Of a stretch of 64,000 nucleotides of DNA, positions 1 through 64,000 are shown piece by piece (the first letter of the stretch is position 1; every line of letters starts with the position of its first letter). The notes beneath the pieces were generated by a model. That model searched no databases, had not been told where the DNA came from, and saw only the letters and a program-made list of their open reading frames with translations. The translations under genes were made by a program, and so were the position numbers. The stretch is taken from positions 192,001 through 256,000 of the forward strand of contig CAVXYC010000023.1 in the NCBI GenBank assembly GCA_963765765.1, read 5' to 3'. The stretch comes from an uncultured Chloroflexia bacterium (GTDB lineage: Bacteria; Chloroflexota; UBA6077; JACCZL01).

Positions 1-408
1 TGTCACGAAGGGAGCTGATGGTTTCCTCCAGCTGCCCCAGGCGGTTCGCCGGGAGATATTCTGCTCGTTCCAGACGATCGTGGTCTGATATTCCCAACCG
101 GCGTTTCGGAACGCTTTTACATAATCGGCGTAGACTGCCCTCTTCCCGCCTTTATTGGTATCGAGGGGGATGTTGATACAGGCCCGTCCCCCAGTGGTAG
201 AGACGCGCAGTAAGCTGGCGGCCCAATCTTCAATCCACTTTAGGTAGGCGTGGTAGGGCACGTCATCTCGATAGCCGTTGTAGGACATGTCGAGGTTGTA
301 TGGCGGCGATGTCACCGTGAGGTCGACCGACTCATCATCAATGAATTGCAGATGCGTGGAGTCGGCGTTATAGATGGTGACCAATTCGTCTCGGAAATAG
401 GGCTCCAC
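1..408 (-). CDS. N4-cytosine/N6-adenine DNA methyltransferase (beta-class), 3' end runs off the window
   Basis: Manual translation from GTG at 408: VEPYFRDELVTIYNADSTHLQFIDDESVDLTVTSPPYNLD...GGRACINIPLD...TIVWNEQNISRRTAWGSW; catalytic SPPY motif near the N-terminus. Not in the ORF track. Confidence 0.88.
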   Translation of the reverse strand, partial: MEPYFRDELVTIYNADSTHLQFIDDESVDLTVTSPPYNLDMSYNGYRDDVPYHAYLKWIEDWAASLLRVSTTGGRACINIPLDTNKGGKRAVYADYVKAFRNAGWEYQTTIVWNEQNISRRTAWGSWRKPSAPFVT

Positions 409-509
409 AGGTCCATCCGCTTCAAGTGTCGGACTATTGTAGTGCCCTGGCGTCTGGATCTCCCGCGCCTGTGGAGCACAGTCTCGAGACGCAGCTTCTG
501 GAGCGGTGA

Positions 510-749
510 TCATTCGAGCGGTAAACCCAAAATCCGACGCGCAATCGTCCGCATACCGAGTTCTACGCAGTCGCGGTAGGTTGAGTACGTCGCGAAGTTG
601 ACGAGCTGTTTTGTCTCTGAACACTCAAAGGTCTCCGGGTCAGACCTAAGGTCAGTGAGGCGCTGGAGGCGCTCGATGTAGACGCATCGCAGCAAGTCAT
701 CCGATGTGCTCGAGCCCGAGGTGCCTGTCTCCGAGTAACGACTGTCCAT
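510..749 (-). CDS. Small hypothetical protein
   Basis: ATG at 749; helical-looking 79 aa (YIERLQRL...ATYSTYRDCVELG); co-oriented with its neighbours. Confidence 0.5.
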   Translation of the reverse strand: MDSRYSETGTSGSSTSDDLLRCVYIERLQRLTDLRSDPETFECSETKQLVNFATYSTYRDCVELGMRTIARRILGLPLE

Positions 750-1007
750 GGTCACCCTCCCGAAACGTCGCCAATGGTGAAACCACACGCACCCCCATTA
801 TAGAACTAGTGTTCTACATAAATGTCGCCGCGGCTTGGCTGCTGCCGTTGCATGGTTGTCGGTGTCGCGAAATGGAGATTGGGCGACATTAGTCGCTTAC
901 TGACTCCAAGCGACAGTCTTCGGTAGCCGTACATCAACCGGGGATATTGACGAGCCATTCCCAATCGGACGTTTTCGGACGCTACTGAACGGTGAAGCCG
1001 ACCTCGA

Positions 1008-2402
1008 TCATTTCGGTATTCGATTCGCAACGACTTTGCCGAGCTCACTGGTCAGGGCTTGCTCGAACTCCTCAGTAATGTCGTCCGCTCCACTCCGCGC
1101 GTGGGCGACCTCGTGGAGCAATGTCCCCGCATAGGTTGCCAGGTCGGCCAGTTGAGACCGTTTGACAATGATTCGCTGCTCGATTGGATCCCATACGCCC
1201 ACGGCCTCGTTGTAGCCGTGGTTCTGGAGCCGCATCGTCTCGGAAATCAGGACATCGCGAACGACTTGGGGTTTGCCTCCGGCGAGGGACAGGATTTCCC
1301 GGGTTCGATCCCACACTGCCCGCTCGGCGTCGGACAGCTGCTCAATCGGCACCAGAGCATACTGAAAACTCTGCTGCCACTCCTCGCGGTACTGTCCCAA
1401 GTCTCGTATCGGCTGACCACTCATATCGGTGAGACTCGGTAGCTTCGCCCGGATCGTGTCTGGGACCACAACCACACGATAACCATCCTCTTGTGCTCGA
1501 TCCACGAAGGTTCGGGCACTCCAGAGTTCCATCGACGTAAGGAAGATGACACGCTGGCTCGAGTTCAGAATGGTGCACGCGTGCAGCGCCACGTCTTGCC
1601 ACTGCAACTCATCGTGCCACTTTCCTGTTTGAAATCGCTGCAGGTCTTCTGCGAGCAGATTGACCACGTTCTCCGCTTGACTTCCTAGGAGAATTGACTT
1701 GACTCGGTCGGTGTAGGCGGACCGACCAACATGGGTGCGCTCGCGGTTCAACGCCTGACGCAGGCTCTTCGTCGGCGAAGTGATGTTGTAAGAGAACAGG
1801 AAATTGGGCTCTTCGGCAACTCTGAGGCCATTCACGTAGATCCGGGCGTTGCGCTTTTCTCTCTTGAGCACCTGGCCGAACGACGTCTCTTCCAAGACGA
1901 TGTCGCCGGAGTAGTGGAGGAAGAGATCCTTGGCATCTTCGACGGCCTGGTCCTTGACGCCATCAAGAACGACGTCCGTTCCGACCATTTCTGGCTCGCT
2001 GGGTCCACCAATCAACGCGTGCAGCGTCGCCAAGTCATCGAAACCATGCTTCCGCTCCTTGCCGATCGAGATGTCTCCATGGCGGGAATGAAGTACGACT
2101 CGCACGCGGTGCCGGTGAAACGTTGCGAGTGCATCCTTGAGCCCCACCCCGAACTTCCCGATTACACGTTCGGGATGGGCGAGTTTCTCGCGGTTCTCGT
2201 TCTGAGTTAGATGCTCATAACGGATCCCTCGGCCCCAGTCGCGGATGTGCCAGCTTCCTTCTTCTTTGTAGATCGCTGGTTCCGTCGTCACGGTCAGCGC
2301 TTGCTCATCTAAAGCATTGGCGACGACCTCGCGGATGGCGTGCGCCACCGTCCACTGTTCAAGCACCCGCTCGATGTTGAGATCGAATTTCCGTGTCTCC
2401 AT
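1008..2402 (-). CDS. GHKL (HATPase_c-type) ATP-binding protein with C-terminal HExxH zincin-like motif
   Basis: N-box REVVANALD, G1 IRDWGRG, G2 GKFGVGLK, GTDV; C-terminal LLHEVAH; likely start METRKFDLN at 2402. Confidence 0.8.
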   Translation of the reverse strand: METRKFDLNIERVLEQWTVAHAIREVVANALDEQALTVTTEPAIYKEEGSWHIRDWGRGIRYEHLTQNENREKLAHPERVIGKFGVGLKDALATFHRHRVRVVLHSRHGDISIGKERKHGFDDLATLHALIGGPSEPEMVGTDVVLDGVKDQAVEDAKDLFLHYSGDIVLEETSFGQVLKREKRNARIYVNGLRVAEEPNFLFSYNITSPTKSLRQALNRERTHVGRSAYTDRVKSILLGSQAENVVNLLAEDLQRFQTGKWHDELQWQDVALHACTILNSSQRVIFLTSMELWSARTFVDRAQEDGYRVVVVPDTIRAKLPSLTDMSGQPIRDLGQYREEWQQSFQYALVPIEQLSDAERAVWDRTREILSLAGGKPQVVRDVLISETMRLQNHGYNEAVGVWDPIEQRIIVKRSQLADLATYAGTLLHEVAHARSGADDITEEFEQALTSELGKVVANRIPK

Positions 2403-2703
2403 CGTTGGCAAACCCAGTGGCACCATGCCAGCGGCGAATTGGGAATCGGATTTCGCCTATTATCGTCCCGGTTGCATCGACAGCCCGGGCCGTTGGATAT
2501 CGAGGAGCTTATCTCGTTACACGACGCCGCGGCTCGCTGCGGGATCAGTGCCACTCAGCTCCGTAGTGCATACCGCCTCACTCAGACCGGGATGGCGGCT
2601 TCCGTGTCTGGAGTCCTATGGTTATTTCGCGGCGCAGGTTTAAGGGACACGGATCTTTCCACGCCCTGCCCGTTCGATAATCCCCATTATCAGAACGGGC
2701 GCC

Positions 2704-3765
2704 TCATGAGTACCGACGCTTTTTTGCGGCCAGCATGCCCGCAATGGCGGCTTCGGCCAACGGGGCGGCAGCCTCCTCCGGCATAGGAGAGACGGAGCTG
2801 ACGTTGATCTCGCAGAGCACGTATGTATCTTCACCTGTATCGGTCTTCGGGCCCAGCAAGAAGTCCGCGTCCCAGATCACCGGCAGCGATTCCCGTTCGA
2901 TCCCGAGGGCGCTCTGCATCTGAGCTACCCAGCCGCTCTCGAGTAACTCCTTGAGCCGCTGAAACTCTGGCTTCGCGGGTCCGTAGTACAGGCGTGGTGA
3001 TGAGGCGGGAGCAGCGACCTCTCCGGACGGAGGGGGGAGCAACGCCGTGACAAACTGCTGCCCAAATCCAACCACTCGGTCGCAGGAGAGATAGCAGCGG
3101 ATCATCCCGTCCTCCAGCCGCGACTGGTATGGCTGGTCGATCATGTGGCCGTCGTCTTCAAAGTACTGACGACATACGTCGAGGAGCTCGCTGAAATGCA
3201 TCTGATCCACCCGGCTGCCGCGCGTCCCATGCTGAACACGGACGATCGTCTCATCCCCTGTCAACGCATCGTTTACCAGCTCCACCTTCCAAACACCGTT
3301 TCCGCCGTTTCCTCGGTGCTGTTTCAACACGCGCGCTCCGCTGGAGCGGAGCCGGTCGGGGAGCTGCTGGCCAAGCTGATCCAGGCTCCGGTAGAGGTGC
3401 GTGTCCGTGCCCCAGGCGAGGTGGCGGGTGTCATACAAGACGTCTTTCGTCCCCATCTTCAGGATGACGTCCGGGTGGGCGCTCACGAAAACCCCTCGTG
3501 AAGCGAGCTCGCGCAACATCGGATCCAGCACTGATCGGTCGCGTCCGTCATCGATGGGATTGACCCAGACGAGAACGGCATCCAACTCGAGCAGCCGCTC
3601 ACGGATAGCGTTAACCGCATCCTCCGCGAAATGGACGAGCTCTACATCCACGCCCTGCGAAACAAGCGCCTCGTAAATCGCCCCGAACCTCGTCTCGGCG
3701 AGCCTGGGCATTACCTGGGTGGGATCGCCGCGTTCGAGGATCCCGATTCGACCGATCTCGTTCAT
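2704..3765 (-). CDS. Cj0069-family ATP-grasp protein
   Basis: VSAHPDVILKMGTKDVL, RVLKQHRGNGGNGVWKV, IWDADFLLGP...YVLCEINVSSV; likely start MNEIGR at 3765. Confidence 0.8.
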   Translation of the reverse strand: MNEIGRIGILERGDPTQVMPRLAETRFGAIYEALVSQGVDVELVHFAEDAVNAIRERLLELDAVLVWVNPIDDGRDRSVLDPMLRELASRGVFVSAHPDVILKMGTKDVLYDTRHLAWGTDTHLYRSLDQLGQQLPDRLRSSGARVLKQHRGNGGNGVWKVELVNDALTGDETIVRVQHGTRGSRVDQMHFSELLDVCRQYFEDDGHMIDQPYQSRLEDGMIRCYLSCDRVVGFGQQFVTALLPPPSGEVAAPASSPRLYYGPAKPEFQRLKELLESGWVAQMQSALGIERESLPVIWDADFLLGPKTDTGEDTYVLCEINVSSVSPMPEEAAAPLAEAAIAGMLAAKKRRYS

Positions 3766-3894
3766 TGTGAGCGCACCTCGGATTCGATTTCTCTTGCCAC
3801 CGGCTTGGCGGAGCGAACTGGCTCGTCGCTCTGGCGGGATGTCGATTCGCAGTGATTCCCCTGCTTTTCCCTTAGACTCGTCACTCAAGACTGC

Positions 3895-5115
3895 CTATGA
3901 GCTCTTGCCGAGCAGCGGCCACAGGATGAGCCCGACGATTCCCGCGCCAGCAACCAGCACCGGCTCCGTCAACTTGAATCGCCAGAGAAGACCGAGGCTC
4001 ACCACGGCGATCAGGGCCGTCGGCACATCGACGAGTGCCCGTTGCCCCAGTACGACAACGGCGCCGGCGATCGCCCCCGTCGCTGCCGCCGTCGCGCCGG
4101 AGACGAACGCTTTGAGCTGCGGATTCTCCCGATGCCTCCGAAACCACGGTGCCGGAATGATCGTGAAGAGGTAGACGGGCACGAAGATCCCGATGGACGC
4201 AGCCACCGCACCGGCGAATCCCGCCACCAGAAAGCCAATGAACGCCACCGTGATCACGACCGGTCCGGGCGTGACCATGGCCACGGCCACGGCGTCCAGG
4301 AACTGGTTCTCGGTCAGCCACCCGTACTGCTGAACAACGCCCTGGTTCAGGAACGGCACGATGGCCAGGCCGCTACCAAAAACGAACGCCCCGGCCTTGG
4401 TGAAAAACAGCAGGATCTGCGTCAGCTCATCGCCGCCGCGATCCAGCGCTGAGGCGTTGAGCACCAGGACGTTCGTCGCCCAGATCACGGCTGCAAGCAC
4501 GCCCGTACCGAGACCGATAACCAGCGCCTTTGCCCGCCCCGGCCAAGCGCACACCAGCAACGCTGCCAGTCCGGCCAGCAAGAAGATCTCGGCCAGCTCC
4601 GCCTGGGCCCAGATCGTGACGATGGCCAGAACCGCGAAGATGCCCCACAGCAACGGGTCGCGCTTGTTGGTGCTGCGTGCGAGTTTGTAGGCCGCGATGG
4701 CGATGATCGCGATCACCGCCGCGCCGATCCCGTAGAACAGCGCTTGCATCCACCAGAGCCCGCCATATGCCACATACAGCAGCGACAGGCCGATGACCAT
4801 GAAGAACGACGGTAGGATGAACGCCACCCCAACCAGCGTGGCGCCGAGGATGCCGGCCTGGAAGTAGCCAATGGCGATGGCGGTCTGTGCCGCGAGCGGT
4901 CCGGGCATGATCTGAGCAAGCGCCAACGCCAGCTTGTAGGTGTCCTCGTCCAGCGACTTCTCACGCTCCACCAGGTCACGGTGCATATAGCCGATCAGCG
5001 CCGGCGGGCCGCCGAAACCAATAGTCCCCAGCTTCAGGAAATACGCCACCAGCGGCCAGAGACGCCCGCGTGAGCTCGGGGCGGCGGCGCTTGAGACAGA
5101 GTGAACCGAATCCAT
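3895..5115 (-). CDS. chrA: Chromate efflux transporter (long-chain CHR)
   Basis: Two CHR halves: FLKLGTIGFGG...AQIMPGP and FTKAGAFVFGSG...AMVTPGP. Confidence 0.95.
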   Translation of the reverse strand: MDSVHSVSSAAAPSSRGRLWPLVAYFLKLGTIGFGGPPALIGYMHRDLVEREKSLDEDTYKLALALAQIMPGPLAAQTAIAIGYFQAGILGATLVGVAFILPSFFMVIGLSLLYVAYGGLWWMQALFYGIGAAVIAIIAIAAYKLARSTNKRDPLLWGIFAVLAIVTIWAQAELAEIFLLAGLAALLVCAWPGRAKALVIGLGTGVLAAVIWATNVLVLNASALDRGGDELTQILLFFTKAGAFVFGSGLAIVPFLNQGVVQQYGWLTENQFLDAVAVAMVTPGPVVITVAFIGFLVAGFAGAVAASIGIFVPVYLFTIIPAPWFRRHRENPQLKAFVSGATAAATGAIAGAVVVLGQRALVDVPTALIAVVSLGLLWRFKLTEPVLVAGAGIVGLILWPLLGKSS

Positions 5116-5140
5116 CGTCAGCTTCCTTTCTCAGAGCCGC

Positions 5141-5353
5141 TCATGTTTGATCGGCGCGGCTGAAGAATGCCCGCCAGATCCAGTACACGCCGGAGATTCC
5201 GATCAGGACGAACACGATATCGTCCATGGGGTCCCAGATGCGCTCCAGGAGCACATCTAGAATGTTCACGTCGGTCACGAAGTAGGCCCAGGAGAACGCC
5301 CCGATCAGCAGAAGGACGAACGCAATCCAGTCCGGCAGCGTCTTTGGTCGCAT
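5141..5353 (-). CDS. DUF378-like small membrane protein (copy 2)
   Basis: DWIAFVLLLIGAFSWAY...IVFVLIGISGVY, two TM helices. Confidence 0.75.
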   Translation of the reverse strand: MRPKTLPDWIAFVLLLIGAFSWAYFVTDVNILDVLLERIWDPMDDIVFVLIGISGVYWIWRAFFSRADQT

Positions 5354-5407
5354 GCAAGCCCCCTTCACATCGCCTCGGAGCCGGTTCGCCCGGCTTCCAT
5401 CGTCGGT

Positions 5408-5647
5408 TCACGGTAACCGTCTGGCGTCGGCGTTCCCCATTGCCTGGCACTGCCGCGGAAACACGCGCCGCAGCCAGTACACGCCCGAAACGGCGATCAG
5501 GACAAAGGCCAGGTCGTCCAACGGGTCCCACATACGCCCGAGAATTACTGTCAGGATGTTCACCTGCGTCGCGTAGTAGCCCCAGGCGAAAGCGCCAATC
5601 AGCAGGAACGCGAATGCAATCCAATCAAGGAGATTCTCAGGTCGCAT
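5408..5647 (-). CDS. DUF378-like small membrane protein (copy 1)
   Basis: DWIAFAFLLIGAFAWGY...LAFVLIAVSGVY; clear paralog of 5141-5353. Confidence 0.75.
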   Translation of the reverse strand: MRPENLLDWIAFAFLLIGAFAWGYYATQVNILTVILGRMWDPLDDLAFVLIAVSGVYWLRRVFPRQCQAMGNADARRLP

Positions 5648-5787
5648 TCCGGGTCGAGTACCCGACTGCAATGTGCTCCGGGCATGCAGGCCCGAGTTCT
5701 CCAAAATTGCTGAAACCGTCCCCACCGTCCGTACGTGACAGCCTGAGTGAGTCGCGCGGATACATCCGTTCCCCCATGCCTTTCGCG

Positions 5788-6207
5788 CTACGGTGTCTCG
5801 GCCGCGAGCTGCGCGTAGAGCGCCTCGTACACCATGCGACCTCGTTCAATTGCCTCCTGGTCATCACGACTAATTCGATGCAGGCCCAGACAGATAAGAT
5901 CCATACCTGGCGCAGCGGACTCAACCTGCACTTCAGAAGCTGTGTCGACCTCATCGATGATGCGTGCGATGCGCATCAGCACCGGGTCATCCAGACCGTA
6001 TTCCTCCAGGAATGTGCGGAATGACGCATGCCCCTTTCGATGGCTGAGTCGAACACCCGGCATGTCGAACGGTTCCGCGCCTTCCGGAAGCGCCTCCTGC
6101 GGCGCCCGGACAAAGAGGAACTCGGCGTCAGGATCAATGAACCGTCGGATGAGCCAGGCGCAGCCCATTCGGTCGATGCCTACATCGGCCCGCGTGACCC
6201 ACTTCAT
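5788..6207 (-). CDS. Chromate resistance protein, ChrB C-terminal domain (ChrF-like stand-alone)
   Basis: MKWVTRADVGIDRMGCAWLIRRFIDPDAEFLFV...PFDMPGVRLSH signature. Confidence 0.9.
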   Translation of the reverse strand: MKWVTRADVGIDRMGCAWLIRRFIDPDAEFLFVRAPQEALPEGAEPFDMPGVRLSHRKGHASFRTFLEEYGLDDPVLMRIARIIDEVDTASEVQVESAAPGMDLICLGLHRISRDDQEAIERGRMVYEALYAQLAAETP

Positions 6208-6654
6208 TGCTCCCCTCCTCGCTCGCCGACGAGCAGCGCGCGCACTCGTTCCCCCCGCTCCGAATGGAAAAAGTCCTGCTGGCGCACAAGCTGGTACCTG
6301 CGCGAGAGTACAGCGACGTCGGGCTCAGCCTCGGTCAGGGCCTGCGCGATCTCTGTGTAGAGCTCGTCCACCTGCGCCTTGAACTGCTCCGCCAGACGCT
6401 CGTCGTGCCCATCAACGCAGGGCGCGCCCTTCCAGAGCATGGCCTCACCGCCCAGCTCTTCAATCTCACCCACCAACCACTGCAGCTGCTCGAGTGTCCG
6501 GGGTGTGCGCCGGTAGCACCCAGGCCGAGTCGTGGAGCAGGATGGCGCCAAGCCGCTTCAGCTTCCGCCAAACGGCCACGCGGCCGGCAGTGGGTTTCGG
6601 CGGCACCCTATAGAGAAGCATCACCCACCGTCCCGCATCATTGCTTGTAACCAC
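6204..6654 (-). CDS. chrB: ChrB N-terminal (DNA-binding) domain protein, frameshift near 6510
   Basis: WVMLLYRVPPKPTAGRVAVWRKLKRLGAILLHDSAWVLP continues in another frame as TPRTLEQLQWLVGEIEELGGEA...QDFF; ATGA overlap with the next gene. Confidence 0.82.
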
Positions 6655-6666
6655 AGTTACATACTA
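6646..6666 (-). promoter_or_regulatory. Palindromic operator plus -10 box for the chr operon
   Basis: Perfect TGTAAC-CACA-GTTACA at 6646-6661 overlapping the GTG start; TAGTAT hexamer on the minus strand 6 nt upstream of the GTG. Confidence 0.6.
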
Positions 6667-6786
6667 CACAAGAGGGAGACCGAGTCTCCACCGCTTCAAG
6701 CTGAGCGCATATCCTGATTGCCAACTCGACTGCGGTGTGCCGTAGCCCGCCCCCAGCCTTCCCCTTAGATGCCGCAAGTAATGCGA

Positions 6787-6981
6787 TCACGGTCTACCGT
6801 GAATGCGCCAGATCCAATCCATCCCGTCCCGCGTAATGGTCCCGAATTCGGACGGAGGCGGTTTGGTTACCTGGTGGGAAAGCCATCCAATTGCGGCATC
6901 CGCCCCAAGCTGATTCCAGGCGATGAGCCCCACGAGCACCGAGACATAGGCTATTTTCACAACAGCCGTTTTCAGGTCCAT
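6787..6981 (-). CDS. Small single-TM hypothetical protein
   Basis: 64-aa ORF with hydrophobic IAYVSVLVGLIAW. Confidence 0.4.
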   Translation of the reverse strand: MDLKTAVVKIAYVSVLVGLIAWNQLGADAAIGWLSHQVTKPPPSEFGTITRDGMDWIWRIHGRP

Positions 6982-7053
6982 ACAGTTCTAAAACCATCAA
7001 TGCGTATGTAGTTCAATGCGCATCCTATTTAATGCCCATATATGCAATAGATA

Positions 7054-7069
7054 GAGCAGTTATTTGCTC
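7054..7069. promoter_or_regulatory. Possible ArsR/SmtB-type operator upstream of the CDF gene
   Basis: GAGCA-GTTATT-TGCTC inverted repeat in an AT-rich intergenic region about 100 nt before the CDF start. Confidence 0.4.
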
Positions 7070-7172
7070 ATTGTAGTAGGCTCGATTTACCTGCCAGTGA
7101 ACCGTCATTCGGTAATCATTTTAGAGTTGTCATGATAAACTCGCATTCAAGACGGCAAGCTGCGCGAGAGTC

Positions 7173-8327
7173 ATGGCTAACGATCACAGTCATTCCCATG
7201 GTGACCACGAGCACGATCACCGTATAGAGATCCGATCCGGCGGCTCCCGTCGTTCTGATGGCCAGACGCATGCGCGCACGCACTTCCCGCGGCGAACTGA
7301 CGTCGATCAACATCCACACGACCACGATCACACGGCGTCAACGGGCTTCCTTGGTGGATTTTTCCACGGTCATAGCCATGATGCCGCGGACAGTCTCGAC
7401 GACGCGCTCGCCGGTTCGGCGGAGGGCATTCGGACGGTCCAGATCTCGCTCGGTGTGTTGGGGCTCACTGCCCTCCTTCAGGTCATCGTCGTGGTCGTGA
7501 GCGGGTCGGTCGCCCTGTTCGCAGACACCATCCACAACGTGGCCGACGCCTCCACGGCGATTCCGCTCTGGCTGGCCTTCTCGCTCAGTCGTCGGCGTCC
7601 GACGGATCGATACACCTATGGATTTGGTCGAGCCGAAGACGTTGCGGGGGTCTTTGTGCTCTTGATGATCGCCGGGTCCGCCGGGGTGGCGGCATGGGAA
7701 TCGTTCCAGCGGCTCTTGCACCCCCAGGCGATCGACCACCTGGGTTGGGTCAGCGTTGCCGCGGTGATCGGCTGTATTGGCAATGAGGCGGTGGCCCGCT
7801 ATCGGATCCGCACCGGCGAGCGCATCGGCAGTGCCGCCCTCGTGGCCGACGGTTACCACGCCCGCACGGATGGGTTGACCTCCCTCGCCGTTCTCCTGGG
7901 TGCCATCGGTGTCTGGCTCGGCTTTCCCCAGGCGGATCCTCTCGTGGGTCTGGGAATCACGGTCGCAATTTTGTTGGTGCTGAAGGACGCGGCCCGCCAG
8001 ATCTGGCATCGCCTGATGGACGCGGTGGATCCGGCGCTGTTGCAACGAGCAAGACGCGCGGCCGAATCAGCGTCGGGCGTTGAGAGTGTTTCGGAGATCC
8101 GTGCCCGGTGGATCGGGCATACCATGCACGCGGAGGTGCTCTTGACCGCGGCAGGTAGTCTGCCCTTGAACCAGGCCCACGCGGTGGCCGAGCGCGCCCG
8201 CCATGCCATGCTGCACGCTGTCCCCAAGCTCAGTAGCGTGACGGTCCACGTCGACCCGCACACCCATGATGGGCGCGACCACCATGCCGAGCTCGCCCAC
8301 CACGACCACACGGCGACGCCTCGGTAA
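7173..8327 (+). CDS. Cation diffusion facilitator transporter with His-rich N- and C-termini
   Basis: SGSVALFADTIHNVAD, TYGFGRAED, ALVADGYHARTD, VHVDP; poly-His N-terminus. Confidence 0.93.
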   Translation: MANDHSHSHGDHEHDHRIEIRSGGSRRSDGQTHARTHFPRRTDVDQHPHDHDHTASTGFLGGFFHGHSHDAADSLDDALAGSAEGIRTVQISLGVLGLTALLQVIVVVVSGSVALFADTIHNVADASTAIPLWLAFSLSRRRPTDRYTYGFGRAEDVAGVFVLLMIAGSAGVAAWESFQRLLHPQAIDHLGWVSVAAVIGCIGNEAVARYRIRTGERIGSAALVADGYHARTDGLTSLAVLLGAIGVWLGFPQADPLVGLGITVAILLVLKDAARQIWHRLMDAVDPALLQRARRAAESASGVESVSEIRARWIGHTMHAEVLLTAAGSLPLNQAHAVAERARHAMLHAVPKLSSVTVHVDPHTHDGRDHHAELAHHDHTATPR

Positions 8328-8375
8328 CACGCCGCTCGTTCCATTGATACGCGGACGGAACCAAAGGACCACAGG

Positions 8376-8834
8376 ATGCAACTTGATCGAGCATCGCTCT
8401 TCGTTGGAGGCGTCATTGGCGCCATCATGACTCTGGTTGCGCTGAGTAGCGCAATGGGGGTCAAGCCCGCCGAGGCACAGCCGGACCTTGCGGACGCGGT
8501 GCAGCGGACCCAGGTGATCGCCGTGATTTACCAGTTGGATACCGCGGGGCTGCATGACATCGATGTCGATCTGACCGCGGGACACATCCCCGCCGGCGCG
8601 CTCGGCCAGGTCCGCCGCGCACGGATCGCTGCCCAGGCCACGAGCTGGCCACATGGCGTTCAGAGCGACGCCGCGGTATTGGTCGAGGCGATGCAGCGCC
8701 TGGAGGCCGGGCTACGCGATGAAGATGCGGCGAAGGCTCAGCCGTCGGCCAAAGAGGTTCACGACCTGGAGCACGATCTCTCCAACAAGGTCTATGCCTG
8801 GCTCAGCGGCGTGACGCCGAGCGGTTCTCACTAA
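8376..8834 (+). CDS. Exported helical protein with conserved His residues (paralog A)
   Basis: Signal peptide ending AEA-Q; YQLDTAGLHDID, AKEVHDLEH; paralog at 29213. Confidence 0.8.
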   Translation: MQLDRASLFVGGVIGAIMTLVALSSAMGVKPAEAQPDLADAVQRTQVIAVIYQLDTAGLHDIDVDLTAGHIPAGALGQVRRARIAAQATSWPHGVQSDAAVLVEAMQRLEAGLRDEDAAKAQPSAKEVHDLEHDLSNKVYAWLSGVTPSGSH

Positions 8835-8884
8835 AGAACCAGACCATTACCCTACGGCCTTCGGTCGAAATCAGGCTAAGTCCA

Positions 8885-9274
8885 TCACTCGTCCAGGATG
8901 CGCACCGCGAGCGGACGTTCTGCGGTCTGTGTATAGAACACGCGCACCGGATCGGCGGCCGCCATGTGCTGGCGCAGGTGCGCGGCGCTCTGACGCTTCT
9001 CGGGGTCGTGCATCACCTCGGGACTGACATCGAAGACCCAGATCTCGCCGCGGTCATCACGGAGCGTCACCTGCTCCGCGTAAATCATGGACGATGCCTG
9101 AACATCGAGCAGCACGCCGCGCACCATGGGGCCGGATGCCCCGCTCCGCTGGCTGGACCAGACAACGGCGAGGGCGACACCCAGCCCAATAAGGAGCATG
9201 ACTCCAAGCCGGATGCGACGGCTGCGCACCGACGTCCTCACCAACCTGCACGCCGCCCGCGGGCGAGTGGACAT
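8885..9274 (-). CDS. Membrane-anchored hypothetical protein with HLRQHM motif (beta-rich)
   Basis: TM LGVMLLIGLGVALAVVW then VRGVLLDV...VTLRDDRG...HLRQHM...VRVFY; start uncertain. Confidence 0.6.
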   Translation of the reverse strand: MSTRPRAACRLVRTSVRSRRIRLGVMLLIGLGVALAVVWSSQRSGASGPMVRGVLLDVQASSMIYAEQVTLRDDRGEIWVFDVSPEVMHDPEKRQSAAHLRQHMAAADPVRVFYTQTAERPLAVRILDE

Positions 9275-9341
9275 AGCTGCGGGGCTTCTATGACGTCGAC
9301 AATCGATCCACGGCCTCCGGGGGAACGAAGGTAGTTCACCC

Positions 9342-9536
9342 TCATAGTGACCGCGTCTCGTTCGGCGATGCGAGATCGTCCTCGTCGTCTCGGAACGCCG
9401 TGCGCTGCGTAACATGGGCCACGGCAATCGCCACGATGACGCCCGCGATGAGCACGATCAGCTCATCCCAACCGCCGAAGACCCCGCGCAGAGCAAGCAA
9501 AGCGGACACCGGAAGCTGTGCGTGCGACATGCTCAT
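9342..9536 (-). CDS. Small membrane protein
   Basis: 64 aa; GGWDELIVLIAGVIVAIAVA; lies in the ctaG-led gene string. Confidence 0.5.
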   Translation of the reverse strand: MSMSHAQLPVSALLALRGVFGGWDELIVLIAGVIVAIAVAHVTQRTAFRDDEDDLASPNETRSL

Positions 9537-9561
9537 ATTCTGAGGAGCTTATCCGACTTCC

Positions 9562-10476
9562 TCAAACTTTTTCGCGCGCCGCGAGACGAGCGAACACGGT
9601 TGATGCGGCGATCAGCATCAATGTTGCCGACCCGACCAGCATCTGGACGCCGGCAAGTTGCTGATCCACCAGCGCGTTGATCCCCAGGCCATCTTGCCGC
9701 TCCAGATAGACCTGATAGATGGGCTTGTTTGAGAACGTCAGCAGGGCTCCCAGCACCTTGGATTGCACGACCATCGCAACTGCGATGTAGAGCAGCCGCG
9801 CCCCATGCGCGAGCCCCGGACGGCCCGGGATCGGGTGGATCACCGGCCACCAGAACAACAGCGCCGTCACCATCAGCGTGGCGTGCTGCAGATCGTGGGT
9901 GAGGTTCGATCGGAGAGCGGCCTCATAGGCCTCCGGAATGTGCCAGAACCAGACGGTCACCGTATGAACGGCCAATGCCACGGGCGGACGGGTGAGTTGG
10001 TGTGCCAGGCTTGCCAGGAATGTTTGACGAGCGAATGCCGCCCCGAGCGCCTGACGTGCCTTGGGCGGTACCGCCCAGAGCATCGGCACAACCGGAATGC
10101 CGAGTGACAACAACGGAGCGGCGATCTGCGTCAGCAGCAGATGCTGCGCCATATGCGCCGCAAAGTATCGCGTCGCGAATGCGTCGAGGGGGCTGAACAG
10201 TGCCACGCCCACAGCGACCAGCCCGCACGCATAGGCCACGGGGCGCCAGATCGGCAAGATAGAGCGGCGACTGGGCCGCTCCCAAAAGCGGGTGGCTCCA
10301 GCGAAGTAGAGCGCGCCCAGGAACCCAAGCAGAAGGGTGAGAACGGGCTGCATCGTAATCGGGACAAATAGGTTGACGGCGGGCAAAGGCATACGGACGA
10401 GCAGTCCTCGGGCTGCAGAGCTGCGCGGGCGATCGCACGTTGAGTGACTTTCGCGGCCATCGTATCCAAGTTGCAC
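9562..10476 (-). CDS. ctaG: Cytochrome c oxidase assembly factor (Caa3_CtaG family)
   Basis: SPLD...FAAHMAQHLLL...APLL, WFWHIPEAYE, HDLQH, LFWWPV, DQQLAG; start uncertain. Confidence 0.9.
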   Translation of the reverse strand: MQLGYDGRESHSTCDRPRSSAARGLLVRMPLPAVNLFVPITMQPVLTLLLGFLGALYFAGATRFWERPSRRSILPIWRPVAYACGLVAVGVALFSPLDAFATRYFAAHMAQHLLLTQIAAPLLSLGIPVVPMLWAVPPKARQALGAAFARQTFLASLAHQLTRPPVALAVHTVTVWFWHIPEAYEAALRSNLTHDLQHATLMVTALLFWWPVIHPIPGRPGLAHGARLLYIAVAMVVQSKVLGALLTFSNKPIYQVYLERQDGLGINALVDQQLAGVQMLVGSATLMLIAASTVFARLAAREKV

Positions 10477-10539
10477 GGCGATGGACGAATTCCGTTTGTG
10501 CGAATGTGCTGTCTATCCGCCGACGCTCGCGGTCTGGGA

Positions 10540-10914
10540 TCACTCTCCCAGAATGGTGACAAGCACGCGTTCGTAGTCCGCGGCCTGAGCGGGGTGAGTC
10601 TCCGGGATACCCGAACGATCACGGTCCCCCGTCCGAAGATATGCCCGTCGATCATACGAAGCTCCTCAAATCCGTAGAGGTACTCGTTGACGGAGCTCGC
10701 GATCGGCGACCGAGTGGAAGATCTCGATGGATCCGCCGGTGCTTACACTGGTCGTCTTCATCCCGACACTGGGCTCGATACGGCCATCACGCCAGGTGAC
10801 CTTTCGAAAATACTGAGACGGCTCCCCGAGCAGGCCGTTCGGGTCGGTGGCGTTCGTGTACTCCTTAGCGTCGATGATCGCGATACCAACGCATTGGAAC
10901 TGATCGAGGATGAG
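10540..10914 (-). pseudogene. Frameshifted hypothetical exported-type protein
   Basis: Stitched reading: YTNATDPNGLLGEPSQYFRKVTWRDGRI...GGSIEIF / YLYGFEE...GTVIVRVSRRLTP / AQAADYERVL*; two frameshifts and no clean start. Confidence 0.45.
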
Positions 10915-10986
10915 CTACTACAAGACGCTCACCTTGAGTACATCGAGGCTACGCAGGCCCCGAGAGATGGAAGGGCGTGCGAATGC

Positions 10987-11229
10987 CTAGCGGCGAGTCT
11001 GCGAAGGGGGGTCTGCGCCCGTGGGGACGTCGGATTCGCTCTCCGACGTCGCGGAATCCTCGGCGAACTGCCAACCGAAGACACGCGACGCTTTGGTGAA
11101 TGCGATCTCGAAACCGATGGCAAGGCCCGTCAAGCCCACGCCGGATCCCACAAGCATGACAATATCGTCTACCGCTCCGCCGCATATGGCGCAGGCAACG
11201 ACTGATGCGGGCAACATGTCCGGAGTCAT
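10987..11229 (-). CDS. Small CxxC membrane peptide
   Basis: VVACAICGG followed by a hydrophobic helix; GAGG-GAG RBS before the ATG at 11229. Confidence 0.55.
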   Translation of the reverse strand: MTPDMLPASVVACAICGGAVDDIVMLVGSGVGLTGLAIGFEIAFTKASRVFGWQFAEDSATSESESDVPTGADPPSQTRR

Positions 11230-11958
11230 GGCTCCCTCGTGCCCTCTCGTCGGAGGGCTTTCTCGGGCATTATGTCACACCGTCGGACTGCCTTGAGAGT
11301 GCGGACTGCAATCGGGAACCGCTCTGGTTCCTGTAACCCCCAGTAGGGCTACTACAACCGGTGCGGTCTCTGTCGTTAAGTCACGCGCAGCCTATATCGT
11401 GAGCGCAACACCTAGGATAAGCTGCCTTCGGGCTCACGCTCGTCATGTCCCATCGCAAGCGCGCCCAAGACCCTTACTGGAGTCTTGGAAGCGTCGCTTG
11501 ATCGATGCCCGCCTTAGCCATGAGCCCAAGGATGAAACCCAGCACAATCTTCACTATGTCCCAAGTTCTATCGCTCGTTTTTTTCTCCGAAGCCTGCCGG
11601 ATCAGATCCTCGTTCTGATAACCCCATTACCAGACAGCCGGTTCCTGTAACCACGGTTCAGGAAAACGCTAAATAACGATTAGGTCTCCCTTAGCGGTTA
11701 TTGAGTCTCACCCCTGCTCATCACCCGAACGGCGCCACCGAGAAGCCGATAGCAGCAGCTCATGGTTCACTGGGCGGAGGGTATGCCGCCGGAGGAGCTC
11801 AATGAGTAGCTCCGCTGGTTCGCCAAGGACGTGATGTCGGCAATTACGGGGGACTCGGCATAGCGCCTGTGCACGGCGTCAGAGGAACAAAGTAGGCTTT
11901 CTGAGGTGATCCAAGTGCGTCCCGGCCCTGGGCCAGGCGACTCGAAAGTGAAGAGGAC

Positions 11959-12387
11959 ATGATCGACCAGAGTATTCGCCTTGCGCCCTGCCGTCTTGAG
12001 GACATTGGGGCTGTGCTGGAGCTGTGGGATCTGGCTCATATCATTCCGCTTGCCGGGGACTCAGTGGGAGCGCTGCGGCTTCGACTCGAGCGCGACGCCG
12101 ACCTGTTCCTTCTGGCGTGGTCGGGCGATACCCTCGTTGGAACCCTCATGGGCGGTTGGGATGGTTGGCGCGGCGGCATGTATCGCCTGGCGACGCATCC
12201 AGACTTCCGTCGCCGAGGCATCGCGCGGATGCTCGTTCAGGCGGTGGAGAAGGCGCTCCAGACCCGCGGCGCAACTCGCATCACCAGCCTGGTCGTTCGA
12301 CGTGAACCAGGATCTCCTGAATTCTGGCGAAGTGTTGGCTACCAGCCCGACTCGGACATTGACCGCTACGCCAAAGTGCTCGACTAA
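11959..12387 (+). CDS. GNAT family N-acetyltransferase
   Basis: GGWDGWRGGMYRLATHPDFRRRGIA motif A. Confidence 0.9.
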   Translation: MIDQSIRLAPCRLEDIGAVLELWDLAHIIPLAGDSVGALRLRLERDADLFLLAWSGDTLVGTLMGGWDGWRGGMYRLATHPDFRRRGIARMLVQAVEKALQTRGATRITSLVVRREPGSPEFWRSVGYQPDSDIDRYAKVLD

Positions 12388-12728
12388 CCAGTAACTTTTC
12401 GGACCCGGCACTTTCGCGCTGATCGACCTCGGCTACTAACCGACCCGAACGACCTCATGGACTTCATCGCGTCTGGAATGTCGCCTCGCGGATGATAGGG
12501 TTGATGGCCACCGCGTCACCTCCGCCGGAGCACGTGAATCATGGGCGCCCAGATGCAATCCCGGTCTGGACCGTCGCTCCCTCTTGCCGTTTAACGGGAT
12601 CCCGAGTTCCATAATCACCATCATTATCAGTACCGCTGGTGCCCGTAACCCCCATTCTGGGAACCATTCTCCGAAAACCTGAGATTAACCACGAATTTCG
12701 CGTTCCTAATAATGCCGCCTTGACATGG

Positions 12729-13124
12729 TTATAGGAACCATGTTTTGCTGGAGTCACCCCGTTGAACATCTGTTCCAGGTATGCAACGCCGGGTCCCTGA
12801 TGACCGCGGTGCCAGTACCGGCTGCTTGGTGGTGCCTCGTTTCCCGTTTGCGTCGAAGGCGAGATTGATGTCAAGCGGGATGTTCAGGCACACGCGGCCT
12901 CCTGGCTCCAGCACGCGTCGGAGCTCCTGCATCCAGGTATCCACCCAGCTCAAGTAGCTCTGGTAGGTGGCGTTATCCCGGGCTGTGCCGTAGTCGTTGC
13001 CGAGGTTGTAGGGCAGTGATGTCACTACGAGCTGGATGCTGTTGCTGGCCAGGAACGACAAATTGGTGCAGTCGGCCTGAAACAGACGCACGAGCTCGTC
13101 GGCGTAGTATGGTCGCGGATTCAT
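12729..13124 (-). pseudogene. Truncated DNA methyltransferase (SPPY altered to SLPY)
   Basis: PYYADELVRLFQADCT...QLVVTSLPYNLG...GGRVCLNIPLD; homology ends after about 105 aa; no SAM-binding motif found. Confidence 0.75.
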
Positions 13125-13262
13125 CACTGGAGAGAGGCGCTGACTCACGGCGGAGCGAGACTAGCATGATCTGGACAGATGTGGCTAAATCGCGACGTTG
13201 TTTCCCGGTCCCCTGCAAGATGTCGGGGTGAGGGAAACTAGGACTCCATCAGCCGAAATGGC

Positions 13263-14744
13263 CTACCCGCGCGCCGCGGCAAACGCGGCGTACTTGTAGC
13301 GGGCGTCGCTGGCATCCATCGCGGAACGGAGGCGCTCGCCGCTGATGACGCGATCCCAGCCTGGGCCATCGTGATTGATCGGGTCGTTGTAGAGGAATCC
13401 GTCGTCGAGGGCGCCGGTGATCACCACATAGTGGTCGGCATAGTAGGCCACGCCTTCATTGCCGGGAAGGCGGCGATAGTAGACCTGAGCAAGGACCGGT
13501 TGGCCTTGCTGTAGATGCTCGCGAATCTCATCGTTTGTCCAGCGGTTGATGTCATTGCCGTCGTAGAGGCCCACTGCCTTGAGGCCATGGCTCTCCGCCA
13601 CCTTCGCCAGGGCCGTGAGCAACGTGCCAGTGCCATTGCCGAAGATGCCCTGTGCTGAAAGTACCTTGGGTCGAACCTCCGCGGGAGACATTGAAACGCC
13701 GAAGGTCTCCAGGATCATGCTCAGCGAGGTGGGGCCGCAATTGGCTAGAGCCCATGGACCACCGTCAAGCTGGGACTTGTATGGAACAAACACGTGCGAG
13801 ATATCCATACGGGTCGCTTGCGGATACGATCGCGGCAGCTCACGGGGCGCAGGTGCTCGACCAATTTGAACCATAGCGGCATCGACGTAACCCGTCATTG
13901 CCTGGCGCGTGCGTCCGTCCCCGGGGTCACGCACCTGGATGCGGCGTCCTGCCAGACCTCCAGATCGCTCCAGCCGTACTCCGGCCGGCAGCGAGTGAAG
14001 TCGGCGTCCGCCGCCATTGAAAAGCACTGTGTCTGAGCTCACCTGAAGCCAGCCCGCGGCCAGTAGGCCGTCCAGATTCTCGGGCATTGGAAGCGACTCG
14101 CCAGAATCGATCGCGACGAGCGGGTCAGGCGTTGCCACCACAGAATCCGATTGACCCGGAGCGAGCGGCCGCCCGCCTGGCAAGAAAAGGTGCGTACCGT
14201 CGATCACGCTGTCGGCATCATCGATCTGGTTCTGTGTCAACACCGCGGCCATGTCAATACCGAAGCGCAGAGCGATGGCATGTAGCCCGTCGCCCGGCTG
14301 CACCGTGTAATACAAGCCATCAAGTGGTGGGACTTTGAGCTTCTGCCCGGACACGATCAAGTCGGGGTTGTCGAGATTGTTGGCCCACACCAGGGTTTCT
14401 GCGCGAAGCCCGTACTCTTCGGCGATAGTAAGGAGCGAGTCGCCATCCTGGATTGCGTACTCGACCGTGTCCTTCCGGGGCGCCTGGGCCTCGGGCGCCG
14501 GCTCAGCCAGGGCCGCGAACTCTGACGTGGGGTACTCAACCGACTGTGGCGCGTCAGCGCCCAGGTAGACGGGAGTCTCCTCTGCGCCCTCGTCGGTCGC
14601 GGTAGGCTGGGAGCCCGGTAGGTAGAGCATCCCTGGATTGAAGTGGAGCCAGACCGACACCATGATCCCGGTAAGCACAATTCCACTAACCCAGCGGAAG
14701 GGGCTTACATTCGATCGACGCCGGCGGTTCGTTACTCGCGACAT
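13263..14744 (-). CDS. Membrane-anchored 2x LysM + C39-like peptidase
   Basis: YAIQDGDSLLTIA and YTVQPGDGLHAIA LysM repeats; CGPTS / HYVVITG / YNDP catalytic set. Confidence 0.88.
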   Translation of the reverse strand: MSRVTNRRRRSNVSPFRWVSGIVLTGIMVSVWLHFNPGMLYLPGSQPTATDEGAEETPVYLGADAPQSVEYPTSEFAALAEPAPEAQAPRKDTVEYAIQDGDSLLTIAEEYGLRAETLVWANNLDNPDLIVSGQKLKVPPLDGLYYTVQPGDGLHAIALRFGIDMAAVLTQNQIDDADSVIDGTHLFLPGGRPLAPGQSDSVVATPDPLVAIDSGESLPMPENLDGLLAAGWLQVSSDTVLFNGGGRRLHSLPAGVRLERSGGLAGRRIQVRDPGDGRTRQAMTGYVDAAMVQIGRAPAPRELPRSYPQATRMDISHVFVPYKSQLDGGPWALANCGPTSLSMILETFGVSMSPAEVRPKVLSAQGIFGNGTGTLLTALAKVAESHGLKAVGLYDGNDINRWTNDEIREHLQQGQPVLAQVYYRRLPGNEGVAYYADHYVVITGALDDGFLYNDPINHDGPGWDRVISGERLRSAMDASDARYKYAAFAAARG

Positions 14745-14982
14745 ATCGATTTGAAGTCAGCGTACCAGCCGACGGCCGGCGAGCGAGCCGTCGGATCATC
14801 ACGCCTGAATTACGTTCCGGAGCTGCTAACTACTGCAGGGTGCAGTTGACTATAAGGGAGGCATGGAAGCGCTGTAAACGTGGCGAGATTGTGGAGCTCT
14901 GTGCACTCTTATCCCAATCTCGGTTCCCCGAAGCACGATACTGGCCGCAGTCCACGCTGGACCGGATGTCCTTCCGTTCAGC

Positions 14983-15597
14983 CTAAATTTCGATTGGCTG
15001 TCGAGCATTCTCGTCGAGCAAGAGCGCAAACTGACCGAGAATGCGAGCAGTGGCGCCCCAGATCTTGTGCTCACCCCAGGGGTAGAACGAAACGGTCCGA
15101 GCACCGGTGCCGAGCTGGCGTACCTCCTCACGCATGGCGGTTGCGTCGGTCAACAGCGTCAGTGGTACTTCCAGAATCTCCGCCACTTCGTCCGGGCTGG
15201 GGGCAAACGTTGGTCGGTGAGGTACGAACCCGACGAAGGGCGTGATGCGGTACGCGCTGACGGTGACGACTGAATGATCCAGCGCGCCCCAGATCTCAAC
15301 CGAGTCGCGCGGTACGCCGAGCTCCTCTTCGGTCTCCCGCAAGGCCGTGGCCAATAGCGAGCCATCACCGGGCTCATATCCCCCGCCGGGGAGTGAGATC
15401 TGCCCGGCGTGCCGACGCAGGTGACCCGGTCGAAGTGTTAGCACCAGGTAGGGTGTGTTCTCCAGAGGGTAGACAAGGATGAGCACTGCCCCCGGTCGCC
15501 ACGGCGCGAGATCGTTTGATGAGACGATGGGTACGGCATCCAACGTTCTAAATTGCAGACGACTTTTGAGAATGTCCAGTGGAGGGGGAAGTTCCAT
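14983..15597 (-). CDS. Nudix CoA pyrophosphatase (NudL-like)
   Basis: LTLRPGHLRRHAGQISLPGG...ALRETEEELG; IWGATA. Confidence 0.9.
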   Translation of the reverse strand: MELPPPLDILKSRLQFRTLDAVPIVSSNDLAPWRPGAVLILVYPLENTPYLVLTLRPGHLRRHAGQISLPGGGYEPGDGSLLATALRETEEELGVPRDSVEIWGALDHSVVTVSAYRITPFVGFVPHRPTFAPSPDEVAEILEVPLTLLTDATAMREEVRQLGTGARTVSFYPWGEHKIWGATARILGQFALLLDENARQPIEI

Positions 15598-15744
15598 GTC
15601 TGCCTTAGATGGTAGCGCACCGTCCCAGTCGCGCACCTAGCGAGCGGTTCTTCTCGCCAACATCCCCACACACGCGACCCCGCAGGGAATTCGACTCTGT
15701 TTTGGCTCGCGGATTAGACGGTGGGCGGAGCGTCGCGCGGTATC

Positions 15745-17009
15745 ATGATGTCGCTCTACGACGCGTACGGAGGCCGCGTAATGCGGTTCAGGGCTGCTCC
15801 TCGATCGGTGTCCCAGGGCCTGGCGATCTTGGTCCTGGGCGTGGCTCTGGGCGTCCCAATCGGCGCCGTGACTAGCCCGCGGATCCAGATTCCGGGACTA
15901 CAAGCACCCGCGGACACCTCACAGCCGGTAGTAGAAGCGGCCGAGACTACGACGGGCGAGCGGCCCGACATGGCTCTCTTCCGGGAAGCCTGGCGCACGG
16001 TGAATGACGAGTTCGTCAATCGTTCCGCGCTGGATGAGCGGCGCATGACCTACGGGGCGATCCGTGGGATGGTCCAGAGTCTCGGCGATTCCAATACGCT
16101 CTTTCAGACGCCCGAAGAGCGGCAGTCGGAGATGGGTGCATTCAGTGGGCGATTTCAGGGAATTGGAACATACATCGATGCGCGTGACAGCCGCATCGTC
16201 ATTCTTTCCTCTATAGAGGGCAGTCCCGGCGGCGCGGAGCGGTGTGCTGGCGGGTGACGTCGTCCTGTCGGTTGATGGCCAGGATGTTGGGGGGCTCACG
16301 GTGCAGCAAGTCTCGGGACGCGTGCGCGGGCCCAAGGGTACCGTGGTCACGCTCCTACTTCTACGTGGAACGGAGACCGTTGAGCTTGCCATCGAGCGTG
16401 ACGAGATTCCGCTGATCTCGGCGCGCGGAAACCTCATAGAGCCTGGTATTGGCCTGTTGCGAATGACGGGATTTACTGAGCGCTCCGACGCCGAGGTGGC
16501 AGGCGCCCTGGATTCAATGACGCAGCAGGGCGTTCATCGTCTGGTTCTTGACCTGCGCGGAAATCCGGGCGGCTTGCTGGAGCCAGCTGTGGAAGTGGCC
16601 AGCCCGGCTCACCACCATCAATCCCATTGTGTGGCAGGAGAATGCTGAAGGTCAGCGATACGCCTATGACCGGCGGAACGATCGTCCGTCGGTGGATTGG
16701 CCGATTGTTGTTCTACTGGACCGCGGCTCTGCAAGCGCCTCAGAGGTCATTGCCGCTGCCCTGCGGGACTCGGGTCGGGCCACCCTCGTGGGACAGCGCT
16801 CGTATGGAAAAGGCACCGTTCAGTATTTGCACCAGCTCAGTGATGGCGCCGGATTGCGTGTGACCGCCGCACGGTGGATCAGCCCCGCTGGAACGCACCT
16901 CGATCAAGGCGGAATAGAGCCGGATGTCCCGATTGCTGATCCGCGGACGGAAGAGAGCGATCCGTCAATGGATGCGGCGCTGCAGATACTGCGGTCACTG
17001 GCCCCATGA
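15745..17009 (+). CDS. ctpA: S41 carboxy-terminal processing protease, two frameshifts (about 16240 and 16615)
   Basis: YGAIRGMV..LGD, FQGIG PDZ, LDLRGNPGGLL, SASASE, YGKGTVQ, GIEPD spread over three ORFs. Confidence 0.88.
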
Positions 17010-17113
17010 CCCATATGCCAGCCCCCAGCTCCCAGGCCGGTTCCACGCTCGTTCGGGTAGTCGGCTGCTCAATCCTTCAGTCATTCCAATTGCTGCGATA
17101 ATTCGGCTCACCA

Positions 17114-20020
17114 ATGGTCATTTCTCCGGAGCGCCATGTGGTCGGGTTGCCAACCGGAACGGTTACGTTCCTGTTTTCTGATATTGAAGGAAGTACCGTC
17201 CGCTGGGAGCATGCACCCGCGGCGATGTCGGTTGCCCTGGCACACCATGATGAAGTCATGCGCCAGTCCATTGAGTCTCGTTCTGGCGCCGTGTTCAAGA
17301 CGATTGGTGATGCATTCTGCGCGGCGTTCTCATCGCCCATTGATGCGATCGGCGCCGCCGCCAACGCCCAGCGTAGTCTCAATACCCATGAGTGGGTGGG
17401 CATTGAGCCGCTGCACGTGCGCATGGCCGTACACACAGGTGCTGCCGAGATTCGTGATGACGATTACTTTGGCCCACCGCTGAATCGCGTTTCGCGACTT
17501 CTCAGTACCGCGCATGGCGGGCAGGTGCTGCTAAGTCAGATCACCGCGGATCTCGTGCGCGATGAGCTCAATGACGGACTCATGCTTCTCGATCTAGGCG
17601 AGCATTTCCTGCGTGACATCGATCGCCCGGAGCGTATCTCGCAGCTTGCCGGTGAAGGGCTCGTTGAGTCCTTTCCACCGCTGCGTGCAAGCACCGTGCA
17701 CGTCAACAATCTTCCTCGAGCGCGAACAAAGTTCATTGCCCGCGAGAGTGAGCTCGAGCGGCTCCGCGAGCTGTTGCTCCGCGAGCGTGTCTCTCTGGTG
17801 ACCCTGACCGGACCGGGGGGAACGGGTAAGAGTCGCCTTGCGCTGGAGACCGCTGGACGACTCGCAGAGGAGTTCGAACACGGTGTGTGTTTTGTCCCGC
17901 TCTCGGCAGTAAGCGAAGCGGACATCGTGCCAACCGCGATTGCATCGGCGTTGGGGATCCCGGAGAGTGCGGCGGCCAGACCGCTGGATGGCGTCATCGG
18001 TTTTTTGGCCGGAAAGCGCTTGCTCATGGTGATCGACAATTTTGAGCAGGTCCTGGACGCGGCGTCGGTGCTGAGCGAGATACTCACCTCGGCTTCAGGC
18101 GTGAAGCTGCTGGTGACCAGCCGAGCATCGTTGCGCATCTCAGGTGAATATGAATTCCCGGTTGCCCCGCTGAGCGTTCCCGCGGATTCGAGCGTCACGG
18201 TGGACAGTGTCAATGTGTCGCCAGCTATGGCGCTTTTCGTAGATCGTGCCACTGCTGCGCGTCCCGGTTTCGTCATGGACGAGTCCAATGTGGCCGCCAT
18301 CGCAGAGATTTGTCGTCGACTGGATGGCTTGCCGCTGGCCATTGAGCTGGCGGCAGCGCGTATCAAGCTACTCTCGCCCGCGGCGATGCTGGCTCGTCTC
18401 GACCACCGACTCAACTTGCTGACCGGTGGCGCGCGCGATCTGCCCGAGCGCCAGCAGACGCTGCGCGGCGCGATCGACTGGAGCTACGAGCTACTGGACG
18501 AATCAGAGCGTCGACTCTTTCGCCGCCTGTCCGTTTTTAGCGGAGGCTGCACGCTGGAGGCGGCGGAGTACGTGGGCATCGGCCCGAACGATCCGGAGGA
18601 GATGGCGCCGGACATGCTGGACCTCGTGGCCTCTCTGCTGGACAAGAGTCTTATCCGCCAGGAAGAAGGCGAGCTGGAAGGGCGCTTCGGCATGCTCCAT
18701 ACCATCAGGGAATTCGGCTTGGAGCAGCTCGATGCGAGCGAATTCGATCGCGATGTTCGAGAGCGTCACGCCGAATATTTCCTGCAGCTCGCGGAAGCGG
18801 CGGCGCCCCAGTTAACGGGCCGGCAGCAATCGGAATCGCTCCGCCAGTTTGCTGTGGAGCATGACAATATTCGGGCGGCACTCGAAACGTACAAAGAATC
18901 CGCAAGTCATGAGCCTTTCGCGCGACTCGTGCTGGCAACGTGGTGGTTCTGGTATCTGCGCGGTCACTTACTCGAGGGTCGACGTTGGGTGGGTGAAGCA
19001 ATGGCAGTCCTGGGGGAGGATGATCGCAGCCCCTACAGCGCGCGGTTAGCCCTTGCATCAGGCTCATTGGCGGTGCTCCAGGCTGACTTTCCGCACGCTG
19101 AGCGAGTGTTGGAGCGCGGCTGGTTACTGACGCAGGAGCACGACGACCCGTGGTTGGCCGCACGCATTCTCGCGGTTCGCGCTCAGGCCGTCGGCTGGCA
19201 TGCCAATCAGCGCGACGCAGTGGACATGCTACGCCAGGCTGAGCGGGAACAGCGTCGGCTCAATGATCGCTGGGGGCTGGCGCTCACGCTGATGTTCCGA
19301 TCAATGCGGAGCTGGGCACTACGCGAGCGGACGGCGGCGGAGGAGTACGCCCAGGAAAGCACCAGCATATTCCAGGAGCTTGGGGATGAATGGGGCGCAG
19401 CGCTCTCCCCTGCAGTGCTTGCCCGTATTGCGATGGAGGAAGGCCGCTTCGAAGATGCGCGCGCGCATCTTAATAGAGCCTTGCGCCGTTGGACGCAGAC
19501 CGGGGATCGGTGGGCCCTGGGGCATGTGCTCAATGGCAAGGGCGACATCGCTCGCCTCGAGCGAAATTTCCAGGAGGCCGAGGCTCGCTACACCGAGAGC
19601 CTGGACATCTTCCGTGGATTTGGCAACAAGAACGGTATGGCCAGCGCACTGCACAATCTGGGGTACGTCCGTCTTTACCAGGACGAGCCAGTGCAAGCGG
19701 AAGCGCTGTTCCGTGAAAGTCTTGGGCTCTTTCAGGACCTTGACGACCGTCGGGGCGTTCTGGAGTGCCTTGTGGGCCTGGCGTGTGTGTCCGCGCACCT
19801 GGGGAATGGGGAGCGAGCCGCCTATCTATTCGGTGCCGCGGAAGGCGAGATGGATGCGCTAGGCATGACCCGTGAGGTGTCGAACGAGCGCGATTACGAG
19901 GACGGTGTGGCGATCGTGAAGTCGTTACTCACGTCAGAAGAGCTGGAATTCGAGTGGGACCGAGGTCGCCGGCTCAACTACGAGCAGGCGCTGGATACGG
20001 CGCTTCACACCAAAGCGTGA
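17114..20020 (+). CDS. Class III adenylate cyclase - STAND ATPase - TPR protein
   Basis: LPTGTVTFLFSDIEGST, FKTIGDAF, NRVSRL; Walker A GPGGTGKS, IDNFEQ, LDGLPLAIELAA; C-terminal TPRs. Confidence 0.93.
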   Translation: MVISPERHVVGLPTGTVTFLFSDIEGSTVRWEHAPAAMSVALAHHDEVMRQSIESRSGAVFKTIGDAFCAAFSSPIDAIGAAANAQRSLNTHEWVGIEPLHVRMAVHTGAAEIRDDDYFGPPLNRVSRLLSTAHGGQVLLSQITADLVRDELNDGLMLLDLGEHFLRDIDRPERISQLAGEGLVESFPPLRASTVHVNNLPRARTKFIARESELERLRELLLRERVSLVTLTGPGGTGKSRLALETAGRLAEEFEHGVCFVPLSAVSEADIVPTAIASALGIPESAAARPLDGVIGFLAGKRLLMVIDNFEQVLDAASVLSEILTSASGVKLLVTSRASLRISGEYEFPVAPLSVPADSSVTVDSVNVSPAMALFVDRATAARPGFVMDESNVAAIAEICRRLDGLPLAIELAAARIKLLSPAAMLARLDHRLNLLTGGARDLPERQQTLRGAIDWSYELLDESERRLFRRLSVFSGGCTLEAAEYVGIGPNDPEEMAPDMLDLVASLLDKSLIRQEEGELEGRFGMLHTIREFGLEQLDASEFDRDVRERHAEYFLQLAEAAAPQLTGRQQSESLRQFAVEHDNIRAALETYKESASHEPFARLVLATWWFWYLRGHLLEGRRWVGEAMAVLGEDDRSPYSARLALASGSLAVLQADFPHAERVLERGWLLTQEHDDPWLAARILAVRAQAVGWHANQRDAVDMLRQAEREQRRLNDRWGLALTLMFRSMRSWALRERTAAEEYAQESTSIFQELGDEWGAALSPAVLARIAMEEGRFEDARAHLNRALRRWTQTGDRWALGHVLNGKGDIARLERNFQEAEARYTESLDIFRGFGNKNGMASALHNLGYVRLYQDEPVQAEALFRESLGLFQDLDDRRGVLECLVGLACVSAHLGNGERAAYLFGAAEGEMDALGMTREVSNERDYEDGVAIVKSLLTSEELEFEWDRGRRLNYEQALDTALHTKA

Positions 20021-20135
20021 TACACACGTGACGCGTCCGGAAGTGCTTCCGCGAGGCGGAACGTACAAGCACTCGTTGAACAACGAGGGGCCAGGCATGC
20101 AATGTTGTGCTAGGATGCCGCGGCCTCACGTCATG

Positions 20136-20756
20136 ATGGTGCCCAATCACGTGCACGAGGTAGTACATTGCCGCTTCGCTTCCTGGGGCTGATTTCTGTA
20201 GTCGTGGCCGCACTCATTCTGGGCGTTGCTTCCGCATAAGCGGGCGACGATCCCTGTGCTGAGCCTAACGATCAGTCCGGCAGTCCGTGCACCCTTGAGC
20301 CCGATACTGAGGTGCAAGGCTTCATCGAGTCGTTCGACGACTGGGATGTGTACGCGATTAATGTCCAGGGCAATGGCGGCGCCCTCCGCGTCGACGTGAC
20401 TCCACCCGGGGTCTACCGCGTGGGTCTCTTTAGAACCGACGGTTCCGAGGCCGTGAAGCCGTTGGGGAGGGCGTGGCTCCTCGCCAATTCCGCGTTTTGG
20501 CGTGTCGGACGGGCGTTATTACATCCAGATCAATTCCGCGAGTGGCGATTTTAGTCCCAATCTGCCCTACAAGCTGTCGTACACGATCGAGTCGCAAGCA
20601 GCTGCAATGGCTGGAATTGAGCTAATCCAGGCCCGACCTCAGGATCTGGCTCTGCGGCTTGACGAGGCGGGCAAAGCGGCCAAGAAAACCAAGGATTCCA
20701 CCGGTACTTGGACATATGCCCGAAATGCTCTGGGCGGTGGCTCTCCAGGGTCGTAA
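20136..20756 (+). pseudogene. Disrupted secreted protein with PPC-like beta domain
   Basis: Signal-like LGLISVVVAALILGVASA then in-frame TAA, EPND...GFIESFDDWDVY, frameshift to GRYYIQI...PYKLSY. Confidence 0.45.
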
Positions 20757-20841
20757 TGAGCTCACACGAAAAGCGGCCAGCAGGTTTGCCATCCACAGAA
20801 CCTGCTGGCCGCATTTCGTCTCGAGGGAATGTGGTTCTTGA

Positions 20842-21954
20842 CTAGACTCCGTAGAGTGCTGAGGGGTTGTCTCTCAAGATATGCTCCGCGGTGGTTGAGG
20901 AGATGTCCTCTCGCGTTCGCATTTGAGTGACCAGGTGGACTTGTGCCGAAGGGTCGGCTGAGAGCCGATCGGTTGTCCCCGGTGTATGGTGCCCGTAATC
21001 AGTGCCGACCACAAGGTGATCTTCGCCGATGTACTTCATGAGGTACGGTAGATCTTCCTCAACTTCGTAGGAGATCCACATGTTGTATTTATCGAAGAGT
21101 CGAGGGCCCCAGAAATCCTCTTGCGCGCGAAGTGTTCCACGAAGCTGATACATCGCGAAGGGGACCCAGGAAGCGCCGGTCTCAATAAAGCCCCAGCGCA
21201 ATCGGGGGAACAGCTCCGGAACCTTGTTTGCTACCAGGTTACGGAATGCCACGATTGGAGGAAGCCGACCGTGAGTGAAGGTGTGGCTGCGGCGAATGTC
21301 AATGAGGTTATTGAGCGCCGGCGCACCCTGGCCCTGGTGGATGCAGATAGGTAACCCCAGTGACTGAGCCTCCTCGTAGACGGGAAAGAAATACGGATCG
21401 TCCAGTGTCTTATCGCCTTCGATTCCTCTGAAGAAGACACCGCAGGCGCCGTTCTCCTTACCGAAACGTAGCTCGGCGATGCTCGCATCGATATCACGGA
21501 GCGGCGGGATGACGACGTAGCGAACTTTGTTGTCAGCTTTGGACCAGACATCTGCCAGGAAGCGGTTGTAAGCCTTGCACAGCTCCACTTCGTACGGGGC
21601 GTCATGTGTGAGGTACGCCAGAAATAGGGTAGGGTAGACGACCTGAACGTCCACCTTGGTTGCCTTCATATCCTCGAACCGCATGGTGAGGTCAAGGAGC
21701 TCGCGTGCCTTGACATCTACTCGATCTCGAACGTTTGACTGCGAGGTAGGGGTGACCAGGAAGTTGCCGCCCCGGCCAGCGGGTTTGGGATAAATCTGCC
21801 CATCGATAAGCCACATCCGGTCGACGCCACCGTAGAGCGTATCGTTGGGAACCTGGACCACGACAGGGCGGCGCGGATACCACGCCGGATCAAGAAAATT
21901 CCACATCTCCTGTGGTTCAGCGATGTGAGTGTCAGCGTCGATAACACTGGCCAT
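20842..21954 (-). CDS. Amidohydrolase family 2 protein
   Basis: IDADTH, YNRFLAD, PICIH, FIETGASW, GTDYGH. Confidence 0.92.
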   Translation of the reverse strand: MASVIDADTHIAEPQEMWNFLDPAWYPRRPVVVQVPNDTLYGGVDRMWLIDGQIYPKPAGRGGNFLVTPTSQSNVRDRVDVKARELLDLTMRFEDMKATKVDVQVVYPTLFLAYLTHDAPYEVELCKAYNRFLADVWSKADNKVRYVVIPPLRDIDASIAELRFGKENGACGVFFRGIEGDKTLDDPYFFPVYEEAQSLGLPICIHQGQGAPALNNLIDIRRSHTFTHGRLPPIVAFRNLVANKVPELFPRLRWGFIETGASWVPFAMYQLRGTLRAQEDFWGPRLFDKYNMWISYEVEEDLPYLMKYIGEDHLVVGTDYGHHTPGTTDRLSADPSAQVHLVTQMRTREDISSTTAEHILRDNPSALYGV

Positions 21955-23048
21955 GGCTCTACCTCCGGACCCGTTTAAAGCGTCAAGTGCACGGTCTCAG
22001 TATGGTCGGCATGAGATGGGTCGTCAAGCGAAACGACGCTTCCACTCTGGTCCGGTGAACACGGCACCGTACAGCGACAGAAGGTGAGATAGCCCGTAGC
22101 GCGGTGGTCTTGCGCCATTGGAATGCTCGTCAAATCGCTGAGCTGAGGTGGCAGTCCCGGAGTGGGTTACAGAGACGGCCATCCAGCGAGACTTTCACGG
22201 TAATGCCGACGAACGAAATGGCCCCCGTGGCACCTGTCGCGGCGGCTATCGCGAAGAGCTCGTTCGAATCGGCCGCTGACACGCAGACCGCTGCGTGGGC
22301 CATCCCATCGATAGCGACTGTGCTCCCTGATGCCGTCGGCGACAGCTCATTTGTCGGAATAGGGCGCTCGCGGAAGTCGCCGACAGCGTGGATGCAACTC
22401 GCAGAGCTTATTGGTCCCGAGGTGGCATTGTGACGCTCGAAAGATCGGCTATTGACGCGATGTAAGTGAGGAAGGATTCGCCATTCCGCTCGACCAAATA
22501 CATCAAGCGGTCGGCGCGGAGCTCATCGGCCGCGTCGACGCCATGCTCCAAGTCCAAGCTAGTAGTGATGCCCGAAGCGCAATCCCCGATACCGCTCTCA
22601 ACGGGCAAGTCGTTCGAGCCACCCCATTGTTGCAAGGGCCAGCTTCCCAGACCCTTGGTTCGATGCCATTCAGCCCCGCTCAGGCGTCTTCTCGGGAACA
22701 ACGGGGATATCCACGCTTAACCAGTACATAACTGCATTAGTCGGAGACTTGCCTATGGCAGGACTTCTCCGCCATAAGGTCACTTTGACCGCGGCATAAG
22801 GGACACTGCGCCGGTATCCGGTCGGAGAACCGCGCATAACTTTGCACGAAACGAATGTACTGTTCTGGTTGTTCGCCCGTTACAGTGATAATTACGCGGA
22901 ACTCGCAGGTGCTTCCAAGGTAGCGTTTGTACGCTGAGATTGTTGTGCCTTCGGCTATCCAGAGATATGCTCTGGTGGGCGAGGCTCACCCTTTTCTTGA
23001 AGTTCAGGGAGCCTCCAATTGATCTCGTCCGTTCCGCTACCGAACAAT

Positions 23049-23861
23049 ATGACTTCTGAATTCGTCCCGTTGCGCCCAATGCTCCACGCGATGGAATCAA
23101 CTGTTCCGCCTCTCGATTCGATCCTGCAAGAGTTCGAGGGCTCTAGTCTGGAACAGCTAGACCGAGTGGCGCTTTTGAATCGCATCGACACTAAGTTTCT
23201 GCTTGCAGAATCGGTAGCGCTCTCAATTCTGCCTGAGCTTCTTGAAAGTTATCGTATGCTGGACATCCGAGGTATTCGACAGCATCGATATCGCACCATC
23301 TATTTCGATACGCCGCTGTGGCATCTCTACGAGCAGCATCGAACCGCGCAGATTATCCGTCATAAGGTCCGGAGTCGTGCCTATCTCGATAGCGGCACTT
23401 CTTTCCTGGAGGTCAAGTCCAAAGACAATCAGGGACGTACCATTAAGGTCCGCACTGCTACTCCTGAGCTCATGATTGAGCTCACGCCCGCAGGAGTTGA
23501 GTTCGTGGCTCCTTTCCTGGAGCTTGACGCGGCATCCCTGCACCTGGTTCTTCAGAATGAGTTCACACGGATTACCCTCGTGCACAAGGAAGACGCTGAG
23601 CGGCTGACTCTGGACTTCGGGTTGCGATTCGAACACAACGGAATGGGCTTCTCCCTTCCAGGCGTTGTCATTGCCGAGGTAAAGCAAAGCGGATTGAATC
23701 CCGAGTCGCGGTTCCTGCAGTCAATGACAGCCATTGAAGAGCCGCCCAGCAGCGTGAGCAAATATTGTGTTGGGGTCGGTCGTCTCTATCCGGACATCGA
23801 CAGCGAGGCATTCGGCACGAAACTCACGGCGCTTGACCTACTGAGAGCCACGGAATCCTGA
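23049..23861 (+). CDS. VTC / polyphosphate-polymerase-domain (CYTH-like) protein
   Basis: LLNRIDTKF, YRTIYFDT, KVRSRAY, FLEVK, ERLTLD, IAEVK, SKYCVG; start uncertain. Confidence 0.88.
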   Translation: MTSEFVPLRPMLHAMESTVPPLDSILQEFEGSSLEQLDRVALLNRIDTKFLLAESVALSILPELLESYRMLDIRGIRQHRYRTIYFDTPLWHLYEQHRTAQIIRHKVRSRAYLDSGTSFLEVKSKDNQGRTIKVRTATPELMIELTPAGVEFVAPFLELDAASLHLVLQNEFTRITLVHKEDAERLTLDFGLRFEHNGMGFSLPGVVIAEVKQSGLNPESRFLQSMTAIEEPPSSVSKYCVGVGRLYPDIDSEAFGTKLTALDLLRATES

Positions 23862-24361
23862 ACAGCGTCTCACTGTACAGACCGTTGGAAAGAAGCACCA
23901 TGGCAGTGAGCCCGCCCTGCCCAGTGACCGTAAGTCAGTCGCGCGGTTGAGGTCTGATATCCGTTAGATCGAGCGCGTCGCTAGACCCTGGTGAGCGTGG
24001 GGCGCCCAGAAGGGTTGCCACTCGGCGCCCTCGTGCAAGTAATCCAAGCTCCCCGTCATGACAGTTTCGCTGTCGGTAAAGTCATGACGCATCAAACATC
24101 TCACCATCTTCACGCCACGAGCCGACGAAGGCGCCAGGTTGTTATTGCGCGTTTTCCGCGGTATTCGCCGATGCCGATATCGAGTTGATTGACTTCTAAT
24201 CGGAATCAATGAGGCCTCCTCTCGTTCAATCGTTCTTTAGAGGAGACCCTCGGATGGAAACTGCCTTTCCACAGCGCTCCAAGCTGTTTCCAAGGAACGC
24301 CTCGTAGAGTGTTGCCGCGGGTTGACATGTCCCGTGTATTAGACAAACTAGGAGAGACATT

Positions 24362-25042
24362 GTGAAATCGGTACGATGGGCGTTCCTGTCCGCCATCGGA
24401 TTCATTGCCGTTATTGGAACCATTGCATTCGCGACGGGGCAGACGGCTAGCGGATCCGCGAACGTGGGTCAGCAAGCGGCGCTGGCGCCGGGATCGACAG
24501 CCGACAGCGCCGATAAGCAGGCACTCCAGATTATCGCGGCGGAGTCAGAAGCGCGATTCGTCATCGATGAAGTACTCGCGGGCTCGCCGAAGACAGTTGT
24601 GGGCGCGACACATGAGATTTCAGGCCATGTCAACATCGATTCAAAGAGGGCAGACGAGGCCTCGGGCGTGATCGTTATTGATGCACGGACATTCAGCACG
24701 GATAGCAGTCAGCGGGATCGGGCCATTCAAAGCTTTGTGCTCAAGACGAATCAGCATGAGGTGGTGAGGTTCACACCGACTCGGCTTACGGGCCTGGACA
24801 GCGCGGTTATCGGCGAGACTGTTCCGATGACGATTGGCGGCAACCTCACCATAGGTGGAGTCGAGCGCCCGGTCAATTTCGATGCGCTGGTGACTCGGGA
24901 AACCCCCGGCCGAGTCTCAGGCAACGCTAGTACGGTCATTCGGTACGCCGAGTGGGGCATCGCAATACCGCAGGTTCCGCTCGTGTCGAGCGTCGCGGAC
25001 AATGTCCGGTTGGAGATCCATTTCTCAGCAGCGGCCGCGTAG
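24362..25042 (+). CDS. YceI family protein (exported)
   Basis: SEARFVIDEVL, TDSSQRDRAI, GNLTIGGVERPV. Confidence 0.85.
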   Translation: MKSVRWAFLSAIGFIAVIGTIAFATGQTASGSANVGQQAALAPGSTADSADKQALQIIAAESEARFVIDEVLAGSPKTVVGATHEISGHVNIDSKRADEASGVIVIDARTFSTDSSQRDRAIQSFVLKTNQHEVVRFTPTRLTGLDSAVIGETVPMTIGGNLTIGGVERPVNFDALVTRETPGRVSGNASTVIRYAEWGIAIPQVPLVSSVADNVRLEIHFSAAAA

Positions 25043-25141
25043 GCTGGCTCCAATCCCGCAACCGCGCGCACGCTCGAATCATCTTGGCAGAGATAAGCCC
25101 GAGTGTCTGAAGGCACTCGGGCTTGCGTGTCCGCCTGTACG

Positions 25142-25483
25142 CTAAAGGATTTCGAAGGTGCCCTCGACCGGGTACCAATCCTTAACGCCCGAAGCGATTC
25201 CAACCATGTGATGGTTCTTGAAGTTCAGGGCGACCGTCAGCGTATAGCCTGATGCGCCGAGGTAGGAGACGAGATAGACGTCGTCTGACACCTGGACCGC
25301 TGAGTACTCCTTCTCGCGGGTCCACTTCTCGCCCTTCTTCGCGTTCGAGGCGCGGTACTCCACAGAGCCGTCCTCATGGAACTCGTGATCGTGGCTGGAC
25401 CCCTTCGTGGGTCCGTCCTGCCATGTGAATCGGATCTTCTTTCCGCGGACGGCGTCCGCTAATTGCACTGTGGCTACTGCCAT
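25142..25483 (-). CDS. MoaF N-terminal / lipocalin-like beta-barrel protein
   Basis: RFTWQDGPT...YSAVQVSDDVYLVSY..GYTLTVALNF. Confidence 0.6.
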   Translation of the reverse strand: MAVATVQLADAVRGKKIRFTWQDGPTKGSSHDHEFHEDGSVEYRASNAKKGEKWTREKEYSAVQVSDDVYLVSYLGASGYTLTVALNFKNHHMVGIASGVKDWYPVEGTFEIL

Positions 25484-25708
25484 GATTCTCACTCCCGCGA
25501 CAGACCAGTTCGTATCCCTGGAATGCCTCTATGAGATGGAGTAGTGGGTCGCAATAGGCATGCCGCGCGCTGCTGGCTCCTGGTCGCATAAGGTCGGTTT
25601 CAGAGCCCGATCGTGCTACCCTGCATCGCGCGCAATTTGTTTGGAGAGCGATGAGCGTCGCTCCAACATGAGAAAGAGCCGCTCCCAACGATGGTGGAGG
25701 GTACCAGT

Positions 25709-27070
25709 ATGGATGCAACTACACGATTGCTCGCGTCATACGCAGCGGATATCTCCTATGACGCGCTCACGCCATCGGCAATCCACGAGTGTAAGCGCCG
25801 CATTATTGATACGCTCGCGTGTGCCACGGCCTCGTTTGACGCTGAGCCCGTGGCCATCGCACGCCGTATGGCTCGATCTCGCTCCAGTACGCATCCTTCA
25901 AGGGTGCTGGGCGACGGAACTCGTACCACGCCCGAGCAGGCGGCGTTTGTGAATGGGGCGATGGTGCGGTTCCTGGATTGGAACGACACCATCATTGCCG
26001 AGGGCTCTGGGCATCCGAGCGACGCGTTCGGTGCCGTGTTAGCGATAGCGGATTACCGTGGGCTGGGCGGACGCGAGGTCATGCTAGGCACGGTCGCGGC
26101 GTACGAGATGTTCCGAGCGATTGCCGCCCAGGTGAACTTACGTGAGCGCGGCTGGGATCAAAGTCTTTATCTCGTACTTGGTGCAGCGGCGGCCGCGGGC
26201 CGCATTCTGGGACTGACTAGCGATCAGCTTGGTCAGGCGATCTCCATCGCGGTCACAGCCAACATTGCTACTCGCCAGACGCGCGCCGGCGAGCTAAGCA
26301 TGTGGAAAGGCCTGGCTACACCGCTGGCTGCCAGCAATGGCGTCCTGGCGGCAATGATGGCAGCCGCGGGAATGGCAGGGCCCACAGAAGCATTTGAAGG
26401 ACATCACGGCATCTGGGACCAGGTGACTGGCCCGCTCACTCTGGGACCTCTTGGAAACCAAGGCGGCCAGCCGTTCGCCATTGAGACGTCTCACTTGAAG
26501 TTTTACCCGGCCGAAGCGCATTCGCAGGTGCCAGTTCAGATGGCAGTTGCACTGCGGGGCAAGGTCGCCATGGAAGACATTGAAAGCATCCACGTAAGCA
26601 CATACTGGATGACCTACAGCGAAATTGGGAGTGAGACGGCAAAGTGGGATCCACGCACGCGTGAGACCGCGGACCATAGCTTGCCGTATTTGATGGCTGT
26701 GGCGCTGCAGGACGGCACTATCGGCACTCGAAGCTTTGAGATGGAGCGCATTCTGGATCCAGAGCTTCGGCCAATCATGCAGCGCATCACGGTTAGTGAG
26801 GATCCGGAGCTCACAGCAAAGTTTCCGACGACCATGACGAGCCGCATTGATGTGCGGACTCGCTCCGGTGAGCGAATCACCGATGAGGCGAGCTACCCCA
26901 AAGGCCATCTCCAGAATCCGATGTCAGATGAGGAGGTTGCCGCCAAGTTCATGCAGGCATGCACGCCGCGCTTGGGCGAGACGCGTGCGCGGCATGCTCT
27001 CGCGCTCCTCTGGGATCTGGAGAACCAGGTAGGCCTCGACGCGCTGTTCTCCGCGTTCGCCCAAGCGTAG
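25709..27070 (+). CDS. prpD: MmgE/PrpD family protein (2-methylcitrate dehydratase-like)
   Basis: VRFLDWNDT...GHPSD, LSMWKG, ETADHSLPY, PKGHLQNPMSD. Confidence 0.88.
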   Translation: MDATTRLLASYAADISYDALTPSAIHECKRRIIDTLACATASFDAEPVAIARRMARSRSSTHPSRVLGDGTRTTPEQAAFVNGAMVRFLDWNDTIIAEGSGHPSDAFGAVLAIADYRGLGGREVMLGTVAAYEMFRAIAAQVNLRERGWDQSLYLVLGAAAAAGRILGLTSDQLGQAISIAVTANIATRQTRAGELSMWKGLATPLAASNGVLAAMMAAAGMAGPTEAFEGHHGIWDQVTGPLTLGPLGNQGGQPFAIETSHLKFYPAEAHSQVPVQMAVALRGKVAMEDIESIHVSTYWMTYSEIGSETAKWDPRTRETADHSLPYLMAVALQDGTIGTRSFEMERILDPELRPIMQRITVSEDPELTAKFPTTMTSRIDVRTRSGERITDEASYPKGHLQNPMSDEEVAAKFMQACTPRLGETRARHALALLWDLENQVGLDALFSAFAQA

Positions 27071-27397
27071 CTGGCGTTCTCCCGGTAGGGGTAAGCAGCC
27101 GCCTAGAGATCCGTCGCCCGCACTTCTGTGCAGCGGCCTATGAGCTCGACTGACGATGACCCTGCTCAGCGATCCTATCGATGATTTCGGCTGCCCGATC
27201 GTCTGCTGGTTGAGCATCTAGCGCGCTCATCATAACTCCCGGCGGCCAGTGGTCCCGGCGTCGCGAGTATGCCGTTGAGTGAGGCAAGAACCTGGACCGC
27301 GGCGGCTTGACCGCTGTTGAGCCGGCGGGCGGCCGAATGCGTATGCGTTCCGCGCTAGCAGAAAGCGCGAAGACCGCTGCGATCCAGAAAGGCAGGC

Positions 27398-27598
27398 TTA
27401 GTTCAGCTCAGGCGCTTTCACCGACTCGAACGTGTCCTGATTCACGAAGCGAAAAAGCCTTGTTCCTTCCACTTCGGCAACCAGGGCAAACCGCGTCTGC
27501 TTCTTACCGCCCGAGGTCTCGCGAGTGAAGCGTTGTTTCTTCACCTGATTCTCATTCACGTTCACCTTTGACTTCGTCTTCACGTTGTAGAACTCCAT
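27398..27598 (-). CDS. Small basic beta-rich protein (CC1/DUF5679-like, putative DNA-binding)
   Basis: GGAGG RBS; MEFYNVKTKSKV...TRFALVAEVEGTRLFRFV; 13 K/R in 66 aa. Confidence 0.65.
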   Translation of the reverse strand: MEFYNVKTKSKVNVNENQVKKQRFTRETSGGKKQTRFALVAEVEGTRLFRFVNQDTFESVKAPELN

Positions 27599-27755
27599 CC
27601 ATTCCTCCACGTTGGCAGGCATTCAATTGCTTAGTCCGCAGGGTCAGTGCCAACTGGGCTGATGGAATTGTTCTAGAGCGGCTGACCGCATGAGGAAGTC
27701 GCCTGCAACGGGGGTCAGCCTCCGGTTAGAGCTTTTCCACTACCACCTGCGCGGA

Positions 27756-28538
27756 TCAGAGCCGCAGGGCCGACTCGTCGATCTCGAGCCAGATGGGGCA
27801 GTGATCGGAGCCCATGATATCGGGCGTGATGCCAGCCCCCTGAACGGCCGACATATGTTCCTCCTTCAAAAAGAAGTAGTCGATCCGCCAGCCGACATTG
27901 CGAGCCCGTGCGTTGAATCGCTGGTCCCAATATGTATACGCATCGCGCATATCAGGATAGAAATCCCGGTACGTGTCTACCCAGCCTTGGGCGAGCCAAT
28001 AATCGAGACACGCTCGCTCCTCCGGCAGGAATCCGGAAACTTTCGAGTTCTCCTTGGGCCGCGCAAGATCTATTTCCTGGTGCGCAGTATTGACGTCGCC
28101 GCCAAAAATCACGGGCTTGCCGGCCGCCATTCGCTCGTGGACCTGATCGAGAAAAGCCTCGTAAAACTCGATCTTATAAGCCACGCGCTCTGGTCCCCGG
28201 CCGCCATTGGGAAAATAAACGTTGTAAAGCTCAAATGCGCCGAAATCGGTGACGACAACTCGGCCTTCCGAGTCGAATCGCGGGATGCCGAGGCCAATGC
28301 GATGAGCTTGCGGCTCCTCACGACAGAAGGTCGCCACGCCGCTATAGCCTTTTTTCTCAGCTACGGCCCAGTAGCTGTGATACCCCAAAGGCACGAGGAT
28401 CTCATCGCCAAGGGCGGCCGGGTCTGCTTTGGTCTCCTGGATACACAGGACATCTGGCCGCGTTTGGTCCAGCCACTCAAAGAAGCCCTTTCGAGCTACG
28501 GCCCGAATGCCGTTGACGTTCCAGCTAACGATGCGCAT
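27756..28538 (-). CDS. xth: Exodeoxyribonuclease III
   Basis: MRIVSWNVNGIRA, LCIQETK, GYSGVA, YFPNG, GDVNTAH, GWRIDY, SDHCP. Confidence 0.96.
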   Translation of the reverse strand: MRIVSWNVNGIRAVARKGFFEWLDQTRPDVLCIQETKADPAALGDEILVPLGYHSYWAVAEKKGYSGVATFCREEPQAHRIGLGIPRFDSEGRVVVTDFGAFELYNVYFPNGGRGPERVAYKIEFYEAFLDQVHERMAAGKPVIFGGDVNTAHQEIDLARPKENSKVSGFLPEERACLDYWLAQGWVDTYRDFYPDMRDAYTYWDQRFNARARNVGWRIDYFFLKEEHMSAVQGAGITPDIMGSDHCPIWLEIDESALRL

Positions 28539-28684
28539 GGGGTTGGCGATCTCCTCATTCTCATTGTGCATCGTTTCCACTCGTGCCCGCACCGTGCTGT
28601 TTTCCCGCTCGGTGACGACAACGACGGAACCAAAACCTTGCGCTCGCCGTACACGTTGGATAGGGTGAGACTAAGTACGTGTTG

Positions 28685-29092
28685 ATGTCATCGCGATTTC
28701 GACGCCTTTGGCTGTTGACCTGCCTAACGTTGCTCGCTGGGCTTACTACAGTTGTGCCAGTGAATTGTCTCTGCGAAGCCAACCAGCATTGGGGGCAAAC
28801 GGTCCACCCGTTGTTTGAGCATCACCACGTCAATGGCCACCATCATGGCGTCGTTAATGATTCTTCTCCGCCAACGCTGGGGTTCCACGAAGGATTCTCC
28901 TTCACTGTGAGCGAGCACGGCTCGTTCATGGGCGCAGTGTTTGACGGCATGATCTCTGGCACGGCGAGCGTCTGGTTGACCCTGCAGTTGTTTCCCCTAC
29001 TTACCTTGCTTCCCATGGTGCGTCGCATGCTAGTGAGTGTCTCCGTGGCGCCTCCCGCTGGACCTCCTCGCGCCCGGCCTCTTTTCAACTAA
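28685..29092 (+). CDS. DUF2946/CutF/CruR-like leader protein
   Basis: Signal peptide, CLC + HHH/HHH cluster, C-terminal PPAGPPRA; first gene of the copper cluster. Confidence 0.6.
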   Translation: MSSRFRRLWLLTCLTLLAGLTTVVPVNCLCEANQHWGQTVHPLFEHHHVNGHHHGVVNDSSPPTLGFHEGFSFTVSEHGSFMGAVFDGMISGTASVWLTLQLFPLLTLLPMVRRMLVSVSVAPPAGPPRARPLFN

Positions 29093-29212
29093 GCGCAACT
29101 CCCAACGAAGTCTGATAGGGCAAGTGCTTAGCTTGCCTGTGTCGCGTTGCCACGGAGAACGTTAGCGTTTGCTTTGCGTGCACGCGTTGAATTGTCTTGA
29201 AAGAGGCTCGGA

Positions 29213-29680
29213 ATGAAGCTCCATCGACTATCAGCTCTCATTGGCGCCGTGAGCGGTGCCGTGATCATGGGCACATTGACCTTCTTCGTCGCTGGCGCCC
29301 GGCCGACCGAGGCGCAGATGGATATGCAGCTCGCTATTCAGAAGTCACAGGCAATGACAGTGGCATATCAGTTGGACGGGTCAGGTCTGCACGATCTCGA
29401 CGTGAAGCTCAACAACGGTGAGCTCGTCCCCGGCGCACTTGGTAAGGTCCGTAAGGCGCGTATTGCCGTGCAGTCCACGATGTGGCCGGCGGAAATGCAG
29501 GAACAGGCCAACACGCTTGTTGGTGAGATGATGGCGCTTGAGGCGGCACTACGGAATGAAGACGTTTCCGCCGGCGCGCCGCATGCCAAAGAAGTGCATG
29601 ACGTCGCGCACATCCTTGCGGACGCCGTCTACACCTGGCTCAGCACCGGCCAGGCGCCCACGGCTCCGCAGGGCCACTGA
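29213..29680 (+). CDS. Exported His/Met helical protein (paralog B)
   Basis: Signal ending TEA-Q; YQLDGSGLHDLD, AKEVHDVAH; Met-rich. Confidence 0.8.
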   Translation: MKLHRLSALIGAVSGAVIMGTLTFFVAGARPTEAQMDMQLAIQKSQAMTVAYQLDGSGLHDLDVKLNNGELVPGALGKVRKARIAVQSTMWPAEMQEQANTLVGEMMALEAALRNEDVSAGAPHAKEVHDVAHILADAVYTWLSTGQAPTAPQGH

Positions 29681-29755
29681 AGCACTCGTTTTCGGGATCA
29701 CCGTGACTTCCCGAAGGTGTCAATAACACTCGAGAGGATAACCTAGGATTTCACC

Positions 29756-30179
29756 ATGCGCATCACTACCGCGCTTCTCATGTTCGCCATTTGCATGATC
29801 GGATCCGCACCACCCGTTGCTCTTGCGCACGCGAGGCCGGTTCAGTCGGATCCAGCTCCGGACTCTATTGTCGCGGCAGTCTCGGAAGTACGCATTTGGT
29901 TCACCCAGGAGCTCACTCTTCGAGGCAACGATATTGTTGTCTCGGACGCTCTTGGAAATCGGGTCGACAACGCCGATGCCGCCGTGGACCAGACCGATCC
30001 GGATCGCAAACAAGTCGTGGCCAGTGTGCAACCACTGGTTGACGGTACGTATACCGTGACCTGGACGTCATCTTCCGCCGAAGATGGTCACCCAGCCACT
30101 GAGTCGTTCGTATTTTCGGTCGCTGCTCCCACCGAGCCGGTCGCCAGCGGCTGCCCCGGCCGCGCACGGGGGAAGTTAG
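29756..30179 (+). CDS. copC: Copper-binding protein CopC (3' end probably frameshifted)
   Basis: ALA-HARPVQSDP N-terminal His after the signal; GTYTVTW...EDGH; true end uncertain (ORF track runs to 30331). Confidence 0.85.
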
Positions 30180-30242
30180 GAGTCCGATACGAATCTCCTG
30201 CGAGCCTCGCGGCAATGCGCTCTTGCGCTTGCCGCGGCATGC

Positions 30243-32468
30243 GTGCTCGTGTGCGGCTTCGCTCCGACCCGAGATGCGTTGGCGCATGCCACGTACGTGC
30301 GCTCGGATCCAGCATCAGGTGGACAGCTTAGTGCGCCCGGTCGGATTCGTGTGATTTTCACGGAGGATCTCGATCCGTCGTTTAGCGAGCTCCAGGTAGT
30401 GGACTCCGCCCGCCGTAGGGTGGACAACCGGGATACGGCGCCGGTTCAAGGTGATTCAAAATCGTTGACCATCTCGGTGCCATCGCTTGGTGATGGGACC
30501 TATCTCGTGACGTGGAAGACGCTGTCAGCAGTGGACGGCCACACCGCTCGAGGAATATTTCCCCTGGTCGTTGGCACCGGCGGGACCGGCGAGGTCGTGG
30601 AGTTCGAGGAAGCGCGCGCTAATCCGCTGGAGGTTCTCTTCCGTTCGCTCATGTTTTTCGGCACGCTGACGCTTACCGGCCTCACGGCGTTTTTCGGACT
30701 GATCATTATTCCCTCTCTGCGCGGCACGGAGTCGTCGCGAGGCGTTAACGAGATTGTCGAGTCCTGGGAGCGAAAGGTGCGTCGGCTGGCGCTCTTTGTA
30801 GCCCTATTGGCCATTGTTGGCGCGGCGGGTTGGCTGGCGCAGCAGACGTTGACCGTAGCTGAAGGCCCTTCAGCTACCGCGCTGGCAATTCGTTATTTGA
30901 CGAATAGAACAGGCCTCATCTGGCTGGGCAAGATTGCGCTCGTCATTCTCATGGCAGAGGCCTTCTGGCGTGCAGAGCGCACCTGGCTGGCTACTGGAGT
31001 GCTTGCGTTGGGGGCGGCCACGTTACTCCTCACAAGCTTGACCAGCCACTCAGCCGCGCTGCCCCGAGGCGCGGAGCTGACCGTGGCCATGGACTGGCTC
31101 CATCAGCTTGGGGCGTCGTTCTGGATCGGTGGTCTGGCAGCACTGGCGCTGTTGGTAAGTCAAACGTTCTCCGCGGGAACACCAGAGCGGGTACAGCTCC
31201 TGGGTCGCGTGGTACCGCGATTCTCCACGCTGGCCCTGACGAGCGTGGCTATCCTGGTCGTCACCGGCGTATTCAATTCAGCGGTTCAGGTGGGGAGCCC
31301 TCAAGCACTCGGTAACGTGTACGGTGGCGCACTCATCGCCAAGATGCTGGCGCTGGCACCGATGCTGGCGCTTGGTGCGTTGAACCTGTGGCTCTACCGC
31401 CCGCGCTTCGTGGAAGCACTTGGTCAGCGTGGCAAATCCGCCGTGGGGCAGATGGGCGAGCTAAGCCGCCGATTTCGTCTCGCGCTCGTTGCCGAGCTAG
31501 CGCTTGGCGCGCTCATTTTCGTCGCCACCGGCGTCCTTACCAGCGTGGAGCCGGGTAAAGACATTGCTGCGCGGCAGCCCAGAATGCTGCAGCTGAGCGG
31601 CACGGCCGATGAGCTGCCCACCACATTGACGATAGACCCCGGGCGTGTAGGCCCGAATACATTCACCGCCGTTGTCACCGAACCGTCAGGGGCCCCCGCG
31701 GCCAACGTCCAGAGAGTACAGCTCCGCTTCACGTATCTCGACCAGGACCTCGGTCAGGGAACCCGGACAATGCAGCCGGCCGGCGAAGGTCGGTATGTGG
31801 TGGACGGCAGTGATATAAGCGTGAGCGGCCGCTGGCAGGTGGAGGTGGCCGTGCGCCGTTTGAACCGCGAGGACGCCATTGCCGCTTATCGATTTGATCT
31901 TGGCGTCATCGCGAATGACGGCGGCGCTGCCATTCCGCTGCCGTCCTTCACTTCTTCCTACACGCCCGTGACTCTGGCGCTGCTCATATTAGGACTGGGA
32001 ATCGGGCTGTGGTGCCTGAAGCTTTCGGGGCTGCCCCGCAATCTTCGCCAGGGGTACGCCACAGCGAGCATGGTGGTGGCATTGACGAGCGCCCTTGTTC
32101 TGGCGCGGTCCACAAGCTTCGCGCCCGATCTACGCTCGCTTCGCAATCCCGTAGCACCCTCGAGCGCATCGCTGGCGCGCGGACAGGAGCTGTATCAAAC
32201 CGCGGGCTGCGCGGAGTGTCATGGCGTGGCTGGCGGTGGTGATGGACCTGTGGGCCGCACGTTAAATCCGCGGCCGGCGGATTTTCGCGTTCACATGGCC
32301 GCTGGTCACACCGACGGAGAGCTGTTTGATTGGGTGGCGAACGGAGTGCCAGGAACCGCCATGCCGGCGTACCGCGATTCACTCAGCGAAGAGGATCGCT
32401 GGAACTTGATCAACTACATTCGGAAGTTCGCCGAAGTAGACACGGTGGCTGAGGCTCCGTCTGGATGA
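30243..32468 (+). CDS. CopC-CopD-Ig-like-cytochrome c fusion
   Basis: ALA-HATYVRSDP...VDGH; CopD TSHSAA, DWLHQLGASFWIGGL, RFSTLAL; GRWQVEV; heme motif CAECH and axial GTAMP; start uncertain. Confidence 0.9.
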   Translation: MLVCGFAPTRDALAHATYVRSDPASGGQLSAPGRIRVIFTEDLDPSFSELQVVDSARRRVDNRDTAPVQGDSKSLTISVPSLGDGTYLVTWKTLSAVDGHTARGIFPLVVGTGGTGEVVEFEEARANPLEVLFRSLMFFGTLTLTGLTAFFGLIIIPSLRGTESSRGVNEIVESWERKVRRLALFVALLAIVGAAGWLAQQTLTVAEGPSATALAIRYLTNRTGLIWLGKIALVILMAEAFWRAERTWLATGVLALGAATLLLTSLTSHSAALPRGAELTVAMDWLHQLGASFWIGGLAALALLVSQTFSAGTPERVQLLGRVVPRFSTLALTSVAILVVTGVFNSAVQVGSPQALGNVYGGALIAKMLALAPMLALGALNLWLYRPRFVEALGQRGKSAVGQMGELSRRFRLALVAELALGALIFVATGVLTSVEPGKDIAARQPRMLQLSGTADELPTTLTIDPGRVGPNTFTAVVTEPSGAPAANVQRVQLRFTYLDQDLGQGTRTMQPAGEGRYVVDGSDISVSGRWQVEVAVRRLNREDAIAAYRFDLGVIANDGGAAIPLPSFTSSYTPVTLALLILGLGIGLWCLKLSGLPRNLRQGYATASMVVALTSALVLARSTSFAPDLRSLRNPVAPSSASLARGQELYQTAGCAECHGVAGGGDGPVGRTLNPRPADFRVHMAAGHTDGELFDWVANGVPGTAMPAYRDSLSEEDRWNLINYIRKFAEVDTVAEAPSG

Positions 32469-32511
32469 TGATCCCCAGACCGGCGCGGTCCAAAGGGCGT
32501 GAGTAGACCGC

Positions 32512-33313
32512 ATGCTCATTGACATTACCCTAGATCCAACCATCTTCACACTCGGCCCGATTGTGATTGGCTGGCATGGGATTCTTACGATGCTGGCCGT
32601 TGTGCTTGCTGTCTGGTATGGAATGTATCGGTCTGACCGAGCGGGGCTGGACATGGCCATCATCGAACGGGGGGTGACTGCGGCAATTGTCGGTGGATTC
32701 ATCGGCGCCCGTGTTTTTCACGTGCTCGATCACCTGGACTACTACTCTCAGAGCTCGCTCGAAATTGTGTATCTCTGACAAGGCGGCATGGCCGCGTACG
32801 GTGGATTCATTGGCGGGCTTCTCGCGGGCCGCATCTTTGCCCGCCGTACTGGACTACCCGTGTGGCGGCTGCTCGGCGCGGCGGCGCCCGCGCTTCTCGT
32901 CGGGCAGATCATCGGGCGGCTCGGCTGTCTCGCAAATGGGACGCGTGGGGTGCGCCGACGGATTGTGCCTGTGGAATGGTGTATTGGAACGAGCAGGCTT
33001 CGATCCCCGCAGGTCTGATTGGTATACCGACGCATCCATATCCGTTGTACGAGATGGTGGCGTTGTCGGCAGTTCTCGGAGCGCTACTCTGGCTTGCGCC
33101 GCACCTTCAATGGCGGGGGCAGCTTTTCTCCTGGTGGTTATCAGCTACGCAGGCACTCGATTCGCGTTGACGTTTGTGCGCCAGGAGCAATTGCTATTTG
33201 CCGGATTGCAGGAGGCACAGGTCGTCGCGGTCGTCACTGCCTTCATTGCGTTGGCCTACATGCCGATGCGGCGCTCCGCATCTCAGAAGACGGTAGACGC
33301 CACATCTGACTGA
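32512..33313 (+). CDS. lgt: Prolipoprotein diacylglyceryl transferase, multiple frameshifts
   Basis: IGWHG, GGFIGARVFHV, GGMAAYGG, IGRLGCLANG, THPYPLYE, RFALTFVR across 3-4 frames. Confidence 0.8.
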
Positions 33314-33485
33314 CGTGAACAGTAGTTCGGATGGCAGACCCACCGGTACAAAACGTGCCACTGGACTTAGAGCAGGATTGTCTGCAATCCGTTCTTGCGA
33401 GCTTGTTCGTTTATTTGACTAAGGGCAGTCGCATTTGAAGACAACTCGCCCCATTCGACGCTCGCAACGTTCTTCAGGAGAGCTC

Positions 33486-34274
33486 ATGTCCCCTCGGTTG
33501 GTATTTTCGTCCAGAATTCGCGCGGGACTTACCATCTCGCTCGCAGCGCTTATGCTGGCCTGCTCTGGACCAACGGCCAGTCCAACCAGCGCACCGCCTA
33601 CATCGAAGCCTAGCGCCCCTCCGGCCGCTGCCAGTCCGGCCGCGGCGGCATCGCCAGCGGTTCCGGCAGCGTCTCCTTCGGCACCCGCATCCCAGCCCGG
33701 CTGCTGTTGCGCCCGCCAGCTCATCCACAGCCGCTAACTCAATGCGTTTCGTGTTCGAGCCGGGCGGAAGTGAGATTCGCTATCGCGCCCGGGAAACGTT
33801 CGCCAACCAACCCACGCGGCGGAAGCCGTTGGGTCTACGAGACAGGTAACCGGAGCAATCGTGCTCACCAGCGATGGCGCCATCGTTCCGGATGACTCGA
33901 AGGTCGTCGTTGATCTTTCAACGCTCACCAGTGATCGCGGTAATCGCGATAACTTCATCAAGCAGAACACGCTTCAGACGGCGCAATATCCGAACGCCGA
34001 GCTCGTGCTGCGTGAAGTAACAGATCTTCTCAGGCCGCTACCAGCTACGGGTGCGGACTCGTTCCAGCTTCTCGGGGATCTCACCGTCCATGGTGTCACG
34101 CGTCCCGTTCAGTGGGACGTCAATGCCCAGTTTTCGCCGGATGGAGTCACTGGCACTGCCACGACGCGCGTCAAGATGACCGACTTTGGCATGCAAACTC
34201 CGCGGACGGCTACGATCTTGAGTGTGGAGGACGAGCTTCGGCTTGAGCTCGACTTCAACGCCAAGCGATCCTGA
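33486..34274 (+). CDS. YceI-family lipoprotein with Pro/Ala linker, frameshifted
   Basis: Lipobox LMLAC, P/A-rich linker; SDRGNRDNFIK...GDLTVHGVTRPV...TDFGM. Confidence 0.75.
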
Positions 34275-34299
34275 GCTCTTCCAGCATATCGGAGTCTTG

Positions 34300-34326
34300 A
34301 CGAGGGGCGCCCCTAGGGCGCCTCGT
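34300..34326 (+). terminator. GC hairpin after the yceI-like gene
   Basis: acgagg-ggcgccc-cta-gggcg-cctcgt imperfect stem-loop; no clear U-tract. Confidence 0.35.
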
Positions 34327-34366
34327 TGCTTGTCGCCTGGAATTGACGTGATAGGATGCGGGACCA

Positions 34367-34948
34367 ATGATAGAGCTCTCCGCTGACAATTCTCTCCCCG
34401 GTCGTGAGCTCCATGATCACCCAGGCGACCACAAGACTCTCGTGATTCGCCGCGCGCTCAATGCACCCGTTGAACGGGTGTGGAGCGCATTGACCGATCC
34501 GAAGCAAGTAAGTCGATGGTATTTGCCGCTCGAGGGTGATCTCCGTGAAGGCGGCTACTACGTGCTCGTGGGGAACGCGGTGGGGGAGATTTGGCGGTGC
34601 GATCCGCTCCGCGAGCTCACGCTATCATGGGTGTATGGCGAGTTCGAAAGTAAGCTTGGACTTCGATTCGCCCCTCATCAGTCAGGGACGATGCTCGAGC
34701 TTGTGCACGGACCCATTCCGATTGACATGATTGCGAATCCCACGCCGGAGCTCTGGGGGCTGGCCGTAAATTGGGAAATGGTGTTGTCCGGCCTGGATGA
34801 CTTTCTGGCTGGGAAAACCCCGAGCGGCCTAGCAATCGAGTGGATGCCACGGCTCTCTCACGAAGAGCGGTCCGCCAGTATGGCTCTCGCCAATGCCCTC
34901 AATGATGCCTGGGTGGCGCTCATCGGTGCTTCTCCGCGGGAGCGCTAA
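34367..34948 (+). CDS. SRPBCC/AHA1 domain protein
   Basis: IRRALNAPVERVWSALTDP...RWY..GDLREGG. Confidence 0.85.
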   Translation: MIELSADNSLPGRELHDHPGDHKTLVIRRALNAPVERVWSALTDPKQVSRWYLPLEGDLREGGYYVLVGNAVGEIWRCDPLRELTLSWVYGEFESKLGLRFAPHQSGTMLELVHGPIPIDMIANPTPELWGLAVNWEMVLSGLDDFLAGKTPSGLAIEWMPRLSHEERSASMALANALNDAWVALIGASPRER

Positions 34949-34954
34949 CGCGCG

Positions 34955-35561
34955 TTACGCTGGAATCTCGCGACGGATGGCGACCGCGAGGTACCGATCG
35001 ACACCATCATCGATCCTTTGAGCTGACCACCCGGATGCATCCAGTAGACCTCGCAGAACGGGGGCTGCCAGCGTGTCGTCATCCGAAGGCGTTCCTCCGT
35101 GTCGAGCTGCCAGAGCGACGCGTCCGATAGGGTGAAAGATGGCGAGAGTCCCGTCGCCGGAGGTGACGCGGGCGACCTCCAGCAGGCCGCTCAGCGGATC
35201 GCCCAGGTGAGGTAGTAGGCCGGCGGCGAAGACAACGTCAAATTGTGCGGCGCCGAACGGCAGACGCATGACATCCGCCACAAGGAGATGCGAGACCGAG
35301 CTACGGCCACGGCGAACGGCCCGCTGAATCATGCCCGGTGTGAGGTCGGCTCCCACCACCACACCTGCGCGCCCGACGGAACTCTTGAGAAACGGAAGGG
35401 CGCCGGCCGGTGCCGCAGCCGGCATCCAGTACACGGGCCCCAGACCGCAGGTCGAGCTCGGCAATGGCCGCCTGGAAGAGCGGATCGTCGTCCGGGAAGC
35501 GGTCTTCCCAGCCGGCAGCTCGCGACTCGAAAAATTCCTGGGTGTCGCGAACGTAGTTCAA
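34955..35561 (-). CDS. Class I SAM-dependent methyltransferase, frameshift near 35400
   Basis: RVLDAGCGTG in one frame; VVGADLTPGM...ADVMRLPF...FDVV in the other. Confidence 0.82.
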
Positions 35562-35656
35562 GTATGTCGCTCAGGCGCGAAGCGCTTTCGTGCGCGGAGC
35601 GCCGCTTTCTATGGTTCCCGTACCCGTTTGGGATGCCAAGAAAGCGGCACTTCGGT

Positions 35657-35872
35657 TTAGGTCAGGCCTTCGGTATGCGAACCGGAGACTTCCCCGATGA
35701 TCTCTTCGAAGGGGATCTCGCGAACGTCTCCGACCGGAATCTCGGGATTATCAAGCGAGTCGAGATACTTCACTCGAACGTGAATCTCATCGGGCATGAG
35801 CGACTGCACCTCGATCAGACTGCCGTCTGATAGGGTGCACTCCATGCCCGGTCGAATGAATTTGATATTCAT
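35657..35872 (-). CDS. Small acidic beta-barrel-like hypothetical protein
   Basis: 71 aa; GGAG RBS; starts 20 nt after the Rieske oxygenase stop. Confidence 0.6.
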   Translation of the reverse strand: MNIKFIRPGMECTLSDGSLIEVQSLMPDEIHVRVKYLDSLDNPEIPVGDVREIPFEEIIGEVSGSHTEGLT

Positions 35873-35892
35873 GCGTCTGCTCCGGAGTTTGC

Positions 35893-37191
35893 TCAGTCGC
35901 GCGGGTGAATCTGTCCGAAGCCGGCCAGCTCTTTCCGCACCTTCTCAGGCGTGGCGAGGCCGGCCTTGCGGGCACGCTGCTGGGCTATTGGGCTGTACTT
36001 CACGGCCTGACCCGTGGAGATCTCACCCTTCTTCCGGCCAGCGCCTCGGTGATCGTCTGGCACGGAAATAGAGACGTTGGTGGCCGGGTCGCGGAAGGTG
36101 TTCATCGGGTCGCCGCCCTGCTCCACGATCTTCATCTGATCGCGTAGCAATCGACGATAAAGAATGATCCCGCGGTCGGACTCACCGAGATGCTCGGTCC
36201 AGCGTGGGGTGATTGGGCCCTGAGACTGCCAGGCGAAATTGTCCTGGCCGGAGTTGTTGTCCATCACGTCCCAGATGGGGAGGCCGTCGCGTCCTACGCC
36301 GGGAAGCGGAACCTCGTAGAGCGGGATCTCGTTCTTGGCCTGCTCCGGCTCGCCCTCGTCTCGAGGGTGGACGTTGTACCACCAGTAGAGCGTGTGGGTA
36401 TCGTCGATCGGCACGCGGATCTGGTCCTGACGCAGCATGTTGGGGAAGCAGATGGGGTGGCCGATAGCCCAGTTGGGATGGCTCTCGTCATCGCCCTCGA
36501 GTACGCGTCGCTTTACGATGCCGTGCTCGAAGATATCGAAGCCGATTTTGGCGTGCTTCTGGACGTTTGTGCGCTCTCGCCAGAAGCTGGGATCGACGTG
36601 AGGTCGGTCCAGGCGCTCCAGCACGTAGTTGGCAAAGTACTGGTGGAGCCACTCCACGTGGACCGGATCCAGTGAGTTCTCCATGATCTGGAGCCAGTTG
36701 CAGGGGAGGATGGCCCAGCCGATATCGCGGACGCCGTCCTTCACGAAGGCTTCCCAGCGCGGCACCATGGGCTTCTTGTCGAGCGGGCCCAGCCAGGCCC
36801 AGAGCATGCCGCCCAGCTCCTCTACGGGATAGGTCAGCACTTTGATTCGATCTTTGAAGGTGGAATCTGGCGACTCCGCGGGCTGCTCGAGACAGTTGCC
36901 TTGCGGATCGAAAAGCCAGCCGTGGTAAGGACAGCGCAGACCTTCTGGCTCAGGAATGCCCCACAGCATGTTCACATTGCGGTGAGGGCAGTACTCTTGC
37001 ATGAGGCCGTAACCGCCTGAGCGATCCTTGTAGGCGATCAGATGCTCGCCCAGAATATCGACCACGCGGGTGGGGTGCTCGTCGAGCTGCGCCACTGTGG
37101 CGAACGGCGTCCAGTACCTGCGGAGCAGGTTGCCCATCGGTGTGCCCGGACCTACCTCAGTGAATCGCCGGTTCTGTTCCTTCGTAAGCAA
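35893..37191 (-). CDS. Rieske non-heme iron oxygenase alpha subunit (phthalate 4,5-dioxygenase/LigX-like)
   Basis: VGPGTPMGNLLRRYW; CPH...CPYH Rieske motif; ENSLDPVHVEWLH; QD. Confidence 0.93.
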   Translation of the reverse strand: MLTKEQNRRFTEVGPGTPMGNLLRRYWTPFATVAQLDEHPTRVVDILGEHLIAYKDRSGGYGLMQEYCPHRNVNMLWGIPEPEGLRCPYHGWLFDPQGNCLEQPAESPDSTFKDRIKVLTYPVEELGGMLWAWLGPLDKKPMVPRWEAFVKDGVRDIGWAILPCNWLQIMENSLDPVHVEWLHQYFANYVLERLDRPHVDPSFWRERTNVQKHAKIGFDIFEHGIVKRRVLEGDDESHPNWAIGHPICFPNMLRQDQIRVPIDDTHTLYWWYNVHPRDEGEPEQAKNEIPLYEVPLPGVGRDGLPIWDVMDNNSGQDNFAWQSQGPITPRWTEHLGESDRGIILYRRLLRDQMKIVEQGGDPMNTFRDPATNVSISVPDDHRGAGRKKGEISTGQAVKYSPIAQQRARKAGLATPEKVRKELAGFGQIHPRD

Positions 37192-37306
37192 GTACGTCCT
37201 CCAGATCCTGAATTCGTTCCTGCATTGTACGGCACGGGTACCGGGGGCGCTTTTGCCTGGATTCGCATGGAAGACCCGATACGAATGCTCTAAGTACAGT
37301 CCGGTT

Positions 37307-37375
37307 GGTGCTGCCGCATTTCAGCCGGCGGTGAGCCGTTCGCATCGGGCCGGGCGGGACGCCCGCGCTCCCAGG
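37307..37375. repeat. REP-like GC-rich palindromic element
   Basis: cgggcgggacgcccgcgctcccagg hairpin plus a degenerate upstream arm, in the intergenic space between divergent genes. Confidence 0.45.
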
Positions 37376-37448
37376 CATGTCGGGGTGTCCCAAGGCATGA
37401 TGTACAGTCCAATCAAATCTCCAGGCAGTCGATTCAAGGGTTGATTGT

Positions 37449-38435
37449 GTGAAGTTTGCCACTTGTTTTGCCCTTCTCACCGGGCTCTTCGTGCTTGGCT
37501 CTCTGGGCACGCCGGCGGCTGCTCAACCGGTGACTCTATCAGGCCATATCGCTCTTCCCAGGGGCGCAGATCTCCTCCTTTTGAATGCAGGCTCTGGCGA
37601 GGAGCAGATACTGACGCTGCAGGGCGACGCACTGATTTCGAGCGTGTCTTGGTCGCCTGGTCGTGAGCGGCTCGCCGTCGCTCGATCGTCGCGCCCGCCT
37701 GGTGACCTCGCTTACGGACAGGACATCGATATCGTGGACGCCTCGAGTGGCGAGATGCTGAGCTCGGTGAAGCGAGACAAGTCAGGCATCATTCTCGACA
37801 TACCTGTGTGGACCCCGGACGGGCAGTGGCTCTATTTCGACCGCCAGGAGACCGTCCGTTTCGGCGTCGAAAACCGGATCGAGCGCGCGCACCGCGATGG
37901 CTCGGCCCGTTCCACGGTCATTGACAACGCGCGATCACCCTCCCTTTCTCCTGACGGCAGCCGACTGGCTTTCATTCGTGCTGATCGAGGTGAGGTGCTC
38001 TATGTGGGCGGCGTGGATGGGCAGGGCGTTCAGCCGCTCGTTCCCGCGGGGAAGTTTCTCCTGATTACGTATCCCCGGTTCTCGCCTGATGGCGAATGGA
38101 TCGTATTCGCCACCGTCACCGATCCGACGCGAGATGTCTCGCCTCAGCCCACGCGCCAGCCTGGAATCTCGAGTGCGCTTGGCGCCATTCAGTCCACGCT
38201 ATTTGCTCCGCGTCGGCATGGCATACCGTGGGATATCTGGCTTGTGCGACCAGACGGTCGCGATCTCCACGTCGTTCGTCTAGCGGAGGACGACCCATCG
38301 CTTGCCTGGTCCCCCGACGGTTCGGGCGTTGCCGTATATGGTGGTCGAGGCCTTGGTATCCTGGACGAATCTGGACAGGTCCAGCCGATCAAGGACGAGA
38401 TCATGGGCTACGGCGGCATCGACTGGGCGCGTTAG
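37449..38435 (+). CDS. Exported TolB-like (PD40) beta-propeller
   Basis: Signal AAA-Q; repeats WSPG, WTPDG, LSPDG, FSPDG, WSPDG. Confidence 0.88.
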   Translation: MKFATCFALLTGLFVLGSLGTPAAAQPVTLSGHIALPRGADLLLLNAGSGEEQILTLQGDALISSVSWSPGRERLAVARSSRPPGDLAYGQDIDIVDASSGEMLSSVKRDKSGIILDIPVWTPDGQWLYFDRQETVRFGVENRIERAHRDGSARSTVIDNARSPSLSPDGSRLAFIRADRGEVLYVGGVDGQGVQPLVPAGKFLLITYPRFSPDGEWIVFATVTDPTRDVSPQPTRQPGISSALGAIQSTLFAPRRHGIPWDIWLVRPDGRDLHVVRLAEDDPSLAWSPDGSGVAVYGGRGLGILDESGQVQPIKDEIMGYGGIDWAR

Positions 38436-39149
38436 TTATCAGCTCTCACAGGTGGACACCGCGCGTGACAGCAGTCTTCGGCACGTCACTCGGTTGTTCC
38501 CCCAGACATTTACCGAGTTGACGTCCCCTCAGCCAGACAACCTAGATCTCTAATCTGCACGGGACACGGCGTCGCCAGTAAAGGCATGGACACGGCCTTC
38601 TCCGGAACAGCTTCCGGCGGACAGGGCGGAACCCGAGTCTCGATGGGCTTAATCGGTCGGCTGCTGAGCCGCCATAACCGGGCATCAAAACGGGACGCCA
38701 ACCACGTGCTTTTGTACGAGCTCGCTTAGGGATAGCCCCGTTAATTGATGGACCTGAGAGTTCGGGGCCAGCGATCGGCGGCGGCCCTGTCGGGGCATCG
38801 CACAGGCCGGCGTAACGAGTCCTTCTGCTGCTGACCTTCCTGAGATGCAAGTTCTCGCCGCGTTCGTGGATCTTTGAGAAAGGCAGGAACGAAGGCCATA
38901 TGAACCACAGCGAGGTCGCTTGACTGGCCAAGCGAGGTTAAACCTCAAGGTAAGGGCGCTCAAGGAACTCTCAATCGAGGTGCCCGAGGAGACGGACCAG
39001 ATCGGGACGCGTTCGTGGAGCCTCTGCCTACGATCAGCCTGCTGCCCGGAGTGAGGCGGATGCCGTGAACTTTCGATACCGAGCTGGCTTTCCCCGATCA
39101 CGTTCGATCAGCGAGAGAATCCGTCCTTCGGCAGCGACCAAGATGAGGC

Positions 39150-39560
39150 ATGGCACCAATGAGCGAACATATTTTCAAAGACAATTTGGGACCAAAATCA
39201 GACTTCTCCCCCCATAAGTTTCGACTCTCCTTTCATGAGCTATCGGTTTTCGAGGAGGCGCTATTCGTCGGATTTAGAGATGAACCAGTGCTTTCGGCCC
39301 GCCTGGACGCTCCAGATGACCGAACTGGTCAGACACAGACATCAGTGGCCACAGGATCGCCGTGGCCCGCAGCCTGGCAAGCTGCCATTCTGGGAATCGT
39401 GGCGGCAATTGGGTTGGGTCTCATCTTGCTCCTGCCCCCAAGCGTCCCAGACATTGTGGACGCGGAGGATGCCGGTTATTCGCTCGCCATCGATCTCGAC
39501 ATGGGGCCCGCGGCTGATGCTCGGCATGAGTGGGCCGATGTGCGAACTCTGTTCCGGTAA
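39150..39560 (+). CDS. Hypothetical single-TM protein
   Basis: 136-aa ORF with AAILGIVAAIGLGLILLL. Confidence 0.4.
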   Translation: MAPMSEHIFKDNLGPKSDFSPHKFRLSFHELSVFEEALFVGFRDEPVLSARLDAPDDRTGQTQTSVATGSPWPAAWQAAILGIVAAIGLGLILLLPPSVPDIVDAEDAGYSLAIDLDMGPAADARHEWADVRTLFR

Positions 39561-39841
39561 GCGCTTGATCCCATTGAATTGAACGCCGCAGCATCTGCAT
39601 CAAGGCTGTGTACGTCAGGCGGCGGATATTACTCTACGGGAAGAGGTCCGCCGGGCATGCGGCCTCCTCCGCGGAGGCCGCGAGGGCTTGTTTGGACGAT
39701 GCCGTTGCCAGGCATGGCTGGATTGAGCGTAGATTCGACCCTCGGGATCCAGAATCGGATTGCAGACTCACTAACTGCCCGGACCGAAGCTCGAAATTCG
39801 TCGAGCATCCGACAACTGTTGCCTTCAGTCTTCGCTCATGT

Positions 39842-41641
39842 CTATTTGTCGATCCACCAATTTGCAGCGTCCCAGGTGAGATTGTTGGCGAAGACGTTGA
39901 CTTGCCAACCTCTCACAAACTTCTTAAATGCGTCGAGCTGCAGCCGGTTGTAAAGCACAATTTGACCCTTGCCTTCACTCACTCTCTCAGCAACGACGCC
40001 GTAAGCCTGCTTTCGCTGAGCTTCATCCAATGTCGATTCACCTTGAGCTAGGGCCAGATCGATCTGAGGATCCATTATCCGGTGGAAATTTGCGCCACCA
40101 CGATTCTGCTCAGTTGGAATTTGAGAACTGTGGAAGTTGCCCTGGAGAAAGCTATGCGGCTCCAACCCGGTTGCGCTGAAGGTTGCCATGAGCATGTCAA
40201 AATTTCCACGCGCACGTTGTGCGTTGTCTTGCCAGGTCCCAAGCACAACCGCAGATGGCGCGGTCTTAAGCTCAACTTCGATGCCGACCTCTCGTAGCTG
40301 CTCTTGAATGACCTGCTGGGTCTGTTCGCGCAGTTGATCGCCAGAAGTGGTTAGCAACTCAATCTTCGCTCGCACACCCTCGCGTGTGCGGATATTGTCC
40401 GTCCCCACTCGCCAACCAGCATCATCAAGAAGCTGCTTGGCGCGAATCACGTTGTATTCACTCGGTGGAAGTGAAGGAGCGAACCATCCAAGCGGTATGA
40501 CGGATGTCGCCACAGTCGCCTTGCCGTAAAGCAACGTATCCACCAGCAATTTCTTGTCAATCGCCATCTCGATGGCCTGGCGTACGCGGAGGTCACCCAA
40601 TAATTGGTGGGGACAGTCGGGGTTGCCTTGCCCATCTCCTGATGAGCAGCTCGTATTGAGTACGAGTCGTTCAAGCCGTGGACTCGGCTTTGGCTCGATC
40701 ACTGCGTCAGCGATGCTCTCGATTTCGGGAATATTTGGTTCGGCCAGGTTCCAAAGGACGTCGGTTTCGCCAATCTTGAATGACTGAATCGCAACCTCTC
40801 GGCTCGGAATGAACCTGAAGATGAGCGAGTCCAGGTGAGGCTTCCCGGAGTCTCGGTAGCGTGAATTGCGAGTTACGGTTATTGCTGTCCCACTCTCCCA
40901 GGAATTAAAGACAAATGGGCCTGTACCAATCGGGGCCCGATTAAAGGCGTGCTTATCAATCGCGGGATTCCCGCCAAAGACATGCTCTGGCAGAATCCAT
41001 GGGAAATGTTCGCGATACGGAGCGTACGGTCGCCTATACGTCACGACCACCGTGCTGTCATCGGGTGTCACGAGCGACTCGATCTCAGAATAGCCGGCAC
41101 GAAGGACTACTGGATTCTCCGGGAGGATCATGACTTGGTAGGTGAACGCGACATCCTTGCTCGTAAACGGCCTACCGTCCGACCAAACAACGCCAGATCG
41201 CAATTTCCACGTAACCGTCCGCCCGTCCTGTGACACACCACCGTTGGTAAGTGAAGGAACTTCCTGCGCCAGGACAGGGACATAGGTTCCATCGGCCCCT
41301 GACGCAATTAAGCCCTCCAGAATTGTGCTGGCAACAACGGTGGCTACCGTCTGACTGCCAAAGATCGGGTTGAGGATGGCCGGTTCCTGAGCTAATCCAA
41401 TTCGTACATTGCCACCTGACTTGACGAGGTCGGAGACGGGTTTTGCGGCGGTTGCCTCAGGTGACGGCGCGGATTTGGTTTCGTTTGATGTGCGGATGAT
41501 GTTGGAGTAAGCGTTGGCGCCGGGAAAGGCGTGGAGGACTGAGTGCAGCCGACGATGAGTAGGACCGACGAAAATGCAGTGAGGAACAGCCGAAACTCTA
41601 ACGGATGCCATTGCGGAATTCCCTCTCATCCCTGAAAACAC
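39842..41641 (-). CDS. ABC transporter peptide/nickel-type substrate-binding lipoprotein (SBP family 5); N-terminus frameshifted
   Basis: LRSGVVWSDGRPFTSKDV, PIGTGPF, DLRVRQAI, AKQLLDDAGW; lipobox LLIVGC present in an alternative frame near 41550. Confidence 0.9.
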   Translation of the reverse strand: MFSGMRGNSAMASVRVSAVPHCIFVGPTHRRLHSVLHAFPGANAYSNIIRTSNETKSAPSPEATAAKPVSDLVKSGGNVRIGLAQEPAILNPIFGSQTVATVVASTILEGLIASGADGTYVPVLAQEVPSLTNGGVSQDGRTVTWKLRSGVVWSDGRPFTSKDVAFTYQVMILPENPVVLRAGYSEIESLVTPDDSTVVVTYRRPYAPYREHFPWILPEHVFGGNPAIDKHAFNRAPIGTGPFVFNSWESGTAITVTRNSRYRDSGKPHLDSLIFRFIPSREVAIQSFKIGETDVLWNLAEPNIPEIESIADAVIEPKPSPRLERLVLNTSCSSGDGQGNPDCPHQLLGDLRVRQAIEMAIDKKLLVDTLLYGKATVATSVIPLGWFAPSLPPSEYNVIRAKQLLDDAGWRVGTDNIRTREGVRAKIELLTTSGDQLREQTQQVIQEQLREVGIEVELKTAPSAVVLGTWQDNAQRARGNFDMLMATFSATGLEPHSFLQGNFHSSQIPTEQNRGGANFHRIMDPQIDLALAQGESTLDEAQRKQAYGVVAERVSEGKGQIVLYNRLQLDAFKKFVRGWQVNVFANNLTWDAANWWIDK

Positions 41642-42000
41642 ACTGCAATATCGTCAGGGACGGTCGAGTGGAACCGAAGTCGTGCGCATTGGCCGTACAG
41701 CGCACTTCGGCGGTACGCGAAGCCGAGACCCACCCTACCACAAGCGCAACATCGTGTCGACGGAGCCGGAGCTAGCCAGGCCGAAGGGTCAGGAAACACC
41801 TCTGCCTTCGAATGTCCCTCATGTCTGGCCCCGTAGCTATCATGTCCAGGCCGTGATGAAATGCGTTGCAAGGGCAGCAGCGCAAAGTAGGACGTAACGA
41901 AGTTACGCAGTGGGTACCTTGCAATTATTGGCCACGGTGCTATCGTTGACGGCAATTTCCTGTTTCCTGGCGACGCACGGAATCTAGAGAGGCTGGTGAT

Positions 42001-43817
42001 ATGACGAGCGCATTTCGCCGATACGCAGAAGGCGTCAGCTCCAAACCTGGCGGTCGACTATCGATCGCCTCTCGCCCAGGGGCCCTTGACGATGTCGTGC
42101 TCGAGACTGACGAAATTCAGGGCAATATCCTCGGGGGTTTCAACAAACCCTTCCAATCCATTCTTGGTTTGAAGATTGAGAACCCCCGGGTCTTCCGATG
42201 GCGACTCGGTGAGCTCGCTCCGCGGATTGCATCAGCCACCGAGGTACTTGCCTTCAATCGCCTCTATAAGGCAATCGAACAACGGCAAGCAAACGGGATG
42301 GGATCTCGTCGAGGGAATCCGGTGCAAGCTGTGAGAGCTACGTGGGTCAATATCGCATTCTCGTACGTCGGCCTACGCAAGCTAACAGATGGGACAAGCC
42401 TCGAGCTTGCGTCGCCTGATGACTTTAAGGATGAGGCATTCCGTCAAGGCTTAAAAGAGAGGTCAAAGCAGCTCGGGGAGCCGGCCACTGGATCTGGAAG
42501 TACACGCGAGTGGGTCGTGGGTGGAGATGACAATGAGGCGGACGTGCTCATCATCATCGCCAGCGATGACCGCGGGGATTTAGGTGAGGAGGTCGTATGG
42601 TGGCGCACCCAGCTCGAAAAATGTGCCCCGATCACCTTCCCGAAAAATCTGCCTCGCTACGTACGAGAGCCTCGCATGCTCTTTCACAAAGACAGTGGGG
42701 TGGAAGTTGGCGCCAAGCTCCCGGGGGGAAAAGAGCATTTTGGCTATCGTGATGGTATTTCACAGCCGGGACTGCGCGGAACCCTATCCACGGACCCTCG
42801 TGACGTACTGACGCCAAGGCAGAATCCGAGCAACGGTGAGCAGGGTCTGCCCGGACAGGATCTCCTATGGCCCGGTGAATTCGTCTTTGGCTATCCGACC
42901 CAGGTTGCCGGTGGCGAAGTGACTGAACGAGGCCCAGAGTCGTCCGCCGGACCCGAGTGGGCCAGAAATAGCTCATTCCTGGTATTCCGTCGTCTCACGC
43001 AGGATGTCTATGCGTTTCACAGCTTTCTTGAGAGCGCGTCGAAAAATCTCGACCTTCCCCCCGAAGCAATAAGCGACTCCACCGATCGAGCGGCTTGGTT
43101 AGGCGCCCGGCTGGTCGGTCGATGGCCGAGCGGAGCACCCGTTTCTCGGACTCCAGAATGTGATTTACCCGACCTGGGGGAAAACGAGTGCGCCAATAAC
43201 CATTTCGCATTTCAAACGGCCTCATCAGCCATCCGACTCGACGGGATGCGTGTCGGGGACCAAACGCAGGACACCTTCCCCTCGCTCCAATGGATCCCCA
43301 CGGTCTCAGATGCCCCTTCGCCGCCCATATCAGAAAGGTGTATCCAAGGGACGACTCATCACCCGATACGGTCCAGCCCACGGTTCAGGGTGAACTCACT
43401 GCCCGCGGGCGACTGAGTAAAGCCGATACACAGACGCATCGTCTGCTTCGACGGGGAATTCCATTCGGGAAGGCTTCGGGCCCAACGCCAGTTCAACTAC
43501 GGAGCGATGACCTTGAACGGGGTCTGTACTTCATCGCTTACCAAACATCAATTGTTCGCCAGTTTGAATTCGTCACGACGCACTGGGCCAGCGATCCCGA
43601 TTTCAAGGAAGACGAAGCCGGCTATGACCCGTTCATTGGACAGAATGACCTGAGCAATCATCGGCCACGAACGTTCAACATACCGCTAGCTAATGGCGAA
43701 CAGAAAAAGCTTGAAATAGATTCCCCTTGGGTGACGCTGACAGGGGGCGGATACTTCTTTTCTCCCTCAATAAGCGCGCTTCAGCGGATTGCTCGTGCGA
43801 CTCCAAATCCGGTCTGA
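42001..43817 (+). CDS. Dye-decolorizing peroxidase (DyP), frameshift near 43290
   Basis: IQGNILGGF, FGYRDGISQP (GxxDG), FLVFRRLTQD, GRWPSG; CPFAAHIRKVYPR, RLLRRGIPF, GGGYFFSPSI. Confidence 0.92.
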
Positions 43818-44241
43818 TTGAGGCGGTTGAGAAAACTCGTGCCGTCGACTTGCACATGATCTAATCTTGGTTTCTCCATCTTTCAAAGGCTGTAACGCAT
43901 TGGGCGATCATCGACCTATGAATTCAATTGAATGGCGCGAGTGGAACTAGCTGAGATGGCCACGTTGCTTTGTGTGCGTTGTCCTGTCGAAACATATCGA
44001 CTTACCAGATATTTGGAGCGTGGTGTCGCTGATAGGAGTCTGCGTAAGACAACACATATCCTCGGTAAGAAAGGATGGCATGGCTCGCTAATCAATAAAC
44101 ACATCAAGGCTCTGAGCACCTTGAAAGCTCATTCAGTCTTTATCGATTCGATGGAACATCATCATCCGCTGAGCAATAGTCTTTCGGAATGTTGCACAGA
44201 GTGGCATGTCAGTTGCGATTTTGTGATAGAGAGGAACCGTG

Positions 44242-45090
44242 ATGACTAATTATCCGAATGGTTGGCCAGATGTCAGCGCCGAGATTGAAGCAGACCAGGA
44301 GAGTAATAAGCCGTACAAGTGGGATTCCCAAGCGCTCGATAAGTTGGCAGAGTTTGTGCGACTGCAGTCAAAGGGTGCGGCTTGGGACGGTGATGCGATC
44401 AGAACCATCATCACCGATCTCGCAGGAGCAAGTAATGCCGACGGGTTTGACTATGCGTCTGCCATCGAGCTTGGCAATCAGATAATCGCTGAGAGTCCGT
44501 ATTCGTATAAGCTAGGAAGTGTTTACCTTAAGGACTACCAGGGAAACGAGGCCTTTCGTGTTGGAGGCTACTACGCGGAGCATAGTATAGGTAAAGGTGA
44601 CCCTATTACCCAGAAGCCAGAGAAGGATTGCGTCAAGTTCCGAACGCCAAAAAGTGGCCAGAAAGGAGATGTCGCTGATATCGAGAAGAGGCTTGGTGAC
44701 TTCAAGAGCCCGGATGAGGACAAGCTCTGCGCATATAAATGGAACCCGTGGTTGTATCCGCACAAGCCCGAGCAGTCAATAGAGCAGACACACAACGTTC
44801 TAAAGACCCTCGAATACGGGTACAAGGATCTGCCAACTGGAGAGGACCTCACTAACCACAGTCCACACCTCGTCATCCTTTACACGGCCACGAATGATTT
44901 TCACGTGCCCGCGCCCCCGATTGGAAGGACGCGGGTGCGGCACTCGCCTCATGGAGTAGTGGAAGATCAGGCGGGTTGTGTTTCACGTGATCGGGGAGTC
45001 GATGTCGAATTGGAAGATTCAACAGGGGAACTTTGGCGTGACCGTAGTCAGGTCATGCGGGATCGGAAGCGGATGATGTGGGCTGTGTAA
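44242..45090 (+). CDS. Hypothetical protein (lower GC, no recognised domain)
   Basis: GAGG RBS; about 280-aa ORF with natural composition; C-terminus may be frameshifted. Confidence 0.65.
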   Translation: MTNYPNGWPDVSAEIEADQESNKPYKWDSQALDKLAEFVRLQSKGAAWDGDAIRTIITDLAGASNADGFDYASAIELGNQIIAESPYSYKLGSVYLKDYQGNEAFRVGGYYAEHSIGKGDPITQKPEKDCVKFRTPKSGQKGDVADIEKRLGDFKSPDEDKLCAYKWNPWLYPHKPEQSIEQTHNVLKTLEYGYKDLPTGEDLTNHSPHLVILYTATNDFHVPAPPIGRTRVRHSPHGVVEDQAGCVSRDRGVDVELEDSTGELWRDRSQVMRDRKRMMWAV

Positions 45091-48000
45091 CCCGAGGCTT
45101 GTCCAGCAACTCTCGTATCCGCGGACCGATTTCTCGCAGGCGGGCGGAGCAATCACCGGCGGCGTCAGCGAATAGTTTGTAGCCAACCGCAGAGTCTGTC
45201 CGTTTGAAGTAGGCAAGGGCGGCGTTGAAGTGGCGCAGGACAGCATCTGCCTGATCACGGGTGTAGCTAGCCTGCTTGGCTTGCGCGAGCCGGGCTTGCC
45301 CCAACAGGTACGAGCTGCCGAAGGATTCTGCAAGGTCGACCGCGGAGTCAGCGCTGGACTTCGCGGTCGAGGAGTCTCCAAGAACATGACAGAGCTCGGC
45401 GAGTAACGCATGGGCAGCGATCACGGCACTCGCAGGCAGACCTATCGAGAGCGCTCCACTCACCATTTCAAGGCGGGTCTCAGGCAATGGCAGGTATCCC
45501 CGGCACTCTGCCACTGCTAACATTGTGAGCGGTCGCTCGATGGAGCTGGGCATAGCGTCCGCCAGTTCCATAGCACTCCGCAATTGCGATAGAGCTTGTT
45601 TGTCGTCGTCAAGCCACGTGAGTAGCTGTCCGAGGCCACGTCTGGCCGCCACGAGGTAGGGACTGGGATCCATCGACTCCGCTATGTCGATCGCCTCAGC
45701 GTACGACTGACGTGACGCTTCCCATTTCCCCTGGTGCATGTACACCTCTCCGAGGCCGATGAGACTGAGGATGCTCCGGCGAGCTGATCGGCGCGGTTTC
45801 GCAGGGCCAGCGAGCGCTGAAAGCTTGCCTCGGCGGCGGTCCAGCTCGAATCCGCGATATGCACGGCTCCAACGACGTTGTGACAATCAGGCAGAAATCG
45901 GCCACCCACATCCTGAGCAAGTCGTAGCGCGAGATCCGCGTTGGCTCGCGCCTGCTCCAGGTCGCCTTCCGCTAGATTCACGCGTCCAAGCCACAGCAGA
46001 GAGTTCACCGCCCGATGTTCTGCCGCCGCGCTCCGACAGATGTCGATGGCGCGCTGGAAGCCCCGGTGCGCCACGGAAAAATGCCCCGCCATTGCATAGT
46101 CCACGGCCAGGTTCGATTCGCGTACGGCCAGATCAATGACGTCAGCCTGTCCCAGTGCGATGTCCCTCGCCATCTGGTCCTCACGGATGCCGTCGTCAAT
46201 TCTGCCTAGCAAAATGTTTGCGGCCGAAAGCGCTTTGTGGCCGGCAATCCGCGCACTCGGCTCGCCGGACTGCTGAGCGTCCTCCAACATCTCGCGGCCG
46301 AGAGCGAGCAATGCGTGCCCCTGGCCACGCAGGAACAGTACTTGCGCCTGGTGCTCCTGAATGCTGAAGCGCACTCGGGCCACGCCAGGCTCGGCCCCTA
46401 TCTCTGGCTAACTCCGCCAGACCCGCGTCGCCTTCTTCGTGAGCTAACGACCCTTGTGACATCTGAAGCAGTGCGTGGGCGCAGATCTCATGTGATTGGG
46501 CGCGCTCTATCGGGTCGTTGGTGAATAATCGCGGGCTTCCTGAGCGTACTCTAAGGCGCGCGCCCAATAGCCCATCGATCGAGACGCATGTGCCCGTTGG
46601 ATCGCCAGCTCAAAGTGCGTCGCCGATTGAGCTCGCTCTCAACGAGTGGCAAGAGCTCGGCTGCATTATCAAAATGTTGAAGCGCCTCCCGGTGGGAGAA
46701 CAACTTCGCCGCTTGCCGGCCCGGCATCCAGAGAGTACTGGAGCTGCCTTGATTCGCAATTCTGAGCTCGTGCCTGCAAGGACATAATGATAAGCAAGCT
46801 CTCCTGGGCGCTGTGACGAGCCGTTCAGAGCTCTTCAAGCACGGCGCCGGCGCGGGCATGGAGAAGCATGCGCCGTGGGCGACTGAGATGTGCGTACAGG
46901 ACTTCCCGAAGCAGTCCGTGCGAGAAGATATACCCTGGCAGGTGTCTCCTGGATGAGCTGAGTCGCTATGGCTTCTTCCAAGGGTCTCACGATATCGATG
47001 TGGCCTGCCGATTGCAGCATTCCCGCCAGCGCTTCATAGTCGATGACCCGTCCCAGGATGGCTGCTACATTGAGTACCTCACGGCATTCCGGGCTCAGGC
47101 GGTTCAGGCGATGGCCAATGACGGCCTGGGTGATAGGCGGAAGAGTCTGACCAAGCGAGCCTATTGACTGCCAGACGCCGTCAAGGCAGTCAATCCGGCC
47201 GTCTTCCTTCAGGGCGAAGGACGAATTGCTCGAGGAAGAGAGGGTTTCCTCCCGTGGCATCATGAAGATGTGCAATCAATAGCGGACTGACAGGGCCATC
47301 AAGGAGCCGTTCCACCATACGTCCGGCATCATCGCGGGCGAGGGGCGGTAGCCTGATCTGCTCCGCGCCCTCACGCAATAGCACAGCCTCGAGCTGGCCC
47401 AGCGGCTCAGATGGCTGCACTTCATCATTGCGAAATGTCCCTAGTAACACGACCGGCAGCCGACGAGCCTGACGTGTGATGAAATGGATCAGGTCGAAGG
47501 TGGCGGCGTCAGCAGCGTGTAGGTCTTCAAGACAGATCAAGACTGGCCGTTGCGCTGCTAATGCCCGCAGCAGGGTATGCACGGCACTGAAGAGACGCGT
47601 CTGATCCGGTGGGGTGCGACCGGGATCATTTGCAAGCCATAAGTGCTGCTGAAGCTCCGGGACGATCTCGGCGAGATCGTTCGCGACTGCGCCGAGCTTG
47701 GAGCGGATCCAGTCCGGAGGTGCAGCCAGTAAGTAGTCGGCGAACGCGTCGTGGAACGGGCCCTGCGGCACCACGCCCTGCTGTTCGTAGCCGCCACCGA
47801 CCAGGCACAAATAGCCCATGCGTTGGGCACGCCGGACGATGGCGCCTGCCAGGGCGCTCTTGCCGGTCCCGGCAGGTGCACTCAGGAGAAGCACCTGGAG
47901 GGACTGGCGTCCCTGCTCCAGGAGACGCTCAGCCACGTTCAGCTCTGGTACCCGACCAATGAGCTGTTCTGGCGTCCGAAACGGGTAGGACGGCAGATAC

Positions 48001-49504
48001 GGTGGAGGGTCCGCGGAGGTTTGCGACTTGGTATGCGGAGGATTGACCTGCTGCGATTTATCCTGTGCCGGAGCCGGGGGTGGCGGTATCGCCTGCGCAG
48101 GCCGCGGCTCAATGATCGCCTCGAATTCGCCCGCGGCAATTTGCTCCCGCAAGATCATCGTGCGATCCTCTGGCTCAATCTCGATACCGCGTAGTGCTTC
48201 CATCGAGCCGGTCAAACACGCGGAGGCTTTCCGAGCGGCGACCGTGGATTGCTAAAAGCCGCATGAGTGCCCGTGCGGCCCGCTCATCGCACGGGTCGGA
48301 CTGAAGGATGCGCCGCAGGGCATTCGACGCCGCCTCGACATCGCCGCGCTGCTCGCGGGCCTCCGCCAGGCTGAGCTGCAGCTCCACCCATTGACGTCGG
48401 AGCGATTCCCGCCGCTCCTCGGCCCAGGTCTCATACGGATCACCGGCCAGGTAATCGCCGCTATACAGCTTATCCGCCTCCTCCAGAATCGGGAGGGAGT
48501 TCTCGGATGCCCGTGCGGCTCCAACCATGTGCTCAAATGCGTCTGCGTCCACCCAGATGTCGGCATCGGGGGGAACCAGAACCGCCCCTGCTGGGTGATC
48601 ACAAGGCCCTGGCCACGGGCCGCTCCGGAGGCGCCCAGCGCGGACCGGAGAGCGCTGAGCGTGGAACGGAGCGTCTTCTGCGCGGCCTCAAAATCCGGTG
48701 CCTCGGGCCAGAAGAGATCGATGGCTTCGTCGATGGTCATGCGTCGGTGTGGGCGGGTCAGCAAGCATTTCAGGAGCTGCCGTGCCTTCTGCTTCTTCCA
48801 GACACCATCCGTGAGCTCGCGGCCATCGACCAGCACGCGGAAGTGGCCCAGAAGGTGCACGCGGATGGACGCACTCGTGGCGCGCTCGGCTTGAGCTCCT
48901 TTCATTGTCGAACGGGAAAGCGGGCGAGGTCTCAGCTCCCGGATCGGCTCGTCATCTGGCAAGTAAGGAGCCACTACGCGATAGATCTCGATCGGTCGCT
49001 TCACACCGCGCAGCTGCCGCTGCCCCAGCATCCGGAGCTAGGCTTCGGGCGGAAGATGATCCCAGACTAGCTCGGCAGTGGAGGGACCCAGGAGCACTTG
49101 CTGCCCTCCGGCGAGCGCGAGCAGGCGCGATGCGCGATTCAACACCAGTCCGAAGTAGTCCCCGTCTCGTTGCCCGGCAACGCCGGTCAAGAGCGCCATT
49201 CGGACTCTCAGTGGGGCGTTTTCTGACCACGCCTGGCGGGTGATCTCGCGCTGCGTGTCAAGTGCGGCTGTCAGGGCGTCTGACGCCCTGCGAAGGCGGC
49301 GTAAGCGCCATCCCCCGTCGTCTTGAAGATGGTTCCGCCGTGCCGCTCGACGTTGGCTCTCACGATGGAGTCGTGTAGAGCCAGGTGGGATTCCATCCCG
49401 AGTGGATCGCGCTCCCAGTGAAGGGTGCTGTCCTCGATGTCTGTGAGAAGGAATGTGACCGTGCCCTGAGGTAGCGCTTTGCCGACTGGCACGGCTTGGC
49501 CCAT
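45053..49504 (-). pseudogene. Adenylate cyclase - SARP/BTAD - AAA ATPase - TPR protein, heavily disrupted
   Basis: LPQGTVTFLLTDIEDST/FKTTGDG; LNRASRL; VHLLGHFRV..KARQLLKCLL; LYSGDYL..DPCDERAARALM; APAGTGKS, LEDLHAAD, TGGNPLF; TPRs. At least 6 frameshifts plus an in-frame TAG at 49038-49040. Confidence 0.82.
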
Positions 49505-49770
49505 CTGGCTGACATCGTCAGCCTAGAACCGGATATCCAGTGCCTGGCTCTTTTTCCGCCACCGCCACCTCAGTGGTCTCGTGTTGGGATGGTCAACCGC
49601 CGTAATGACGTGATGGTAGCAGGTTGTTTTGCTCATGCGGGTGGACATTCGGACGTCAATTCAGCGCCTATGCGGAAATGTTTGGAACTGGTCCTATCTG
49701 GAACTTCGCTGGAGCGTGACGGGAACTTTGCCTCTCTAGCATGGCCGCAGATGACTCCTAGGAGGCAGCC

Positions 49771-50463
49771 ATGAGGACAGTGAATGAAGCCCGTTTCGAT
49801 CCACAGCTGACAACCGTTGCGCCGGCATACACAGCCATCATTCCTTTGAACACGCCCGAGTGGGATCGGCCGTGTCTGGACGAGAGTGATCATCAGACTA
49901 GTCTCGACGGAGATCTGGCCTGGAGTGCGATTTACTCACGGCTCTCCTTTGATCGCGGCGACCATCAGGCGTTTCAGGCGCTTCAGCGGCGTGTCGCTCG
50001 CTGGGCGCATCGTCAGCTCAGCTCCCCTACCTCGCTCCGCGAGCAGAGCGATGACGTCGTCGCTGACACCTGCGCGGCGGTGGTCTTGGGATTGGGGCAG
50101 GCGTACGGCGCGGAAACATTTTCGGGGTTCGTCTATGGTCATTTCCTGAGTGCCCGCCGTCGTTACCTGCGCTTTTCTCGTATGGAGCTTGTTCCGCTGA
50201 ATGATCATCTGGTGGATGCACACACCGAGATTGACCCATCCGCTGACGAGCTGGCCCTTTTGCGCCGATGCCTGCATGGGCTTACGCCTCGCGAGCGGCG
50301 GGCCGTGGAGCTGCGGTACTTTGACGATGTCTCGTCCCGAGAGATTGCCAGCGCACTCGGAGTCACGGAGACCAACGCGCGTCGGATCGTGTTCAACGGC
50401 ATCGCGCACATGCGACGGAGTGCCCAGCGTATCTGGCCTTCAGGGCGCGAGGGTGAGCAGTGA
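49771..50463 (+). CDS. ECF-type sigma-70 factor
   Basis: GDHQAFQAL, DDVVADT (region 2); LHGLTPRERRAVELRYFDDVSSREIASALG (region 4). Confidence 0.85.
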   Translation: MRTVNEARFDPQLTTVAPAYTAIIPLNTPEWDRPCLDESDHQTSLDGDLAWSAIYSRLSFDRGDHQAFQALQRRVARWAHRQLSSPTSLREQSDDVVADTCAAVVLGLGQAYGAETFSGFVYGHFLSARRRYLRFSRMELVPLNDHLVDAHTEIDPSADELALLRRCLHGLTPRERRAVELRYFDDVSSREIASALGVTETNARRIVFNGIAHMRRSAQRIWPSGREGEQ

Positions 50464-51756
50464 AAGTTAGTCGCCGACTTGTAAGGGAGTTACGGAAGTC
50501 GTTCGGCGAGCAGGACTTCGTCACGTTCGTCGTTTGTACTTGGATCGAAGGCGCCGAGCGATTCGCGGCGTCTGACTGCTCTCCGAATGAATCGGTCTTG
50601 GCGCTGAGAATCATCACTGTCGGCCATGTCCTGCCTCGTGGAGCCGATGTCTCGTTGGGAGGTGACAACGTGTGTATCAGATCAGAGATCTCGGGTCGGT
50701 CGTTCTGATGGTTATAGGACTTAACCTTCCCGACACAAGCGACCCCCTTTCAGATGCGCACTGGGCGCGGTTTCGGCAGCTTCGCATCGGACAATTCACA
50801 GTCTCGAGTCAGGCGCATTCGGAGACGCTGGAGCGGCTGTCGGATGATTTCCCGCACGCGTGGATCCACGTAAGACCGTCGATAGCGTCGCAGGCCCAAA
50901 CTGCACCGGCCCATGCGCTCGACTGTCGATCGGGCGGTCGGTCCAGATCGTTAGGTGAGTGCCTGGAGTCGCTGCGCCGAGGCTTTCCCCGGAGCGCCTG
51001 TTTTGGGTGGGAGGAACGCCGCTCACCAATGAGCCTGGGAACGCTGGGTCGGCGGGAGGCCTTGGGCCGAGGTTAGATCTAGATGCGATCCAGAGCTATG
51101 CGGTCTGGTGGGGTGAAGCCGTAGAGGAGATCTTGCAGCAATTCCCCAGGGTTCAGGTTGCCGTAGGGCCGCTTGGACAAGGTGCGCCTGAACTGCAATG
51201 GTGCTGTTTTCGGGCACTCAAGCGCCTCGGTTGTTATGACCAGGCGACCTACCTTGCAGACCACAACGCGTTCTTTAATCGCCCGTACGGCGATCGGGAA
51301 TGGGGTGGTCGCGGAGTCGCGTTGCGCGAGCTTCTCCCTGAGCTTGGGTTGGTGCATAACCTGCAAGCCCACGATGCGGGGCATTTTGCCGCTGTTAAAG
51401 CGCCTCAACGCGCGGATGTCTACTCAGGGTATCTCGATTGGTGTAGGCGCAGCGGCAGTTATGCGTGCGTATCGCTTTCCTTCCCCAGCGCTCAGGACGA
51501 CGCAAGTCCGCAGACACAATGGCACACACTGCCGCTAATTCTCAGTACCTCTGTAGACGCGGATGACGCCCAAGAAACGTTCGAGGTGAACAACCGTGGT
51601 CCATCAAATGATGAACCAGAACCCCGCTCTCTCCGATATCGAAGGCAAAAGAACGACGTTGTCGTGATTCGGGCCGCTCTCCAAGAAAACGGCAGAAGTC
51701 AGAAATCACCGCGGCTTGCCATCTTCGATTTGCCGAAACTCTCTTCGCTGACCTGA
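50460..51756 (+). CDS. Hypothetical protein with glycoside-hydrolase-like TIM-barrel features, frameshifted
   Basis: GTGA overlap with the sigma gene; three consecutive ORFs; TNEP motif reminiscent of a clan GH-A acid/base. Confidence 0.45.
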
Positions 51757-51801
51757 ACCAACCCTCAACGGCCATCATCATTTCACTGTTCGGAGTTGCT
51801 C

Positions 51802-52101
51802 ATGACAGAAACATTCCAGCTTAGTCACTCAATCGATCGCGCGATCCTTTTCCCCTTCACGCGAGACGACCTATCCGTAGCTGGATTTCCTGTGGAGGAG
51901 GATGCAGAGCTCGACTCGTCCTTCGCCCGGCAAGAGCCAATTGATGCAGTTATGGAGCCCGATCCACTGGCGCTTGATTGGTCAGCAATCGTCGGCGGTG
52001 ACGCACGAGGCTCTGCGATTCTCAGGTCAGTGGCAGACTTGGCGACGAGCTTTGCTGATTGGCTCTCTTCAGCCGGCTCTCCGGATGGATGGTCTCCGTG
52101 A
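51802..52101 (+). CDS. Small acidic hypothetical protein
   Basis: GGAG RBS, about 99 aa, follows the ECF gene pair. Confidence 0.45.
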   Translation: MTETFQLSHSIDRAILFPFTRDDLSVAGFPVEEDAELDSSFARQEPIDAVMEPDPLALDWSAIVGGDARGSAILRSVADLATSFADWLSSAGSPDGWSP

Positions 52102-52298
52102 CGTACCGAGGGGGCTTCTTCTCGGCCGCTAGGCTGTGGACGTGCCCGGTGTGCGTCGGCCTCGGGGAATTAGAAGGTTGATTTGTCGCGCGCAGACTCT
52201 CCGGTTAGCTCCGGCATCGCCGTGTAGCAGCCGATCAAGGATGAAATCATCGGCTACGGTGGCATCGTCTGGGCGTGCTAGTCGGGACTAGATCCCCG

Positions 52299-52335
52299 TG
52301 CCAGCCCCCTCGCCCTTTGGGGGAGGGGGCTGGCA
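52299..52335. terminator. Strong GC hairpin (terminator or REP-like) between convergent genes
   Basis: 13-bp perfect stem tgccagccccctc/gagggggctggca, 2 nt from the SnoaL gene stop. Confidence 0.6.
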
Positions 52336-52337
52336 TG

Positions 52338-53135
52338 CTAAGGCTCGAGGCCGAGCGAGGCCTTCCCATCTGTGGGCGAAAACGGCACGGAGTTATGCTC
52401 GTGGACGACCATCCACTTGCCATCGAATCTACGGAAGCATGTTGTGGAGCGGATCCACATGTTGAGTGGGCCGCGTGCTGTGGTCCCGCTGAGGCGCGTC
52501 AAGCAGTACGCAAACCCGATATCGCCGCCAGCCGCCACCTGCAGATCGCGAACCTCGTATCCGATTGGACCGTCGAACGTGGAGAACCATTCCTGCGCGC
52601 GCTTTTTTGTTTCGATGGACCCCGTGTACTGCAGCGGATTCACCACGTCAAACGCCAGGTTCTCAGGCGCAACCTGCTCGTAAAGGTCATCGACGTTTCT
52701 GGATCGCAGCGCATCCCCCCGCCGCTCGATGAGTTTTTGAATGGCGGCCAGGTCGTCGGCGTTCCCTATGCTCTCAGTGGACCGGGTAGCGGCGAGGGCG
52801 CCGAAGAAGACCTCGACTTCCTTTATCTGACCAGCTTCGACCCTGAGGCGCTCTGAATTCCGAAACACATCACCGTGTTTCGGTTTGATCTCGTAAATGA
52901 TGACGACTCGGTCCCCGGATTCCATCACGTCGAGGATCTCGAAGCTGTCGATGGTATCGCCGAATGGCCAGCAGCGCTCGAAGTAGGTCGATCTGTTGAT
53001 GTGATCGTCGTAAGGGCTGGTGAAGGTGAAGTCGTCACTAAGGATTGACTCGACGGTTGCACGATCTCTACGAGCGAAGGCCTCATACGAGCGCCGCACG
53101 ATGTCAGCGGCGGATTGGGTCATCGACATCGTCAT
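52338..53135 (-). CDS. Tandem SnoaL/NTF2-like domain protein
   Basis: VRRSYEAF...DDFTFTSP...YFERCWP; second domain ending RSTTCFRRFDGKWMVVHEHNSVPF. Confidence 0.88.
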   Translation of the reverse strand: MTMSMTQSAADIVRRSYEAFARRDRATVESILSDDFTFTSPYDDHINRSTYFERCWPFGDTIDSFEILDVMESGDRVVIIYEIKPKHGDVFRNSERLRVEAGQIKEVEVFFGALAATRSTESIGNADDLAAIQKLIERRGDALRSRNVDDLYEQVAPENLAFDVVNPLQYTGSIETKKRAQEWFSTFDGPIGYEVRDLQVAAGGDIGFAYCLTRLSGTTARGPLNMWIRSTTCFRRFDGKWMVVHEHNSVPFSPTDGKASLGLEP

Positions 53136-53193
53136 TCCCTCTCTTGCTTCAGCGAATACAACGGATCGCTGGCAATTGCTGGGCCAACGGGTC

Positions 53194-54534
53194 TTACGGT
53201 TGCAGCGTGGCTTCAGAAATGATGAGTCCTTTGCCGCAGGCAGGATCGTCTGAGCTCTCCGGCCCGCCCTCGCTGCGTTGAAGAACATAGCGCCAGATCT
53301 GGCGCTTCGGCTCAATGTCTTCATCTGAGCCATTCGAGTGTCGGATTTTCCCACCCCATCGTTCTTCCACAATGGCGAGTAATCCAGATTTGAAGGCGTC
53401 AGGCTGAGCTTCGCTCATACTTTGAACTTGCACCTTCCGGGTCAATCGAGCATCCAGGACGTCGCCCAGGGCACGAAGATTCTGAAGCTGTTGCCGACGC
53501 GCGGAAAGTGCTGCGCCAGAGTAGGCGCATTCCAGATCGGAGATCGGGCGAGTGGCGTCTCTGCCTAGTCTGACCCATGTTTGGGCAGCGTGCGCCACGG
53601 ACTGAGCGACAAGCGGCTCCATCAGCTCGCGCGGACCGACGGCAGTTGCCGGCGATGCACATTCGTCAGGCCCGTTGCGTGGCGCGATACAGAGCTGTAT
53701 GCCTTGATCAGAGAACAACCAGTTGGTCGCCGAATCGGGGACTGTATAAATCGCGTAACTGCCAGGCGTCTGATCTCGATCCGTATCCCAGACGTACGTC
53801 GCGTTGCCGTGTTCGTCGCTGTTCACACTGACAAGTGGGCGATCGAATAGCGCAAATGCCCCAAGCGCGTTGCTCTCCACAAGTCGGAAAAGGAGCAATG
53901 CCACATCTTGATTCGCGGGAAAGCCCGTCATTCGAATATTGAGGCGAGCTCCGGCCCGGCCGGTTGGCAGGAGTTCAGTAGGCGCATCGGGCCCCTCGCG
54001 CCCCCAGCCCGCTGCTACCAGAGGTGCTCCGGTGCGTGCGGTTACTTTGGCCGGAAACTCCGCAACGTTCGTACCCTGACGCATCAGCAGCACGGCGTTG
54101 CCCAGAGACGCATCCAGCGGTATCCACCAGAAGACCACATCTGCTTCATCATGCACCGGTGTAAGCTCTCGGCCGTCTGCGAGTCGGAGAGAAAACGTTG
54201 GTCGCGGCTGACTGGCCCATCCTCGTGCCTCGAGCGCGGCATCGCGATTCACACGCATGATCTGGTTTTGCGAAACCTCGCATGGTGCCTCGTAGCCTGC
54301 GTCGCTGGTCACGCCGCAGCCCCGCCCGATGACCCCGCTCGCCCCGCCGCCGGCCCAGTTCAATAGCAGCGCTAAGTCGTCCAACACCTCGTCGGGGACG
54401 TCTTCTTCGTTACCGTCCTGGTCCATCGGCGCCGCGGCGGCGATTCCAGGCCTTCCGTCAAGCCATTGAGCCTGGAACGGCGCGAGACCAAGGAACACGA
54501 GAAGAATTATCAGGATCGGACGGATGGCGCACAT
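53194..54534 (-). CDS. Secreted hypothetical protein (Ig-like middle region, C-terminal NTF2-like domain)
   Basis: Signal ILIILLVFLGLAPFQA; MTGFPANQDVALLLF...PGSYAI; several Cys; starts about 20 nt after the upstream gene stop. Confidence 0.7.
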   Translation of the reverse strand: MCAIRPILIILLVFLGLAPFQAQWLDGRPGIAAAAPMDQDGNEEDVPDEVLDDLALLLNWAGGGASGVIGRGCGVTSDAGYEAPCEVSQNQIMRVNRDAALEARGWASQPRPTFSLRLADGRELTPVHDEADVVFWWIPLDASLGNAVLLMRQGTNVAEFPAKVTARTGAPLVAAGWGREGPDAPTELLPTGRAGARLNIRMTGFPANQDVALLLFRLVESNALGAFALFDRPLVSVNSDEHGNATYVWDTDRDQTPGSYAIYTVPDSATNWLFSDQGIQLCIAPRNGPDECASPATAVGPRELMEPLVAQSVAHAAQTWVRLGRDATRPISDLECAYSGAALSARRQQLQNLRALGDVLDARLTRKVQVQSMSEAQPDAFKSGLLAIVEERWGGKIRHSNGSDEDIEPKRQIWRYVLQRSEGGPESSDDPACGKGLIISEATLQP

Positions 54535-54553
54535 AATATCGTTCCAATCATGG

Positions 54554-57299
54554 CTATAAGCCCTGCTTCCCAAGGTCGAAGCCGGTCTGAAATTGCTGTT
54601 GGCAAGCACGCTCACTCGCGACCGGAGGTAGGTCTGCCCCGCTTCTCGCTACGGTCCCGATATGAGCGTGGACGCGTCCCAGATTTCGGCAGAACAGATA
54701 ACGTCGCTCTGCTTCCCCGCCCATTTCGCGGGCGGACTGGATGCTGCTGAGCTCAATGGCCGAAGTAAAGGCTCTGGCCGCGGCTTCGTAATCTTCATCA
54801 ATCAGCGTGATGGCGCCATTCATGGCGTGTGCCTCGATCGCCCAATCCTTCAAACGGCTGTCTCTTGGATCGGCCGGCGTAGGCGTCGACGACTCGCTGC
54901 AACTCACGGCGAGCATCGGCTGAGCTGTAGCCCTCCAGTCCCGCGCGGGACAAACAGTACGTGGCGCGACCAATCCCAAAGTGCACCTTCGGCTCGATAT
55001 TCGCGATCGGCGTCTGGTGCTTCGATGCTAGCGCTCGCCTATACAGGTCGATTGCCGATTTCAAGCCATCAATGTCGACGGCCGGCGAGTTTCTGGGACA
55101 GGAGCCGGCAGATTGAAGAAAGGTCACTTCCGCCAATCCGACGTAGGCGCGCGCAAACTCGCGATCGAGCTCCAGCGATTGCTCGTAATGTGCGCGAGCG
55201 CTTTCGAATAGTGCGCGCCTTTGACCGAGGCCGGCCGACGCGGCGGCCTGCTTACTATCGAGATCGCCCATCAGCAACAGCAGTGTCTCGAGGCCGTGCG
55301 TGCCTTGTGACGAGAGATTCTCGGCAGATAGGTCCAAGCCCGACGCATCTACTGAGTCCTTGAAGTTCGATGACGCCTCTTCGTAACTCCGAGTGGCGAA
55401 TGCGTTGACACCCAGAATGAACTGGACGAGCGATCGCGTGGATTGGGCGAGCCGTTGCTGAAGCTCTTGCTGATCGTTGACGCTAACAAAGAGGTTGGCG
55501 TCCGGCCGAAATCGAATATCGCCAAAGGCGTAGAAACCGGGGTCAATGGTATTCAGGCCCTGGCGACCTGAGACGAATATCTCCGGAAGAAATCGCTTCC
55601 CACCTTCAATGACCTTGCCTGAGACGATGAGATCCGCCTGAATGCTGGATGCCAGCTTCTCCGCTGCTTTCTCACGCTCGCTGGTGGTTGCTCCCGTGAT
55701 GCGTCCAGTCAACTCTGGCCCACGGATCTCCACCGCGCTCCCAGCCACCGAGGCCGCCGCCTGATCCAGGGGAGCGCGTCGTTCGTTCAGCTCAGCCGCA
55801 AATCGGCTGGCCAGCTCCGCGCCGCGATCCCACGGTTTCACTGCTTCACCATCACCAGCCTGGCCGAATTCCGCCACGGCGATGTTCATGCTGCCGCCCA
55901 TCACCGGAAGCGGTTCAGGAAAGAGGACTGGCCACAGTGAAGGCAGGCCAAGGGCGAGCATCGCCGCCAGGGTGACCGACGCCACCACCGTTCCGATCAC
56001 GGACGTTCGCTCATGCATCCAGGGCAGACACGTCTTCCAGGTAAGTGGAATGGGCGGTGGGGATGGGACGTCGAAGCGAATGGCCTCACCGGCGGCCAAA
56101 TAGCACGTGGGAATGCCCGTGAGCGGGTCCGGCGAAGTGCTCCCCCGTGACCGTCGTCTGACGGCGGCGGCAAGGGCGAGATCCACCGGTGCGCCATCCA
56201 GCACCGCCGAATAGAAGGTGCGAAAGGTCCGCGCGTCCTGCTCTTCAATGCCCTTCAGAGGCACGCCAATGACGGCGGCCAGGTCTTGCTCCAGCAGGGC
56301 CGGCCCGCTCCGAACCAGGGTTTCCGATGTGGATGAGCTCGGTGATGGGGCTGTGGAGAATGCCGCGACTTGCACACCGTATCGCTGCATCAGCGCCCCG
56401 AGCAGCGTAAGCGACCACGTATCGTCGCCCTCGGCAGTACCAAGTACGTGGATAACGTCCAGGGAGCACTCCGGGCCAGCCGCGTCGACGATCGCGTTCT
56501 CAAGGGCCTCAGTGTTCGACGGGGCGGAGCGCGTCAGTACAAGTCTCCGTGCGTGCTCCATATCCGCGACGGAACGCTCCATGGCGGCGGCATTGATCGC
56601 TATTTGATCCGCCCCCCGATGTTGACTCTGTACATCCACCACGAGCACGCGAAAGGGCGAGAGCGTCGCAATCGGTCCGACGTTTCGGGATTTGGCGCTG
56701 TCGTCGGTACTCCGAACGACCGTTCCGCGCTGAAGAAGCCACTGCGTAGACTCCTCATTCCAGAGCAGCTCCCAGGGAAGCTCATTGAGCGCCGCGTCAT
56801 GGAGATGAAGCCGCAAACGGATGAGGTTCGGTCGATCCTGACACAGTCTGTACAGCTTGAGCAGTGGTGGGGTGAACAGTGCGCGAAACAGGCGCTCCCC
56901 GTACGCGCGGGCATCGGCATTTAGCTCGCCGCGCCGCCGAGCCGCGCGGGCACCGATCAGCTCCAGCTCGGAGAAAGGAGAACGGAAGGTCGAGACCGTT
57001 GGGCGGCGCTCATCACCAATATTGCTGATGACAACGTATTCACCGGCCACTCTTTGCTCGAAACGGACATCGAGCTCCTGGACGCCGGCTTCGGATCCTA
57101 CGATGAGCGTACCGACGACATTGTTCTGGTCGCCTGTGACGATGATGGAGTCCACCACGTCACCGCTCACGGTCACGCTGCCGTCGCCCAGCGGTGGCTC
57201 ACTCAACGCCCTGGCGACGTCAGGATCGGCGACGAGCGGCTTAGGAGACGAAGGCATTCCCACCTGGGAATCGATGTCTTTGCGGTCGGGCTGGTTCAT
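54554..57299 (-). CDS. Amyloid-motif - inactive CHAT - TM - TPR receptor-like protein (frameshift near 54870)
   Basis: N-terminal GDGSVTVSGDVVDSIIVTGDQNNV; CHAT signatures YGERLFRALF, RLRLHL, LNELPWELL, PFRVLVV, FYSAVLDG; TM at about 55920-56003; MNIAVAEFG domain; TPRs continue in ORF 54554-54979. Confidence 0.82.
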
Positions 57300-57308
57300 T
57301 GAGCACCG

Positions 57309-57746
57309 TTACTCTGATAGGCGGTTACGGTCACCCGTGACGATGGTGCTCCCCTGGACGGACCCGCCTACCGCTACACTTCGCTCTCCACCGGCTGACA
57401 CGTTCACCGTTCCAGCATCGCCCTTTGCGCGCTCCAGCAGTCCCTGAAGGTCCCCGGCTAACTCAGTATCATCTGTCAGAAGCTTTCTAAGCTGTATTCG
57501 CAACGCGGCCTGATAGTCGGCGTCCTCGGGGTTGGCGGCGGCGTCTTTCACCGCCTCATCGGCCGCTGGAGCAGAGCTCACCTTGGGAAAGAGTCGAGCC
57601 CATAGAGCCTCGGCAAGAGAGCTTTTCTGCTTATCAACCTGGTCGGCAACGCCTTCTGCAATGGCCTGACCGGACTTGATGAGCTGGGGCAAAAACGGCG
57701 TCAGAATAGCCGCGAGCTGCGTCGCCAGCGGCGCTAGAGTATCCAT
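57309..57746 (-). CDS. Bell-like helical domain with C-terminal BASS-type amyloid motif
   Basis: 145 aa: LTPFLPQLIK...AEALWARL...AVKDAAANPEDADYQAALRIQLRKLL..D.ELA; C-terminal GERSVAVGGSVQGSTIVTGDRN; AAAGGG RBS. Confidence 0.85.
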   Translation of the reverse strand: MDTLAPLATQLAAILTPFLPQLIKSGQAIAEGVADQVDKQKSSLAEALWARLFPKVSSAPAADEAVKDAAANPEDADYQAALRIQLRKLLTDDTELAGDLQGLLERAKGDAGTVNVSAGGERSVAVGGSVQGSTIVTGDRNRLSE

Positions 57747-57907
57747 CGCATCCAACCCTTTCTCGTGCCAGTGAAGAGCGGGGGGTAACGCGACACGTTC
57801 CACCTCGTGGTGCGTTGCGCGCACAGTACCTGTGGCGGCGGGAGGTGTCAAGCACAGTTGGCCTAGTTGATTGTCGGAGCGGAGGAGCCGCCACGACCTT
57901 CCTCTCC

Positions 57908-58002
57908 TTGGACTGCGGCGGTCTTCGCCGCTTTCGATTAGCGCAAAGCGTGTCCGCATTCGGCTTCCAGCCGGCGAGAAAGCGGCGACCGCCGCAGTCC
58001 AA
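57908..58002. repeat. REPIN-like long inverted repeat
   Basis: ttggactgcggcggtc(ttc)gccgctttc ... gaaagcggcgaccgccgcagtccaa; 25-bp arms with a 3-nt bulge. Confidence 0.65.
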
Positions 58003-58012
58003 AGTCTGAGTT

Positions 58013-59274
58013 TCAGGCGCGTTGAACTCCGCCCCTGGGCAAGTAGAAACGGGCTCCCAGCGCCAGAAGAATGAGAGCACCAGCCATGAGCGCCGTGGTG
58101 ATCGGTGCTCCGATCATTGCCGTGCCAGCCCCTGCCATCAGCGTGCCGAGTGGCACTGCCGCTCGATCCAGGAACAATGTACTCAACACTCGACCACGGA
58201 ATTCCTCATCCACGGTCTCCTGAATCAATGTGTTATTCAGGGCGTTGTAGAGCTGCCGAAAGGTACCCACGACGACGATTGCAATAGCCGAGAGCCAGAC
58301 CCAGGGCGAGAGCGCAAATATCGCCAGCGTAACCCCGAACCCCACTAGCCCAATGAACATCAGCCGACGGCGCCCACGTTGTATGCCGAGCGAAGCAACG
58401 ACGAGTGCTCCCACCACAGCTCCAAGTCCATTGCAGGCAGTAAGAAAACCAAGACCCTGGCTGCCGATCTGCAGCACGTCCTTGGCGAAAATGGTCAGCA
58501 TGCTCGAGTACGGCATGCCAAAGACCATCGGGATCAAGGCGAGTAGTACCAACCCGCGAATGTTGGGACGACTCCAGATGTAGTGACACCCCCGGTGAGG
58601 TCCTCGAGGACACCTCGGTGCTTCCTTCGCGTCTGCGGAGGAAACTGCATCATTGTCAGACCACAGAGTACCGCCACAAAACTCAGCGCATTGACATAGA
58701 AAGCTCCTGCCACGCCGATGTAGGCGATCAAGATGCCGCCGATTGCTGGCCCCACGATCCGGGTGGAATTATTTGTGGCCGCGTGGAGCGCTACCGCGTT
58801 CATGAGGTCCTCACGCGGAACGAGGTCTGAAATCAGTGACTGACGGGCAGGCTGATTAAACGACATCATCATGCCGCGCCCGAAGGCCACTATCAGGACC
58901 ATCCAGAACTGAACGATCCCAGTTGACACGACAATGGCCAGGAGCAGGGCCAGCAGCATTGCCACGGTCTGGGTAGTGATGAGAAGACGCCGTCGTGGCC
59001 AGCGGTCGGCCACGACTCCGCCGACTAATGTGAACAAGAGGACTGGGATCATTCGAATGGCGTTCATGACACCCAGGGCAAGGGCGGATCCGGTGATGTC
59101 GTACACCAGCCAGTTCAACGCAATCTGGTCCATCCAGTCGCCTGAAGACGACGCCATGGTGCCAAACCAGTGAAGCCGATAGTTCCGGTGTTGGAGGGAG
59201 GCGAACGTCTTGCGTACGCCGCGCACCCGCTCATTCTGGTCCTTGATTTGAGCGGGCGGCTCTCCTGTGATCAA
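58013..59274 (-). CDS. MFS transporter (DHA3/MFS_3-like), frameshifted near 58560-58590
   Basis: FASLQHRNYRLHW, GGVVADRWPRRR, PARQSLISDLV, RIVGPAIGG; EEFRGRVLS. Confidence 0.88.
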
Positions 59275-59450
59275 TGGCTAACTCCTCAACGAATCCGATT
59301 ATCTACCGCGCGTGCATTTGAGGGATAGGGCGAAGGTCCGAGTACGTACAGCGGCGTCCTGGTTATTTCGCCCTACGATCTTCCACGGGATAACTCGACC
59401 GTTCAGCTCGGAATCACTACCATGACAAGATCCGCGACGGGAGATATCGC

Positions 59451-60302
59451 ATGACCACCATATCGGCGCCGACGAGTCGAATGCTGACAGTGAATGGGTT
59501 AGAGCTTCATCACCTGGACTGGGGCAATGCCGATGCTCCGGCCCTTGTATGTGTCCATGGCCTACGCGGTAACGCTCATGCGTTTGATGGATTTGCCCGG
59601 CGATTCGCCGATCGCTACCACGTGATCTCTCTGGATGTACGCGGACGCGGTGACAGCGCCTGGTCACCTGACGGCAAGTACCAGATGAGCGACTATGCCT
59701 CTGACCTTGCCCGGCGTCGTCGATCAGCTTGGGCTCCAAACGTTCAGCTACATTGGCACGTCGATGGGCGGACGTATTGGTATGACATACGCGGCGACCA
59801 AGGAGATCGCCTCACCCGATTCATCCTCAACGACATCGGTCCTGACGGAGAGGCCGGATCCGATCGAATCACTCGGGAAGCGGGCAAAGCGCCCGATTCC
59901 TTCGAGAGTTACGAGGAAGCCGTGGGCTACCTCAGAGACACGGCCGGCGCGGCCTCGCGGATGTCCGAGGAAGCGCTGCAGGAGCGCGCCAAGCATACCT
60001 TCAAGCAGCGCGATGACGGCCGATGGATCGCGAAGAACGATCCCGAATTCCTTCGGCAGCGCGCCGCCGCCGGCACGGCTCACGATCCCGCGGTGCTCTG
60101 GAAGGCTCTAGCTGAGCTACCCTGCCCGGCGCTTTTACTTCGCGGCACGGTCAGTGACGTTCTCTCAGAAGCTCAAGCGCAAAAGATCGTTCAAACATTG
60201 CGTAACGGCACGCTGGCGCACGTTCCAGACGTAGGCCACACACCGACGCTCGATGAGCCCGAGTCCGTGGAAGCGCTGGAGAAGTTCTTGGGGAACCCGT
60301 AG
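59451..60302 (+). CDS. Alpha/beta hydrolase with two compensating frameshifts (about 59710-59795)
   Basis: CVHG, LDVRGRGDS; nucleophile GTSMGG only in the overlapping 59695 frame; LLLRGTVSD, GH. Confidence 0.85.
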   Translation: MTTISAPTSRMLTVNGLELHHLDWGNADAPALVCVHGLRGNAHAFDGFARRFADRYHVISLDVRGRGDSAWSPDGKYQMSDYASDLARRRRSAWAPNVQLHWHVDGRTYWYDIRGDQGDRLTRFILNDIGPDGEAGSDRITREAGKAPDSFESYEEAVGYLRDTAGAASRMSEEALQERAKHTFKQRDDGRWIAKNDPEFLRQRAAAGTAHDPAVLWKALAELPCPALLLRGTVSDVLSEAQAQKIVQTLRNGTLAHVPDVGHTPTLDEPESVEALEKFLGNP

Positions 60303-60391
60303 TACCCTGGGACCCATTCTTGCCCTCCGACGAGTGGCACAACTAGGATGGACGCAGGATGCCCGTCACGTCTGGTTCGTGGAGGTCGTAG

Positions 60392-61447
60392 GTGCAAACC
60401 AGTTCATCGAGTGGGATCTCCGCTGGAAATGGGCACGTAGGCGAGCAGGCGTCTGTCGTCGACTCGCGTCACCGACGGCTCGGGCTCTCCGATGACGACA
60501 TCGTTACGATGTATCGGCAGATGATGCTGGCGCGGAAGATGAGTGAGCGCTGGTCGGGCCTGGCGGTGCAGGGCAAGGCTGCTATCGCCATCCCGTGCGA
60601 CGGGCACGAAGCCGCGCAGGTTGGCACCACCTGGGCGCTCCGCAAGACCGACATCTTTTTCCCCTATTACCGCAGCACGGCCGCGGTGCTCGCGCGGGGA
60701 ATGACACCCGCGGAAATGTTTCTGGACATCTTCGCTCGTCGTGATGGACCAAGCTCCGGAGGCCGGCAGATGCCCGGGCACTGGACGAGTCCGAGCTTGC
60801 GCATGCTGACATCCGGTAGCTCGGTGGGAACCAAGATTCCGCATGCCGTGGGCGCCGCGTTAGCGACGAAGCTGCGGCGCGAGGATGATGTAACGGTCGT
60901 CTATTTTGGCGAGGGCGCGAGCAGCAAGGGCGATTTTCACGAAGGACTTAACTTTGCTGGGATCCATCACCTTCCGGTCATCTTCGTGTGCGAGAACAAT
61001 CGCTATGCGATCTCAGTGCCCTTTGAGCTGCAATCAGCGGTGCCAAGCGTGGCTGGCCGAGGCGCAAGCTACAACATCCCGGGTTTGCCGATTGACGGCA
61101 TGGACATTCTGACCGTCTACGAAACCATGAAAGAAGCGGTAGACCGAGCGCGTGGTCACCGTGGGCCTACACTCATCGAATGCCGTGTCTACCGATTCGG
61201 TTTTCACACGAGCCACGTGGGGCGTGAAGACTTCCGAACCAAGGAAGAGATCCAGGCTGCCCGTGCGCGTGATCCCCTGCCACGTTGCAAGGCCTATCTC
61301 GAGAGCGTTGGTCTGTGGGACGATCACCGCGAGGAGGCGTACTTGAAGGAGGTCAAGTTAGAGCTTGACGCTGCCGTGGATGCGGCGGAGGCGGCGCCTG
61401 TTCCGGATGCCGCGGCTGCGCTCGATCACATCACAGGTTCGGTGTAG
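60392..61447 (+). CDS. TPP-dependent 2-oxoacid dehydrogenase E1 alpha subunit (BkdA-like)
   Basis: GHEAAQVG, PYYR, GRQMPGH, FGEGASSKGDFHEGLNFA, ENNRYAIS, YRFGFHT. Confidence 0.92.
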   Translation: MQTSSSSGISAGNGHVGEQASVVDSRHRRLGLSDDDIVTMYRQMMLARKMSERWSGLAVQGKAAIAIPCDGHEAAQVGTTWALRKTDIFFPYYRSTAAVLARGMTPAEMFLDIFARRDGPSSGGRQMPGHWTSPSLRMLTSGSSVGTKIPHAVGAALATKLRREDDVTVVYFGEGASSKGDFHEGLNFAGIHHLPVIFVCENNRYAISVPFELQSAVPSVAGRGASYNIPGLPIDGMDILTVYETMKEAVDRARGHRGPTLIECRVYRFGFHTSHVGREDFRTKEEIQAARARDPLPRCKAYLESVGLWDDHREEAYLKEVKLELDAAVDAAEAAPVPDAAAALDHITGSV

Positions 61448-61489
61448 TGCCCCTGGCGCAATCACCGGTCGCGATGGAAAGTTGCCCTG

Positions 61490-61582
61490 CTACGCTGGAT
61501 CCTCAACTGTAATTCCCTCTTCCTGCATCACTTCTTCCGGGATCTCGGTCATTTCGAGAACTTCTTCAGTTTCCTGAGTCAT
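61490..61582 (-). CDS. Putative 30-aa hyper-acidic micropeptide
   Basis: MTQETEEVLEMTEIPEEVMQEEGITVEDPA*; purine-rich AGAAGGGCAGG upstream. Confidence 0.4.
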   Translation of the reverse strand: MTQETEEVLEMTEIPEEVMQEEGITVEDPA

Positions 61583-61940
61583 TGGTATGCCTGCCCTTCT
61601 GGGTGATGAGACGGAGAATACGGCTCAAGGTTGCATCGATTAAACCCCCTCATGCTGTTCAAGCACCGTCTGGCGCAGCGCCGATACCGTCTGGCGATCA
61701 TTTCAGACCATCTGGCGATGTACAGAAGCGTTCCGTAACTCGGCAACGTACCATATGAGTGTTCAGCAGCGTGCTGAGCAAGACCCTCTCTAGACCCCCA
61801 CCCCCTCCAAGAGCGCGGGCCGAGTTCGCAAGAACTCGGCCCTTGCGCTTTTCTGTCCACCAAATCTCCCCGATTTGACTACCGGGTGTCTGTGCCGCCT
61901 CGATATACTGGGTCGTTACGCATCGGCCAGGGGGTAGGTC

Positions 61941-63032
61941 ATGCCGCAGACGATCCGCGTTGCCAGCTTCAACACCGAGAATCTCTTCAGTCGGGCCAAG
62001 GTGCTCAACTTCCCGGATGACGCGGAGATTTCCACAGAGCTCGAGAAGATTCGCGAGCTCGATAGTCTGCTGCGTAAGTCCGTCTACGATGCCGCTATCA
62101 AGAAGCGAATCATCGTCCTCTACGGCGAGCTGAGGACGTTTATCGAAATTCGCGAGAATCGCGGTCGCTTGTTCAGCAGCCGTCAATTCAACCCCGCGAC
62201 CACCCGGGTTGTAGCGCGCGGCGCGGCGGAATGGGACGGGGAGATCTGTTTCAAGCGCGCCGAGTTCTCAGAGCTTACCCGTGAGAACACAGCGCGCGTG
62301 CTGAAGGAGATCAAACCCAACGTGCTTTGCCTCGTTGAGGTTGAGAACCGCGAGAGTCTCCTCGCGTTCAATCGCGCCCTGCTCGGCACTCGCAAACTGA
62401 AATACGGCATGTCCATTGACGGAAATGACGATCGTGGAATCGATGTGGCCGTGTTGACAAACTTTCCGATCGTGAGACTCAAGACCCACGTGTACGATGG
62501 AACGGCGACTTCACCGACGTTCAGTCGCGATTGTCTTGAAGTCGCCATGCAATTGCCAGATGGTCGCTTGCTGCACATCCTCTGTAATCATTTCAAGAGC
62601 AAGTCCGGCGGCGATGCGGCCACCGACCCCAAGCGTACGAAGCAGGCGACCCGAGTGAAGGAGATTCTCGACGAGTACGACCTTGCCAACGATCTCGTGA
62701 TCGTCGCCGGGGACTTCAACGACATGCCCACCCGGCCGCCGCTTCAGCCACTACTGACGATGCCTCTGCTGCACGATGTGCTAGCCCTGCAGTTTCCCAC
62801 TGACCTGGCGGCGCGATGGACCCACCACTTTGACTCCGAGGTCTCGCAGCTCGACTACATTCTCGTCTCGGAGCCACTCAAGAACGCGTTGGTGAAAGCT
62901 GGCGTCGAGCGACGCGGGATCTTTGGTCTCAAAGCCCTCACCAACGGCGCTCAGGATTCCTTCCCAACCGTGACTAGCGAGGCGAATAGCGCCTCGGATC
63001 ACGGAGCGGTGTGGGCTGAGTTTTCGGTGTGA
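61941..63032 (+). CDS. Endonuclease/exonuclease/phosphatase family protein
   Basis: VASFNTENLF, LVEVEN, GNDDRGIDVA, FSRDCLEV, NHFKS, AGDFND, LDYI, SDH. Confidence 0.92.
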   Translation: MPQTIRVASFNTENLFSRAKVLNFPDDAEISTELEKIRELDSLLRKSVYDAAIKKRIIVLYGELRTFIEIRENRGRLFSSRQFNPATTRVVARGAAEWDGEICFKRAEFSELTRENTARVLKEIKPNVLCLVEVENRESLLAFNRALLGTRKLKYGMSIDGNDDRGIDVAVLTNFPIVRLKTHVYDGTATSPTFSRDCLEVAMQLPDGRLLHILCNHFKSKSGGDAATDPKRTKQATRVKEILDEYDLANDLVIVAGDFNDMPTRPPLQPLLTMPLLHDVLALQFPTDLAARWTHHFDSEVSQLDYILVSEPLKNALVKAGVERRGIFGLKALTNGAQDSFPTVTSEANSASDHGAVWAEFSV

Positions 63033-63257
63033 GAAGACGAGAGGCGGTCAGAGGTCAAGGAGTGGTTCCGAAGTCCGCGTCCATCACTGACCTCTACCCG
63101 GATTATTCACCGGAGTTCGGAGCAGGCGAAATTGTCGAAACTGCTCCTTGCGGCAACCCGCATCACAACGCAACAGCGGCACAGGAAGCTGCTCCGAACC
63201 GCTATTGCGAGTCGGTCTCATTACCGGTGAATAATCCGGGCTAGCCCTCTCGTCCAC

Positions 63258-64000
63258 TCAGCCCCAGGGGCCCAGAAACGGCTCGCCCATATAGGTGTCT
63301 GAGCGAGCCTCAATGGCCTTTGGCCAGTCGGCAATGCTTCCTTCACGGCGGAGCTGGCGCGCCCGTGGTTGTCCGTCCCAGCCGATCTGATCCATACCGT
63401 AGAACAGCTCGATCGCATGACCCTCGGGATCGATCGCGAATGCCGAGTAGTCGATGCCCAGGCTCAGCTCCGGCGGTAGCTCCACGATACGAACGCCGCG
63501 ATCCCGCAGGAACTGAATTCCTTCGCGAAGCTGTCGATAGTTGGCAACCTGGACCCCGAACGACATGCACGACGAGTGCTCACTGAGTCCGAGGGATGTG
63601 CGGAGCTGTTTTGGATAGAGCGCCAGAGAATGATGCTCTGTATTGCTCCGCAGAAATGTACAGCGCTGCCCGTCATAATCAATTTCTTCAGTCAATGTGA
63701 AGCCGAGCACCCGCTGATAGAAGTCGGTCGATCGACCAACGTCAGTCACGAAGAGACGCACGGGGCCAATGCGGACGATTTTGAACGGCCGTGGTAACAG
63801 CACGCCGTCCACGTCATACGTCGCTTCCAGAGCGTCCACGTAGCGGTAGCCTGAGAGCGGATCGACCCCCTCGGAGAGTGCCTGCTGGACTTCGTCGAAC
63901 TCCGCCATCTGTGGTAGGACGGGCTTTTCACGGAACCCGCGGCCATACATCGACCTCGGCTTACTTACACCGTCCCAGCCTACCTGCTCCATCCCATAGA
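63258..64000 (-). CDS. VOC family extradiol dioxygenase-like protein, 5' end outside the window
   Basis: FYQRVLGF, FLRSNTEHHSLAL, DPEGHAIELF; duplicated MEQVGWDG / MDQIGWDG halves. Confidence 0.88.
   Translation of the reverse strand, partial: YGMEQVGWDGVSKPRSMYGRGFREKPVLPQMAEFDEVQQALSEGVDPLSGYRYVDALEATYDVDGVLLPRPFKIVRIGPVRLFVTDVGRSTDFYQRVLGFTLTEEIDYDGQRCTFLRSNTEHHSLALYPKQLRTSLGLSEHSSCMSFGVQVANYRQLREGIQFLRDRGVRIVELPPELSLGIDYSAFAIDPEGHAIELFYGMDQIGWDGQPRARQLRREGSIADWPKAIEARSDTYMGEPFLGPWG

Follow-up and report, generated by a model that had tools for sequence, protein, structure and literature searches.

Two adjacent genes carry matching motifs at their facing termini

The window, a stretch of 64,000 nucleotides from a contig of an uncultured Chloroflexia bacterium, was examined for the gene pair encoding proteins P0001 and P0002. 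Both open reading frames (ORFs) were confirmed on the minus strand, at 57309–57746 (P0001, 145 amino acids) and 54798–57299 (P0002, 833 amino acids). ORF coordinates place 9 nt (57300–57308, minus strand) between the P0001 stop codon and the P0002 ATG, and the two co-oriented genes probably constitute an operon. The C-terminal end of P0001 reads ...GERSVAVGGSVQGSTIVTGDRNRLSE, and its last 22 residues align without gaps to residues 38–59 of P0002, GDGSVTVSGDVVDSIIVTGDQN, with 13 of the 22 positions identical. A BLASTP comparison of the two proteins returned a single ungapped segment with 13 identities in 24 positions and an E value of 6e-4 for the pair. The matching motifs thus sit at facing termini of adjacent genes of the same orientation.

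The specificity of this match was assessed throughout the 6.49-Mb assembly using 7,233,251 windows of 22 residues, drawn from every open segment of 40 amino acids or more in the six frames. Besides the query itself, a single window showed 12 or more identities to the P0001 tail, namely the N-terminus encoded by the adjacent gene (13 identities), and the runners-up were two windows with 11 identities each. In addition, a profile of the tail was built from 27 relatives of P0001, leaving P0002 out, and scanned across 99,334 open segments. This profile matched P0001 with an E value of 2e-15 and P0002 with 0.0033, the next best value being 0.21. Together, the window control and the profile scan place the likeness of both segments far beyond chance. 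The gapless 13/22 match and the close spacing of the genes, from which the original prediction started, were therefore reproduced, and are unrivalled anywhere in the 6.5-Mb genome.

P0001 combines a five-helix domain with a conserved tail

An AlphaFold2 (AF2) model of P0001, generated from a 27-row alignment, contained helices at residues 4–25, 36–58, 60–71, 76–92 and 94–110, with pLDDT values of about 57–89. Supported by the family alignment, residues 1–110 (57417–57746, minus strand) were delimited as a five-helix domain with a Met-Asp start, presumed to be the executioner module. Of the 24 family members whose N-terminus is included, 23 have Asp or Glu at aligned position 2, as read by eye from the alignment. 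The C-terminal motif, GERSVAVGGSVQGSTIVTGDRN, covers residues 120–141 (57324–57389, minus strand; profile E value 2e-15) and shows the highest conservation within the family alignment. In the monomer model, residues 112–145 were disordered (pLDDT <50).

No Pfam, NCBIfam or PADLOC family matched domain 1–110, and a search of P0001 against Pfam at E ≤ 1 gave nothing except a sub-threshold TPR_21 hit. The protein has no hydrophobic segment above threshold, and a conserved transmembrane helix is absent. Foldseek found no PDB match for the model at E ≤ 0.001, the best score in a wide VIA-align search (Z 5.3) was within the noise for helical proteins, and the family profile produced nothing significant against PDB sequences.

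P0001 had been described as a Bell-like effector. As a proxy for Bell in homology comparison, the Pfam family HetE-N (PF20701) was used, which marks the cyanobacterial small proteins of Bell-type pairs L062 and L063; we infer that HetE-N equals Bell, an equation that was not found in print in the literature searched. An hmmscan of P0001 gave no HetE-N match, and hhalign of the P0001 family alignment against that of HetE-N yielded a weak match of 64 collinear columns (34% probability, E 4e-4); the Atlas lead score was 0.91. The description drew weak support from general features (five predicted helices, Met-Asp start, architectural position) and from the HetE-N match, and no HeLo-, MLKL- or Bab-like structural match was found. 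Any kinship of this domain with Bell would be distant at most.

P0002 is a predicted membrane protein with a CHAT domain devoid of catalytic residues

The N-terminal region of P0002 comprising residues 38–76 (57072–57188, minus strand), identified by BLASTP, profile and window control, contains the motif followed by a conserved strand-like stretch, NVVGTLIVGS.AGVQEL. The segment from S41 to L76 is nearly invariant in five proteins that share only about 60% overall identity, and in the AF2 monomer model residues 35–69 were disordered (pLDDT <50).

Residues about 73–414 (56058–57083, minus strand) form a CHAT domain, of caspase fold, lacking the catalytic His and Cys. The score against Pfam CHAT (PF12770) was 30.8 bits, the cut-off being 24; Foldseek matches included SAVED-CHAT 8tl0 (1.6e-6), separase and Craspase, and VIA aligned the model to separase (Z 17.3, rmsd 4.3, 299 residues aligned) and Csx29 (Z 17.2). 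Where canonical relatives show FIGHG...LNACQS at the dyad sites, P0002 shows HVLGTAE...AFSTAPS, with a stretch between both sites deleted relative to those relatives. The columns holding His and Cys in 55 relatives are occupied by Thr and Ala in P0002, and the three full-length orthologues in the set, P0068, P0069 and P0071, likewise lack both residues. The set comprised 90 related proteins with a length of 600 amino acids or more. The 55 that keep the dyad include none with the N-terminal motif, and all six that bear the motif are without the dyad, falling in at least two separate places of a FastTree phylogeny. At loci L140–L143, however, a motif-bearing CHAT with intact dyad occurs inside a STAND protein, so gain of the motif is not always coupled to loss of the dyad. 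A metagenome scan retrieved 80 CHAT-family loci, those of the motif-bearing dead-CHAT receptors P0068–P0071, P0074 and P0093 not being among them. The longest contig recorded for P0007 is 10,440 bases, as is that for P0069, which hints at adjacency without proving it.

Downstream of the CHAT domain, a single transmembrane helix is predicted at residues 434–452 (55944–56000, minus strand), where the Kyte–Doolittle window reaches 2.24, Lys/Arg residues flank the N-terminal side and none the C-terminal side, and AF2 places a long helix (421–459). The region beyond it, residues 470–808 (54876–55892, minus strand), was modelled with pLDDT mostly >85 as an alpha/beta domain (470–600) followed by TPR-like helical repeats (607–808), and TPR matches were returned by Pfam, Foldseek and VIA. 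Judged by hydropathy and flanking charge alone, the N-terminus and the CHAT domain are predicted to be cytoplasmic and residues 470–808 to lie outside. The latter region is homologous to a CHAT-less partner in the genome of a relative (30% identity, E 3e-38). Other proteins combine the module of transmembrane helix plus TPRs with TIR, protein kinase or CHAT, and three genomes from the same order have a version without CHAT that bears the motif directly, beside a P0001 homologue. A likeness of residues 470–600 to a TolB-N-like domain was considered and dropped, as no analysis backed it.

Pfam identified only CHAT and TPR in P0002, and neither the AF2 model nor the fold searches showed a P-loop domain. 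The partner is not an NLR: P0002 is a predicted single-pass membrane protein made of a catalytically dead CHAT and TPRs, without an NTPase.

Orthologue alignment and DNA inspection located a frameshift at about 54850–54880. Orthologues P0068, P0069 and P0071 run on (...RLKDWAIEA...) for about 85 residues past the position of P0002 residue about 818, and the missing C-terminal sequence, of about 85 codons, is encoded in another frame by the overlapping ORF 54554–54979 (displaced part, 54557–54880, minus strand). Because of this 3' frameshift in the assembly, the receptor gene may be damaged here. Public contigs from four runs, three of them labelled soil metagenome, match parts of the locus at 90–99+% identity; contigs of run X3 span 56797–57563 without indels, and the frameshift site was covered by none of the public contigs aligned.

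The helical domain and its tail recur beside motif-bearing STAND proteins

The P0001 family, in which a conserved tail (ASGERSVAxGGxVxGSTIxTGDxN) follows the five-helix domain, extends over several phyla and comprised 65 proteins at E ≤ 0.01. A search with an alignment narrower than that of the full family gave 52 loci in named genomes, belonging to Acidobacteriota, Actinomycetes, Chloroflexota, Nitrospinota, Planctomycetia, a cyanobacterium and a Chthoniobacteraceae MAG. The motif was present in 54 of the 58 loci scanned and the helical domain with its tail in 47, of which 31 had a neighbouring gene with a further copy of the motif. A Pfam scan of motif-bearing partners assigned 17 of 26 to P-loop STAND/AAA proteins (NB-ARC, NACHT, nSTAND5, AAA_16/22), and these carry TPR, HEAT, PASTA, FGE-sulfatase or InlB-B-repeat sensor domains. 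One locus (L005) encodes a fusion protein in which the helical domain precedes an NB-ARC NTPase, at the N-terminus, which is the effector position of NLR architectures. The claim that the motifs connect an effector to a receptor-type neighbour was thus borne out as a real functional link, since relatives pair the same helical domain and tail with neighbours that start with the motif, mostly STAND NTPases. A full-text literature search with the letters of the motif retrieved no relevant paper.

Differences between the two sides were analyzed in 29 non-redundant effector/partner pairs. Column 17 of the motif was Gly in 25 of 29 effectors and Asp or Asn in 16 of 29 partners, and column 19 was Thr in 19 of 29 effectors and Val or Ile in 16 of 29 partners, a pattern that the P0001/P0002 pair follows. 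A one-residue gap at column 18 was found in four effectors and three partners, and all three partners share their loci with gapped effectors. Motif identity was 0.588 within pairs versus 0.554 between pairs, a value equalled or exceeded in 14 of 10,000 label shuffles with relatedness uncontrolled. Co-variation of the two motifs across loci is weak, and the motif is mostly conserved family-wide. A complex prediction with two copies each of P0001 residues 100–145 and P0002 residues 25–85 scored 0.14, against a mark of 0.32, and counts neither for nor against the pairing.

The layout is that of known motif-coupled systems

In the fungal HET-S/NWD2 system, an N-terminal motif of the receptor serves as template for the C-terminal motif of a helical, pore-forming protein whose gene is adjacent. 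The P0001/P0002 pair has the same logic, the likeness drawn here being one of layout, and differs in that P0002 is predicted to be an NTPase-free membrane protein.

Among bacteria, Bell/BASS-NLR gene pairs with prion behaviour are described in filamentous species (Dyrka et al. 2020, 10.1101/2020.01.06.895854). As far as the accessible text of that study goes, they share with the window pair a small helical protein of about 120–145 amino acids with an acidic residue at position 2, whose C-terminus carries a motif some 22 residues long, rich in Gly, Val, Ile and Asn, that recurs at the N-terminus of a co-oriented neighbour no more than 10 nt away. The partner in most loci related to P0001 is also a STAND NTPase with repeat sensors, whereas the partner in the window lacks NB-ARC/NACHT and is a membrane-spanning pseudo-CHAT/TPR protein.

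The Bab/Agp system of E. coli ECOR25 provides antiphage amyloid signalling through BASS11, a motif that also occurs with CHAT, according to the available portion of Ibarlosa et al. (2024, 10.1101/2024.11.07.622273). There, too, the receptor (TPR-GreA/B-C-PIN) is not an NLR, and the motif is C-terminal on a small helical executioner and N-terminal on the receptor. Agp, as portrayed in that portion, is a cytoplasmic RNA-polymerase-binding nuclease, unlike the predicted membrane-spanning P0002.

A similar principle underlies effector-associated domains (EADs), small non-enzymatic modules found on a core component and on the product of an adjacent gene (Kaur et al. 2020, PMC7159879, in the sections available). 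The same sections link EAD10 to TPR-GreA/B-C-PIN proteins. P0001 and P0002 differ from these in having no match to Pfam EAD10 (PF19954) at E ≤ 1, and a whole-genome scan at E ≤ 10 detected none at the locus. EACC1-caspase systems, as outlined there, also place a small constant protein 5' of a caspase-superfamily protein whose variable C-terminal region can include transmembrane segments. Their 5' protein is, however, built around one conserved transmembrane helix, which P0001 lacks, and the proposed autoproteolytic activation of EACC1 type cannot apply to P0002 because its CHAT is catalytically dead. Family-wide, the layout is that of Bell/BASS-NLR and EAD systems.

A membrane receptor may activate a helical executioner

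With moderate confidence, we favour the reading that P0001 and P0002 form a two-gene cell-fate or defence module of the kind coupled by a shared terminal motif, on the BASS/amyloid or EAD principle, in which a membrane receptor activates a helical executioner. The amyloid or beta-stack contact, the clustering of the receptor, the killing activity and the trigger are what we infer for such a module. A signal at the envelope would cluster P0002, and its N-terminal motifs, disordered as monomers, would gather into a beta-rich stacked fold. The stacked motifs could then capture or template the matching tail of P0001, freeing or activating the five-helix domain as an executioner, probably at the membrane. 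Clustering is an assumption here because P0002 has no NTPase, the oligomerisation engine of known systems. More tentatively, the pair might represent NTPase-free transmembrane amyloid-type signalling, where an envelope-facing TPR receptor, its CHAT protease retired to a dead scaffold, templates the tail of the executioner encoded upstream.

The chief alternative, which we regard as rather unlikely, is that the motif is a homotypic adaptor of non-amyloid nature, an effector-associated domain in Aravind's sense, and that a defined stoichiometric beta-structure recruits the helical protein with no prion-like templating. Conservation of the motif across the whole family, instead of diversification per pair, speaks for an adaptor, as do the fixed complementary differences between effector and partner sides, an EAD10 stretch directly after the tail in 5 of 27 relatives, and, in 8 of 27 members, a weak sub-threshold likeness to YadA-head beta-roll repeats (best E 0.005). 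Yet published BASS families, in the accessible text of Dyrka et al. (10.1101/2020.01.06.895854), are likewise conserved over many pairs; the length, G/N/V/I/T-rich composition, terminal position and monomer disorder of the motif suit amyloid signalling motifs equally well, and Pfam EAD10 is matched by neither P0001 nor P0002.

Decay of the module, with the receptor gene turned into a pseudogene by the 3' frameshift and the pair no longer working, appears improbable. Compared with three intact orthologues, the last codons of the receptor do lie in another frame, but 833 codons remain open with the motif region intact. A nearby gene for an MFS transporter is likewise broken into two overlapping ORFs, which points to indel errors in the assembly. 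Still less probable is that both proteins are clients of a third protein, an unlinked sensor (for instance an NLR) that bears the motif, CHAT being a second effector and not the receptor. CHAT, TIR and caspase are known as motif-tagged effectors in the available portions of two studies (10.1101/2020.01.06.895854; 10.1101/2024.11.07.622273), and relatives contain additional motif-tagged clients, with DUF4062 (L014, L036) or Peptidase_C14 (L053). Against this, profile and window scans found no third copy of the motif in the assembly (completeness 91.8%), the dyad of the P0002 CHAT is lost, and P0002 has a predicted transmembrane helix and a TPR sensor-like region of its own. That the motif match is a chance likeness of two low-complexity stretches rich in Gly, Val and Ser has practically nothing left to recommend it: short and biased in composition as the segments are, this explanation is refuted by the genome-wide controls and by recurrence of the motif, which 31 of 47 related loci show at these same termini, and the motif is near-invariant in receptor orthologues.

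To our knowledge, the sensors of bacterial amyloid-type pairs are cytoplasmic, being NLR-like NTPases or the RNA-polymerase-binding Agp. If the favoured module works as proposed, a membrane receptor without an NTPase can drive the same handshake, and a protease output domain can be retired upon gain of a recruiting motif. Should the NTPase-free transmembrane reading be true, the motif family would couple extracytoplasmic sensing, of the cell wall or of phage contact, to cell death in several soil phyla. The tail motif and the helical domain are widespread and unnamed in current Pfam, NCBIfam and PADLOC models, and their definition would aid annotation of many "hypothetical" gene pairs from soil members of the Actinomycetota, Chloroflexota and Acidobacteriota. 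The peptides concerned, of 22–36 residues, are short enough to be tested directly.

Across the family at large, many of the STAND partners are also single-pass membrane proteins, with PASTA, CARDB or InlB-repeat ectodomains.

The motif shared by P0001 and P0002

The genes of P0001, a small helical protein of 145 aa (57309-57746, minus strand) whose C-terminal end reads GERSVAVGGSVQGSTIVTGDRNRLSE, and of P0002, the 833-aa product of the next gene (54798-57299, minus strand), are co-oriented, and the second begins 9 nt downstream of the first. BLASTP aligned the end of P0001 without gaps to the P0002 segment comprising residues 38-59 (GDGSVTVSGDVVDSIIVTGDQN), with 13 of 24 positions identical and an E-value of 6e-4 for the pair. 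Two controls were run on the whole 6.49-Mb assembly. Among 7,233,251 22-residue windows from six-frame open segments, the P0002 motif was the sole other window with at least 12 identities to the query, having 13, and the runners-up below it had 11. In a search of 99,334 segments with a profile built from P0001 relatives only, P0001 scored 2e-15 and P0002 0.0033, the next segment being at 0.21 or above. These controls indicate that the match is no composition effect, and chance is excluded as its source; the correspondence between the end of P0001 and residues 38-59 of P0002, as originally claimed, was thus confirmed.

The P0001 family

P0001 had no match in Pfam, NCBIfam or PADLOC. Of 338 candidates that a word-seeded search retrieved from 5.8 billion proteins, 65 qualified as relatives at E<=0.01, mostly of 138-148 aa and mostly metagenomic. 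The tail is the best-conserved part of the family alignment (consensus ASGERSVAxGGDVxGSTIVTGDxN), and a conserved helix (...PxDEDAQAALRxQLRKLL...) lies ahead of it. In an AlphaFold2 model computed with the family alignment (mean pLDDT 70), five helices are predicted at residues 4-25, 36-58, 60-71, 76-92 and 94-110, followed by a disordered tail at 112-145 (pLDDT <50). Foldseek found no match to the model among solved structures at E<=0.001, the best Z obtained with VIA-align (5.3) was not above noise, and the family profile had no significant match to PDB sequences; this lack of a structural match is no argument against a fold of the HeLo/Bell type. The motif and the helical domain are unnamed in current libraries, and could already be catalogued in the supplementary tables of the BASS papers.

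Beyond the tail, 5 of 27 aligned family members carry an EAD10 stretch (Pfam) and 3 a KTSC domain. Proteins P0030, P0031, P0059, P0060 and P0067 and loci L021, L031 and L145 show the tail followed by an EAD10-type stretch (..GKYNIxIxxAxGxAIGD..), at times with KTSC; at L021 the following gene opens with the EAD10-type stretch in place of the tail motif. These tandems, together with L021, indicate that two beta-motifs can be combined.

A protein-atlas search led to clusters (score 0.91) in which 26% of members contain HetE-N (PF20701). Cyanobacterial HetE-N proteins have 121-126 aa and start with MDPIT or MDTIT; at L062 and L063 their tails recur at the N-terminus of the adjoining nSTAND1 NTPase, which is the arrangement of a Bell-type pair. 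We infer that HetE-N and Bell are the same domain; the two names occur nowhere together in the literature searched. When the P0001 family and 22 HetE-N proteins were compared profile to profile, the probability was 34% (E 4e-4) over 64 collinear columns, aligning P0001 46-109 with HetE-N 26-90; hmmscan of P0001 against Pfam gave no HetE-N match. Remote kinship between the two helical domains appears plausible, if unproven.

Recurrence of the pair in related loci

A search limited to one genome per species identified 52 P0001-family loci, from Acidobacteriota, Actinomycetes (Gaiellaceae, Streptomyces, Nonomuraea, Actinospica, Actinocrinis), Chloroflexota, Nitrospinota, Planctomycetia, a cyanobacterium (Aphanocapsa) and a Chthoniobacteraceae MAG; the family occurs in 6 of 41 genomes around the window's own genome. 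When 58 loci were scanned with profiles of the motif and the helical domain, the motif was detected in 54, directly behind the helical domain in 47. An additional copy was present in a neighbouring gene at 31 of these 47 loci (34 pairs), and two further pairs, L052 and L061, were found by eye. P0001 and P0002 are a genuine member of a class of motif-coupled effector/receptor modules, which bears out part of the original prediction. The second copy nearly always falls early in the gene that begins just past the small one, no more than a few dozen residues from the N-terminus; three genomes from the window's order instead have it in a gene transcribed divergently. The P0001-family loci follow the genomic grammar published for Bell/BASS-NLR pairs (Dyrka et al., bioRxiv 10.1101/2020.01.06.895854) and for the effector-associated domains of Aravind (Kaur et al., PMC7159879).

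Pfam assigned P-loop STAND/AAA families (NB-ARC, NACHT, nSTAND5, or AAA_16/22 alone) to 17 of 26 partners, which bear TPR, HEAT, PASTA, CARDB, FGE-sulfatase or InlB-B-repeat domains. The remaining nine had TPR only (3), no family (2), DUF4062 (2), Flg_new_2 only (1) or a Peptidase_C14 caspase (1). The DUF4062 proteins (L014, 4415-5335; L036, 4009-5427) and the caspase (L053, 3140-5365), encoded beside the helical protein, are further motif-tagged clients, and each of the three carries the motif behind its DUF4062 or caspase domain. One strong hydrophobic segment near residue 500 was present in 6 of 11 downstream partners tested (L013, L019, L030, L027, L032, L034), behind which five have PASTA, CARDB, cadherin-like or InlB-B-repeat domains and one (L032) no Pfam domain; four of the six have AAA/STAND matches. 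These six resemble NLR-like receptors that span the membrane and carry their sensors outside, and membrane-spanning receptors are predicted to be common in P0001-family loci.

At L005 an NB-ARC protein carries the helical domain as an N-terminal fusion, the position taken by effector domains in NLR architectures. At L020 (2450-6226) the start of an effector-type tail and a partner-type motif share one open frame of 1,259 codons, either an effector/receptor fusion or a frameshift in that assembly. Nine Nonomuraea and Streptomyces loci (L041, L046, L047, L050, L054-L056, L059, L060) had no motif-bearing neighbour within the retrieved DNA, and their partner may be encoded elsewhere; their helical protein carries a shortened tail variant (..GGDNSGxIxTGD..), and in several the next ORF opens, by eye, like a short-chain dehydrogenase.

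Homologous loci whose paired motifs fail to co-vary had been named as evidence against the pairing. Across 29 non-redundant pairs, likeness was slightly higher within loci (0.588) than across loci (0.554), and 14 of 10,000 label shuffles reached the observed within-locus value; relatedness was not controlled, which makes the signal weak. On this point the pairing is neither refuted nor clearly upheld, since what the motif chiefly shows is conservation across the family. Two features of the alignment are clearer: four effectors and three partners have a one-residue gap at column 18, all three partners sharing loci with gapped effectors, and the two sides differ consistently at column 17 (effector G in 25/29, partner D or N in 16/29) and column 19 (effector T in 19/29, partner V or I in 16/29), a pattern to which P0001 and P0002 conform.

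Architecture and relatives of P0002

P0002 matched CHAT in Pfam (30.8 bits against a cut-off of 24, over only the first half of the profile) and TPR. An AlphaFold2 model built with 60 relatives (mean pLDDT 84) comprised a disordered N-terminus with the motif inside (1-23 and 35-69, pLDDT <50), a first alpha/beta domain (~73-414), a long helix (421-459), a second alpha/beta domain (470-600), helical repeats (607-808) and a low-confidence end (811-833). The modelled first domain is predicted to be a CHAT/caspase fold: it matched separase (Z 17.3, rmsd 4.3, 299 residues aligned), Csx29 (Z 17.2), gingipains, the CHAT domain of the anti-sigma factor DdvA (Z 13.5) and, with Foldseek, SAVED-CHAT (1.6e-6). 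P0002 is devoid of the catalytic dyad (...HVLGTAE... and ...AFSTAPS... versus canonical ...HFIGHG... and ...LNACQS...), and the stretch between the two sites is deleted relative to canonical relatives. Hydropathy revealed exactly one transmembrane segment (434-452), with K/R on its N-terminal flank and none on the other side, which predicts that the motif and CHAT are inside and the second alpha/beta domain and TPRs outside.

Close relatives of P0002 (~60% identity) numbered only four among 8,000 scored candidates from the 5.8-billion-protein set. Residues S41-L76 (SVTVSGDVVDSIIVTGDQNNVVGTLIVGS.AGVQEL) are nearly invariant in these four, indicating that the receptor-side motif is longer than the effector-side one. 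Exhaustive HMMER over 1.84 billion representatives gave 1,516 wider relatives at E<=0.001, of which 64 reached E<=1e-30. Many of these wider relatives, at ~30% identity, are ~850 aa long and share the CHAT-TM-TPR layout. In a census of 90 related proteins of at least 600 aa, His and Cys were kept in 55, none with the N-terminal motif; the motif was present in six (P0002, its orthologues P0068, P0069 and P0071, P0074 and P0093), all lacking the dyad. No CHAT could be aligned in 13, and 16 had neither dyad nor motif, by eye twelve non-CHAT proteins and four real CHATs (P0073, P0090, P0127, P0216). Pfam confirmed CHAT in P0068, P0074 and P0093. In a FastTree phylogeny of 64 of the 90, not reliably rooted, motif-bearing proteins fell in at least two places, P0074 being sister to P0073 and P0093 grouping with the P0002 clade. 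The association of motif with dyad loss is not universal, because L140-L143 encode a STAND protein with the motif ahead of a CHAT whose dyad is intact. These four near-identical metagenome loci (2215-6648) have an inverted layout: a small protein has its motif close to the N-terminus and is helical in its C-terminal part, and the next protein, of 1,221 aa, combines motif, CHAT with intact His/Cys dyad, AAA_16 and TPRs.

The C-terminal TM-plus-TPR module of P0002 was also found behind TIR (P0147, P0158), protein kinase (P0140) and CHAT (P0155), which fits a sensor module joined to varied cytoplasmic outputs. This module, with the motif directly before the TM helix and without any CHAT, is itself the partner of the P0001 homologue in three genomes from the window's order; it resembles P0002 458-809 (30% identity, E 3e-38). 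Among the published systems compared here, P0002 represents an unreported receptor type.

A model for signalling

The reading that we hold to be somewhat favoured is that P0002 acts as an envelope-facing receptor whose clustering would gather its N-terminal motifs into a beta-rich assembly; this would capture or template the P0001 tail, and the helical domain thereby freed would be the executioner. The dead CHAT may serve as an oligomerising scaffold, CHAT filaments being known (e.g. 8tl0). Motif-templated activation of this kind is experimentally documented for Bab/Agp (Ibarlosa et al., bioRxiv 10.1101/2024.11.07.622273) and has been put forward for Bell/NLR pairs (Dyrka et al., bioRxiv 10.1101/2020.01.06.895854). 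The main rival to this reading of P0001/P0002, in which the matched motifs make a stoichiometric, EAD-type adaptor contact that is not amyloid, is possible though rather doubtful. That a third-party sensor bearing the same motif drives the system is very improbable, since the genome holds no third copy.

Apparent frameshifts at the locus

The P0002 gene is frameshifted near its 3' end (~54850-54880), whether through an indel in the assembly or through a genuine lesion: the last ~85 codons of orthologues P0068, P0069 and P0071 are matched in a different frame, by an overlapping ORF (54554-54979, minus strand). None of the public contigs aligned to the locus reaches this site. The displaced tail is overlapped by a 473-aa ORF directly downstream of P0002 (53194-54615, minus strand), whose N-terminal part includes a hydrophobic stretch and which matches no Pfam family. 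Within 4 kb, what looks like a second frameshift splits an MFS_3/MFS_1 transporter into two overlapping ORFs (58013-58552 and 58534-59274, minus strand; profile positions 3-206 and 234-389), and together the two suggest indel errors in the assembly.
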